Source: Eledone cirrhosa (taxonomy: Eukaryota). Taken from it: a DNA stretch of 64,000 nt. Shown here one piece after another: positions 1 to 64,000 of this stretch. Each line of letters starts with the position of its first letter. The stretch's first letter is position 1. The position numbers and the translations under genes were made by a program. Below the pieces are notes generated by a model, which made no database searches, was not told the origin of the DNA, and saw nothing but the letters and a program-made list of their open reading frames with translations. The DNA lies in the NCBI GenBank assembly GCA_964016885.1, contig OZ024742.1:275652001-275716000 (forward strand), given 5' to 3'.

Positions 1-872
1 AAGTTTCTAGTTGATAAGAAAATTAGGATGTGTGATTCAATCCGGAGTTATGTAAGAGGTGTTTCGAGACGTGTGGACAACGTGTGAAGAATTCATTTCT
101 CGTGTTTAGGCAATCACTATTGCATAATCTCTTTAGAATATTTATTCGTTCATCAATACATAGACCACACGACGAGTTTCCCCTTGCGTATGGCTTGGAC
201 TTAGTGATGGCTTTCCATTGAATGGAGTAGTCTATACTTGAGTCCTTGAGGGATCATACGTGGCTCGCGAGTTTCGTGGATGAACGTCTGTCCGGGTACC
301 TAAAGGTCGACTGGTGGTTCAGAAAGCGTTCCTTAAATCGGCCCTCTGCCATACCCACATAGGATTTGACCTCCTGTGGTTGATTTGGTCGGTTGGAAGT
401 GACCACAGCTTCATAAATTACAGCGGGTGCGTTGCATTGCTGTTGAAGGGGACAAGCTTCGGGATTACGGCAAGAGCACCCTGGTGGGGTGTTGCTCTTA
501 GGGCTGTTGGTGATGTGGGCCTTCATGTTCTTAGCGCAGGGGTATCCTAGTTTTACTTTGTGTCGGTTAAAGATGGAGCGGTATTTATGACCTATGGGAA
601 AGTGTCTATCTAAGAGAGCTAGAAATGTTTGCCTACATTAGTTTTAACGTTGAGTGAGAAGGGAGGAGAGAACCAGATAGTTTGTCTATTGTTACGCTTT
701 CTTTTCTTATTGCTGTTGTTGATAGTGTGAGAGTAAGTGATAGGTTGCGAGAAGCCGCTGTTAGCTAACGCCGTGTTATAGTAGGGTGCCGCCCTGTCAA
801 AGATAGCCTTATTAGAGGAGAGGTTTGAGATTCTAGTACTGATATTATTTACGAAGTTTCTAAAAACAGTGG
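1..872 (-). mobile_element. Penelope-like retroelement fragment (RT thumb/linker + GIY-YIG endonuclease), frameshifted
   Basis: ORF 254-526 has CSCRNPEACPL...VIYEAVV...YVGMAEGRFKERFLNHQSTF (GIY-YIG with Cys linker). Upstream minus-strand sequence reads like RISNLSSNKAIFDRAAPYYNTALANSGF, as in the PLE at 29232-31634. Confidence 0.85.
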
Positions 873-873
873 A

Positions 874-1289
874 CTATGTATTGATGAACGAATAAATATT
901 CTAAAGAGATTATGCAATAGTGATTGCCTAAACACGAGAAATGAATTCTTCACATATTGTCCACACGTCTCAAAACACCTGTTACATAACTACAAAGCTC
1001 CGGATTGAATCAGAACATCCTAATTTTCTTATCAACTAGAAACTTTTCGGACTTTCGCAGTTATCTCCCTTACACCTCTCGCACGCTTTTTAGTATCGTC
1101 TGTGTGAAGTAACGGTTTCTGCGCATGCGCGTTCGTACGGTTGTCCTTCCTGTTCCGTATAACCATGTCCATTACGAGCTGAGGATCCGCTAAGGTGAAA
1201 CAATTGTTCTCGGTATGGTGAACTAACTGTTGTGTAACCACTTCTAGCTAACTCGTCCTATGGACGGATATTACCTTCCAGTGTTCTAC

Positions 1290-1293
<4 letters not shown>
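874..1293 (+). mobile_element. Inverted 3' end/pLTR of the same PLE (874-1040 is the reverse complement of ~1-165), ending at (TA)n
   Basis: Direct comparison: ctatgtattgatgaacgaataaatattctaaagag... matches the revcomp of 130-163 onward. Carries a hammerhead motif. Confidence 0.75.
1175..1212 (+). ncRNA. Minimal type I hammerhead ribozyme
   Basis: cgag-CTGAGGA-tcc gctaa ggt-GAAA-caattg-TT-ctcg. Stem I cgag/ctcg, short stem II, palindromic stem III acaattgt. Confidence 0.75.

Positions 1294-1346
<53 letters not shown>
1293..1346. repeat. (TA)n microsatellite
   Basis: Seen directly. Confidence 0.95.
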
Positions 1347-1347
<1 letters not shown>

Positions 1348-1483
1348 TTAGGTTAGTAGGAGTTAGGTATTATATACCCGTGTCCCGACTTATCGTCCCC
1401 TACTTTTGCTCTTTACTCTCTCTACCCTTTGTTCTTGGGTGTTTGGTTGGTAGAGTCCATAACACCAATCAAACCCCTTTTAT

Positions 1484-1532
1484 AGCTCTGATGAATCCTA
1501 CGGTTACACGTAAGGAAGAAACATTGTTAGCC
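1484..1532 (+). ncRNA. Type I hammerhead ribozyme (PLE 3' end fragment 1347-1577 between microsatellites)
   Basis: agct-CTGATGA-a-tcctacg gttaca cgtaagga-a-GAAA-cattg-TT-agcc. Stem II well paired; stem I short. Confidence 0.65.
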
Positions 1533-1576
1533 AATAAAACTCTTTTGATGTTGTAGACGCTCTTGTGTTCTTTTTC

Positions 1577-1696
<120 letters not shown>

Positions 1697-1999
1697 ATGT
1701 AAAAGGTAAACAGAAATAACAACACAATCGGTACAGAATATGGAAGGTATATATTAGGTTAACGCTAGCTAATTTTCAGACTCCAATATATCCTATATTC
1801 CAAAGGATGGCTGTGGTAGTGATGAATATCCTGTTATGGCTTTTATAATTTTATCCGTGGTGTGCTCGCTTATATATACTCAGAACACACGTTGTTATAT
1901 ATATACACATGTATATTATCACAATAACAATATATGAGTATAATAATGTTCTATTCAATTACGTTATTCTTCAAATGCATCTGTACTTCGTACAATTCC

Positions 2000-2135
2000 T
2001 CACACTAACTTACTTAACTAATATATATACGGAGTTCAAATCCCGATTCCACAAACGCATGTGCTCCTTTGGACACAGAAGCAAGAGGTCCAACACTAGT
2101 CTTGCCCAGTGAGGACTGGAACTTCAAATTGAGAT
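2000..2135 (+). pseudogene. Short PLE GIY-YIG remnant
   Basis: EFKSRFHKRMCSFGHRSKRSNTSLAQ resembles FKARLYNHHSSFKYKLKRTNTALSE of the 29232-31634 protein. Confidence 0.5.
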
Positions 2136-2419
2136 GAAAAATTCTCCGTTTTTCGCCCACAATCCGGGGTTGGGGGCAGTGAAGTTTGTCGGCTCTGTAT
2201 CTGTGAGAGTGTGGAGGTTCGAAAGCTAAACGGGTTGGCGATCAACTCTAGGTTCGATCCTGTGTAATTGTATGCATCGAAGGAAACATCTGTTCGCTCA
2301 TTTCGCAGGTGTGCGCACCGCGAGGGGTCAATGTCTTACTTAGGAGGCTACCACCATGTCATGCCATGGTAACCCCATTACTCGTCTCAAAACACAAACA
2401 CTCCCTTTTCTTGCATTTT

Positions 2420-3076
<657 letters not shown>

Positions 3077-3077
<1 letters not shown>

Positions 3078-4200
3078 TAGGGTTATGACGTTTTGACTTT
3101 TCGTAAAATAATTGATTTCCTGTATCATAATTTGCACTTTTGTTTACAAATAATGTAGAAATAAGTCAATTTGTTTATTTAAAAAAAAGATGTCACCACC
3201 AACACAAAATTTCTAAAATCATATATAAGTATGATAGTACCATGACTTTCTGAAGTCTTTTCTAAGTTTTTGGAGCTTTCTAGAAATTTCTGAAAATTTA
3301 TGACGTGAATTTTGTATAAGTCTGGGCACTGGTTGGGTTCTCATTTACATAGAGCAAATGGGAAAAGTGTTTGTGTTTATGATCAAATGTTTTTCTTTCT
3401 TTCAGAGTATACAAGCTTCCTAATTGAGAAAGAAAGCTAATGGTTTGTTGAAAGATTTCCAAATATTCATTTTAAAGCATAATGTTTCATAAAAGAAACT
3501 GGTTCTACCACAGAAAGAAACAAAAAGATTGGGATGAAGAATCTCATAAGATTTCAAGAATCACATTAGAAAAGAAGAACTATTCCACGATAAGAACAAT
3601 CACTGGAAAACAACCACTCAAAATACAAATCGTTAGTCACTATCTATTCCTTGGAGCATCAATCAAGGGAAGGAAAGACCGTATAAAAGAAATCGCTAAA
3701 AAAGTAACAAGTATATGGTAAATCAAAGTAAGTTTCCTAAATTTATCAACTCAAGACGTACAAGAAAAACTGGATCAAGTGTTAAACACCTACGATGAAT
3801 ATGTGAAACGAGGAAAACAGGATGCATTGAATGAAATTTTTGACATCACATAAGAAAATGGAGAATGAGTGTGTAGTGAGGACAAACGATTATAAAACCT
3901 TCAGATCGAAAAGCAAAGGTCATGTTGGATATACGACTAGAAAGACTTTGTGTTCCAAAAACTATTCAACCATTCAAAAGAGGAAACGTGAAATTGGAGC
4001 TAAATAAAACAATAGTAACAACAACAACAACGTCAACTTCCGAATCAGAGACCCAATTAGAGAGTGAATATGAGGAATCCGAAAGTTCTGCAGAACAATT
4101 TACAAGAAAACGAAAGAAGTATAGCAAAACTAAAACTGCACCCAAATTAGATTTTATAACTGGCCAAAATTCCACACTTGAAACACATTTATCAGCGGTA
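3077..4200 (+). mobile_element. Putative decayed DNA-transposase remnant (possibly hAT/hATm-like N-terminal region)
   Basis: A broken reading frame gives IKEIAKKVTSIW...VQEKLDQVLNTY...NEIFDI...EDKRL.NLQ, followed by an acidic S/E/T tract. The family assignment is from memory only. Confidence 0.3.
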
Positions 4201-5074
4201 TTCAATGTAGATCAGCTCTTCCAGAGCAATCCTACATAGTATTGAGCAGCAGTCTCTATTCAATGCAAGCGAAGTTGACTACTATCACACATATAAGTAA
4301 TAGCAGGTATATAATCCTGATATAACAACTTAACCTTTAGAAAATGAGAACAGATGGGATAATGCTTTACAGGATGCCTATGTCAATTGTTACACCACGA
4401 AGCAACTAGGAGTCTGAGAGAAATGACGGGCATATACCCCTTCAATTATACTACATCAATATAAAAACAAACATTTGCTCAAACTGAAAAATACACAGAT
4501 AAAACGATATCAATGAGATCATAGATACGTAATATCTCATTTCAGTCATGAAAATGGGATGATCATGACTAGAAAGACTTTAATCATTGTCCTTCTCAGT
4601 GAAGGCTGGTTAGGAGCCAAATAACGAGAAGAATGATTAGAGCTGTTATCTTAGCATATTGGTCTCGATATAAATAAATATGATAATTAAGAATGAGATG
4701 AAAGGATACGAACCCATTCTGATTTGATCCATTTATACATGCAATTAAAATAGAGAGGGGTAGGGCGAGAGAGAGCGGGAGAAGAAAAGAAAAATCGACC
4801 TCTGTTATTGTCAGTGGAATTTGAACCAGAAGAGCAGGACATTCTCTCCAACGCACTAACAACTCTGAAGATATGAATCGAGAAATATTTCGTCTGACGT
4901 GAAATGATAACTATAAAAGAATTAAAGTAACATCTGGTAAATAAACAAAAAAATTTAAGCCTAAAATGGAAAAAAAGAAGATTGCCTGTAACAAGCATTT
5001 CATATAAAGACGAGAGATTTTCCCCCAGAAATCAATCAATCTCCCCATCCATCCAGCCCCCTCTCTTTCTCTCT

Positions 5075-6155
<1,081 letters not shown>

Positions 6156-6180
<25 letters not shown>

Positions 6181-6254
6181 AGGTGAATTTGTAAGCTAAT
6201 TCACCTCTAGAGGTGAATTTGTAAGCTAATTCACCTCTAGAGGTGAATTAGCTT
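6156..6254. repeat. About 3 x 30-bp tandem repeat ending in a perfect 32-bp palindrome (6223-6254)
   Basis: Unit aatttgtaagctaattcacctctagaggtg; aagctaattcacctctagaggtgaattagctt is its own reverse complement. Confidence 0.9.
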
Positions 6255-7334
6255 CCTGGTCCTATTCTTGCGGGGTTGTTGGGTGTCCGCTGTGGGCCAT
6301 TGCGTGATTGTGCACAGCTCAGGTCGAGCTCGGTTGGTGTCACTCGGGTGTGCGGAGCGGTCACTATCATGAGGGTTATATGGGCCCACCGTGGGGCTAT
6401 AAATCTGCGAGGTGCGGCCTCCCTGCTCAATTAGGGTTCGGCGGGTGGTGGGGCCGGTGCAGGGGTGCCTATGCTCCGCAGCACAGTGGTCTTCAGCGTT
6501 GTAGGTATTAGACCGGTGGGGTATGCGGGACCTTCTACCGGGGGTGGTGACGGATAGGGGTCTGGGAGTGTTACTACTGGTCACCAAGGTATTAGGTGGG
6601 CAACTCATGCCCCTGAGGGTATTGGTCCGGGGTACCCTTGGGTCATCTCGATCATGTCCCTTAGGGTTATAGCTGATCCTATGGCTGTGGGACGCCTTAG
6701 CTAGCGCTGAGTTATAGTAATCAGCGTTACTATTGAAGATCTCTTTATTGGCCGACAAGTTAGAGATCCTGTCAGAGACACTCTTAACTACGGCCTTAAC
6801 CATAGATCTAGGGTGATTAGACCCAGCGTTGATATACACCAGCTTCTCATTGGGTTTATGATATGGGTGGTGTAGCTTGGTGTTGAGGTTGAGGGTGGTG
6901 TCCAGGAAATTCACTACTTTTCTATTGGGTTCCATCTCTACCTTAAGTCCTACCTTGCTAAAGAAGTGCCTAATTCTCCTCTTCATATTTTCGACCATTG
7001 TGGTGCTGTGGTCCACTACGATGAAGAGTGTGTCGTCTCGGTACAGCCCGCCACCCAGGTTGGGTATTTCTCTACTGATCTCGTAGAGTATGTATATCCC
7101 AACCAAGTCCGTTAGCTGCGCGGAGTCACTGGAGCCCATTGTAATGTCAAAGTTATTTGGCCAGTCGCTCCGGGTCCATATGTCCCCACCGAATCGGATC
7201 AGGGTCTTTCTGGCGGCGTGTTTGATTCGGACCTCGTCGCATGTTAGGTCTGTCCTATTCATCGCGAATATGAGTGCCTTGTTCAGGACTATGGGCAAGA
7301 TAGAGGAGTAGTAATTGTTGATGTCTAGTTGCAT
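6237..7334 (-). mobile_element. Penelope-like reverse transcriptase fragment (365 aa), 5'-truncated at a TA-rich tract
   Basis: QLDINNYYSSI, FDITMGSSDSAQLTDLVG, GGLYRDD, VNFLDTTLNL, YINAGSNHP: PLE RT motifs, clearly homologous to 29730-31634. Confidence 0.92.
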
Positions 7335-7448
7335 ATATTAATACATACATACAGTATATATATATATTTATATATAACCAAAGGTTAATATGGTTCGTTA
7401 ATTATTCAACGAATACAATTTTACAATAGATTAGAAGCACTCGACAGT

Positions 7449-7562
7449 ATACATATATATATATACATATATATACATATATATAAACATACATATATAT
7501 ATATATACAATCATATATATATATATACATACATATATATATATACATACATATGTATATAC

Positions 7563-7658
<96 letters not shown>

Positions 7659-7668
7659 AAATATATAT
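7449..7668. repeat. (TA)n/(TACA) microsatellite
   Basis: Seen directly. Confidence 0.95.
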
Positions 7669-7958
7669 AGAGAGATTTATTTGTTTGTTTTTTGTGGAAT
7701 CTTTATTGTCGATGTAGAATGAATTTGACGGCTAAGATAAGTTTTTCAAATAATGTTTTTACTCTCGATGCGTGACAAGAAAAAATTAGTCCTTTTACAG
7801 CCTGCCAAATCTTTTCCGTTCGTGTTCGTTGGATAGGTAAAGAAGTATGAAGGTGAAAAATCAGACTTATTTGTGCGGAGAAAGTATAAAACGAATTATA
7901 ATTGATATTTGACAGGATTCCTGTCTAGTTGTATGAAATATATTTACGAGTATTTGAA

Positions 7959-8086
<128 letters not shown>

Positions 8087-9621
8087 CGCAGATATAGTTG
8101 TGAGTGAGGGAGGGAATAAGTGAGAAATAAAGTGAGAAAGACAAGGAATCAGAGAGAAAGTGAGATAAAGAGCCAGAAGAGATAAATAAAGAAAGTGAGA
8201 GAGAGAGAGGAGTGATAGAGAAAGAACAATAGAAAGAGATTAAGATGATGGAAGATACATAGTCAGAGACAAATAGAGAGGGAGAGAGATAAAATGAAAT
8301 AAAGATGCATATAGTAACCTATCTTATATTGAAATAATTCCCGACCAATGTCGAATCTTGCTGTGAATGTATGTTTTTCAGTAAGCTAAAAGAATGGTTT
8401 AAAGCAAATCACGTAAACATTTGAATTTGATTTAGCACATAGACATAGGAGAGGAAATTGAACATTTAAACAGCTGATAGTTGCATAGCATAAGGATCTA
8501 TACGCCGGTAATATAAGTTTCTAAAAATGTAATATTAACGGTAATACTTAAAAGATTAAAAGAAGAATGAAATGACATTGATGAATTTTAAGGAAGGAAA
8601 AAAGAAGAAAATTAAATACCTTTTCAATTACCTGCTCCTTTCGTCCCGACTACTGTGATTGTGTTTTCCTTCATGAGAAATTTATTTTTGCACTGTAGGA
8701 AATTAATTTTAGTGAAAACACCTGTTTATCGTTATATGAAGATTGTTGGTTCGGTAGATATTTATAAATGTGAAATTGTGTGACAGTTTAGCTAAGTAGC
8801 TATCTTTGAGAAGTCTAACTGAAATGATGTATAGGAATCCTTTCGATTCTAGAGGAGTGAGTTATAATTCTGGGAAATTTGATTGGCTGAATCATGGGAA
8901 AAGCATCATCCTCAAGATTGTATTTAAACATGTTGATAAGAAACGTCTTCGGTAATTATAGAAGAATCTTCAAACTGTCAAATTGTACGCTAAAATCTAC
9001 TTCACTAGGAAATGTATATATAGTATCTGCAATAGTTTCTTTAATCACACTGCCGATTCAGCTTTGAAAAAAGTAAGTATTGTAGACATAGCCGTCCGTT
9101 AGAAAGGTGTAAAGAACACTGAACTGAATATGAAATTGGCCAAGGCGATGTAATAACTGAATGGCTAGAGCAGATGTTTGCAAAAATCACAGGCTTGACC
9201 AAAAGAAATGAATAAAATAAATCAAAACACTTGCATGGCGACACAAAATGCAGGAAAATAATATATATGGTATTTCTTCTGTCTTTCAGAGTTCCGAGGT
9301 CAGCTTCGCCTTTCATCTTACCGAGATCATGAAATGAATTATCAGTTATATGCTGTGAGTTATAATCATTCACTATCTCTATCTTTCAGTAGAGGCAACA
9401 ATGTTCCCACAGAAAGGTCGCCGGAGACATCAATAACTCTCTCCAGAATTGGAGAAAGGTTGACACATATGCTAATGAAGACTTGTTACATAAAAGTGAT
9501 ATGGTCGTGAGACTGACCAGAGTAGAACAGATGTAGTTTATTGTACGAAAAGAAAATACAATGAAAAAAGAGAATAACACGAAAAATAAAAAAAGCAACT
9601 GCAAAAAATACTACTACTACA

Positions 9622-11250
9622 AATAATAATAATAATAATAATAATAATGATAATAATGATTTCTTTATTAATCACAAGGGTGTACATAAAGTAGACATTA
9701 AGGACAGTACAGGACAATATAGGACAGTACAAATGGGCATTTCTGCGTGTAAAAAAAAACAGAGGATGTAATAAAAAATAACAATGAAAAATTCCCCAAT
9801 AGGGGGGAGACTTCCGAGGGACATTTGTGGAGAAAGCCCATTAAAAGGCCACAGTGACCCTGACCACCAGGGCAAGTGCCCTCTCCCAGTTTTCCACCTT
9901 TAATTTACAGACACATACTCAGAGAAGGCCCATTCATTCGGGCCATACTTGCTTCTCTCACCCATCTTTCAACAAAATGCTGGGAAGAGAGCACTTCCCT
10001 CTCTACCCTGATTTTCCTTTTCAAATGAAATTTGAAAAAAGTTAATCAGGGCATCACCGAAGAGGTAAGTGCTCGTCTTCAGCCCTTTCAAACGTGTCCA
10101 CCATACTATCTCTTTCGCCATGGCCACCAGACAGATAAAAACTGCCTGCCCTTCCCGGCTAAAGTAAGAGGGTGGGGCAATCCTCACGATGAACTCAGCT
10201 GATAGCTGGATCCGTCCTACACGTGACAGCAGGTGTTCGACATAAACCCACAAGTCAGCAAAGCTCAGACACTGGACGAGTGCGTGCAGGACGGTTTCAT
10301 CGCCCTGCGCGCATCTCGGACATGCCCGGCTGATGGCCCCTCCATGCCTATAGAGTTTATCCCGAACTGGCAAAGCTCCTCGGTAGCACTGCCAGGCCAG
10401 GGATTTCTGGAAGTTGTCCATAGGCCTCGGCCCGAAAGTTCTTCCGAAGAGATTGGCTAGTTGATTTTCGTCGACGCCTAGAGTTTCCCCAAGTACGTCG
10501 TCGCTCTTCCCCTCCACTAATCCTCTATAGAACGCCAAGGTGGAGTTTCCACCCATCACATTGCCCGATTGGTCGAGGGCTGTGAGTACCTGAAGACATT
10601 CCAGTCTCCAAGCGCTCCCTCTCGGTCTTCGCTTGACTCAGGACTGCAGCTCCGTCAATGAGACCAGCCGGGGAAAGACGCGTCTAGCAAACGGTGACCA
10701 CACCTGATCACCGTCGAGGAAGAGGTGGAGATGTCGTAGCCTGAGCGCATGTCTGCGCATCATCAGCCACGGCATGACCAGCTCTCTACGTAGCGGGTGT
10801 TGACAGCAGATGGTCCGCCTGATCATCGGAGCGCGTCCCTTCCACAAAAAGCGAAAGAGCAAACGTTCCAGCGCAGTCAGGCGGGGCTTAGGACAAGGTA
10901 CGACGGTCAGGCGGTAGCAGATGACGGACGCGATGTACGCGTTAGCCACCTCCGCTCGACCTTTCAGGGATAGCTTCCCATTTCTGGGTGAGAGAAGCCA
11001 CCCTGCTCATCACCTCGTCCCAGTTTTTGTCCGTTTGGAGGTCCGGACCGAACCAGACCCCTAGCAATTTAACCGGTCCGTCCGTCCAGCGCCCGACGAC
11101 GCTGTTGGACGACATGAACCTGCCTCTCCAGGTGCCGAGCTGCAGGCCCACTGACTTTTCCTGGTTGATCATTGCTTCTGTCACCGCTTCGTATTCTCTT
11201 ACTGTAGTGCCGATCGCCTCGATGTTTTTGGCGTTCAACAAACACAGAAG
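9622..11250 (-). mobile_element. Tx1/L1-clade LINE 3' portion (end of RT, zf-RVT, 3'UTR, AATAAA and (ATT)n tail), decayed
   Basis: ORFs 10942-11310 (INQEKSVGLQLGTW...VKLLGVWFG), 10638-10949 and 9969-10559 (LPVRDKLYRHG...CPRCAQGDETVLHALVQC). Tail at 9622-9670. Confidence 0.88.
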
Positions 11251-11254
11251 ACCA

Positions 11255-14200
11255 TTCCACGGTGCGTAGGAGGGCAACGTTCGTGGCACCCGTGCCAAGA
11301 CCACGGACAACTAAAACAGCAGCAGTAGTGGCGGCAACACCAGTAGCTACATTTGCAGTAGCTGCACCAGCACCAAAATCGCCGTAGAGAGCTCCACTAC
11401 AACCACCAACAGCCGTGGAGCACATACGCACCCAGATGCCACGGAATCCGACATGGAGTCTGGGGCGGGAGTGAAGTGGCAAACGGTCTGCCACAAATAA
11501 AAACCCAAAAAAAACCTTAGCTTCACCCTCCAAGAACGAAGGCAAACAAAGAGGGGTAAATACTGCAAGGCGACTCACAGCAACGCCAACACCATCACCA
11601 CCAACAACCACCACATCACCACCACCAGCATCACCACAAACATCAACATCGCAAACACAAGACAAACATACCCGACAGCAGCAAAAAGAAAACATAACCA
11701 CCACCACCACCACCCCCCCCCCATCTCCCCCATAAAAAAAACATTACACAGCCATAAACATGGCAAATAAAGAACTCTTAGAACATATAAAGCAGCACAC
11801 AGACATTACGGACAAAAATTACTACACCCCACCAACACCAAGAACTCTCCCGAAAAATATAAACATTATTGAAATTAAAATAGGACATTATAAACATTTA
11901 AAAGAAAAATTCTGCAACGCAGTTGGAGACTTCAGAGGGTCGGTAACCAAGAGGATATACACCGACATCATCTTGGAGAAACCCATGACCAGCCAAAGGG
12001 ACGGTTCAACTGTCCCTTTCCCACACGATCAGGTAGGTGATCCTTTCTCACTTACTCCATTCCTCACCCAACATGGCCTTACATAGATTAGGCAGTATAA
12101 ATATACGTGGCCTGGGGTCACCTGCCTAACGGTTTCATGTCACTAAACATGGATGTGGTGACCATCAGCAAGAGCAGAATTTCCGATCACGAGACTTCGC
12201 ACCGATCTTCGGCGGCTACGATGTATATGCATCTGCCAGCTGTTCGGGGGTGGGGGCGGAGTTTCCGTGCTTTTTCGGAGAGGCTTGGATCTCGCCATAC
12301 GGGCCATCGTTCTGAACACAGAAGATAAGTCGGTGATGCTGGACGTGACAGGCAGCGAATGCAATGCTTTCAGACTAGTATCCGTCTACGCCCCAAAAGG
12401 GGCAGGACGGCCAGATTTCTTCAGACGTCTAGAGACCTTTCTTGGAATGTCCTGCTCTTTAGTGTTAGTGGGTGACTGGAACGGTATCTTAGATGCACGC
12501 TGGGATTATGTGGGGCTAGTAAATAAGGGAGGAGGATGTAAAGGCCTCACCAACCTGCTCAGACGTTTTCAACTGGCTGACAGGTATCGACTGGATTATC
12601 CGAATGTGCCAATGTGGACATGGGCAAACTGCATCGGGTCATCCATATCGTATCTAGATAGGGTATTGTGTAGGGAAACAGATAAGGCTCGCGTAGGTTG
12701 TCTCCAATTTAAATTAGTTGGCTACTCGGACCACAAATTTGTGATCTGTGAAGTCGACTTAGATAGACTTCATAGGCAAGGACCCGGTTACTGGAAGCTG
12801 AACGCGTCTTTCCCGGCGCGCAAAGCTTACTGAGACCGGATAAGCGAATTAATTAAGCGTGCGTTGACAGGTGCGATCGTCAACAACAGGTGGTGGTTTA
12901 CCCTGAAAAGCGCCATTAGAGTAGAATCAATAAGGTTTAGCAAAGGAGTAAAGATAGACGAAAATAAAGAGAGCTAGTTAGAAAGCTAGAAGAGGCGTTT
13001 AGGACAGGCATCCGACAGGCATCCGACATGCTTGGGGCAAGGTTGGCACTCGACCAATTCTTCAATGCAAAGCACAAAGGCTGCGTTGTCAGAGCTAGAG
13101 CGCGTGCTCTGAGACAACAGGGGACAAAAGCTGTCCAATGGGTCCGAGTGGTGGAGGCGCGATATGGCAACAAACCCATAATTCAATCCTTGCTTGACCA
13201 AAACGGGCACATGTTATTCGAACCCGAGCAGATGTGTGAGACTTTTCAGCAGCACTTTGCTCAAATGTTTGGGAGCGGCGCCGGGCCAGATCGGAGTATG
13301 AACTTCAGTGCATACCTCGAGGGACTGCCGAAGCTCTCGACGACCGCAGTGCAGTATTGCGAAAAGCCGTAACAGCAGATGAAATACGGGAAGCGATGTC
13401 TGACTGCCCGAGGGGTACATCGCCAGGTTTGGATGGTCTGCCCTACGAGCTTTATGCGTACATGCCAGATTTGTTCGGCGACCTCTTGGCAGACGTCTAC
13501 TGCAACTGGCGGCAGAACGGGTGCATTCCCAGTTTTGTGGCCGGGGAGCGGTGGCGCTGTTGAGAAAAGACCCGAGCAAAGGGGACGTTATAGACAACTT
13601 CAAGCCCATAACTCTGTTAGACACAGACTTCAAGATTTTGGCCAAGGTGTTAGCAACGAGATTGGCGCTTGTCGTCGGTAATCTGGTAGGAGAGGCGCAG
13701 ACATGCGCCATTCCAGACAGATCCATCCACGACAACCTCACCTCATGCACTACATCATAGAGAGAGTGGTTAAGGAACCTGGCACGGGTGGGGCCCTGAT
13801 CAACTTAGATCAATCTAAGGCATTTGATGGGGTCGACCATCGGTACCTGGCGGCGGTCCTCGGGGCGGGTGGTTTCGGGCCCATTTTCAGGGGTTGGATC
13901 GCTGGGATGCACAGCCACATCTGTTCAGTAATGAAGGTGAACGGTCATCTGTCACAGCCGTTCAGCATCATGCGCTCGGTCCTTCAGGGTTGTCCCCTCT
14001 CGTCACTCTCGTACGTATTGGCCCTCGAGCCGTTACTGCACAAACTGGAGGCGATGAGAGACGTCCCACAAGAACTAGGATGTGGGAGATCCGTATCGGC
14101 TTACGCCGATGACGTCACCGTGGTTTTGTCAAGCGCCGGACATGTTCAGATGCTCGGCACCGCTCTCAAGGAATATGAAGCAGTGACAGGAACAAAGATA

Positions 14201-15220
14201 AACCAGGAAAAGTCGGTCGTCTTGCAGCTCGGCATCTGCAGAGGCAAATTCATGCCGCCCGACAGCGTCGTGGGGCGCTGGATGGAAGGACCGGTTAAAT
14301 TGCTCGGGGTCTGGGTCGGTCCGGACCTCCAGATGGGCCGAGAGGAAGCTGTCCCTAAAAGGTCGGGCAGAGGTGGCGAATGCGTTCATCGCATCCTTCA
14401 TCTGCTACCGCCTAACCGTTGTGCCTTGCGTCGGCCCAAATCTGACAAAAATGGAGCGCCTCCTCTTCCGCTTTTTATGGAAGGGACGTGCTCCCATGGT
14501 CAGACGATCCATCTGTTGCGTGGAGGGCTGGGCACGCCGCGGCTGATGATTCGCAATCACGCGCTGAGGCTGCGACTTCTCTGGTGCTTCCTTGACGGAG
14601 AACAGTTGTGGTCACCATTTGCCAGACGTGTTTTCCCCAGGTCGTCTCATTAACGGAGCTGCAGTCCTGGATCAGAAAAAGACCGAGAGATAGCGCTTGG
14701 AAGCTTGAATGTCTCCAAGCGTTCGCAGCCTTCTACTAGCTGGACACTAGTATGGGTGGAATATCCACCTCGGCGTTGTATAGAGGACTAGTGAAGGGGA
14801 AGAAAGACGCCGTTCTCGGGGAGACTGTTCGCTCTCTTCAAGAGAACTTTCAGCCCGGGACCTATGGACAACTTCCAAAAATCCCTGGCCAGTCAGTGCT
14901 ACCGGGGAGCTTTGCCGGTTCGAGATAAGCTCTACAGGCACGAAAGTGCCGTCAGCCGAACCTGTCCGAGATGCGCACAGAGGGACGAAACCGTTGTGCA
15001 CGGACTCGTTCAGTGTCCGAACATTACTGACTTGTGGAGCTATGTCGAACATTTGCTGTCACGTGTAGGACGGATCCGGTTATCGACTAAGTCTATTGTG
15101 CAGATAGCCCTCACCGTCCTCCTTTAAGGAGGAGTAAGGGCAGGCAGTTTTCATCTGCCTGGTGGCCATGGCGAAAGAGATTGTGTAGTGGACAAGGTTG
15201 AAAGGATTGAAGACTGACAC
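11255..15220 (+). mobile_element. Tx1/L1-clade LINE, ORF1 remnant + frameshifted ORF2 (APE endonuclease, RT, zf-RVT)
   Basis: LVSVYAP...LVGDWN...YLDRVL...SDHK...GYWKLN (APE). SPGLDGLPYE, FKPITLLDTDFKILAK, LDQSKAFD, VLQGCPLS, AYADDV (RT). CPRC...ETVVH (zf-RVT). Confidence 0.92.
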
Positions 15221-15229
15221 GTCTGCAAT

Positions 15230-16650
15230 GTTTTTCTTCCTCCGTTCGTCATCCTCTTCCTACTTTCAGCAAAGTGGTTGACAGGTATCATTTCGGTCTC
15301 CATCCCAACTTTTCCTTTTTAGTGAATAGGTTTGATCATAGGTTTGATCTCCCAATCATGTGATTTAACCCTCGCACAGCTAGTCATCTCCTGTATTTCA
15401 GCTGTTATTCTATCTTTGCTACACTTCGCCTCCGTTGCGGAAAAGCGTAGCAGGCTACCGACTTAAGCACTGCTCTGGCCTGCCACTCGAATAGAAGAGC
15501 AAAGTATCACCGAAAAGCTGCATATGATCCAGGACAATTCACCCGTCCTTGTCAGCCGAATACCGGATTGTGACTTTTTTGCCATGCTACACCTTTACCA
15601 CGCAAGCCCATCGAAAGGCTCTCGTCCCTATATGTCTAATATCATGCATCATTTCGTGCTACGCTTTGAAGAATTGATCAAAGGCCAATCGCGCCCTGAG
15701 TATGTGAACTACAATGCCTTTCTAAATGGTCTCTTCTAACTTTCTAACAAACTCCCTTTACTCTAGTTTTCTTTATCGCTATTCATTTATTAAACCCAAT
15801 CGAATCTGCTCTAATCGCGCTTTTCCCATTGAACGACGATTTGTTTTTGATGATTGCCCCTGTCAAAGCCTGCTTCATTAATTTACTAATCCGGTCACTG
15901 TAACCCTTGCACGCCGGGAAGGAGGCTTTCGGCCTCCATTAACCGAGTCACCACGTTTGAAGGTTGTATATGCCGTCTATGCAGATCACAATTATTTTGT
16001 CTGTGCTGTCGACTACATTGAATTGTGAATAGACTATTCATATCTTTGCCCATGGAATGCATTATCTAGACTCGATATGGATGACCCTAAGCCTTTTGAC
16101 CATTTCCATATTGACACATATTGGATGTCCAGTCCTTATCTGTCAGACAGTTGGAAACGTTTGAAGGGGGTTATGAAGATTTTCACCCCCTATCCTATTT
16201 ACTAATACCACACAGTCACATCATGAATCTTCAAATTTGTTCCAGTTGCCCACTAATATTAAAGAGCAGAACGTTCCTATGCAGATCTCCAAAGGCCTGA
16301 AGAAGTCTGGTTATTTTGCTCCTGTCGAGGTATAGATGACAACGCGCCTGGGGGGCATGTCATTCGTTGTTGGCCATGTTCAACACCACCAAAGTACCTT
16401 CAGATGCAAGAAGATATTCCGTATCGTGAGATCCAAGCTTTCTGACACAACACAACCATCCACATCTAGACCCTGGAGAGCTTAAATCTCTAAGTCAGCG
16501 GAATTGAGGGTGACGTCTCGTGTACTGGAAATGTTTGTCTCACTAATGGTCATCACATCCCATTTCAGGGATCTGAGGTCATTGAGAAGGTGACACTGCT
16601 TCCCAGACGACCTCAGACCACGTGCATTTATGCTGCCATATTTTATGAAG
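15230..16650 (-). mobile_element. Third, older Tx1/L1 copy (APE to start of RT), highly decayed
   Basis: Revcomp near 16560-16640 reads GSINARGLRSSGKQCHLLNDLRSLKWDVMTISE. Revcomp of 15790-15930 aligns by eye with 12805-12945. Confidence 0.75.
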
Positions 16651-19184
16651 AGGAGGAAAAGTGAGAATCTGTATAAAGTTTGCCAGTAGTTCTCACAATG
16701 GAGATATTCTACATATTCAATATAAAATTCAAAGTTAATTAGCTCTTTTAATTTTGCTTTATGGAGTTAAAATATGTATTTCGTTTCACCAAAAGCTGAG
16801 TAAGAATATCCTCACTATTCCCGAATACTCATTAAGATATATTAACAGAGTAAGGCAAAGTATTTATTGGTTGATATAAGAATGATGAATGGGTTAACTG
16901 GTGGAACCATCTAGAATATTGGCTATTAGTTCGACATTGCTAAGTGCGACATCAATCGATATTTATAATAACGATTTAATCAACTAGAAAAAAATATTGA
17001 TCTGTAGACTATCCCATTCGAATCTTGTAACATGTCTATTAGAATATTATTTTTAAAACACAAATGTCGTTCCAGGGTAGATATATTCGATTGTATCGCA
17101 TATACTTACCATAAGTTGAATAATACTTATATATTGAGAGCAGAATGATGAAAAGCAAAACTCGAACAAAGAGAGATTTGAATGCAGAGCTTGAAACTAA
17201 GGCAACAAAATACCACCGGATTTTTTTTACAGTGTTCTAACGGTTCTTCTATCCACCACGTTTGAATTACATTTTAATGTGTTTGGGCAACATGTAATTT
17301 GATATCATCAAACGTTATTATTTTAATAACTCAAAAATGTTGTAAGAGAGAACAACCGCATTAACAGTGGGAAACAAGTTCTAATGTGCACAATGTTAAA
17401 CGGTAGGGGACTTATTCTAGTATTATGCACATAAAACAATTTCCCCACCAATTGGGTAAAATGATGTTTGCGGATAACCAATATTTTACACGCGTGCTTA
17501 ATTCACCCGTCTACTCTTGGAAACAAAGCTTTTGATATGTGCTGTAAATAATCTATACAGAAGTGGAGAGCTGTGAGTTATAAATGACCCAATTCTTAGA
17601 TCGTATTCATATTACTGATTTAAGAAAGAAAAAAGCCAAAATCGAGATTAATAGGATTTGAACAAAAAAAAAAGAAGTACACGTAAATACGAAGTTTCTC
17701 TTGCTTGATATTGTACCATTTATTTCACATCAATGCACTAATCATGACGACAATGATTTGTAAAGACACACAAGGCTATACAATCCAATTGTATGAAAAT
17801 CAGTACCGCCTGGTAAAGATGATGCATTTCTCGACATTGTTTCAAAATATCGACTTCTTACCTGCTGGAAATAAGGGTTTCAAATACCGAAACAAGTAAA
17901 TGGGAATATGGATAACTCAACCTCAGCATTAATAAATTCTTGTTTGCAGCAAAGTTTTCAATACTTTAGTCGGAACGGAGGACAAGGTTGGTGGAAAGTA
18001 AGGGGAAAATTATTCTCAAACCGTAGGCATCGCCTGAATATTTGCAACAAAATAAACATTGTTAAAGACATCCAAGTGCTTTGGGGGTAGAGGTTTTTAC
18101 CCAGATGATGGATGCAATTTATAAGACTAATTAATAGTTATGCTTATATATACTATGCCCCATATATTCTTTTTCCATAGGCCAAAATGCATGAGATTAG
18201 ATTTCTACGAAGACTGACATCTAAAAGTCACAGAGACCAAAGGATGTGATATACTCTATTTAAATATATTTTAATCCATATAAAGTCATTTAAATGTCGT
18301 GCTTGTATCTTGCGTTACGTATCATAATTTCATAACTAAACTAATGCTTGTCTCTCCCCAACAAATGTGTAATTTTAGTTAATATTTTCACTCAATGCAT
18401 TACATACGTTAGCCCCAGTCTTACGTTTTGGTATACGTGTAGAGCAATGTTCTACATATTTGTTTCTCTAGTCCTTGAATCAAACGCAGTATGAAACTGG
18501 TATAAAGTAAACTGATATCTAATGACTGAAAATCAAAGCCCATGGTGGTTCAGTTCAAAATGGACGAAATGAGTCCAATGAGTTATTGGAAACTACAAGT
18601 TAACAAATGGTAAATTCGTGTGAGACAAAATTTTTGTTTCACTTTTTCCCACTCAGTGTGTCCTGTGTTGAAATCCTGCCGGGTTCTATCGTATTTGACC
18701 TACTTAGTAGACAATCCATTCTAAGGTGCCATTAGCGAAGTCTGTTGCGAGCAATCGGACTACGACAAGGTTTGAGATTATCTTCTTTCCTTGTTCATAC
18801 TAGTCTCCCAAAACCTGAAAAGAGTCGAGTACACTCCAATACACAGTTTGTAAAGAGTAAAAAGAAAATGAAAAAGAAAAACTGAGAACCAGAAAGTTTA
18901 AGAACAATAATAACAGGTACTTGCCACACGAATTGTAAGTAAAATCAACTGTATTAGAAATATTACTTGAACTACACTTGAATAAATATTCAGAAGTCGT
19001 ATGTTAATCACATGTTATTCGCGTTTTCTTCTCTTCATTGATTTTCTTGTTGCTAAGATGTGGTCAGCGATCAGAAAAACAAAGATTAACACGGTGAGTG
19101 GAGAAATGAATTGAAATCATGAAAGTTTGCAATTCATGAGGACAAATGATTTACGCGGAGTTTCCTGCTGTATTAATTCATGTG

Positions 19185-19272
19185 GTATGTATGTACGTGT
19201 GTGTGTATGTATGTATGTATGTATGTATGTATGTATGTATGTATGTATGTATGTATGCATGTGTGTATGTAT
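19185..19272. repeat. (TATG)n microsatellite
   Basis: Seen directly. Confidence 0.9.
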
Positions 19273-20923
19273 GCAATTATATATGCAGGTAATTATGTAA
19301 GTAGGCATAAACACTACATCTCACTTGATATCACTTCTATTCTTACATCGTCATCTTTTATTCTATTCTTTTCAAACTATACTTCTCAAACCATATATCC
19401 TTTTCAAACTATATTATTTTTAAACTTAACTTTGAAATTTCACTGTTTTTAAACTTTAGTGTTATCTAAGCTTTGCAGGTTACACCTTATTTGTTATTTT
19501 GTATTCCTATATCTTATATTTTATATTTGTTATCCTTTAGTTATTTTCTTATACTCCCATGACTACCATTCTGTATATGTTTACAATTAGCTTTTTTATA
19601 GACATTTTACTTATCCTTTACCTATACTTTCCATTAATTAAACATATTTCAGGGTTTCTTTCACATATCTACCATCCATTAACCATATGTATATTTATTC
19701 AATTAATTATTACCCCTACTCCCTTGGGATACACTCACTATATAACATGCGATAGTGTTTTCATATTATAGTGATAGCCTGGATTGAATGTATGTATCCT
19801 AATTATGTTTATTGTGGAATAGCATTGGATTACATCCAATATGAATCTAAGACTGAGCAACGCATGGAACCTAGGGGCAGCTAGGGATTGTGTATAGTTT
19901 TTCCTGTCTCATTAAATCATGCGTTGCTTCAGTTTTGATACTTTTCGACTTTATCATTAACATCACTGATATGGATAACTTGGAATTATATGGCATACGT
20001 TACGACACCGACTGACGGTGAAGACCCTCCTAACTACGCTCGTGGCACCTGTGTCTGTTCACACTCCTTGAGTGCTTGGAAAAAAATTAATTTCCCTTTT
20101 CTTCGGTATACCGTAATACTCGGAACGGTTGGTGGGCCTTTGTGCCCTGGATGTATTGGGGGTCGTTATTTCAGTTGTTGTTGACCGCGATACGACACTC
20201 CTTATATGTTATAGTGCGGGACTATTTCACACTCTATAGGAATATAACATTGAACTACGAGAGGAACCCGAGACGGATAGTGACTTAGTTTAGCTTATCT
20301 AACATTATGTTATTTGTTTATTAGGTATCAGATTTACACAGCTCTATCATTAGAATCATTAACATAACTGGTATATCTAATTGGTGATTGCCCAACATAG
20401 GGTATTTCACCGGCCAACTGTACGGATCCTACTATTTATTAATTGAATTTTTAAACATTCAATTTTAATCCCCAATTTTAATCGCTAATTTTTAATTTCT
20501 AACTTCTTAACAAATTTAACCTTAAATTTCTTTTAACTTCTGAATATTTTCTACTTGATATGTACCTACATTCACCCCATCCATTGTATACTTTCTGTTG
20601 AAATTTATAGACCTTAGCTTGACCCGAATAGAATATCATTTCTTGTAACCCTTTCACTTTCTAGCCTGTGTCCCAATACGTTTGAACGAGAGGTATTAGC
20701 AACTCACTCAATAAGCAGTACAACCATTATCCGCATAATAAACTAACAAGAAAAATCTGATCAGAATAATCAGAGATGACGAGGCGAAATGACAACAAGC
20801 TACCACGATCGTCTCAAAAGCAAAAAACACTTTATTTTCTTCTCTGTATTTTTCTTTATTTTTTCCTTAAAGCCACTTGGAATGTGTTTACCATCATTTC
20901 TTTGGTATACAACTATTACGCAG

Positions 20924-20987
20924 TATACACTTGATGATCTCACCGGGTACATAGGCAGCCTGGTCACTGAAATGTGTATAGTGTATG
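20924..20987 (+). ncRNA. Decayed type I hammerhead ribozyme (C3U core change)
   Basis: tatacac-TTGATGA-...accggg...cctggt...-GAAA-tgtgta-TA-gtgtatg. 7-bp stem I; stem III looks like a decayed tgcgca palindrome. Confidence 0.6.
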
Positions 20988-21145
20988 CAGAAATAAATGA
21001 TTAAGGGAATTCACCCCGTCCGGCGTCCTGTCATTTTACTTTATAATATATATATACAAATTCAAATAAAAGGCAGAGCTAAAAACTCATATTAATACCC
21101 TGTAATTAACAAGCTCAAAGTATAAATACTGAACATTATATAATA

Positions 21146-21320
21146 ATATCGGTAGAGGGTCTGACGCCATGCTTTCCAGCATAGTTACGTCCCTTTACGA
21201 TCTGAGTTCAAATCCCGCCGAGGTTGACTTTGCCTTTCATCCTTACGGGGTCGATAAAATAAAGTACCAGTAATGTACTGGGTAATTGCTGGCCTTGTGC
21301 CTAAAGTAGAAACAATTATA
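21146..21320 (+). mobile_element. tRNA-derived SINE
   Basis: B-box-like gagttcaaatccc, central gcctttcatccttacggggtcgataaaataaagtaccag (resembles the MetaSINE/Sauria-type central domain), 3' gccttgtgcc.aaagtagaaacaatta. About 10 copies in the window. Confidence 0.85.
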
Positions 21321-21598
21321 TAATAATATATGTAGTAATAAACACAGTAAATTGTGTGTTTAAAATTACGAAGGTAAAGATACCACATTTGTTTGAGAGA
21401 TTTAACCTGATTTAACACAATTCTTAGAGCGAAACAGATTAAATCTCTAATCTGTCCGGGAGATCAATAGTTATTGAAACGGTCAGTACATTTTACTCTT
21501 TATCCTGTATTTTCCGTTTGCTTCAGGTTAAATCTGTCAAACCAACGTGGTATCTTTACCCTCGTAATTTTAAACATACAATTTACTTGTTTATTACT

Positions 21599-21783
21599 GT
21601 GGATTGGCAGTATCGATAGAGAGTCGGATGCCATGCTTTCCAGCATAGTTATGTCCCTTAACGATCTGAGTTCAAATCCGGCTGAGGTTGACTTTGCCTT
21701 TCATCCTTACGGGGTCGATAAAATAAAGTACCAGTAATGCACTGGGTAATTGCTGGCCTTGTGCCAAAAAGTAGAAACAATTA
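21599..21783 (+). mobile_element. tRNA-derived SINE (same family); its tail is the Helitron insertion site
   Basis: Sequence identity to the other copies. Confidence 0.85.
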
Positions 21784-24700
21784 TCTATATATATATAAAA
21801 CTGAGGATGTCTGTGTGTGTGTGTGAGTTTGAATCCCTAAAACTCGAGAAGCACCCAACCGACTGTTTTCAAAATTTACACATGTAATACTTGTTTCAGG
21901 GAGTGTTCTGAGCAAAAACAATTTCAAATTATCAATGCCCTAGGGACCACATTAGGCGATTTAGCGATCTCTCACTATAATTCTTAGTCTTTCTCTTTTT
22001 AGATAGATACATACATATAACGTCGCGCCCTTATAATATCTGCCTGTATGTCTGGCTGTCTGCATTACGTCACTTCCCACAATTCCCTCTGCGTCCAGAA
22101 CGCGCCCTTATAATATCTGTCTGTATGTCTGGCTGTCTGTTGCCTCCGGTGAATATATTTCACACAACACTAAAAATGAAAGCCAGTAACTATGTATTAG
22201 TCAGTCTCTTCTTCATACCGTGAGCAAAGAAAATCCAACATTTAGTTACACGAGAAACAACCCTCACTGGATTTTTGAAACTGTGTCGGACCGACTCTTT
22301 TGCACGGACTCTGCTTTGCCCCCAGGTGCCGTCCTACTACACATGGAATAAGCAACAATGGGTGCGCAGAAAGGCAGGTCAACCTGTTGAAGGACATCCC
22401 GGCATAAAGTTTGACAGTTGCCTTGGGAGGGTTTACACTGTGCACCCGAACCAGCACGAGTGCTTCTACCTTCGCCTTCTGCTGCTTGAGGTAAGAGGAC
22501 CCCAATCTTTTCACGACCTCCGAACTTTTGACGGCTGCGTGTGCAGCACTTACAGGAAAGCTTGCTTCAAGCGTGGCCTACTGGAAGACGGTGCGCAGTG
22601 GGAAGCGACTTTGTTTGAAGCCGTTGCATCTCAATCGCCTATGCGTTTACGAGCTCTATTTGCAGTAATTCTGCAAACTTGCGAATTAATCAATCCTGTC
22701 TTTGTGGCTGCAGTTCAAAGAAGACTACAAACGCCGGGTGCAACTGCAATACCCTCAAATGGAACGAACCAGCGATGAGGTCTTCAATTGTGCTTTGATT
22801 GACATTGAGGACAGAGTTGCATCACTCGGTGGAAATTATTTGCCGTCATATGGTCTGCTCCAAGCGCTCCGTACCGGGTCAAACGTACTTCCTACAGTTC
22901 TTCTTCGGGAAACATCCTACGACGTCGATGACCTTTCCAAGTGCGTCCGTGAAACTGAACCACAACTTCTTCCAGATCAACGTCATGTTTACACCATTGT
23001 TGCTGACCATGTGCGCCAAAAAAAGGAGGTATGTTCTTTCTGGATGTTCCTGGAGGGATGAGCAAAACATTTTTAACAAGGTTTCTCCTTGCAAAAGTCA
23101 GGATGCACAATGACATTGCGGTTGCTGTAGCATGTTCGAGGATTGCTGAAACTTTGCTGCCCAATGGCAGGACTGCACACTCCACTTTAAATTGCCCCTC
23201 AATTTAACGAAGTCAGAAACACCCACTTGCAGCATCAGCAGGAATTCCGACGAAGGCCAAGTCCTGAAACGATGTCAACTCATTGTCTGGGATGATTGCA
23301 CTATGGCGCACAAAGGAGCTCTTGACGCATTGAACACAACCCTCCAGGATATCAGAGGCTGTCAGGATCCGATGAAAGGTGTTACGCTTCTGCTTTAGAG
23401 CAGACCCTCAGGCAGACGCTCCCTGTAATTCCCAAAGGTACACGAGCTGACGAGGTCCAAGCATGTCTGAAGTCATCTCCCCTATGGCGCCATGTCAGGA
23501 AACTGACTCTTACAACCATCATGAGGGCTCAATTGCACGGTGACCAAACGTCCGCTGACTTTGCACGGGACATTCTGAAGCTTGGCGACGGCAACATGCC
23601 TCTTGACGCCCAAGGCGAACTGGAAGTGTGGCCATTTGCGATTTCTGTTAATTCTGCGGCAGAGCTCAAAGTACATTGGGTGCACTAGAGTTGGCAGCAG
23701 GGAGAGGCTTTTTGCATTTGCACGACGAGGGAAAACAAGGAACATTGTTTACAACGAGGTGTTATAAATGAAACAGCGAGAAGGTAGGTTCATTATTGCC
23801 CTTTCTTAAACCAATCTTGTCGCAATTCGTACGGGCTACTAACTGAAATGCGTTTTTTCTACGGTTTAAGGTGAACCCTTCAGCTAAGAACTTTCCCCTT
23901 GACAATTGGTGCGGCAATGTAAGGTCGTTAAGCGGATCGTTGTTCGTTGGGTGCTCTAGAGTTGGCAGCTGGAAGAGTCTTCTTACATTTGCACAAGGAC
24001 GAGGTAGGTTCGTTATTAATATTTCTTAAGGAAATCTGGTTGCCATTCATACGGCCTATTACCTGAAATACGTTTTCCCTCGGCTTCAGGTGACTACCTT
24101 CAGAGATGGACCTTCCGCTTCGCACTCAGCGCGTCAATGTATGGCTGTTAAACGGACCGCGAACGCATTCTGATTCATTCTAAAGGCTACCAGTGGAAGC
24201 AACCGTAACACCCTCCTTCAAATGTCAGAGAACGCTGTCAAAGTTACTATTAAGGGCTACAAGTGAACGCTTACATGGCCGTTTTTAGGGCCACCACTTG
24301 AAATTGTTCATGGTTACCCCTCCTGACTGGGGTGTCCGTGAACGGCTTACACGGCCCTTTTAAGGGCCCTTGAAATAGCTGATGGCGACCCTTCGTTTAG
24401 GGCTGCCAGTGAACGCGTACACGCCTCGGGGCTTATTTTATTGCACCATTCCTCTTTAAATTTGTTAAATTGTACCCGCAGTTTGGTAAACGTTTGTCCA
24501 GTTGCGTTTAGTTACTAAGGTGCGGTGGACTCCTTCGAGAAGGCTCCACATGTTGTCCGATTGCATTTCATGCCTTGCTCAAGCATTGGGGACTTCCGTC
24601 TGACATAAGTGGTGATATCTGTCCTGCTGACTCATGCCACTTTATTAAAGTACAAAAGCACCAAGACGATTTTCTCCACGCGGAAGGAGAAGCATGCCTA

Positions 24701-25325
24701 ATACTAATTGTATTAGAGTATACGGTTTATTTTCTTTACATATTGTCCAGGCATGCAGTTTTCCCATGATCAGGTTTGTTGGCGGCCCGCGTTATGTTTC
24801 AGGGAGTGTTATACACATAAAAAAAATTCAACTTTTTAATCCCCTAGGGCCCGCATTAGTTGAAAAACTGCGTTTTTTCAGCTTTTTAGGGGTATTTTGA
24901 GGCGTTACATCAGTCAGATTTCCTTGAAATTGTAATTATGTATTAGTCAGTCTCTTCTTCATACCGTGAGCAAAGAAATTCCAACTTTTTTATGGCCTAG
25001 AGCCCGCATTAGGTGAAAAACTTCATTTTTTTCAGCTTTTTAGGGATTTTTTTAGGTGTTACGTCTAGCCGATTTGCCCGAAATTTCAAGGCATATTATG
25101 CACATAAAAAAATTCATTTTCTTGATGCCCTAGGGCCCGCATTAGGTGAAAACCTGCATTTTTCCTGCTTCATCGAGGAAAATCTTAAAGATTATCCAGC
25201 CATCAGAGTATTCGGTTTATTTTCTTTACATATTTTCGAGGCATGCAGTTTTTCTACGATTAGGTCTGTTGACGGGCCGCGTTCCAAAATACCTTATCCC
25301 GTGCAACGCCGGGTACCACTGCTAG
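21784..25325 (+). mobile_element. Helitron, internally deleted, with decayed RepHel (Pif1 helicase) fragments
   Basis: 5' TC(TATATATATAAAACTGAGGATGT); 3' hairpin cccgtgcaacgccggg + CTAG; inserted A|T. ORFs 22275-23767: GRVYTVHPNQHECFYLRLLL...VRGPQSF, GRTAHS, LIVWDDCTMAHK, KTRNIVYNEVL. Confidence 0.9.
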
Positions 25326-25374
25326 TTATATATATTATTACTACATACATTATTATATAAACTTTAATCTGTTA

Positions 25375-25419
<45 letters not shown>

Positions 25420-25558
25420 ATAATAATAAAATTGAAGACTAAAATCCAAAGAGGGCTTGATAAGGAAAATATATATCAAATATATAAGAACCGAAGAGCA
25501 AATATTTATTAAGGGTGAAAGCAGCGATTCTTTGCTTAAACTTTAATCTGTTATTTTA

Positions 25559-25607
<49 letters not shown>

Positions 25608-25901
25608 ATTCGGGTTGAATCGGAGGTAACCGCAGTAAGTAAGGTACTCAATACATAGCAGAGTATAAAAGTGTTAATGTTAGTCTAAGTGATAAACTAG
25701 GATTAGTATTCCAAATTTGATTTTGTTTACAGTATTTTTTCTGCCTTTGTTAATATTATAGCTTTAAAGAATTAGCTTTTAATGAACTCCCTTTTCTTTA
25801 AATCCTTCAACCAATGACCTGACCTCAACCCATCCCAATCCCCACCCTCTCCTACCACCAGAAAAGAAAATATATAACTACCACTACTTACTTGGACAGC
25901 C

Positions 25902-25952
25902 AGCTTTTTGATGATTTCTCACGAAAGAAACAGTTCTAGTCTTGTAGAAGCT
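25902..25952 (+). ncRNA. Type I hammerhead ribozyme, decayed core (TTGATGA)
   Basis: agcttt-TTGATGA-tttc tcac gaaa-GAAA-cag ttctagtc ttg-TA-gaagct. The sibling at 35964-36008 keeps CTGATGA. Confidence 0.65.
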
Positions 25953-26031
<79 letters not shown>

Positions 26032-26066
26032 ATATTAAATGGAAACTATATTTATAAAACCATATT

Positions 26067-26118
26067 TATTCAATTATATATATTTCAAAATTTTGGTACG
26101 CTATCATCAGATAAAATA
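26067..26118 (-). ncRNA. Hammerhead relic (stem II half-deleted), same family as 36146-36205
   Basis: Revcomp: tattttat-CTGATGA-tagcgtaccaaaatttt-GAAA-tatata-TA-attgaata. Confidence 0.55.
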
Positions 26119-26229
26119 CAAAAAGTTTTATAAATATTTGACATGACCAAGGATAATATACCTTAACGGTTCAAGTTATCCCTGGAAAGTCAGTTATAAA
26201 TATTTCCAACAAATTAAATATCCCTTCTA

Positions 26230-26271
<42 letters not shown>

Positions 26272-26332
26272 TAACAGATTAAAGTTTAAGCCAAGAATCT
26301 GCTTGGACTTTAGTCTTCGCATTTATTATTAT

Positions 26333-26466
26333 TACTTTACGATCTGCGTTCAAATCCCGCCGAGGTTGACTTTGCCTTTCATCCTTACCGGGTCGATAAA
26401 ATAAAGTACCAGTAATGCACTGGGTAATTGCTGGCCTTGTGCCTAAAGTAGAAACAATTATTATTA
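26333..26466 (+). mobile_element. 5'-truncated SINE copy
   Basis: Identity to the family. Confidence 0.8.
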
Positions 26467-26467
26467 C

Positions 26468-26917
<450 letters not shown>

Positions 26918-27907
26918 GTTTCCAAAGTTACTGGAAATCTCAAAATGCGGACGAAACCATGGTAGAGGTAAATAAATGTATTCTATTTTCTCCTAGTTTA
27001 TTTTACACCTAATTCTGTTTAATTGACTGTATCTGGGCGATTACGCTGTCGAAATATTCGATAAATATTCCGTTGCGGTCGACGCGAAGGGCTAGTTTCG
27101 GTTATTTGTTGCAGATTTTTTCATAGAAGCCTTATTCTTATAGCCTGGTCTATTCGATTTTTTATATAGTTAATTATCCTAATTGGGAGAGGAAATGGTA
27201 TATATTTTATCTGGTGATTCTATAGACATGTTTTATGATATATAGCTCTGATTATTTAATTTATTAACTTTTCATTGAGCCACAAAGTGACTCGTTGCAA
27301 AACACGTATATGTATGTATGTATATATATATATATGTAAACCTTTATATGTAATAATCTCCCATTAGGTTGAGATACAAATTTGGCTGTATTGTGCTGTG
27401 CTTTCTAGCAAAAAGCCACCAGCCGTAAGCAACTACCACATCCCTTCCAACCTGACCGCTGCTACGTCACGATTCTTAGCCATTTTTAAATGAATTCTTG
27501 GCACGATCACTTTGGAAAATTTAATGTCTGGATTAGAGCAAAACTCCTGAAGAGTCCGATGCTCGAGTTTCCAAAGTTACTGGAAATCTCAAAATGCGGG
27601 CGAAACCATGGTAGAGGTAAATAAATGTATTCTATTGAGGTAAATAAATGTATTCTATTTTCTCCTAGTTTATTTTACACCTAATTCTGTTTAATTGACT
27701 GTATCTGGGCGATTACGCTGTCGAAATATTCGATAAATATTCCGTTGCGGTCGACGCGAAGGGCTAGTTTCGGTTATTTGTTGCAGATTTCTTCATAGAA
27801 GCCTTATTCTTATAGCCTGGTCTATTCGATTTTTTATATAGTTAATTATGCTAATTGGGAGAGGAAATGGTATATATTTTATCTGGTGATTCTATAGACA
27901 TGTTTTA

Positions 27908-27912
<5 letters not shown>
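26918..27912 (+). mobile_element. Non-coding hammerhead-bearing element with ~325-bp direct repeats (26918-27243 / 27567-27912), ~650-bp periodicity, flanked by (TA)n
   Basis: gtttccaaagttactggaaatctc...catgttttatgata occurs twice, near-identical. No ORF in the track. Confidence 0.75.
27544..27616 (+). ncRNA. Type I hammerhead ribozyme with extended stem II
   Basis: ctc-CTGAAGA-gtccg...gagtttcca aagttac tggaaatctc...cgggc-GAAA-ccatgg-TA-gag. Palindromic stem III accatggt. Confidence 0.8.
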
Positions 27913-27969
<57 letters not shown>

Positions 27970-28000
27970 AGATCAAAAGATGGTTAAAGGAGTTCCATGT

Positions 28001-28069
28001 ATTTTATTATGCGCATTTCAAAAACAAACATCATCATGCAATAATATTTGTGTTTTCATCAGATAAAAC
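28001..28069 (-). ncRNA. Type I hammerhead ribozyme in the inverted pLTR copy
   Basis: Reverse complement of 28961-29029. Confidence 0.85.
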
Positions 28070-28960
28070 AGGAGAACATGATATGAAGGCTAAAAAACAC
28101 TTGTGGATAGTGCAGTTTTAAATCAACATATGAAAAGTGGTTTTAGATTGATGTGTGATATTGGGAAAAATATTTTAGTTAGAGGGGGGGTGAAAAAGGG
28201 AAGGAGATGAGAGGGAGAGATGGGTGATAGAGAGAAAGAGATAGTTTTTATAACTGAGAGAAGATATATTGTTTTATATAGAGAGGTTGAAAACCGTTGG
28301 AAGATAATGTATAAATTAAAAGAATTTGAAAATTAGCGAAGGGAAAGATATGTACGAGGAAAAAATATTTTATTTAGGGAGGGGGGGTGGAAAGGATGAA
28401 AAAAGGGGGAGGAGATGAGAGTGAAGGTGGAGAGGGAGAGATGGGTGATAGAGAGAAAGAGATAGTTTTTATAACTGAGAAAAGATATATTGTTTTACAT
28501 AGAGAGGTTGAGAACCGTTGGAAGATAATGTATAAATTAAAAGAATTTGAAAATTAGCGAAGGGAAAAATATTTGCGAGGAAAGAGAGGGAGTTTATGTA
28601 TGAAGATAGAGAGAAAAAAATAATAATTGTGGATGAATATTCTAACGCGAAAAAGGTGTATGTTGATAAGTATTGTGGCAATTTCAAAATTAACGAAGAG
28701 AAAAAAAAATTATTAAGGTTTGTGTGTAGAAGGATTTGAGAAAAATAATGTGAAGTTAAAGTTTGTATATTGAAGGAATTGATAATATGTGCGAAGAACG
28801 AGTTAATATGTATTAAGAATGAGTTCGTTGATGAGGAGAAAAAAATAATAAATAAAATATTTTTCCCAATATCACACATCAATCTAAAACCACTTTTCAT
28901 ATGTTGATTTAAAACTGCACTATCCACAAGTGTTGTTTAGCCTTCATATCATGTTCTCCT

Positions 28961-29029
28961 GTTTTATCTGATGAAAACACAAATATTATTGCATGATGAT
29001 GTTTGTTTTTGAAATGCGCATAATAAAAT
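28961..29029 (+). ncRNA. Type I hammerhead ribozyme in the 5' pLTR
   Basis: gttttat-CTGATGA-aaacacaaa tattattgcatgatgat gtttgttttt-GAAA-tgcgca-TA-ataaaat. 7-bp stem I, long stem II, palindromic stem III atgcgcat. Confidence 0.88.
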
Positions 29030-29231
29030 ACATGGAACTCCTTTAACCATCTTTTGATCTTATATTATGTATACTCCAGTCCTACAAACTGTAGAGTGCT
29101 TCTTATCCGATATCTGCATTGCTTTATTGTACTACAATAAAACTCACCTCCTACATTAACTTGCTCCTTAACGGTTGAGCGCTTACTCTTATATTGGATA
29201 CCTTTTGATGGTCTTTTACTTCTTCTACAAC

Positions 29232-31634
29232 ATGGATTATTACAACATAACCAATTCAACTAAAGACATTCCTATACCTGGTAAATCTGAATTCACCAAA
29301 CTTCTTATTGAAAAAACTGACTCCTTCGTAAGAAGACTTAGATGGACAGCCTATTTCTATGACCAGCGCCTAAAAGGGAACTTCCATACCTAAGAACATA
29401 ACTTCCTCGATCATCTATTTAATTCTAGACGAAATCCTCCTTCCAACAAAAATCTAGTACAATTCGAGGAAGAATTAACTAAAATAATAAAAAATCTTAA
29501 ATTCAAGAGATACCCTTACAAAGGACAAGAGCACCTTGTAAATCTCAAGAACACAATTTCTAACCTAAATTCCTCAAAAAATGTTTTAGTCCACTCTGAC
29601 AAAACCAATAACTTATATGGTATTTCCAAGGATAATTATAACAACCTTATCCTAAAGGAACTTAGGAAAAAGTATCGTAAAACCAACCATGAAAATTTAG
29701 AATACATAAACCTTGAAGCCTCTGAGATTATGTCAAAACTTGGCATTGAAAAAAAGACCGAACCATTCCTCCCAAGAACTCCGAGGATAAATCTCAAGGA
29801 TCACAAAAACAATTTTCGCACTGAACTACCTGTTAGATTAATCGCCCCCTCTAAATCTGATCTGGGGGTTGTTAGTAAAGCCATCTTGGATAGAATTATC
29901 CCACAGGTTAGTTCTAATTGCTCTTCTTTGAACCTAAATTTATGGTTTGGTACTTCTGAAGTGATTGGCTGGTTCAACAAATTGGATAATAAAAACAAAC
30001 TAAAATTTATTCAATTTGATATTGCCAGCTACTATTCCTCCATTTCGCCTTCACTTCTCAATAATGCTCTATCTTTCGCACTTAAATATTCTGACATCAC
30101 CACAGATGAACTTCACATCATCCTCACCGCACGTAAAACCATCCTAGAGTTCAACAACGAATATTGGACCAGAGCCGATACCTCTAACAACTTCGACATC
30201 ACAATGGGAGCATCCGATTCATCCCAATTGACTGATTTAATTGGTATCTTTATTTTGAACTCTTTGAGTCGGAAAATTCCTCAACTTCGCGGTGGAATTT
30301 ATCGTGACGATGGACTCTTTACTATCTTAAATTGCAATATAGTTAACCTTAATATTATTAAGAACAATATACGTAATCTCTTTAACCAACATAACCTAAA
30401 AATTGAATTTGATAATAGTATCAAACTAGCTAATTTCTTGGATGTATCTCTTAATCTTGACACTGGCCTATATTACCCTTACCATAAAAACAATGAGAAC
30501 CTAAATTATATTAACTTTAAATCTAACCATCCTACCAATATCAAGAATGCTATAGTTAGTAATATTGGAAAAAGAATATCTAACATATCTTCTAATAAAA
30601 ACATCTTTGATGCTAACGCCAATTACTATAATAACGCACTTTCTAAAGCTGGCTATCCAGATAAAATCAAATATAGTAAAGAAACAAATTCTAGAAAAAC
30701 TTACAGTAGAATAATTAATCATGATCATTCCAATAATTTTAATAAAAGACCTAGATACAAAAACATAATCTGGTATAATGCTCCTTTCTCCATCTCTATT
30801 AATAACAATATTCCTAAATTATTTTTTAGTGCCTTAAATAAATGCTTCCCTCCCTCACATATCTATAGTAAAATATTTAACAAACACACCATCAAATTTT
30901 CGTATTCTACATCCTCCAATATTTCCAACATCATCTCTAAACACAACAATAAAATACTAAATACTAAATCTCTTCCTTCCAACATTGAATTTCATAATAA
31001 CAGCAATAGTACTCCAGACGTCATTGTAAACCCTAGGCTAACTTCTGTAAACCCAAATACAACGTCAAACACAACTTCGCTAAATGTTCATAATCCAACT
31101 CTAAATCAAGAAACTATTATTCCTATTATTCCTATCGCAAACAACTTCTCCAATCCAATTCCTTCTATAGATAACACTAGGTCACTCATTAATAATCTCT
31201 CTAATTGCAACTGCCGCATTAAAAATAAATGTCCTCTCAACAACCATTGTCTTGATAAAAACTTAATTTATGAATGTAAAGTAATAACTAGCACCAATTC
31301 CTTCACCTATTTTGGCTCCACTTCCACCTCTTTTAAAGCTCGTCTCTATAATCACCATTCATCTTTCAAATACAAACTTAAAAGAACCAACACGGCTCTC
31401 TCAGAACTCATATGGTCCTTGAAAGACAAAAACATTAAATATACCATCTTTTGGAAGAAGGTTTCTTCTGCATCCTCATACTTGAACAGCTCTCTATCTA
31501 AAATCTGTAATCTCTGCCTAAATGAAAAATTTACCATTATCTCTAATCTAGATTCTATAATAAATAGACGTACAGATTTGTTTTCTATCTGCCTGCATAA
31601 ATTCCATAGGACTTTTCACAAAGTATACAGTTAA
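29232..31634 (+). CDS. PLE polyprotein (RT + C-terminal GIY-YIG), 800 codons with one internal TAA at 29391-29393
   Basis: ATG 29232 (MDYYNITNSTKDIPIP...FVRRLRWTAYFY) is in frame with ORF 29730-31634; I translated 29394-29729 and found it open. Motifs: QFDIASYYSSI, ITMGASDS, GIYRDDGL, FLDVSL, SNHP, CNCRIKNKCPL, LIYEC, YFGST, CNLCLNEK. Confidence 0.9.
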
Positions 31635-32715
31635 TATTCAATTCTTTATCAATTTAGAATCTTTTCTCAAAGGCACATATACATACACCTCTTTAAAATA
31701 TACCCATCTTCCTACCTTACTTTAAAGGGCATTATACACTCTATAATACTTGTTTACTCATTACCCTCTTTCTATCTTCACCTTGTAAAATCCTTCATAA
31801 CATATACATTTGTTTTTTTGACGTTAGAATATTCATCCGCAATTATTATTATTTTTTCTCTCTATCATAAAACTTTTCAATCTCAATTTCATCCTTAATT
31901 TATTATTTTTTTATTATTATTTTTTTCTCCTCATCAACGAACTCATTCTTAATACATATTAACTCGTTCTTCGCACATATTATCAATTCCTTCAATATAC
32001 AAACTTTAACTTCACATTATTTTTCTCAAATCCTTCTACACACAAACCTTAATAATTTTTTTTCTCTTCGTTAATTTTGAAATTGCCACAATACTTATCA
32101 ACATACACCTTTTTCACGTTAGAATATTCATCCACAATTATTATTTTTTTCTCTCTATCTTCATACATAAACTCCCTCTCTTTCCTCGCAAATATTTTTC
32201 CCTTCGCTAATTTTCAAATTCTTTTAATTTATACATTATCTTCCAGCGGTTCTCAACCTCTCTATATAAAACAATATATCTTTTCTCAGTTATAAAAACT
32301 ATCTCTTTCTCTCTATCACCCATCTCTGCCTCTCCACCTTCACTCTCATCTCCTCCCCCTTTTTTCATCCTTTCCACCACCCCCCACCCCCTCCCTAAAT
32401 AAAATATTTTTTCCTCGTACATATCTTTCCCTTCGCTAATTTTCAAATTCTTTTAATTTATACATTATCTTCCAACGGTTTTCAACCTCTCTATGTAAAA
32501 CAATATATCTTCTCTCAGTTATAAAAACTATCTCTTTCTCTCTATCACCCATCTCTCCCTCTCATCTCCTTCCCTTTTTCACCCCCTCCCCCCCCCCCCT
32601 CTCTAAATAAAATATTTTTCCCAATATCACACATCAATCTAAAACCACTTTTCATATGTTGATTTAAAACTGCACTATCCACAAGTGTTTTTTAGCCTTC
32701 ATATCATGTTCTCCT

Positions 32716-32784
32716 GTTTTATCTGATGAAAACACAAATATTATTGCATGATGATGTTTGTTTTTGAAATGCGCATAATAAAAT
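32716..32784 (+). ncRNA. Type I hammerhead ribozyme in the 3' pLTR
   Basis: Identical to 28961-29029. Confidence 0.88.
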
Positions 32785-32909
32785 ACATGGAACTCCTTTA
32801 ACCATCTTTTGATCTTATATTATGTATACTCCAATCCTACAAACTGTAGAGTGCTTCTTATCCGATATCTGCATTGCTTTATTGTACTACAATAAAACTC
32901 ACCTCCTAC

Positions 32910-32945
<36 letters not shown>

Positions 32946-32952
32946 ATATATT

Positions 32953-32993
<41 letters not shown>

Positions 32994-32997
<4 letters not shown>

Positions 32998-33908
32998 ATA
33001 CATTAACAGAGAAAGCTTTAAGCAATACTCTGACCAGCTTCCATCTCACTCAACAAACATTAGAATATACCTTAGTATAATCCCAATTTTACGTTTGGGG
33101 TGCTAACTATATGTATTTTGCGGATAGCCAGTTGTATTATTTTATATGAGACATAATTAAAATACATCTCCCTTTCCAAACAATTGTTTCATTATAAGTT
33201 TTCTACAAGTTGGGAACATGTGTCCAGGTTATGTAGAAGCCTACACATAGTCCGTAGGAATATATGCAGGTGGGCACTTATAAATCAACAGTGGATGTCC
33301 GTCAAACATCGATATAAAAAAAATCTTCTTACCGATATCCAATGTTCAGCGACGGTCCCCTTCCGTGTTAGAATGACCGCCAAATTTGAAATTCCAGCAG
33401 TCTCAGAATGATAAATTTCACACTGTCATCAAGCGGAAAGGGAAGGTCATCGCAAAACACAAGAAAAGAAAATAATATGCACGCGGGTCAATTAATTCTT
33501 TCAATAATTTTAACCTTGTGTGTGAAGAACTCAATTAGATTTTAAAAAATAAATATATGCATGTATTATTTATACACGTATATAGGTATTTTCTTAGGCT
33601 AAAAACAGAGATAAGATACCAGAATAAAAATCAATATTTCATACAAATAATAAATACGGAAAGTTACACTTAAAAGGTATCTGGAAATATTCATCTCTGG
33701 CCAAATCAAGAGTATAATATTTAATACATTAACAGAGAAAGCTTTAAGCAATACTCTGACCAGCTTCCATCTCACTCAACAAACATTAGGATATACCTTA
33801 GTATAATCCCAATTTTACGTTTGGGGTGCTAACTATATGTATTTTGCGGATAGCCAGTTGTATTATTTTATATGAGACATAATTAAAATACATCTCCCTT
33901 TCCAAACA
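32994..33908. mobile_element. ~915-bp non-coding element with ~190-bp direct terminal repeats, flanked by (TA)n
   Basis: tttaatacattaacagagaaagc...ccctttccaaacaa at 32994-33183 and 33720-33908, near-identical. Confidence 0.7.
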
Positions 33909-34710
<802 letters not shown>

Positions 34711-34816
34711 GTTTGGTTGACAATTATACTAATGTGCACAGACACAGATATATTGTCCTTGGTATGACAGTGTCGTTTTACCTCAATGTAGGATAACTAG
34801 TACACTACAGAGCCGT

Positions 34817-35860
34817 TAATATTGAATATTGGTGCTCTTCAGGTGAGAGATGTAACTAGTTAGGGACGTGGTATTCTTAAGTCTATCATGACTAAACGTA
34901 TAACTATGGGAGTTGTACCTAATCTTAAAGGAGGTCGATGTAGATCCTATATATGTTTTGGAAGAGGTCCGAGTTGTAACTCCACAAGCGTAGATAATAT
35001 TGTTTATAAGGGATAACCCCTTCAGGGGGCACTCCGCCTTTCGTATACAGTTACAGTTGCGGTGTATGTTATTATTAACTCCCATCGTTATACGTTTTGA
35101 CATGATAGACTTAAGAATACCACGTCCCTATATAGTTACATCTCTCACCTGAAGAGCACCAATATTCAATACATGCTTAATTGGATAGTTATCACTAAAT
35201 CATTGCCGTACAGACCCCCTAGCAAGACTTGTAACCTTTGTCTCTCTGAGTCACACGCCATATTATACTCGAAACTGAACCTGTTAAAAAGGAAATCAGA
35301 GATATTCTCCTCTTACCCGCACATAAATCTTAGCTCCTTCTGTTACTTTAGACCGATTAGCTAACGCTGTAGGACATGCGTAAAACCACGCCACCCATAA
35401 TCGTAATTCCTCTGTAACCATAACTGGAAAATGTAGGCTCACATTACCCATTAGATAACCATATACGACACAAAACCCTCCTATAGCAAACTTGTACGAC
35501 ATGACCTGCTTCGGCACCTCATGCTTTGTTTGTTTTTTGATCATGCTAAGTAACACCCTCATTCATTTCTTGCTCTCCTCTCTCAACTCCCTTATGATCT
35601 ATTGCACCATTTATGTGATAAACTTTTGACGTAATTTTTTATGATGTAAATTTTTTTATGATGTAATTTTTTGTGACATTAAATGTATTATGTATTGTGT
35701 GCCCCCCTACTTCTCCTTCCTTGTTCTGGTGACTAGGCTCGATGGAGCCTGCAACCTTTGATATACTTTTGTTTATAGGCTCTGTTTATAGGGTATTGAT
35801 GAAACAATGTGAGCAAATAAAACAATGTATTTCTAAGCACTCTTTGGTTATTCCTAAACT
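34817..35860. mobile_element. PLE 3' fragment with internal inversion: GIY-YIG N-part on minus (34817-35103), C-part and 3'UTR on plus (35105-35860)
   Basis: CNCIRKAECPL...IIYAC...YIGST...FKIRYNSH (minus) and TCNLCLSE...LLKRKSEIFS (plus). 34817-34885 is the revcomp of ~35100-35170. Confidence 0.8.
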
Positions 35861-35963
35861 TACATATATATATATATATAAGTTATTCCGGGTTTAATCA
35901 GAAGTAACCACAGTAAGTAAGGTACTCAATACATAGCAGAGTATAAAAGTTTTAATATAGAAG

Positions 35964-36008
35964 AGCTTCTACAGGACTAGAACTGTTTCATTCGTGAGAA
36001 ATCATCAG
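35964..36008 (-). ncRNA. 5'-truncated hammerhead (family of 25902-25952)
   Basis: Revcomp: CTGATGA-tttc tcac gaat-GAAA-cag ttctagtc ctg-TA-gaagct. The 5' strand of stem I is lost at the junction with (TA)n. Confidence 0.6.
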
Positions 36009-36009
36009 C

Positions 36010-36080
<71 letters not shown>

Positions 36081-36145
36081 CAAACGGAACCTGAACCGTT
36101 AAGATCTGATTCCTGGGTATGTCACTATTTATAAAACAAATTTTG

Positions 36146-36205
36146 TATTTTATCTGATGAGTGCGTACCAAATTTTGGTACCCTTGAAATATATATAATA
36201 GAATA
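36146..36205 (+). ncRNA. Type I hammerhead ribozyme
   Basis: tattttat-CTGATGA-gtgc gtaccaa att ttggtac cctt-GAAA-tatata-TA-atagaata. 8-bp stem I; palindromic stem III. Confidence 0.82.
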
Positions 36206-36803
36206 AATATGGTTTTATAAATACAGTTTCCATTCATTAATATCATTGATATATATATATACGAGGTAACAATTTATTGTTATAGGTAGTCCACTTAAGT
36301 GTAGTCCAGTTATGGTACTCCGGGTAGTGGATGATATCAACGCTTGGCTAAGTTTGACTCAACAAGGCGTTTCCATAGTGATGTTGCGAGTACGCTGTAA
36401 TTCCTATGTTGTAAACACTTGGAGTAATGATAAATCAGGAAAGAAGAGTGACACGGTTTGCTATACAAAAAAATTTTTTAATCTCATTGCTGACAATTGT
36501 TTCTCTGAACTGGTAGGTCTAGAGATCGCTGCCCGCTTGTTTTCACGTTATTCGATCACCAATACAAAGTTATAACCAGTCAATTCATCGGAGCTTGTGA
36601 GAATGAAAAGAATATACAGGCATGGCTACTATATATAGTAGTAATGGCATTCAATCATAACAATAACAACAATACTAACAATGCTAGCAATAAATTATTT
36701 GAAATAATGATAACATCAATCTAGGTGGGAAGTATAGTATATCTACGATTTTAGCGTGTAAAACTAGCTGACATGAGGCAGATGTATAAAATTGACATTC
36801 CTG

Positions 36804-36871
<68 letters not shown>

Positions 36872-36886
36872 TAAATAACAGATTAA

Positions 36887-36937
36887 AGTTTAAGCAAAGA
36901 ATCGCTGCTTTCACCCTTAACGGGATCTTCTGAAACT
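36887..36937 (-). ncRNA. Hammerhead-like motif with CAGAAGA core (inverted copy)
   Basis: Reverse complement of 37662-37712. Confidence 0.6.
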
Positions 36938-37661
36938 AACAAAGACAGTGAGTATGCAGGTTCGTACGTATGGTGGGTGTGTGTATATGTGTACTTCTTG
37001 TTTTAGTTGACTTACGTCTCCGAACATTCGTGTATTTATATGTGGGTATGTGTGTGTGCGCTTGTTATATACGTATTTATTTACTTATATACGTTTATAT
37101 AATTATTTATTTATTTGTACACAAGCATACACACACACACACATATTTATTTGTGCGTGGTTTTGTATACCTATGGTAAGGTTTTGCGTATGCTTGTGTA
37201 TGTACGTATTTGTTTGCGTGTACGTATTTATTTATTTCTATTACTTCTGTATTGTATTTATTTACTTTGTTCTTAACTCTGTAGCGGAGATTCATTTGGT
37301 CTCCTAATTAGAATTTTAGTCTACGACTTCTGCTATACCATTTACGTGGTTTTGTTTTTGCGTGCTATTGTTCTCTACGCTCCACATATGACTTATTATC
37401 TTCGTTTTTTCGTTCATTGCCAGAGAACGTCTCTATGCACCACCTAAGAGAACATTAGTCTACGACCTCTTTTATACCATAAACGTGGTTCTGTCTTTGC
37501 GCGTAATTGTTTTTCACCGCTCCTATTAATGACGTATTATTCGTTTTTTCCCGTTCTTTGCCAGCGAACGTTACCACGAACCAAAGTATCGTCTTCCTGT
37601 CTTCCTCCGGTTGCAACGTTTTTTGAAATATCCAGTTCTGCGTTTACAGATTGACTTTGTT

Positions 37662-37712
37662 AGTTTCAGAAGATCCCGTTAAGGGTGAAAGCAGCGATTC
37701 TTTGCTTAAACT
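37662..37712 (+). ncRNA. Hammerhead-like motif with variant CAGAAGA core
   Basis: agttt-CAGAAGA-tccc gttaa gggt-GAAA-gca gcgattctt tgc-TT-aaact. All three stems pair. Confidence 0.6.
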
Positions 37713-38124
37713 TTAATCTGTTATTTAATAAATATTTGCTCTACGGTTCTTATATATTTGATATATATTTATCCTTATCGAGCCCTCTTTGGATTTTAGT
37801 CTTCAATTTTATTATTATTACTATATATATATATATATATATTTATATATCTATCTATCTATCTAAGGCGGGTAAAATTCCCGAGATCCATGGACGAGTT
37901 CTCTCCAGCGGTCTCTGTCCCTCATTATCGCTGCCATATCCTGCATCTCCAACAGACCAGTGTCCGTCCTTAGGGCATCAACATATGTTAACCTTGGTCT
38001 TCCTCTTCTAATGTGTCCATGTAGGGGATGATGTCAGTGATGGTGGTGGTGGTGGATGATGCCAGTGATGGTGGTGATGGTGGTGGATGGTGTCAGTAAT
38101 GGTGATGGTGGTGGTGATGTAGTG

Positions 38125-38380
38125 GAGTCTGTGCTGCTGTGTGGGTCTGAGACTTGGACACTGACCAAGAGACTCACTCAGTGGATGGTGCAAGAGACTC
38201 ACTCAGATGGTGGATGGGTGCTACACGAGAATGCTGAGGATGGCTCTGAACATTAATCAGTATACACTGAGGATGAAAAACTCAGAGCTGTATGGAAGCA
38301 TCCCAAAAGTCAGCTCAAAAGTGACACAGAGAAGACTGAGGTTGGCTGGACATGCTCACCGACATCCAGAGTTGACATTG
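38125..38380 (+). mobile_element. Short RTE-like LINE 3' fragment
   Basis: VESVLLCGSETWTLT...DGCYTRMLRMALNI...RRLRLAGHAHRHPE. Confidence 0.65.
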
Positions 38381-38821
38381 CATATTTATATATATATATT
38401 GTTATACTTTGGGAGGGTCATGTTGCCAATAAGTATAACAATATCGGTTTCAACACACGATTTCAGATAAAGAATCTTGCTAAACAAATTCAGAAACGAA
38501 ATATATATATATATATATATATATTAATGAATGGAAACCATATTTATAAAACCATATTTATTCTATTATATATATTTCAAGGGTACCATTATATATATTT
38601 CAAGGGTACTATTATATATATTTCAAGGGTACCAAAATCCACCACCTTCATCACCACCACCATCACCATTACTGACACCATCCACCACCATCACCACCAT
38701 CACTGGCACCATCCACCACCACCACCATCACCATCACTGACATCATCCACCACCATCACCGTCACTGACACCATCCACCATCACCACAATCACCACCGAT
38801 CAGGCCTTAAAAACAACTATA

Positions 38822-38980
38822 ATAATAATTGTTTCTACTTTTGGCACAAGGCCAGCAATTACCCAATGCATTACTGGTACTTTATTCTATCGACCCCGGC
38901 AGGATGAAAGGCAAAGTTAACCTCGGCGGGATTTGAACTCAGATCATACAGGGAGGTAACTCTATGCTTCAAAGCATGGA
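38822..38980 (-). mobile_element. SINE copy
   Basis: Revcomp of the family consensus. Confidence 0.8.
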
Positions 38981-39230
38981 GCTACCTCCCTGTATGATCT
39001 GAGTTCAAACAACTATAATAATAATAATACTAAATAACTATTCTGTTCTTGGCACAAGGCAGCGATTGTCCCAGCGCATTGCTGGTGCCTTTTTTTTGGG
39101 GGGGGGGCTTAGAATGGAGAGCCGTTGCTCTTTGCTGTAAAACAAACAATTATTATTGTTATATAGAAACTGTACCTGACTGGAAAAGTCAACAGTTGAC
39201 ATGATTTTGATTTTGTATCAGTACTGACGG

Positions 39231-39299
<69 letters not shown>

Positions 39300-39399
39300 T
39301 GTGTGTGAGTGGTGTGAGTGTTTGTATACATGAGTGTTGGTGTGTGAGTGACGTGTGTGTGTATGCGTGAGTGTCAATAAGTGTGTTTTGGGGGTTTTT

Positions 39400-42300
39400 T
39401 ATGACCATGCTGTAAAATGGAGGGGTAGAGAGGGCCCTTGAGTCTAGTAAGACATTCTCTCTAGTGCTGGTAGCATAAATAAAAGAACCCAGTCCATGCT
39501 GTAAAGTGGCACTGGTGTTAGGAACGGCATCCAACCAGTGTATCAGTGCCAAAACGATTATCAGCACAGCAACAAGTAAGACAGGAACAACAAAATATGA
39601 AGACGTCGCATCTCAGAGTTGCAACACTTAATGTTGGCACTCTCAGAGGTAGATCTGCTGAAATAGCGGAGATGCTGGAGAGAAGGCATGTGGATGTGTG
39701 CTGCGTGCAAGAGGTGAGATGGAGAGGTGCCTCTGCGAGACTAGTGGTAGGCAAACATCTTAGCTATAAGCTTTTCTGGGTAGGTAAGGATGATGGGTTA
39801 GGGGGAGTTGGCATTTTTCTGGCTGAGAGATGGATCAATAAGACAATAGAGGTAGTTTGAGTTAGTGATCGAATAATTAAGCTTAGATTAGTTGTAGGCA
39901 GGAGACTACTGACAATCATCTCTGCCTATGCTCCACAACCAGGCCCAGGCAAAGAAGAGAATGACTGCTTTTACGAGCAACTTTTACAAACAACCGCAAT
40001 GACAGAGGACGGAGACATCGTTATGCTAGGAGGGGACTTCAATCGTCATGTTGGACAGCTCCAGGATGGTTACACTGGGGTACATGGTGGGCACCGTTAT
40101 GGCTCAAGAAATGAAGAAGGAGTGAGACTTCTTGAATTTTGTGATGCAAGTACACTGACTATTTGCAACACTAACTTCCAGAAACCTGCCAACCACCTAA
40201 TAACCTACAAATCTGGCAAGCACATAAGCCAGATTGACTTCTTACTAATTAGGCAGAGGGACAGGCAGATAGTGTCTAATACCAAGGCATACCCTGGGGA
40301 AGAATGTACCCCCACAGCATAGGTTAGTCGTTAGTGATATCTCAGTAAGCAAGAGATGGAATGAGACATACAGGAAGGTGTGGAGAAGAAAGGTCTGGAA
40401 GCTAAAAGACCTTTCACTAAAATACAAATTGAGGAAAGCCCTTCAAGATGTGTATGACGAAAAAGAAGACGATTTAGAGACGTATGACATAGATAATAAC
40501 TGGAATTTCTTACGTGACAACTTACTGCAGGCTACTAATGAAACTTGTGGCTGGAGCAGAGCTCCAACCAGACAGAGAGTGACCTCGTGGAGGAACAGCA
40601 CAGTAAGATAAGACCATTAGAGACAAAAGACTAGCATGGAAGGCTTGGAAAAAGGGTGGGAGTAGAGAAGGATATACAGCCGCTAAGAGAGAAGCTAGAC
40701 ATCAGGTGTACTTAGCACACAGGGAGGCTGAGAGTAGGAGGTTTACCAATGTTCTGCGACGGGAAGATCAGAGGCGTGCGGTGTTCAACATTGCAAGGCA
40801 GTGTGTCAATGCAAATCAAGATGTTGTTGGAGATAAATGTGTCCGGAATGATGCCAGTGTACTTAGTGTCATGAATGATCAGAAAAAGGAGGCCTGGAAA
40901 TGTCATTATGAGAGACTGATGAATGTGGAGAGAATGGGAGAGAGAGAAATTACCCTCAGTAGATCCGACAGAGGGACCAGCTATTGAGATTGACGAATAT
41001 AGGGTCCAAGAGGCGATTAAGGAAATGAAAAATGGTAAGGCTGCTGAGATGGATAGTTGCTGAGATGCTGAAGGCACTAAACTGATTGCACGCATCATCA
41101 ATCAGGCTATATATGGTGGTGTCATACCCAAAGACTGGTGCAGCAGTATTCTCATAAATTGCTACAAAGGTAAACGGGATGTTCTGGAGAGGAGCATCTA
41201 TAGGGGTATAAAACTGATGGATCAGGTAATGAAAGTGGCAGAAGGATATTAGCACAACTAATTAGAGAAAGGGTCAAACTAGATGAGATGCAGTTTGGTT
41301 TTGTGCCTGGGAAGAGTACAACAGATGCCCTCTTCTTGGTGAGACAATTACAAGAGAGGTTCTTAGAGAAAAATAAGCCACTATACTTAGCCTTTGTTGA
41401 CCTAGAGAAAGCCTTTAATAGGGTACCCCGATCTGTCATCTGGTGGTCCCTAAGGAAACTAGGTGTTGAGGAATGGTTTGTGAGGACAGTGCAAACTTTG
41501 TACAGAAGTACTGTCAGTAAAGTCAGAGTAGGAATGGAGTTTAGTGAGGAATTCCAGGTACAAGTAGGAGTACATCAAGGTTCGGTCCTCAGCCCGCTCT
41601 TGTTCATTATAGTCCTCCAAGCCATAACAGAGGAGTTTAAGACTGGCTATCCATGGGAACTTCTCTATGCTGACGATCTGGTTCTTATAGCAGAATCAGT
41701 AGAGGAGCTAGAGAATAAATTCTGGCTGTGGAAACAGCAGTTGCAAGCAAAAGGACTGCAAGTGGACCTAGCTAAGACAAAAGTGTTGATGAGTAGAAAA
41801 GAGGACAAAACTCTGATTCCGTCAGGGAAATGGCCATGTTCGATATGCAGAAAAGGAACTGGCATAAATTCTATAAAATGCACACAATGCAGATCCTGGG
41901 TACACAAGAGATGTAGCGGGATAGCAGGCAAACTAACAGGTAGGGAGAAATACGTATGCAGTAGATGTACAGGGAAATTAGACAGTAGAAGTCGCATTAA
42001 TAGACACATTTTTCAAATGCAGGTGGGTGCTATAGAAGTAGTTGATAGCTTCCGGTACCTAGGAGATCAGATTAGCATGTGAGGGGTGTTCTAAGGCCAT
42101 AGTATCTAGAATAAGGACGGGTTGGAAGAAGTTTAGGGAGCTGCTTCCTCTGCTGATGAAGAAGGGTTTCTCCCTGCGTACGAAAGGCCGGTTATATGAT
42201 GCCTGTGTGAGGAGCGCGATGCTACATGGTAGTGAGACATGGGCAGCAACTGCAGAGGATATGCGACGGCTCGAGAGAAATGAGGCAAGCATACTCCGTT

Positions 42301-42652
42301 AGATGTGCAATGTCAATGTGCGTGAACGACCCAGCATGAATGCGTTGAGAGAGAAACTGTGTCTGAGAAGGATAGAATGTAGTGTGCGAGAGAGGAGACT
42401 GAGGTGGTATGGACATGTGATGTGCATGGAGGATGACCGATGGGTGAAGAAGTGCCAGGAAATGCCAGTTGAAGGAAGACGTGGTAGAGGTAGACCACGA
42501 AAAACATGGGCGGAGGTGGTGAGAACAGACCTCAGATCGCTGAAGCTCACGATAGAGATGACGAAGAACCGTGACAAGTGGAGAGATGCTGTGCTGAATA
42601 AGACCCATCCCAGCCTTGCAGGCAGGGAAAAGCAGACGTAAAATAATGATGA
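39400..42652 (+). mobile_element. Near full-length RTE-clade LINE (APE + RT), multiple stops/frameshifts, (TAA/TGA) tail
   Basis: LRVATLNVGTL...VCCVQEVRW, GGDFN, SQIDF, QFGFVPGKSTTDA, FVDLEKAF, GVHQGSVLSP, LYADDL, FRYLG, RRLRWYGHV, GRGRPRKTW. Confidence 0.93.
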
Positions 42653-42668
42653 TATATATATATATATA

Positions 42669-43446
42669 AAAGGTAAACAGAATTAACAACACAATCGGTA
42701 CAGTATATGGAAGGTATATATTAGGTTAACGTTTAATATAGCAGGGAGAGTGTCTTAACGTTTCGGATGCTAGTCCTTTATCAGAAGAAAGAATGAGAAA
42801 TAAAATAGATTAAGGGGGCGGGCGGGATAGAATTGGAAAAAAATGTCTTTAGATAAAAATAATAGGTCCATTCATGTTGACATCTCTTGCAAAAATGTTG
42901 GTGGTGGCGTTTTGTGTATGATTTTTTTTTAGAAAAGTCAATGATGGCACGCGTCTACCTGAAATGGAAAAAAGAACGTTAAGTAAATAGAGCTATACTT
43001 GAGCACGTGCGTAAGCATGAGTTTGTGTGTGTGTGTGTGTGTGTTATTATAGGTCTGTACGAAGCTAAGAAGAAATGTGTGTATATATGTGAGTAAAAGA
43101 GTGTGTATGCATGTAAGTACGAAGTTATGAGCAAAAGTATGTTAATATAAGGGTGTGTATCGGCATGTATTAGTAGTAAGAGATGTTGCTAATGATCAAG
43201 AGAAAGCAATAGGAATCTAGGGGTGTCATAATGGACGGGGTATTAGAGAAATTAGGGAGGTGAGTTGAGTCCAAGAGGGGAATAGGACACAAGACGGTGA
43301 ATCAGACTTTGTTCAGTCCTGGTGCGCGAGGCCTGTGATCCATGATGTAAAAGGACACCCAGGGCTGAAACATCTAGGGAATAATGACCAGAAAAACAGA
43401 AATTACAGGCAACAGGAGTATCCAAACTGAGTCGTATGTCCCTCAT
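42669..43446 (-). mobile_element. PLE 3' fragment (end of GIY-YIG + 3'UTR with hammerhead), bounded by (TA)n
   Basis: ORF 43252-43446 DTPVA.NF...GH...RTRTEQSLIHRLVSYSPLGLN is a GIY-YIG C-terminus. 42669-42731 also recurs at ~1702-1764. Confidence 0.7.
42753..42788 (-). ncRNA. Minimal hammerhead ribozyme with G8A-type core change
   Basis: Revcomp: tctt-CTGATAA-a-gga ctagca tcc-GAAA-cg-TT-aaga. Confidence 0.6.
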
Positions 43447-43554
43447 ATATATATATATATAATTATTATATATATAAAGTAATTCGTTTTCAAATATAAA
43501 AAGTGGAGAGGTGTAGGTGAAAAGGTTATATCAGCTCAAAATAAGATGATTTAT

Positions 43555-43934
43555 AATAATTGTTTCTACTTTTGGCACAAGGCCAGCAATTACCCAGTAC
43601 ATTACTGCTACTTTATTTTATCGGCCCTGTAAGGATGAAAGGCAAAGTTAACCTGGGCGGGATTTGAACTCAGACCATAAAGGGCCGTAACTCTTATCCT
43701 CTACCAATACTGCCAATCCACCACCCTTACGATAATTTATAATAATTGTTTCTACTTTTGGCACAAGGCCAGCAATTATCTCAGTGCATTACTGGTACTT
43801 TATTTTATCGACCCCGTAAGGATGAAAGACAAAGTTAACCTAGGCGGGATTTGAACTCAGAATGGCAAGGGCCGTAACTCTATGCATCAAAACATGGCGT
43901 CCAACCCTCTACCGATACTGCCAATTCACCGCCC
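43555..43934 (-). mobile_element. Two tandem SINE copies (43555-43727, 43740-43934)
   Basis: Revcomp of the family consensus, twice. Confidence 0.85.
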
Positions 43935-44132
43935 AAGTTCTCCCAAAATAATGGTAATTTTTTACACTTACACCCATCTCAAGTTGGAGCGAAATTTTTT
44001 ACTATCGCTCTGTTTGGAACGAATATGGGTTTCAAACTAGTCGAAAGTTGCTTTTTTTTATGTTTTGTTTTGTTTCAGTTAATGTTATGGTTATTTTCGT
44101 GGGATACCTATTCCAAAACTTCATCTTTTTTT

Positions 44133-46512
44133 GGCATTACCATGGTATTAGCTGTCAGAAGTGAAAGTAGGCGAAGATGATGTCATTCGTCAACCTTCTC
44201 AATCGTAAACATCGTTTATTTCCGTATTACCACGCGTTATTTTTGGCAGTATCGGTAGAGGGTCGGACGCCATGCTTTCCAGCATAGTTACGTCCTTTAC
44301 GATCTGAGTTCAAATCCCGCCGAGGTTGACTTTGTCTTTCATCCTTATGGGGTCGATAAAATAAAGTACCACTAATGCACTGGGTAATTGCTGGCCTTGT
44401 GCCAAAAGTAGAAACAGTTATTTTAATAAAGCATATCGATGTAAGTGGAGTTACTTAAATGAAAATATAGGTGGCCCTTAAAAGGGCCAAATTAGAAAAC
44501 AATTTAAGTTAATTAATAAACAAGTCATGGTTATCAATGTTCATGGTTATCAATGTAGAAAACAAGTCATAAATTTAAGTTTTATAATCAAATTTTTTTC
44601 ACCAACAGTGGAGTTAACTTAAATGAGTTAACAAATTAGAAAAAAAATTTAAGTTAATTAGAAAACAAGTCATGGTTATCAAATAAATTTGATTTATTCA
44701 TTTATATTTTCATAGTCATGATATCAATGTAGAAAACAAGTCATAAATTTAAGTTTATAAAAATATATATGGTTATCAAATTATTCACCAACCTTATTCA
44801 AAAGCATGGATACAGATGACGAATATGTTCTAAAGGCCAAATTAGAAAACAAATTTAAGTTAATTATAATTAGTCAATGTAGAAAACAAGTCAGAAATTT
44901 AAGTTTATAAAAAAATATATGGTTATCAAATTTTTTTCACCATTTATGAAGAAATGTTTAGAAACATTTTTTTCACCAACCTTATTCAAAAGCATGGATA
45001 CAGATGAATATGTTCTAATAACTTTTGGAAAATTTCACCTTTAAATTCATACCGCCACATGAATTCAATTAGATGGGTTTGAAGCAAATTTCTGGCTGAT
45101 CCGTTTTCCCTTTTATTCCTATTCTTTACATGTTTCCACAAGCATTCTGTGATTCATTGTGGCAAATGTTACAGGATCAACAAAATTGATGGAATGGTTC
45201 AGTCAAATGTTGATAGCCTAGCTGATCGATCGTATTATAGGAGCGCCATAGATCAGATATTATAGTTGTGCCAAGCAATATACGATCCTGTATAATGGCT
45301 AAAAGTGTCTCTGCTGTCCGATCTTCTACTGCTACTAAAAAACATCTGGTACCTCTTTCCAAATCACCAAAGACCCCGTGTTTTCACCAGATGGCCAACA
45401 TGGTATTTCCTTCTCACAAAGGTGCTTTCGTCAATTCGGTTTGGCCTGCCAAGCTTAATGTTTTGTGCCATATAATACTCTGCACATACATCAAGGCAAA
45501 AATTTCGCCAATCTGCTACAGCCACATTCGCGATACGACATTCCTGTGAAATCTTCTTGGCTAAATCTTCTTTTACCCAAAAATACAATATATCAACTAT
45601 TTGTTCACACTTCAAATTACTATGTTTTAGAAATGTGCTTTTCTAATCGACACCCGTTTTCTACATGGTCTTCCACATGACCAGATAATCCCATCTGACA
45701 CATATTTTTCGCTACTTCCAACATGCGTTCACCACATGAAGGGCAGACCTTTTGTGTATTCAGAAGTCCATGATTTTTCAACCAATTGATGGTATCTGCT
45801 GTAGTAGCGGTAGCGATGGAAAGATCGCGATGGTTAATTCCATTAACACTTGGGTATATTGTAGAATTCATATTTTTCAACTTGCAAATGCGTGTATTAT
45901 CACAAAGTGAAGATTAAAGTTTATTTATTTACATGTGGTGTTGGTGATGATTATTGCTGATTGGTGGGGATTGTCTCCATGGAGACTGTCTCCATAGCGA
46001 CTGTCTCTTGTCTCCATGTGGATTGTATCCATGCTTTTGAATAAGGTTGGTGAAAAAAATTTGTTTTCTAAACATTTCTTCATAAATGTATAGGGTTGGT
46101 AAAAAAAATTTGATAACCATATATTTGTTTTCTAATTTGGCCCTTTTAAGGGCCACCTATCATCATCATCATCAGGTTTAGCGTCCGTGTTCCACGCTTG
46201 CATTTTTCATTTAAGTTAACTCCACTGTTGGTGAAAATGACTTGTTTTCTACATTGATAACCATGACTATGAAAATATAAATGATTAAATCCAATTTATT
46301 TGATAACCATGACTTGTTTTCTAATTAACTTAAATTTGGCCCTTTTAAGGGCCACCTATATTTTCATTTAAGTAACTCCACTTACATCGATATGCTTTAT
46401 TAAAATAACGCGTGGTAATACGGAAATAAACGATGTATACGATTGAGAAGGTTGACGAATAACGTCACTTTCGCTTACTTTCACTTCTGACAGCTAATAA
46501 CATGGTAGTGCC
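44133..46512 (-). mobile_element. Merlin (IS1595/ISXO2-like) DNA transposon with long TIRs, 8-bp TSD CTTTTTTT and frameshifted transposase
   Basis: TIR ggcattaccatggtattagctgtcagaagtgaaagt... / ...actttcacttctgacagctaataacatggtagtgcc. TSD 44125-44132 and 46513-46520. Transposase pieces 45177-45880: CPSCG, IDES.F.RRKYHVG, VEDRTAETLLAII...GTTIISDLWRSY. Empty site at ~60301. Confidence 0.92.
44245..44424 (+). mobile_element. SINE inserted into the left Merlin TIR (TSD-like gttatttt)
   Basis: Interrupts cgcgttatttt|aataaagcatatcg, which is contiguous in the right TIR. Confidence 0.88.
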
Positions 46513-46828
46513 CTTTTTTTTCTTTTGTTCATTTCTTCATCATTTAACGTGCTCTTACTTTTCTAGCAAGTGTTGGACGGGTAATTAGAATAATTTATTC
46601 TAAATATCCGGTACATCGGATCGGTTAATTTTGCTTTCACCTTAATGCAGTGATGGTTTATAGGGAATTTGCCGTCAATAATACACCCAAGAAAAGACGA
46701 TTGAATAAAGAAAGCAACTAAGATTAATAAATACCTCGTATATATTGGAGCTATTGCTGGGATATCAGAAATTGTAGGTGGACGTGTTGTATTCTCTCTT
46801 CTCTTCTACACACTTTCATTCTTCGCAA

Positions 46829-46889
<61 letters not shown>

Positions 46890-47614
46890 TAGTAGATGAA
46901 TATGACTACGTTACAATAACATTATATTTCATGCTTAATAGATAATTCTACAGATCGATGTGATTCGTTTGAAAATAACACTGGAGAGTTCTTTAACAAC
47001 GGCAAATGCAGAATGCAATCAATATCCGGTTGATTATGCGAATTAGTAAAATATCAGATTAGGTTGCAGAGATACGTAGTTGAACGAGTGTGTGTATGCG
47101 GAAACATTCAGTATACCCATCTATCAATATATCCCAGAAGAGGGGGAGGGTCACATATTCGCACACTCGAACTGTTAGAATATTTGTATTGCTTTCGAGC
47201 TCCCCGGGCACCACAGGACGCAGTGTGTATCAGTTACCTGCTGCGAGCAGCCTAGTAAACTGCATACCCATAGATAGGTTTACTACAAAAAAAAGACATA
47301 TGCGCCACTGAGTGGTCCATCTGCAAGTGCCCTTACGTATTACCTAGTCTCTAATCATGAGTACCCCCCCCCCCATTTCCTTGTCAGTGATGTGCCTCCA
47401 CTACTCTACTCCTCTCCTTCCCACAGATGATGCTTGCAGCCTGAGCCAACTTTAGTGGTCCGTGCTACTGAGGTTACGCTCAGTTTTCTCTCCGCTAGCT
47501 CATGTTTTTTTTTGCCACTTTTAGTATTATTTATTAATTTAACACTCACATTGGTGACTCTGCTCCTCTAGTTTTTGTGGTGTTAGCGTGGACCATTATC
47601 TCCCATATTTATGC

Positions 47615-47764
47615 TTTGACGCATAGAGTTACGGCCCTTGCTATTCTGAGTTCAAATCCCACCGAGGTTAACTTTGCCTTTCATCCTTACGGGGGTCGAT
47701 AAAATAAAGTACCAGTAATGCACTGGGTAATTGCTGGCCTTGTGCCAAAAGTAGAAACAATTAT
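47615..47764 (+). mobile_element. SINE copy (duplicated at 61395-61540)
   Basis: Family consensus. Confidence 0.8.
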
Positions 47765-47919
47765 CTCCCATAGTTATGTATTTATGTTGTTTTTGTTTTT
47801 TTTAGCGTCACCGGCAGTATTTAATTCTTGGCGTCAGCTATATCGTAGATTAAATAAAAAATAAGTATTTCACTTTTTAATCTTTGACTTTTCTTTTTTA
47901 TTTACAGATTTTAGAGCAC

Positions 47920-49355
47920 ATCATGACTGGCAAATGGAGAAGAAAGGTCTTAATGTGTTGTTTGCAGTAAAGCTTTGTCAAATGATTCTATGAAACCGAC
48001 AAAGTTGAAGTAATATTTACAGAATGCTCATCCTCAACACAAGAACAAGGACAAAAACGTTTCTGAATGTCATGGGAATGCTCTTAAATGGATAAAGCTG
48101 GATTCAACAGGAGCATTCCAAGAAACAAACCTAAAGGTTAATGAAGCTTCTTTGTCGTAGCACTGGAGATAGCAATGCAGAAAAGCCACATACATTTGGG
48201 GAAACTTTGATCAAACCTTGCTCTCTCAAAATGGTGGAAATTGTGTTGGGAAGTGGATTGGAGAAAAAACTTGTAGCAGATTGTCTATTAAACAGTACTG
48301 TTCAAAGGAGAATCAGAGACATGGCCAATGACATTAAGGATCAAGTCTGCCACATTTGGCTTATTTTAAATTCAACTCGAAGAATCAACTGATGTGCCAT
48401 CGTGTTCCCTGTTGATGGTGTTTGCAAAGTATGTGTATTCAGGTTCATTTAAAGAAGAGTTTCTCTTTTCATCTCATCTTGAAACAACTACCAAGGATTC
48501 TGGTATTTTGCAAAAGGTTTCATCTTTCCTTGAATCAGAAAATCTTTTGTGGAGTAATATCTACGGGTGCTGTACAGATGGAGCACCAGCTATATTGAGT
48601 ACAAAACCAGGATTTCAAGTTTGTGTGAAAAGCGAACTCGAAAAGTGAAAGGCACTCATTGTATAATCCATTGTCAGACACTGGCCTCCAAAACACTTCC
48701 AGGTTGATTATCAATCCATACTGTTCAAAGGCGGATCAGCGACATGGCCATTGACATCAAGAATCAAGTTGTGCAGGATATCAAGTCTGCAGTATTAGGC
48801 TTATTTTCAATTCATCTTGTGGAATGGATCATGCACCTTGCCTATTTGGTTGATATTTTTGAGCAACTGAATAAACTGAATCTTCAGATGAAAGGAAGGA
48901 ATACAAATATCATAAAATTTGTGGATGCTTTGAAAGCTTTCATGAGCAAACTGGAAAATTGGGAGAGAAAGATCAATATCAAAAATGTTGCAATGTTTCA
49001 GAAGCTGTCATCTGTTGTTATTGGTGGTGGTGAAGACCAAGTGCTTCCACAATTTGTCAAAAATGAAATTTTGTAGCATTTGTCATCAGTGGAAAATGAA
49101 TTCAGCCAATATTTTCCTGAACTCAGGGATGATGATTTGGATTTAATGCAAAATCCATTCAAATTGTCAATTGAAAAAGTTCCCAATGATTGTCAAGATG
49201 AATTTCTGGAGCTGAAAACTGAATCAGGAGCAAGAGATATGTTCAATGCGAAATGAATCACAGAATTTTGGTCCTTCATGTGCGATTCCTACCCAAAAGT
49301 GGCAGAAAGAACAATCAGTGCATTGCTTCCATTTGTGTCAACATATATTTGTGAG
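47920..49355 (+). pseudogene. hAT (Buster/Charlie, ZBED8/SCAND3-like) transposase relic
   Basis: KPHTFGETLIKP, NSTVQRRIRDMA, EEFLF...LETTT, CTDGAPA, LAYLVDIFEQLNKLNLQMKG, LPFVSTY.CE. Confidence 0.88.
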
Positions 49356-49359
49356 TCAG

Positions 49360-50675
49360 GAAGCTATCAACCACCTCTATAGATCCTACCTGCATTTGAA
49401 AAATGTGTCTATCACTGCGACTTCTGCTGTCAAATTTCACTGCATATGTAGTTTTCCCTACCTGTTAGCTTGCCAGCTATCAACACTTTAGTCTTAGCTA
49501 GGTACCCTCTGTCCTCTTGATTCCAACTGCTGTTTCCATAGCCAGAATTTATTCCCTAGCTCCTCTACTGATTCTGCTATAAGTACCAGATTGTCAGCAT
49601 AGAGAAGTTCCCATGGGCAGCCAGTCTTAAACTCCTCTGTTATGGCTTGGAGAACTATAATGAATAAGAGTGGACTGATGATCAAAACCCTGATGCACTC
49701 CTACTTGTATCTGGAATTCCTCACTAAACTCCATTCCTACTCTCACTTTACTGACAGCACCTCCAGCTTGTACTGTCATCACAAGCCATTCCTCCACACC
49801 TAGTTTCTTTAGGGTCCACCAGATGACAGATTGGGGTACTCTATCAAAGGCCTTCTCTAGGTCAACAAAAGCTAAATATAGTGGCTTATTCTTCTCTAAG
49901 AACCTCTCTTGTAGTTGTCTCACTAAGAAGCAGGAAATTTGCGGTACTTTTCACAGGCACAAAACCAAACTGCATCTCATCTAACTTGATCCTTTCTCTA
50001 ATTAATTGCGCTAGCACTCTTTCTGTCACTTTCATAATCTGATCCATCAGTTTTTATGCCCCTATTATTGCTCCTCTCCAGAGCATCCCCTTTACCTTTG
50101 TAGCAATTTATAATACTGCTGCACCAGTCTTTGGGTATGACTCCACCATGTATAGCTTGATTGACTTATGTGTGCAACCAGTTTAGTTCCTACTTCTTTT
50201 GGTGACTTCAGCATCTCAGCAACTATCCATCGGTCCAGCGGCCTTACCACTTTTCATTTCCTTAATTGCCTCTTTGACCCTATATTCGTCAATCTCAATA
50301 GCTGGTCACTCTGTCGTGTCTACTGGGGTTAGTTTCTCTCTCTCCCATTCATTGTCAACATTCATCAGTCTCTCATAATAATGTTTGCAGGTCTCCTTTT
50401 TCTGAGCATCAGTGACACCAACATCATTTCGAACCCACTTATCTCTGACAACATCCTGATTTACACTGACACACCGCCTTGCAATACAGAACACTGCACG
50501 TCTCTGATCTGCTCATTGCAGAACATTGGCAAACCTCCTAGTCTCAGTTTCCCTTTGTGCTAAGTACACCTGACGTCTAGCCTCTCTTTTAGCGGGTGAG
50601 TATCGGTCTCTACTCAGCCCATTTTTCTGTCTGGTTGGAGCTCTGCTCCAGCCATAGGTCTCTTCAGTAGCCTGC
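49360..50675 (-). mobile_element. RTE LINE fragment (family of 39400-42652), interrupting the hAT relic
   Basis: LQERFLEKNKPLYLAFVDLEKAFDRVP, CPWELLYADNLV. Confidence 0.88.
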
Positions 50676-50991
50676 ATATACACACATATATGTATGTGTG
50701 CATGAGATAATTGGCTGGGATTTGAGGATTTTGCTTGTATTTCTAGTAGATTGAGGTAGCACATAGAACCTTTCCTTTTGGCATCATACATAATACATAC
50801 ATAAGACAGTAAGGTAGGAATTGAAGGAAATTTGGTTGCTATTTCAAACAGATCTAACTACTACACAATCTTACTTATACTTCTTTATATAGCAGAGGTC
50901 CTCAGGGATATTCTTCAGCAGTAACACAGATTGCTTGTTTTGTTACCATTACTTGTCCTGTGATGTAGTAAATATATATATATATATGTAA

Positions 50992-52666
50992 CTAGCAGAT
51001 TTACCTGGTGTTGCTCAGGGTTTGAAATTATGCTAAGAATATACAGCTAGGCAGTAACATTATTTGTCCCCAACCTGTCAAAATAAGCAAAAGTCTTCAA
51101 TAATTAATGCAAACGAATATTTAGTGCAATCTTTGTACACATAAAACTATGTTGATAATGAAGGAAAACACTGAACAGGATGTAGTTATACAAATGATTA
51201 AAGACAATACACGTTGCAAATCTATAAAAAAAACAGGCAGTTTTGCTAAAGTACAAAAAGTTGTAATGAAAGCAGAGTTGTATACAAACAAAAAAGCAAT
51301 GAGAGTAGAATAAGAGAAAATTTATTCTTTGAGAGCATCCTTTGCTGTGTATGGTTAAATTTTGAACTTATAATCCAAAATATTCTGCATGACATATTCA
51401 TTGGTATGTATTGTAATGAGTAAGGTGAAGTCAAGGCAGAGCTGTAATAAGTTTTTTTGTTAACACTAAAGCACTCAGGATAGGCAATATTCTTTGTTTT
51501 TCTTTTCGGAACAAACGCAAAGAGATTATCTCGACTGCCAACTCATGAGCAGGCAACGATGAATTGTCCGTGCGAAAATCAAGGTTCATCCAAGTGAATT
51601 CCAGTGACGGACAGAGTTTGACCTTGCAACTTGTTTATGGACATCGCAAAGACAACACGAAGGGGAAATTGGGTTCGGCGAAAGGAGTATCCACGCCTGA
51701 TGTAGTCAGGCTAATTTTTGTTATTATCACATCCTCACCTTTTCCACATCCGGATAGAATGATAGCGTCAATACTAAGTGGAGACAGTTTTTTAACCACA
51801 AGGCGTATACCATTGCATAGTTTTGGAGGAGTGATATTTCTCAGCAAAATAACTGGCGTTCCCTCTTTCAGAACCAATGTATTAGGAGGTAAACCAAGAG
51901 GATTTAAAGAATTTAGAAATTCAACTGGATAGTTGACCGCATCCTGTGGATCACATACAGTATCAATAGATTTATATATCCGTGGATATCCAGGAAGAAT
52001 CCTGTTCAGTATGTTCCTTCATTGTCAATGCCTGCCTCAAATGTGGACGAAATTACTTTAAAAATGTAAAAGTTGTAGGTCCCAATGGTTTGAATGAAAA
52101 GTCCCATAAGGATTGTTCTAAAAATAAACAAACCATCATCCAAATCTCGTCAATTCGAGACTGCTGCGAGATTAGGCCCTTACCGCGAAAATTAACACTT
52201 AAAATAGTGAAACAAGTTAAAACAAGTGTTTTTTTAACTTTGAAAGTGAAACAAAGAATAAACAAGAAACAAACGATAATATTAGTGATTTATCTTCAAA
52301 TGAATCTGATGTTTATATCTCTGAAATTTCGTCCGACGGTGATTGTTGTTTTAAAATTGAAAACGAAGGTCTCCATATCTCACTCTCTTTATAAGGATCG
52401 TCAATAAAGTTAGTTATCTCCCTTTTTTTATAAAGATTGTCAATAAAGTTGGTTATCTCCCTTACATCAATTTTGCTACCGATAATTTTGATATGGATTT
52501 TTTATTGCTCAACGTGGTTCGACCTGTGCAACGTGGTAGCGACCTGTGCAACGTGGTAGCGACCTGTGCAACGTGCACAGAAAATTTGGTCAAATTGTAA
52601 AAGCCTTAGGTATCCAAAGTTGTACACAGACACACACACATCCTCGCTTTTATATATATATAAAGA
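50992..52666 (-). mobile_element. Non-autonomous Helitron with Pif1 C-terminal remnant
   Basis: Minus 5' end TCTTTATATATATATAAAAGCGAGGATGTG; 3' end ccctgagcaacaccaggtaaatctgCTAG. ORF 51635-51877 LKEGTPVILLRNITPPKLCNGIRLVVKKL. Internal 20-bp tandem repeat at 52509-52576. Confidence 0.85.
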
Positions 52667-53619
52667 AAAGATTTAGAATTGAAGCTGAGTGTAATCAATT
52701 AAGGCTTCAATCTGGTCATTAGCAAAACATGTATTAAGCATGATTACAAATAAAATATATTAAACGGAAACTTTGATCTCTCATTCTTAATATAAACCCT
52801 CTGTATAGTACACCAATAACAATGTCAATGCTAATACACACTTTTAACTACAAATATCCAATTCACATGTGTTGTCATGACAAAAAAACAAGCACCCTCT
52901 TTCACTTTGTATTTGTCTTTTTCTTTCTTTATCTCCTTTTTCTCACTCCCTACTTTGGAATATTTTCTTAGTTTGCACAGACATTAAAAGTTATTTCATT
53001 AAGAGAAAAAAAACAAACAGGTAATATATATATGTACATAATATCAAACACACACACTCTCACAAATGCATGCACACACCCACACAGATATATGTTCACG
53101 TTAAGGGGTATACATTTAAATTACTGATTTCTGTCTTTTTGTTAGGTTTGGAGGAAGGAACTGTGCCCATAACCTTTACCAAGAGACTGATGCTGTTTAT
53201 TTTCAATTTCAATTGATCCAGGTTGACTCCTGCATGAAAGACATGTGCAGGGAATGAATTCCAGAGGGATGACATACTGGGGAGGAAAGGCTGAGTTTAT
53301 TGGTTAGTGTGAGGTAATATAGGTGATGAGATCAGGAGAGATTAGTGAGGCAGGAATGTCAGAGTACTGGTTGCTCCACAATTTATGAGGAGCAGAGGCC
53401 ATTGTAGTAGCAATAGAAAAGACAGAGAGAGGTAACAGCATCTGTAGGCCAGAGGTGAGAGTGTGTCTGTCCGTAACTGTATGCCAATCAGACAAATGAC
53501 CTTTTTCTGGATAGGATGTTTGTGTGAGTGGTAGCAACATCATCCCAGAGGTGGGAGTTGTACTCCATTATGGCCCTTACTCAAATTTTGTAAAAGATCA
53601 GAGAGATGTGGACCTGCAA

Positions 53620-54090
53620 CTTCTATGCAATGAGACACATTTTACAGTCAGGTGGATGAAGAACCATCTGCTAGAGGTCACTATTCTTGGAGGCAATCAT
53701 CAAAGAGAAAATGCATTTATTCCCAAGATTCCTCTTATCCCTTTCTTCTACCGAGCTGCTGTTCAAATTCTCAAGACGTGAGATCCCAGTTACAGCTATT
53801 TTTGCTATGACCACACATAAAGCTCAGGCTCAGAGTTTCAAAGTTGTAGAATTGAATATGATAGAATCGATTGGAACACCTAGAAATCTTCATATACTAC
53901 GCACTAACACGAAAACAAAGAATTTGGCGTCTCTGGAAATTTTTTTACTGTTTTTTGTTTTGTCCCACGCTCCACTGTCTCATCTCATACTGTAAACCAG
54001 ACAAACATCCAATACAGTCATTTTCTCTTCTACCTGTCTTCTCTTATAATGTTTACCAGGGCTGAGCTGGGTACATCAGTTATTATTAGT
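53620..54090 (+). mobile_element. Decayed Helitron 3' fragment (Pif1 C-terminus)
   Basis: FIPKIPL...FKFSRREIPV..FAMTTHKAQAQS. Confidence 0.65.
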
Positions 54091-54194
54091 ATATATATGT
54101 TACTGCATGTTACAGATGGCACAGATTGCATTTCATCCCGACGTCTGCACTATCTACATTGTCATGACTTTCACATATATATGTATATCTCTAC

Positions 54195-54790
54195 CTAGCA
54201 TTTGTTGACCTGAAGAAAACATTTGACAGGCTCCCCGATCCATTAACTGTTGGGCTTTTCGGAAAAGCACAATTAGATAAGAAATCCCTGACTTCAAAAT
54301 AAACCTCAAACCAAAAGACCATAAAGTCAACTTGAAAATGACTAAAGTGCTACTAAATCGGAAGAAAAAAACAGAGCCCTGATTCCATCAGGGAAATGGT
54401 TATGTTCAGTATGCAGAAACGTATTAGGATGAAATTCTATTATATGTAACAAATGTTACGCAAGAGATATGGTGGGATCTCTGGCAGGCGAGCAAAGAAT
54501 GCCGGGTTCACATGAAGCAAGCTCTATCAAATACTCCATAAAAGTAATTGACAGCTGCTGTTACTTGGGTGACCAAATTATCAGTGAAGGTGGGTGTTCT
54601 AAAGGTACAGTAGCCAGAGTGTGAACTGGATAGGAAAAGTTCAGAGAACAACTACCACTGCTGAGCACAAAGCATTTCTTGCTCAGAGTAAAAGGCAGAT
54701 TCTATGATGCCTGTGATAAACTGCTATGCTGAATGAAAGTTTAAACTTGTGCTTTGTGTACATGGACATCATGCTACTGTGGATTGAAAA
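54195..54790 (+). mobile_element. Old RTE LINE fragment
   Basis: Decayed matches to 41380-42280 (ctgattccatcagggaaatgg, ctcagagtaaaaggcagattctatgatgcctgtg). Confidence 0.6.
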
Positions 54791-55957
54791 AAGCACCCAG
54801 TCCACCCTGTAATGTGATTGTGCTGGTAACATGATAAAATCACCCAGTCCACCTTGTGAGGTTGAAGGGCCAGTGTTATGACAAAAGCACCCAGTACACT
54901 CTGTATGGTGCAGATGCCATGGAAAATGCTCCCAGTACACTGTAATGTGGTTGGTGATAGGAAGAGCATCCAGCCATAGAAACCAAGCAAAAAAAACAAT
55001 GTATGAGCAAGACATGATCACCTGACTTGTCTAGCGACAGAATATGATAACCAATCTAACCAATACAAGCATGGGAAATGATGATAATATATGTATACAT
55101 ATATTATATCTGTGAAACTCAATAGCAACAGAGAGTAATCTCTTTCTCTCAAACACACATACTCTTGCCAACCCCTTTCCACAAGCTGATCCAAGTTTTA
55201 ATAAGTAAATATCTTTTAGTTCTCTATCTCAACACACACATGCTGACCACTCCATTTCCATTAGGATGTGAAATTGAAAAATATAAACTTGCGGCTGCAG
55301 TCACTACAAACTTAACTGTCTCTCGCAGACAAACTCTTACCATCCCTTTTCCACAGTATAATTCATTGTTACCACTTTAATATTATATATATTATAACAT
55401 ATGTTCTAATAAATCTATTGAATTAGCTATTATCCTTGTCAATAATCAAAATTATTTCTACTGGCAACTAATTAAGGGTTTCCTTCTGCCTTTCTTTTCT
55501 ATCTATGTTGCCATGCCTGATATTGAAACATGGGACTGTGTCATTAATCAGGTCACAGATGTGCAACAAATACTGACACACTATCATATAAATGAAAGAT
55601 GGACATTTTTATACATATAACATATAACAGATATGTCCAACCCATAGCAGCATTAAGCATTGCCAACAAGATGGTAATATGATAATACATACTGTCAACA
55701 TGTAATGATCAACCACTCTACAGACTGTACTAAGAGTATTTCATTGTGGTACCAGCACTAGGGATGTTGCTAAGTCCTCAAGAATACTAAAGAATATACT
55801 CTACTCTATGTGATTAACATACTTTACAGTGTACTGGGTGTATTTTATTGGGGCACTAGCAGTAAATACAAGAAATGAAACAACAATTCCTTGATATCTT
55901 CTTTTTTTATAGAATGACTTTTGACATTGATATGGTTATAATTCTGAATTAATATAA

Positions 55958-56175
55958 TGATTTCTGATTTAGGCACAAAGCCAACAATTTTTGGGGAGGG
56001 GAAAGGTAATTAAATTGACCCTAGTGCATTACTGGTGCTTTATTCTATTGACTCCATAAGGATGAAAGGCAAAGTTAACCTTGGCAGGATTGGAACGCCA
56101 TACATAAAGAGATGTAACTCTATGCTGCAAAGCACGTTGCCCAACACTCTACCAATACTGCCAATCCATCGCCCT
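55958..56175 (-). mobile_element. SINE copy in the ZNF 3' region
   Basis: Revcomp of the family consensus. Confidence 0.75.
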
Positions 56176-56365
56176 ACTTCTGTATTAATAAAGTATGTAT
56201 TAAAAGACATTTTTTTATAGAATGATTTACCAGAGATATCAAAACCCTTGAAATGTAGATGTTAAACAATGATGATGATGATGAAAATGTCATAGCTTCT
56301 CTCCAGTATGAACACATGTATTTAGTTAAAACACAATTTCGAGAAAATATCAGTGATGTAGATTT

Positions 56366-57991
56366 TCAAAGTTTTCCAACAATGTGCATGTGCTTGTGTT
56401 TAGTTAGCGCTCTACTTTCAGAGAATGATTTACGACAGATATCACAATGATATGGCTTTTCGCCTGTATGCATACGTTTATGTATAATTAAGGTACTATT
56501 TCGAGAATATGATTTACCACAGATATCACAGGGGTATGGCTTGTCTCCTGTATGAATATATTTGTGGGTTGTTAAATCACCACTTTGAGAAAACGATTTA
56601 CCACATATGTCACAGTAAAATGGCTTCTCTCCCGTATGAGTACGTATGTGAGTTGTTAAGGGAGTTTTATCAGAGAATGATTTACCACAAATGACACAGA
56701 GATATGGCTTCTCACCCGTATGAATGCGTCTATGTCTAGTTAAGACATTTATATGAGAAAACAACATACCACAGATATCACAAAGATACAATTTATCTCT
56801 TGTATGAATAAGTTTGTGTTTAGTTAAGTCACCGCTTCGAGAGAAGGATTTACTACATATGTCACAGTCATATATCTTTTTACCTCCATGAGTAAGTTGG
56901 TGCAGTGTTAATGCAGCATTTTGAGCAAATGATTTACCACAGATAACACATACATATGGCCTCTCTCCTGTATGAATACGTTTATGATTGGTTAAGGTAC
57001 CGCCTTCAGTGAATGACTTACCACAGATATCACAGTGATAAGGCTTCTCTCCTGTATGAATGCGCTTGTGTGTAGTTAATTTATTTTCTGTAGAAAATGA
57101 TTTACCACACCTGTCACATTGGTATGGCTTTTCTCCTGTATGAGTACGTTTGTGTATAGTTAATTTAGTATTTGTAAAGAATAATTTACCACAGATGTCA
57201 CAATGATATTGCTTTTCTCTTGAATGAAGGAGTTTGTGCTTAGATAAGTGACTAGTTACAGAAAAAGATTTACCACAGGTATCACAGTGATATGGCTTTT
57301 CTCCTGTATGAGTACGTTTGTGTATAGTTAATTTAGTATTTGTAAAGAATGATTTACCACAGATGTTACAGTGATATTGCTTTTCTGCTGAATGAAGAAG
57401 GAGTTTGTGCTTATATAAGTTACTACTTACAGAGAAAGATTTGCCACAGGTATCACAGTGATATGGCTTTTCTCCTGTATGAGTACGTTTGTGTATAGTT
57501 AATTTACTATTTGTAAAGAATGATTTACCACAGATGTCACAGTGATATGGCTTTTCTCCTGTATGAGTAGATACGTGTCTCTGTAACTCTGAATTTCGGG
57601 AGAATGATTTACCACAGACCTCACAGCAATATGGTTTTATTCCTGTATGAATGCTTTTGTGAGGTATCAAGTTATGTTTTTGGGAGAATGGTTTACCACA
57701 GATATCACAGTGATATGGCTTCTCACCTGTATGAGTACGTATGTGTGCAGTTAACTTTCCATTTGCAGAAAATGTTTTACCACAGATGTCACAGTGATAT
57801 GGTTTTATTCCTGTATGAATACGTTTGTGTTCAGTTAATATATTATTTTGAGAGAAGGACATACCACAGATATCACAGTGATATGGCATCTCGCCTGTAT
57901 GAGTACGCATGTGTACAGTTAAGTTTCCATTTGTAGAAAATGTTTTACCACAGATGTCACAGTTCAGTTCATGAAAATTCAGTTTGGACAA
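56366..57991 (-). CDS. C2H2 zinc-finger protein, 19 tandem fingers in one exon (start uncertain; possibly pseudogene)
   Basis: 19 CxxC-x12-Hxxx(x)H units with TGEKPY-type linkers. The track start is TTG. First in-frame ATG is at 57910; the upstream ATG at 58102 is separated by TAA 58093-58091 and TAA 58054-58052. Confidence 0.88.
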
Positions 57992-58181
57992 TGATTTACC
58001 AATGATATCACAATGGTATAATGTTTTTACTATCTCGTTCAGTAACTCACTTTAAGACTCCGATTTAATCTTAACCTGTTTCTTCCATAATTACTTTTCC
58101 ATAATATCTCTTTTTTATATCTATAGATGTAAAATATAGATGATGCATCTGATGTAAAGAATTCTTTAATGCCAATGTCAT

Positions 58182-58200
58182 CTGAAATAATAAAGAAATT
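58182..58200 (-). promoter_or_regulatory. Putative 3' splice acceptor of the ZNF coding exon
   Basis: Minus strand aatttctttattatttcAG, ~80 nt upstream of ATG 58102. Confidence 0.5.
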
Positions 58201-58254
58201 CTATATAAGATATACAGAATTAAATTCTTTTGCTAATTAAACACTTGGGAGTAT

Positions 58255-59640
58255 TGCCAAGAAATATATTGTTGTTTTGTTGACCTTGAGAAGGCATATG
58301 ACCGCGCCCCTCAGGACCTGCTGTAGAAAGTTGTGCAGGAGTATGGGATTGATGGTCAGCTTTTTGCTGCCCTGATGTCTTTATACGAATGGCCAAGTAA
58401 TTGTGTTTGGATAAATAGTGCTAAATTGAAACCATTCAATATGGGAGTCGGACTCTGCCAAGTGTGCATACTTTCACCTCTCCTGTTCATTAGTTACATG
58501 AACAGGATTGACATGTACAGCCAGGTTGGAAGTGGTATCATGACTGGCAGGTGTAAAATCAGTCAGCTGGAATTTGCAGACCACATGGTGTTACTTAACT
58601 CAACAGAAGGTGATCTTCGACTTGTACTTGATTGGTTTGATGCCAAGTGCTGCATGGCTGGAATGAAAATTAGTGCTGCAAAAACTGAGACACTCGTCTT
58701 CTCAAGGAAGCCTGCGCAGTGCACTCTACATGTAAATGAAATTCCACTGAAGCAGATAGAGAAGTTTAAGTATCTCGGGGCTGTATTCAGAAGTGATGGG
58801 AGGCAGGAGGCTTAATTAAGTGCAAGAATTGCAGGAGCTGGTGCATTACTGCAACTTCAGCACTCAGTAATCAGAAGAAGGGAGGTAGGCATAAAAGGCA
58901 AACTTGTTATCTTCAATTCACTATTAATGCCAACCTTTACCTATAGTCATGAATAATGGGTAATGACCGAAAGAATGCAATCGCAAATATAAGCAGCTGA
59001 AATGGAATTTTTCCAAAAGGATCCTTGGAGTAATATTATGTCAGATTTATTTTTAGGTTGGAAACTGAAATTGCTTCTATTCTATTAAATTCAATTTAGA
59101 AAGAATACCTGGCAGATGACAGGTGCTTAAGCATACCATTTGATGGATCTGGTATCTTTAAAATATTAATACAGAAAATTCTTTGAACATAGTTTTGTAT
59201 GAGTATAGATGGGAAATAGATTCTGTAATTGTAACTTTACCTATGGTCATGAATCTTGGGTAATGACTGAAAGAATATGACTGCGAATAAAAGCGGCTGA
59301 AATGGGATTCCTCCGAAGGGTCTTTACAGTGACATTACTTGATAGAGTGCATAGCTCGGAGATCAGAGATTCGCTCCAGGTAGAGCTGCTACTTCTCCAA
59401 ATTGAGAAATCACAGCTCCCATACTATGGGCATTTGGTTAGACTGTTTCAGAAAAGAGTCATTGGATAGATTTTACAGGCAAAACCCACCTGCAGAAGGC
59501 CCAGGAGTAGAACCCGAGCAAGATGGTAAGATATCATACATGACCTTGGCTGGTTTCGCTTAGGGAACCAGCCGGATCAGTAGCTTCTGAGGACTTCCCC
59601 CACCACCCTCTCAGGAATAAGTGGAAGGAGGAGGAGGAAC
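58255..59640 (+). mobile_element. Decayed RTE-like LINE 3' fragment (second family), likely intronic to the ZNF gene
   Basis: FVDLEKAYDR, GLCQVCILSPLLF, FADHMVL, KFKYLG. Confidence 0.8.
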
Positions 59641-59664
59641 TAACAAGGTCTCCCAACATACTTG

Positions 59665-59990
59665 AAATAACAGCCAAATCTCTCTCACATCACACTTCAA
59701 CCCTTCCTTCTGCTATTTCCCCACTAACAAATCAATTTCTACATACTACAAATAACAGCCAAATCTCCCTTACATCACACTCCAGTCTTTCCTCCAGCTA
59801 TTTCCCCACTAACAAGGGAGCTTCTGGATACTACAAATAACAGCCAAATCTCCCTCACATCACACTACAGCCCTTCTTTCTACTATTTCCCCACTAACAA
59901 GGGAGCTTCTACATACTACAAATAACAGCCAAATCTCCCTCACATCACACTACAGCCCTTGCTTCTGCTATTTCTCCATTAACTAACAAG
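59665..59990. repeat. 85-bp minisatellite, ~3.8 copies
   Basis: aaataacagccaaatctc starts at ~59665, 59750, 59835 and 59920. Confidence 0.9.
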
Positions 59991-60116
59991 TAGGTTGTAA
60001 ATATCTCGACATACAAGAAATATCAGCGAAAAAATGAAATAGTTGCTGCTTAATTTAAACGAGATTAAAATTTTTTTTTAGCAAAATTGTAAATCGTAAA
60101 TAGTTCAAAACGGATA

Positions 60117-60619
60117 GTTCTCCCAAAATATCCGTAATTTTTTACACTTACACCCATCTCAAGTTGGAGCGAATTTTTTTACAATTGCTGTTTGGAACGA
60201 ATATGGGTTTCAAACTAGTCGAAAGTTACTTTTTTTATGTTTTGTTTTGTTTCAGTTAATGTTATGGTTATTTTCGTGGGATACCTATTTCAGAACTTCA
60301 CCTTTTTTTTTCCTTTTATTCATTTCTTCATCATTTACCGTACTCTTACTTTTCTAGCAAGTGTTGGACGGGTAATTAGAATAATTTATTCTAAATATCC
60401 GGTACATCGGATCGGTTAATTTTACTTTTACCTTAATGCAGTGATGGTTTATAGGGAATTTGCCGTCAATAATACACCCAAGAAAAGACGATTGAATAAA
60501 GAAAGCAACTAAGATTAATAAATACCTCGTATATATTGGAGCTATTGCTGGGATATCAGAAATTGTAGGTGGACGTGTTGTATTCTCTCTTCTCTTCGAC
60601 ACACTTTCATTCTTCGCAA

Positions 60620-60662
<43 letters not shown>

Positions 60663-63600
60663 TAGTAGATGAATATGACTACGTTACAATAACATTATAT
60701 TTCATGCTTAATAGATAATTCTACAGATCGATGTGATTCGTTTGAAAATAACACTGGAGAGTTCTTTAACAACGGCAAATGCAGAATGCAATCAATATCC
60801 GGTTGATTATGCGAATTAGTAAAATATCAGATTAGGTTGCAGAGATACGTAGTTGAACGAGTGTGTGTATGCGGAAACATTCAGTATACCCATCTATCAA
60901 TATATCCCAGAAGAGGGGGAGGGTCACATATTCGCACACTCGAACTGTTAGAATATTTGTATTGCTTTAGAGCTCCCTGGGCACCACAGGACGCAGTGTG
61001 TATCAGTTACCTGCTGCGAGCAGCCTAGTAAACTGCATACCCATAGATAGGTTTACCACAAAAAAAAGACATATGCGCCACTGAGTGGTCCATCTGCAAG
61101 TGCCCTTACGTATTACCTAGTCTCTAATCATGAGTACCCCCCCCCCCCCCATTTCCTTCTCAGTGATGTGCCTCCACTACTCTACTCCTCTCCTTCCCAC
61201 AGATGATGCTTGCAGCCTGAGCCAACTTTAGTGGTCCGTGCTACTGAGGTTACGCTCAGTTTTCTCTCCGCTAGCTCATGTTTTTTTTTGCCACTTTTAG
61301 TATTATTTATTAATTTAACACTCACATTGGTGACTCTGCTCCTCTAGTTTTTGTGGTGTTAGCGTGGACCATTATCTCCCATATTTATGCTTTGACGCAT
61401 AGAGTTACGGCCCTTGCTATTCTGAGTTCAAATCCCACCGAGGTTAACTTTGCCTTTCATCCTTACGGGGGTCGATAAAATAAAGTACCAGTAATGCACT
61501 GAGTAATTGCTGGCCTTGTGCCAAAAGTAGAAACAATTATCTCCCATAGTTATGTATTTATGTTGTTTTTGTTTTTTTTAGCGTCACCGGCAGTATTTAA
61601 TTCTTGGCGTCAGCTATATCGTAGATTAAATAAAAAATAAGTATTTCACTTTTTAATCTTTGACTTTTCTTTTTTATTTACAGATTTTAGAGCACATCAT
61701 GACTGGCAAATGGAGAAGAAAGGTCTTAATGTGTTGTTTGCAGTAAAGCTTTGTCAAATGATTCTATGAAACCGACAAAGTTGAAGTAACATTTACAGAA
61801 TGTTCATCCTCAACACAAGAACAAGGACAAAAACGTTTCTGAATGTCATGGGAATGCTCTTAAATGGATAAAGCTGGATTCAACAGGAGCATTCCAAGAA
61901 ACAAACCTAAAGGTTAATGAAGCTTCTTTGTCGTAGCACTGGAGATAGCAATGCAGAAAAGCCACATACATTTGGGGAAACTTTGATCAAACCTTGCTCT
62001 CTCAAAATGGTGGAAATTGTGTTGGGAAGTGGATTGGAGAAAAAACTTGTAGCAGATTGTCTATTAAACAGTACTGTTCAAAGGAGAATCAGAGACATGG
62101 CCAATGACATTAAGGATCAAGTCTGCCACATTTGGCTTATTTTAAATTCAACTCGAAGAATCAACTGATGTGCCATCGTGTTCCCTGTTGATGGTGTTTG
62201 CAAAGTATGTGTATTCAGGTTCATTTAAAGAAGAGTTTCTCTTTTCATCTCATCTTGAAACAACTACCAAGGATTCTGGTATTTTGCAAAAGGTTTCATC
62301 TTTCCTTGAATCAGAAAATCTTTTGTGGAGTAATATCTACGGGTGCTGTACAGATGGAGCACCAGCTATATTGAGTACAAAACCAGGATTTCAAGTTTGT
62401 GTGAAAAGCGAACTCGAAAAGTGAAAGGCACTCATTGTATAATCCATTGTCAGACACTGGCCTCCAAAACACTTCCAGGTTGATTATCAATCCATACTGT
62501 TCAAAGGCGGATCAGCGACATGGCCATTGACATCAAGAATCAAGTTGTGCAGGATATCAAGTCTGCAGTATTAGGCTTATTTTCAATTCATCTTGTGGAA
62601 TGGATCATGCACCTTGCCTATTTGGTTGATATTTTTGAGCAACTGAATAAACTGAATCTTCAGATGAAAGGAAGGAATACAAATATCATAAAATTTGTGG
62701 ATGCTTTGAAAGCTTTCATGAGCAAACTGGAAAATTGGGAGAGAAAGATCAATATCAAAAATGTTGCAATGTTTCAGAAGCTGTCATCTGTTGTTATTGG
62801 TGGTGGTGAAGACCAAGTGCTTCCACAATTTGTCAAAAATGAAATTTTGTAGCATTTGTCATCAGTGGAAAATGAATTCAGCCAATATTTTCCTGAACTC
62901 AGTGATGATTTGGATTTAATGAAAAATCCATTCAAATTGTCAATTGAAAAAGTTCCCAATGATTGTCAAGATGAATTTCTGGAGCTGAAAACTGAATCAG
63001 GAGCAAGAGATATGTTCAATGCGAAATGAATCACAGAATTTTGGTCCTTCATGTGCGATTCCTACCCAAAAGTGGCAGAAAGAACAATCAGTGCATTGCT
63101 TCCATTTGTGAGTCAGGAAGCTATCAACCACTTCTATAGATCCTACCTGCATTTGAAAAATGTGTCTATCACTGCGACTTCTGCTGTCAAATTTCACTGC
63201 ATATGTAGTTTTCCCTACCTGTTAGCTTGCCAGCTATCAACACTTTAGTCTTAGCTAGGTACCCTCTGTCCTCTTGATTCCAACTGCTGTTTCCATAGCC
63301 AGAATTTATTCCCTAGCTCCTCTACTGATTCTGCTATAAGTACCAGATTGTCAGCATAGAGAAGTTCCCATGGGCAGCCAGTCTTAAACTCCTCTGTTAT
63401 GGCTTGGAGAACTATAATGAATAAGAGTGGACTGATGATCAAAACCCTGATGCACTCCTACTTGTATCTGGAATTCCTCACTAAACTCCATTCCTACTCT
63501 CACTTTACTGACAGCACCTCCAGCTTGCACTGTCATCACAAGCCATTCCTCCACACCTAGTTTCTTTAGGGTCCACCAGATGATAGATTGGGGTACTCTA

Positions 63601-64000
63601 TCAAAGGCCTTCTCTAGGTCAACAAAAGCTAAATATAGTGGCTTATTCTTCTCTAAGAACCTCTCTTGTAGTAGTCTCACTAAGAAGCGGGCATTTGTGG
63701 TACTTTTCACAGGCACAAAACCAAACTGCATCTCATCTAACTTGATCCTTTCTTTAATTAATTGTGCTAGCAGTCTTTCTGTCACTTTCATAATCTGATC
63801 CATCAGTTTTATGCCCCTATTATTGCTCCTCTCCAGAGCATCCCCTTTACCTTTGTAGCAATTTATAAGAATACTGCTGCACCAGTCTTTGGGTATGACT
63901 CCACCATGTATAGCTTGATTGATTGTGTGTGCAACCAGTTTAGTTCCTACTTCTTATGATGCCTTCAGCATCTCAGCAACTATCCATCGGTCCAGCGGCC
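60117..64000. repeat. Segmental duplication copy B (lacks Merlin); contains SINE 61395-61540, hAT relic 61700-63110 and RTE fragment 63115-64000
   Basis: Direct alignment by eye to 43936-44132 + 46521-50240. Confidence 0.95.

What the first reader, a model, noticed from the sequence alone, without database searches (positions are those of the whole stretch)
27963..32911. Young, nearly complete Penelope-like element with three identical hammerheads and a single nonsense codon
Seen: (TA)n - inverted ~890-bp 3' copy - ~300-bp pLTR - 800-codon ORF - 3'UTR - pLTR - (TA)n. The ORF track splits the protein, but 29232-31634 is one frame broken only by TAA 29391-29393. The two direct hammerheads (cleavage after 29022 and 32777) would release a ~3.75-kb unit RNA containing the whole ORF. 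Their palindromic stem III (atgcgcat) could pair between copies as a dimeric ribozyme. The N-terminal KDIPIP...RRLRW motif and CxCx5CPL linker resemble the Hydra clade of PLEs (from memory).
Basis: partly seen in the sequence, partly recalled or inferred. Interest (0 to 1): 0.75.

Follow-up and report, generated by a model that had tools for sequence, protein, structure and literature searches.

The report
Penelope retrotransposon primed twice per insertion
This is a copy, disabled by one private stop codon, of a young Penelope-type jumping gene with about ten thousand insertions, whose two-armed insertions nearly always carry one long and one short end, which likely means that both broken DNA strands start copying the same RNA molecule at two fixed points about 83 bases apart.

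Summary
In detail: (TA)n, inverted 3' arm, 308-bp pLTR, 800-codon RT-GIY-YIG frame with one TAA, pLTR, (TA)n, and three identical hammerhead motifs. The TAA is private (29 of 29 other copies have a sense codon; 17 of 39 have an intact ORF). Motifs place it in the Hydra clade of Penelope-like elements: a new, young family with about 10,600 exact ends of each type.

The copies record the mechanism. Ends fall at two fixed sites (A 32911, B about 32820). 65 of 67 outward-facing arm pairs have one A and one B end. Both arms share variants (856 of 872 polymorphic calls, 70% when shuffled) and stop together at a fixed RNA 5' end (44 of 45 pairs concordant). A arms sometimes stall at B. Best reading: twin priming on one RNA.

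No arm starts at the hammerhead cut, so a cleaved linear unit is not the template. Long copies need a circle, a template jump or a read-through RNA; this is unresolved. Ribozyme activity is untested. The kind is known; the mechanistic evidence was not found in the papers searched.

The parts
27910..27962 (.). (TA)n target tract, left
27957..28857 (-). Inverted arm, equivalent to 31909-32828; its outer end is the short site-B end (no tail)
28000..28070 (-). Hammerhead motif, antisense copy (core 28062-28008)
28849..29156 (+). 5' pLTR (second-pass part of the direct arm); junction with the inverted arm has about 3 nt of exact overlap
28897..28904 (+). Inferred fixed RNA 5' end (peak 28899 = 32654-equivalent), likely a transcription start; untested on RNA
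   Evidence: 46 of 181 terminal arms stop at 32652-32659, 23 at 32654
28960..29030 (+). Type I hammerhead motif: 8-bp stem I, CUGAUGA core, long AU-rich stem II, palindromic stem III; predicted cut after 29022
29060..29156 (+). Site B (about 29060-29073, TA-like), 83-nt tail and site A (29156), read through in this pLTR
29232..31634 (+). Single 800-codon ORF: N-terminal region, RT (DKT, YRDD), thumb, N-rich linker, CxCx5C, GIY-YIG-type endonuclease
29391..29393 (+). Private nonsense codon (codon 54)
   Evidence: 29 of 29 other fetched copies have a sense codon
30966..31202 (+). Asn/Ser/Thr-rich disordered linker; thumb-to-CxC spacer 88 aa versus 14-37 in 24 of 25 homologues
31206..31232 (+). 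CxCx5C linker motif of the Hydra clade
31635..32603 (+). Long 3' UTR with an internal duplication (32181-32334 / 32410-32563)
32604..32911 (+). 3' pLTR with hammerhead (32715-32785, predicted cut after 32777), site B (about 32815-32828) and the long site-A end at 32911
32912..32994 (.). (TA)n target tract, right

Best explanation
This is a copy, disabled by a private stop codon, of a young Hydra-clade Penelope-like retrotransposon family that sits in (TA)n and likely inserts by twin priming, in which both nicked target strands would start reverse transcription on one RNA molecule at two fixed internal sites about 83 nt apart. Shown in the copies: two fixed end sites, one of each per two-armed insertion, shared variants between the arms, shared 5' stops. 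Inferred: the endonuclease cuts both strands of a TA tract; one 3'-OH primes at site A and the other at site B, each helped by a few TA-like bases; the A-primed RT usually displaces the B-primed cDNA but sometimes stalls at B; the two cDNAs stop independently and are joined by microhomology or untemplated bases, which gives the head-to-head structure with a tail on one side only. Roughly 430-bp mini-palindromes would come from uncleaved RNAs that start at 28899/32654. Longer-than-unit arms need a template without that 5' end: most likely a hammerhead-made circle (about 45%), otherwise a template jump or a read-through RNA. Confidence by step: identity about 0.93, one-RNA twin priming about 0.7, circle about 0.45.
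For: Identity: Hydra motifs, closest solved folds are TERT, purifying selection on the ORF (32 synonymous / 7 non-synonymous shared changes versus 125 / 322 singletons, p=3e-11). Ends: 181 of 182 terminal ends fall at A or B, 170 of 181 followed by TA-rich DNA; 10,636 A-type and 10,805 B-type exact ends genome-wide. Pairing: 65 of 67 outward pairs are A+B; an end-anchored, partly overlapping sample gave 41 of 49 (p=2e-6), 44 of 49 after inspection. One template: 856 of 872 polymorphic calls agree between arms versus 70% shuffled, and 59 of 295 rare variants are shared versus 1.3 shuffled; 0 of 25 informative insertions have arms from different subfamilies; arms stop short together (24 both short, 20 both long, 1 discordant, p=7e-12). 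Independent priming: the A arm is longer in 21, the B arm in 30, similar in 14 of 65. Collision: 6 of 23 other first-pass A-arm stops lie at site B (p=0.008, window chosen after the fact). Fits the in vitro result for an anole Poseidon element: both strands cut and extended, two internal start sites bounding the tail, uncleaved RNA used (PMC11167929).
Against: The rule is not absolute: 3 B+B and 2 A+A or unclear pairs of 49, and 48 terminal ends had no partner in the first count; of 24 of these examined, 5 had a short own A arm, 7 abut TA directly and 12 were other. Shared variants prove one source locus or one molecule, not strictly one molecule; later gene conversion between arms could add to the sharing. 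Two earlier unchecked notes report arms from different parents or families. The RNA 5' end is inferred from DNA alone. 5' versus 3' pLTR differences do not separate circle from linear template (p=0.25; p=0.71), and copy L067 has an A-to-G cluster in its 3' pLTR only, which a monomeric circle cannot give. The hammerhead shows no two-sided compensatory change and its covariation score is not above shuffles.
Confidence: 0.7

Rival explanations
1. Self-priming or fold-back: one cDNA (or an antisense RNA) folds back and is copied, and the endonuclease then resolves the hairpin with a staggered cut that leaves the tail on one side.
For: Proposed for Penelope inverted repeats (PMC3846280) and for the tail (PMC8557442). 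It explains shared variants, and a CATATG palindrome sits at the centre of some mini elements.
Against: Fold-back from one start needs one arm nested in the other, but either arm can be the longer (21 versus 30). A-arm tails are present where the B arm is shorter than a unit and cannot supply them. Many mini junctions carry different untemplated bases, not a perfect palindrome. In L144 and L145 both arms exceed a unit.
Confidence: 0.12
2. Two RNAs, each primed once: a protein dimer holds two transcripts, usually of the same locus and perhaps paired through the palindromic stem III, and one subunit always uses A, the other B.
For: It explains the A+B rule and the shared variants if both RNAs come from one locus. 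Two hammerheads co-fold favourably through the palindrome. Earlier unchecked notes describe ends of two families back to back.
Against: It does not explain why A arms stall at site B, nor why no arm that stops at 32650-32660 has a long partner (0 of 22 such pairs).
Confidence: 0.13
3. One reading: the two direct hammerheads cut out a 3755-nt linear unit that serves as mRNA and template.
For: The cut sites are one unit apart and bracket the whole ORF. Core positions are conserved and recurrent variants keep the stems paired.
Against: No arm of 206 starts within 3 nt of the cut, and none of 46 ORF-bearing arms does. Sites A and B lie downstream of the 3' cut, so a linear monomer cannot template a full copy. 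Mini elements are read straight through the cut site.
Confidence: 0.04
4. The TAA is a family feature (readthrough or two ORFs).
For: None beyond the single copy.
Against: 29 of 29 other fetched copies have a sense codon; 17 of 39 have an uninterrupted ORF; all contig depth at that place in runs X1 and X6 shows the other base.
Confidence: 0.01

Closest known systems
Hydra clade of C-terminal EN+ Penelope-like elements (Craig et al. 2021, PMC8557442), e.g. Hydra-1_Obim, Penelope-13_HM
   Same: Single ORF with RT then GIY-YIG; DKT; CxCx5C; no CCHH; CxxC and CxH around the conserved E and N; sense hammerhead in the pLTR; (TA)n target; Penelope-13_HM also has an inverted 5' copy.
   Different: Unit 3755 nt versus 1080-3045 nt in the listed consensuses; RWT for RWK; long N-rich linker; long 3' UTR; hammerhead with a long stem II and an 8-nt palindromic stem III. 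About 45 of 102 residues match Hydra-1_Obim around DKT by eye, so it is a different family.
PAc / Poseidon_Ac of Anolis (Frangieh et al. 2024, PMC11167929)
   Same: Two internal RT start sites that bound the tail, both target strands extended, uncleaved RNA used as template.
   Different: Other clade; its sites lie inside the ORF and tails are put at 30-40 bp, here 83 nt in the 5' UTR. In the parts read, that paper reports no strand difference in start site and does not test pairing of sites within one insertion.
Penelope elements of Adineta vaga (Arkhipova et al. 2013, PMC3846280)
   Same: Direct plus inverted pLTRs, a tail on one pLTR, Asn-rich inserts between RT and EN.
   Different: Low copy number; explained there by self-priming on an antisense template; inserts up to 1.5 kb.
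LINE-1 twin priming (recalled, no call)
   Same: Two target 3' ends prime on one RNA and give a 5' inversion.
   Different: In L1 the second site is variable and the two cDNAs do not overlap. Here both sites are fixed and the cDNAs duplicate the 3' end.
PLE hammerheads and non-LTR retrozymes (PMC4209133; bioRxiv 10.64898/2026.07.22.740005)
   Same: Type I hammerhead with palindromic stem III thought to act as a dimer; a circle was proposed as template for more-than-unit copies.
   Different: This element is autonomous; A-U in place of the usual G-C at the base of stem II; activity untested.

Membership tests
EN+ Penelope-like elements | Single ORF with a TERT-related RT | tested here: met
   YRDD at 357-360; model pLDDT 78.5; best Foldseek hits are TERT, E=8e-8. 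Pfam gave no significant hit on the protein.
EN+ Penelope-like elements | C-terminal GIY-YIG endonuclease | tested here: inconclusive
   LIY...YFG, then R, E and N motifs align with homologues and with the Hydra rows of the paper's figure by eye; no profile or fold hit to GIY-YIG was obtained.
EN+ Penelope-like elements | pLTRs from partial tandems, inverted 5' copy, optional tail | tested here: met
Hydra clade | DKG changed to DKT | tested here: met
   D123-K-T; definition
Hydra clade | CxCx5C linker | tested here: met
   CNCRIKNKC at 659
Hydra clade | No CCHH in the endonuclease; CxxC and CxH around the conserved E and N | tested here: met
Hydra clade | N-terminal RWK motif, no GxKF/Y | tested here: inconclusive
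   RWT here; most homologues have WK or WR at these columns; no GxKF/Y in the N-terminal region
Hydra clade | Hammerhead in the pLTR and insertion in (TA)n | tested here: met
   170 of 181 ends followed by TA-rich DNA
Hydra clade | Groups with Hydra in an RT tree against the other clades | not testable with these tools
   Named reference proteins were seen only as cut text in a supplement; the 10 homologue clusters looked up carry no names
Naiad/Chlamys | N-terminal endonuclease | tested here: not met
   The endonuclease-type motifs are C-terminal
Penelope/Poseidon, Neptune, Nematis | CCHH motif with two Cys between GIY and YIG | tested here: not met
   definition
Active hammerhead ribozyme | Conserved core on a three-way junction | tested here: met
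   Core intact, position 7 free to vary; 95.9% of cells paired in 32 variants, but no two-sided changes
Active hammerhead ribozyme | Self-cleavage | not testable with these tools
   Needs an in vitro assay; PLE hammerheads tested so far cleave weakly or need the protein

The most novel reading that the evidence does not exclude
Penelope-like elements insert by programmed twin priming: the two strands of a TA-tract break each prime at their own fixed site on one RNA, and one RT displaces the other's cDNA. This alone would generate the head-to-head arms, the one-sided tail and the mini-palindromes. A hammerhead-made circle would supply the longer-than-unit copies, while uncleaved linear RNAs supply the short ones.
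Probability: 0.4. Interest if true: 0.75.

Novelty: new member of a known kind. Interest (0 to 1): 0.5.

Why it matters
How Penelope-like elements make their tandem and inverted structures and the one-sided tail is named as an open question in Craig 2021, and the published ideas differ: endonuclease resolution, antisense self-priming, circles, two internal start sites. This family is young (0.5% rare variants per base), has about ten thousand insertions and intact ORFs. Its copies give counts that favour twin priming on one RNA and exclude a cleaved linear unit. They also name exact sites (28899, 29022, about 29065, 29156) for a direct test. The single copy in the window is itself ordinary and cannot make full-length protein.

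Tried and rejected
Rfam at gathering score: no hammerhead hit. Pfam on the protein and on 16 aligned members: nothing significant for the query. PDB by sequence profile: 0 hits. Sequencing runs: no RNA holder listed; contigs of four runs show no molecule ends, so expression, RNA ends and circles are untested. Homodimer prediction of residues 1-480 of a natural copy: no answer. Circle versus linear tandem by pLTR differences: not separable. A-to-G editing as a barcode of template molecules: only one cluster (L067) in the 105 loci plus window. Pile-up of second-pass 5' ends at site A: 5 of 46, weak and chosen after the fact. Covariation in the hammerhead: not above shuffles. RT tree against named clades: not run, no usable named references. 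The mismatch of left and right flanks was first read as a target deletion; the left flank turned out to be another repeat family inserted in the same TA tract. Earlier findings by place, by sequence and by a second word set: none.
Full report
1. Observation. The anatomy is as described. Frame 29232-31634 has 800 codons and one stop at 29391-29393. Three identical hammerhead cores lie at +28968-29022, +32723-32777 and -28062-28008, and the two direct ones are 3755 nt apart. The pLTRs (28849-29156, 32604-32911) differ at 2 of 308 bases, and the inverted arm 27957-28857 equals 31909-32828. (TA)n tracts flank both ends. The host is a 3.0-Gb genome. Earlier unchecked notes speak of an octopus family; I did not test the host.

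2. The stop codon. A search with the first 469 ORF bases gave 941 candidates, of which 40 were scored and 30 fetched. The window copy has TAA; the other 29 all have AAA. Of the 39 other scored copies, fetched at 10 kb, 17 have an uninterrupted ORF of at least 780 codons; these were the best hits, so this is not a genome-wide rate. Shared ORF polymorphisms are 32 synonymous to 7 non-synonymous, singletons 125 to 322 (p=3e-11), so the lineages that spread kept a working protein. Rare variants run at 0.52% per base (1178 in 226,196), a young family. Only 4 ORF positions of the window copy are found in no other sampled copy.

3. Identity. Craig et al. 2021 define the Hydra clade by an RWK motif, DKT, a CxCx5C linker, loss of CCHH, CxxC and CxH around the conserved E and N, a hammerhead and (TA)n targets (section 11). 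DKT, CxCx5C, loss of CCHH, CxxC and CxH are all present; RWK reads RWT. Unnamed homologues are 32-39% identical, and the predicted fold is closest to TERT. The one cephalopod Hydra family in their supplement, Hydra-1_Obim, is 2507 bp, has another hammerhead, and matches about 45 of 102 residues by eye: a different family. This unit is longer than any listed Hydra consensus, through a long 3' UTR and an Asn-rich linker (88-aa spacer versus 14-37 in 24 of 25 homologues) that recalls the Asn-rich inserts of rotifer Penelopes. No RT tree against named clades was run.

4. Hammerhead. The core, an 8-bp stem I, a long stem II and the palindromic stem III are present, with 4882 exact genomic copies of the 61-nt motif. 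Among 75 distinct variants position 7 varies and the core is nearly fixed. In 32 rows (the window plus 31 of the 35 most divergent variants; 4 left out) 95.9% of cells pair, and eight pairs show recurrent one-sided changes that keep pairing. There is no two-sided change and the covariation score is not above shuffles. Folding z-scores are weak and Rfam is silent. Two copies co-fold at -34.7 versus 2 x -11.3 kcal/mol through the palindrome, the known dimer arrangement. Activity is untested.

5. Two fixed ends, one of each per insertion. I read the 39 ORF-anchored loci, the window, and 66 loci covering the first 100 exact hammerhead matches on contig C1 (33 outward pairs, 1 direct pair, 0 inward, 32 single). 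Of 182 terminal ends, 78 fall at site A (32911), 103 at site B (32815-32828, blurred because the site is TA-like) and 1 elsewhere; 170 of the 181 are followed by TA-rich DNA. Of 67 outward-facing pairs, 65 are A+B, 1 is B+B, 1 is B plus the odd end, and none is A+A; 48 ends were unpaired. Of the 24 unpaired ends in the C1 set, 5 B ends have an own A arm too short for my anchor, 7 abut TA directly and 12 are other; one locus (L082) holds a B arm misread as A and a true A+A pair. Genome-wide there are 10,636 exact A-type and 10,805 B-type ends (the B count includes some read-through arms of an older subfamily) and 182 exact read-through junctions. An end-anchored sample that partly overlaps the first gave 41 A+B, 6 B+B and 2 A+A (p=2e-6); on inspection 3 of the B+B were A+B, which leaves 44 of 49. 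The window copy itself is B on the left and A on the right.

6. One template, two primers. The arms of an insertion agree at 856 of 872 polymorphic calls (shuffled mean 70%, maximum 80%) and share 59 of 295 rare variants (shuffled 1.3, maximum 12). None of the 25 insertions with at least 8 informative sites has arms from different subfamilies. 46 of 181 arms stop at 32652-32659, 23 of them at 32654, and such stops come in pairs: in the C1 set 24 pairs are both short, 20 both long and 1 discordant (p=7e-12); no arm that stops there has a long partner. These roughly 430-bp mini-palindromes have varied, often untemplated junctions, so many arose independently at a fixed RNA 5' end, likely a transcription start (inference). 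Either arm can be the longer (A 21, B 30, similar 14), which excludes fold-back from a single start. Six of 23 remaining first-pass A-arm stops lie at site B (p=0.008, window chosen after seeing the data), as expected if the A-primed RT runs into the B-primed cDNA on the same RNA. This extends the in vitro finding for an anole Poseidon element of two internal start sites, extension of both strands and use of uncleaved RNA.

7. What the hammerhead does. No arm of 206 starts within 3 nt of the cut (the C1 set was chosen for at least one intact motif), and none of 46 ORF-bearing arms does. A and B lie downstream of the 3' cut, so a cleaved linear unit cannot template a full copy. Long arms ignore the 32654 stop on their second pass: 20 of 46 run upstream of 28899 and none stops at 28895-28905. 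Arms reach about 1.5 units, both arms exceed a unit in L144 and L145, and none of the first 100 of 182 read-through junctions lies in direct tandem. This fits a hammerhead-made circle, as proposed in 2014, but also a template jump between pLTRs or read-through RNAs; pLTR differences do not decide. One copy, L067, has 11 A-to-G changes in 32681-32792, including the cut-site base; the 10 that overlap its 5' pLTR are absent there. That looks like RNA editing of a linear template and cannot come from a monomeric circle; it is a single case.

8. Against this reading. Exceptions to A+B exist (about one in ten in the end-anchored sample). Shared variants could reflect two RNAs from one locus. Earlier unchecked notes report arms from different parents or families; I found none among 25 informative insertions, but my anchors see only this family. 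All RNA-level steps are inferred from DNA.

9. Literature. PMC8557442: passages, section 11, a supplement search and one supplement part. PMC11167929: parts 1-2 of 4 of the text; its supplementary figure on genomic ends was not seen and may bear on the pairing rule. PMC4209133 and PMC3846280: passages. bioRxiv 10.64898/2026.07.22.740005: abstract and discussion; supplements not seen. A tail at one end only is in print as 'often'. Seven searches listed no paper whose listing or passages read state a one-A-one-B rule or twin priming on one RNA for these elements; subscription papers are not covered. L1 twin priming is recalled.

10. Verdict. A real, young, high-copy new family of a known clade. 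The window copy is disabled by a private stop. The value lies in the family's insertion record, which makes an open mechanistic question directly testable. Interest 0.5.

Noticed in passing
window 26917-27916 (+): A separate repeat of about 660-nt unit in partial tandem between (TA)n tracts, with its own hammerhead-like motif at 27547-27613 and palindromic stem III; no ORF of 150 codons or more there. 3107 genome candidates, tandems up to about 2.5 units, and in the five inverted pairs readable from the listing one arm carries a 50-70-nt extension and the other does not: likely a non-autonomous PLE derivative or retrozyme with the same one-tail rule.
   Followed up: partly
window 32991-33909: A second partial tandem (198-nt repeat, spacing 726) between (TA)n tracts; no canonical hammerhead found by my scan.
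   Followed up: no
window 6240-7337 (-), hammerhead-like motif at 5459-5425 (-): Fragment of a second Hydra-like element, 50% identical over 230 residues.
   Followed up: no
window 71-855 (-) and 34819-35310: Further fragments similar to the thumb and endonuclease part; the one near 35000 lies in a 95-bp inverted repeat.
   Followed up: no
L067:4284-7995 (G000:C1:406753264-406763263): Cluster of 11 A-to-G changes in the 3' pLTR only, including the hammerhead cut-site base; possible RNA editing fixed by reverse transcription.
   Followed up: partly
L144 and L145: Insertions with two longer-than-unit arms in inverted orientation, one ending at A and one at B.
   Followed up: partly
window 44449-44493 (-) and 46333-46377 (+): Two identical Rfam histone 3' stem-loop hits at the gathering score, inside an inverted repeat of about 200 bp; possibly ends of another repeat, not histone genes.
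   Followed up: no
window 56369-58051 (-): 561-codon frame with an 84-bp period, a C2H2 zinc-finger array by eye.
   Followed up: no
window 29208: An in-frame ATG 8 codons upstream of 29232 and several short upstream ORFs after 28899; the homologues align from the 29232 start.
   Followed up: no
runs X5 and X6 (organisms B and C): Contigs of two other coded organisms hold pieces mostly 90-100% alike to this family.
   Followed up: no
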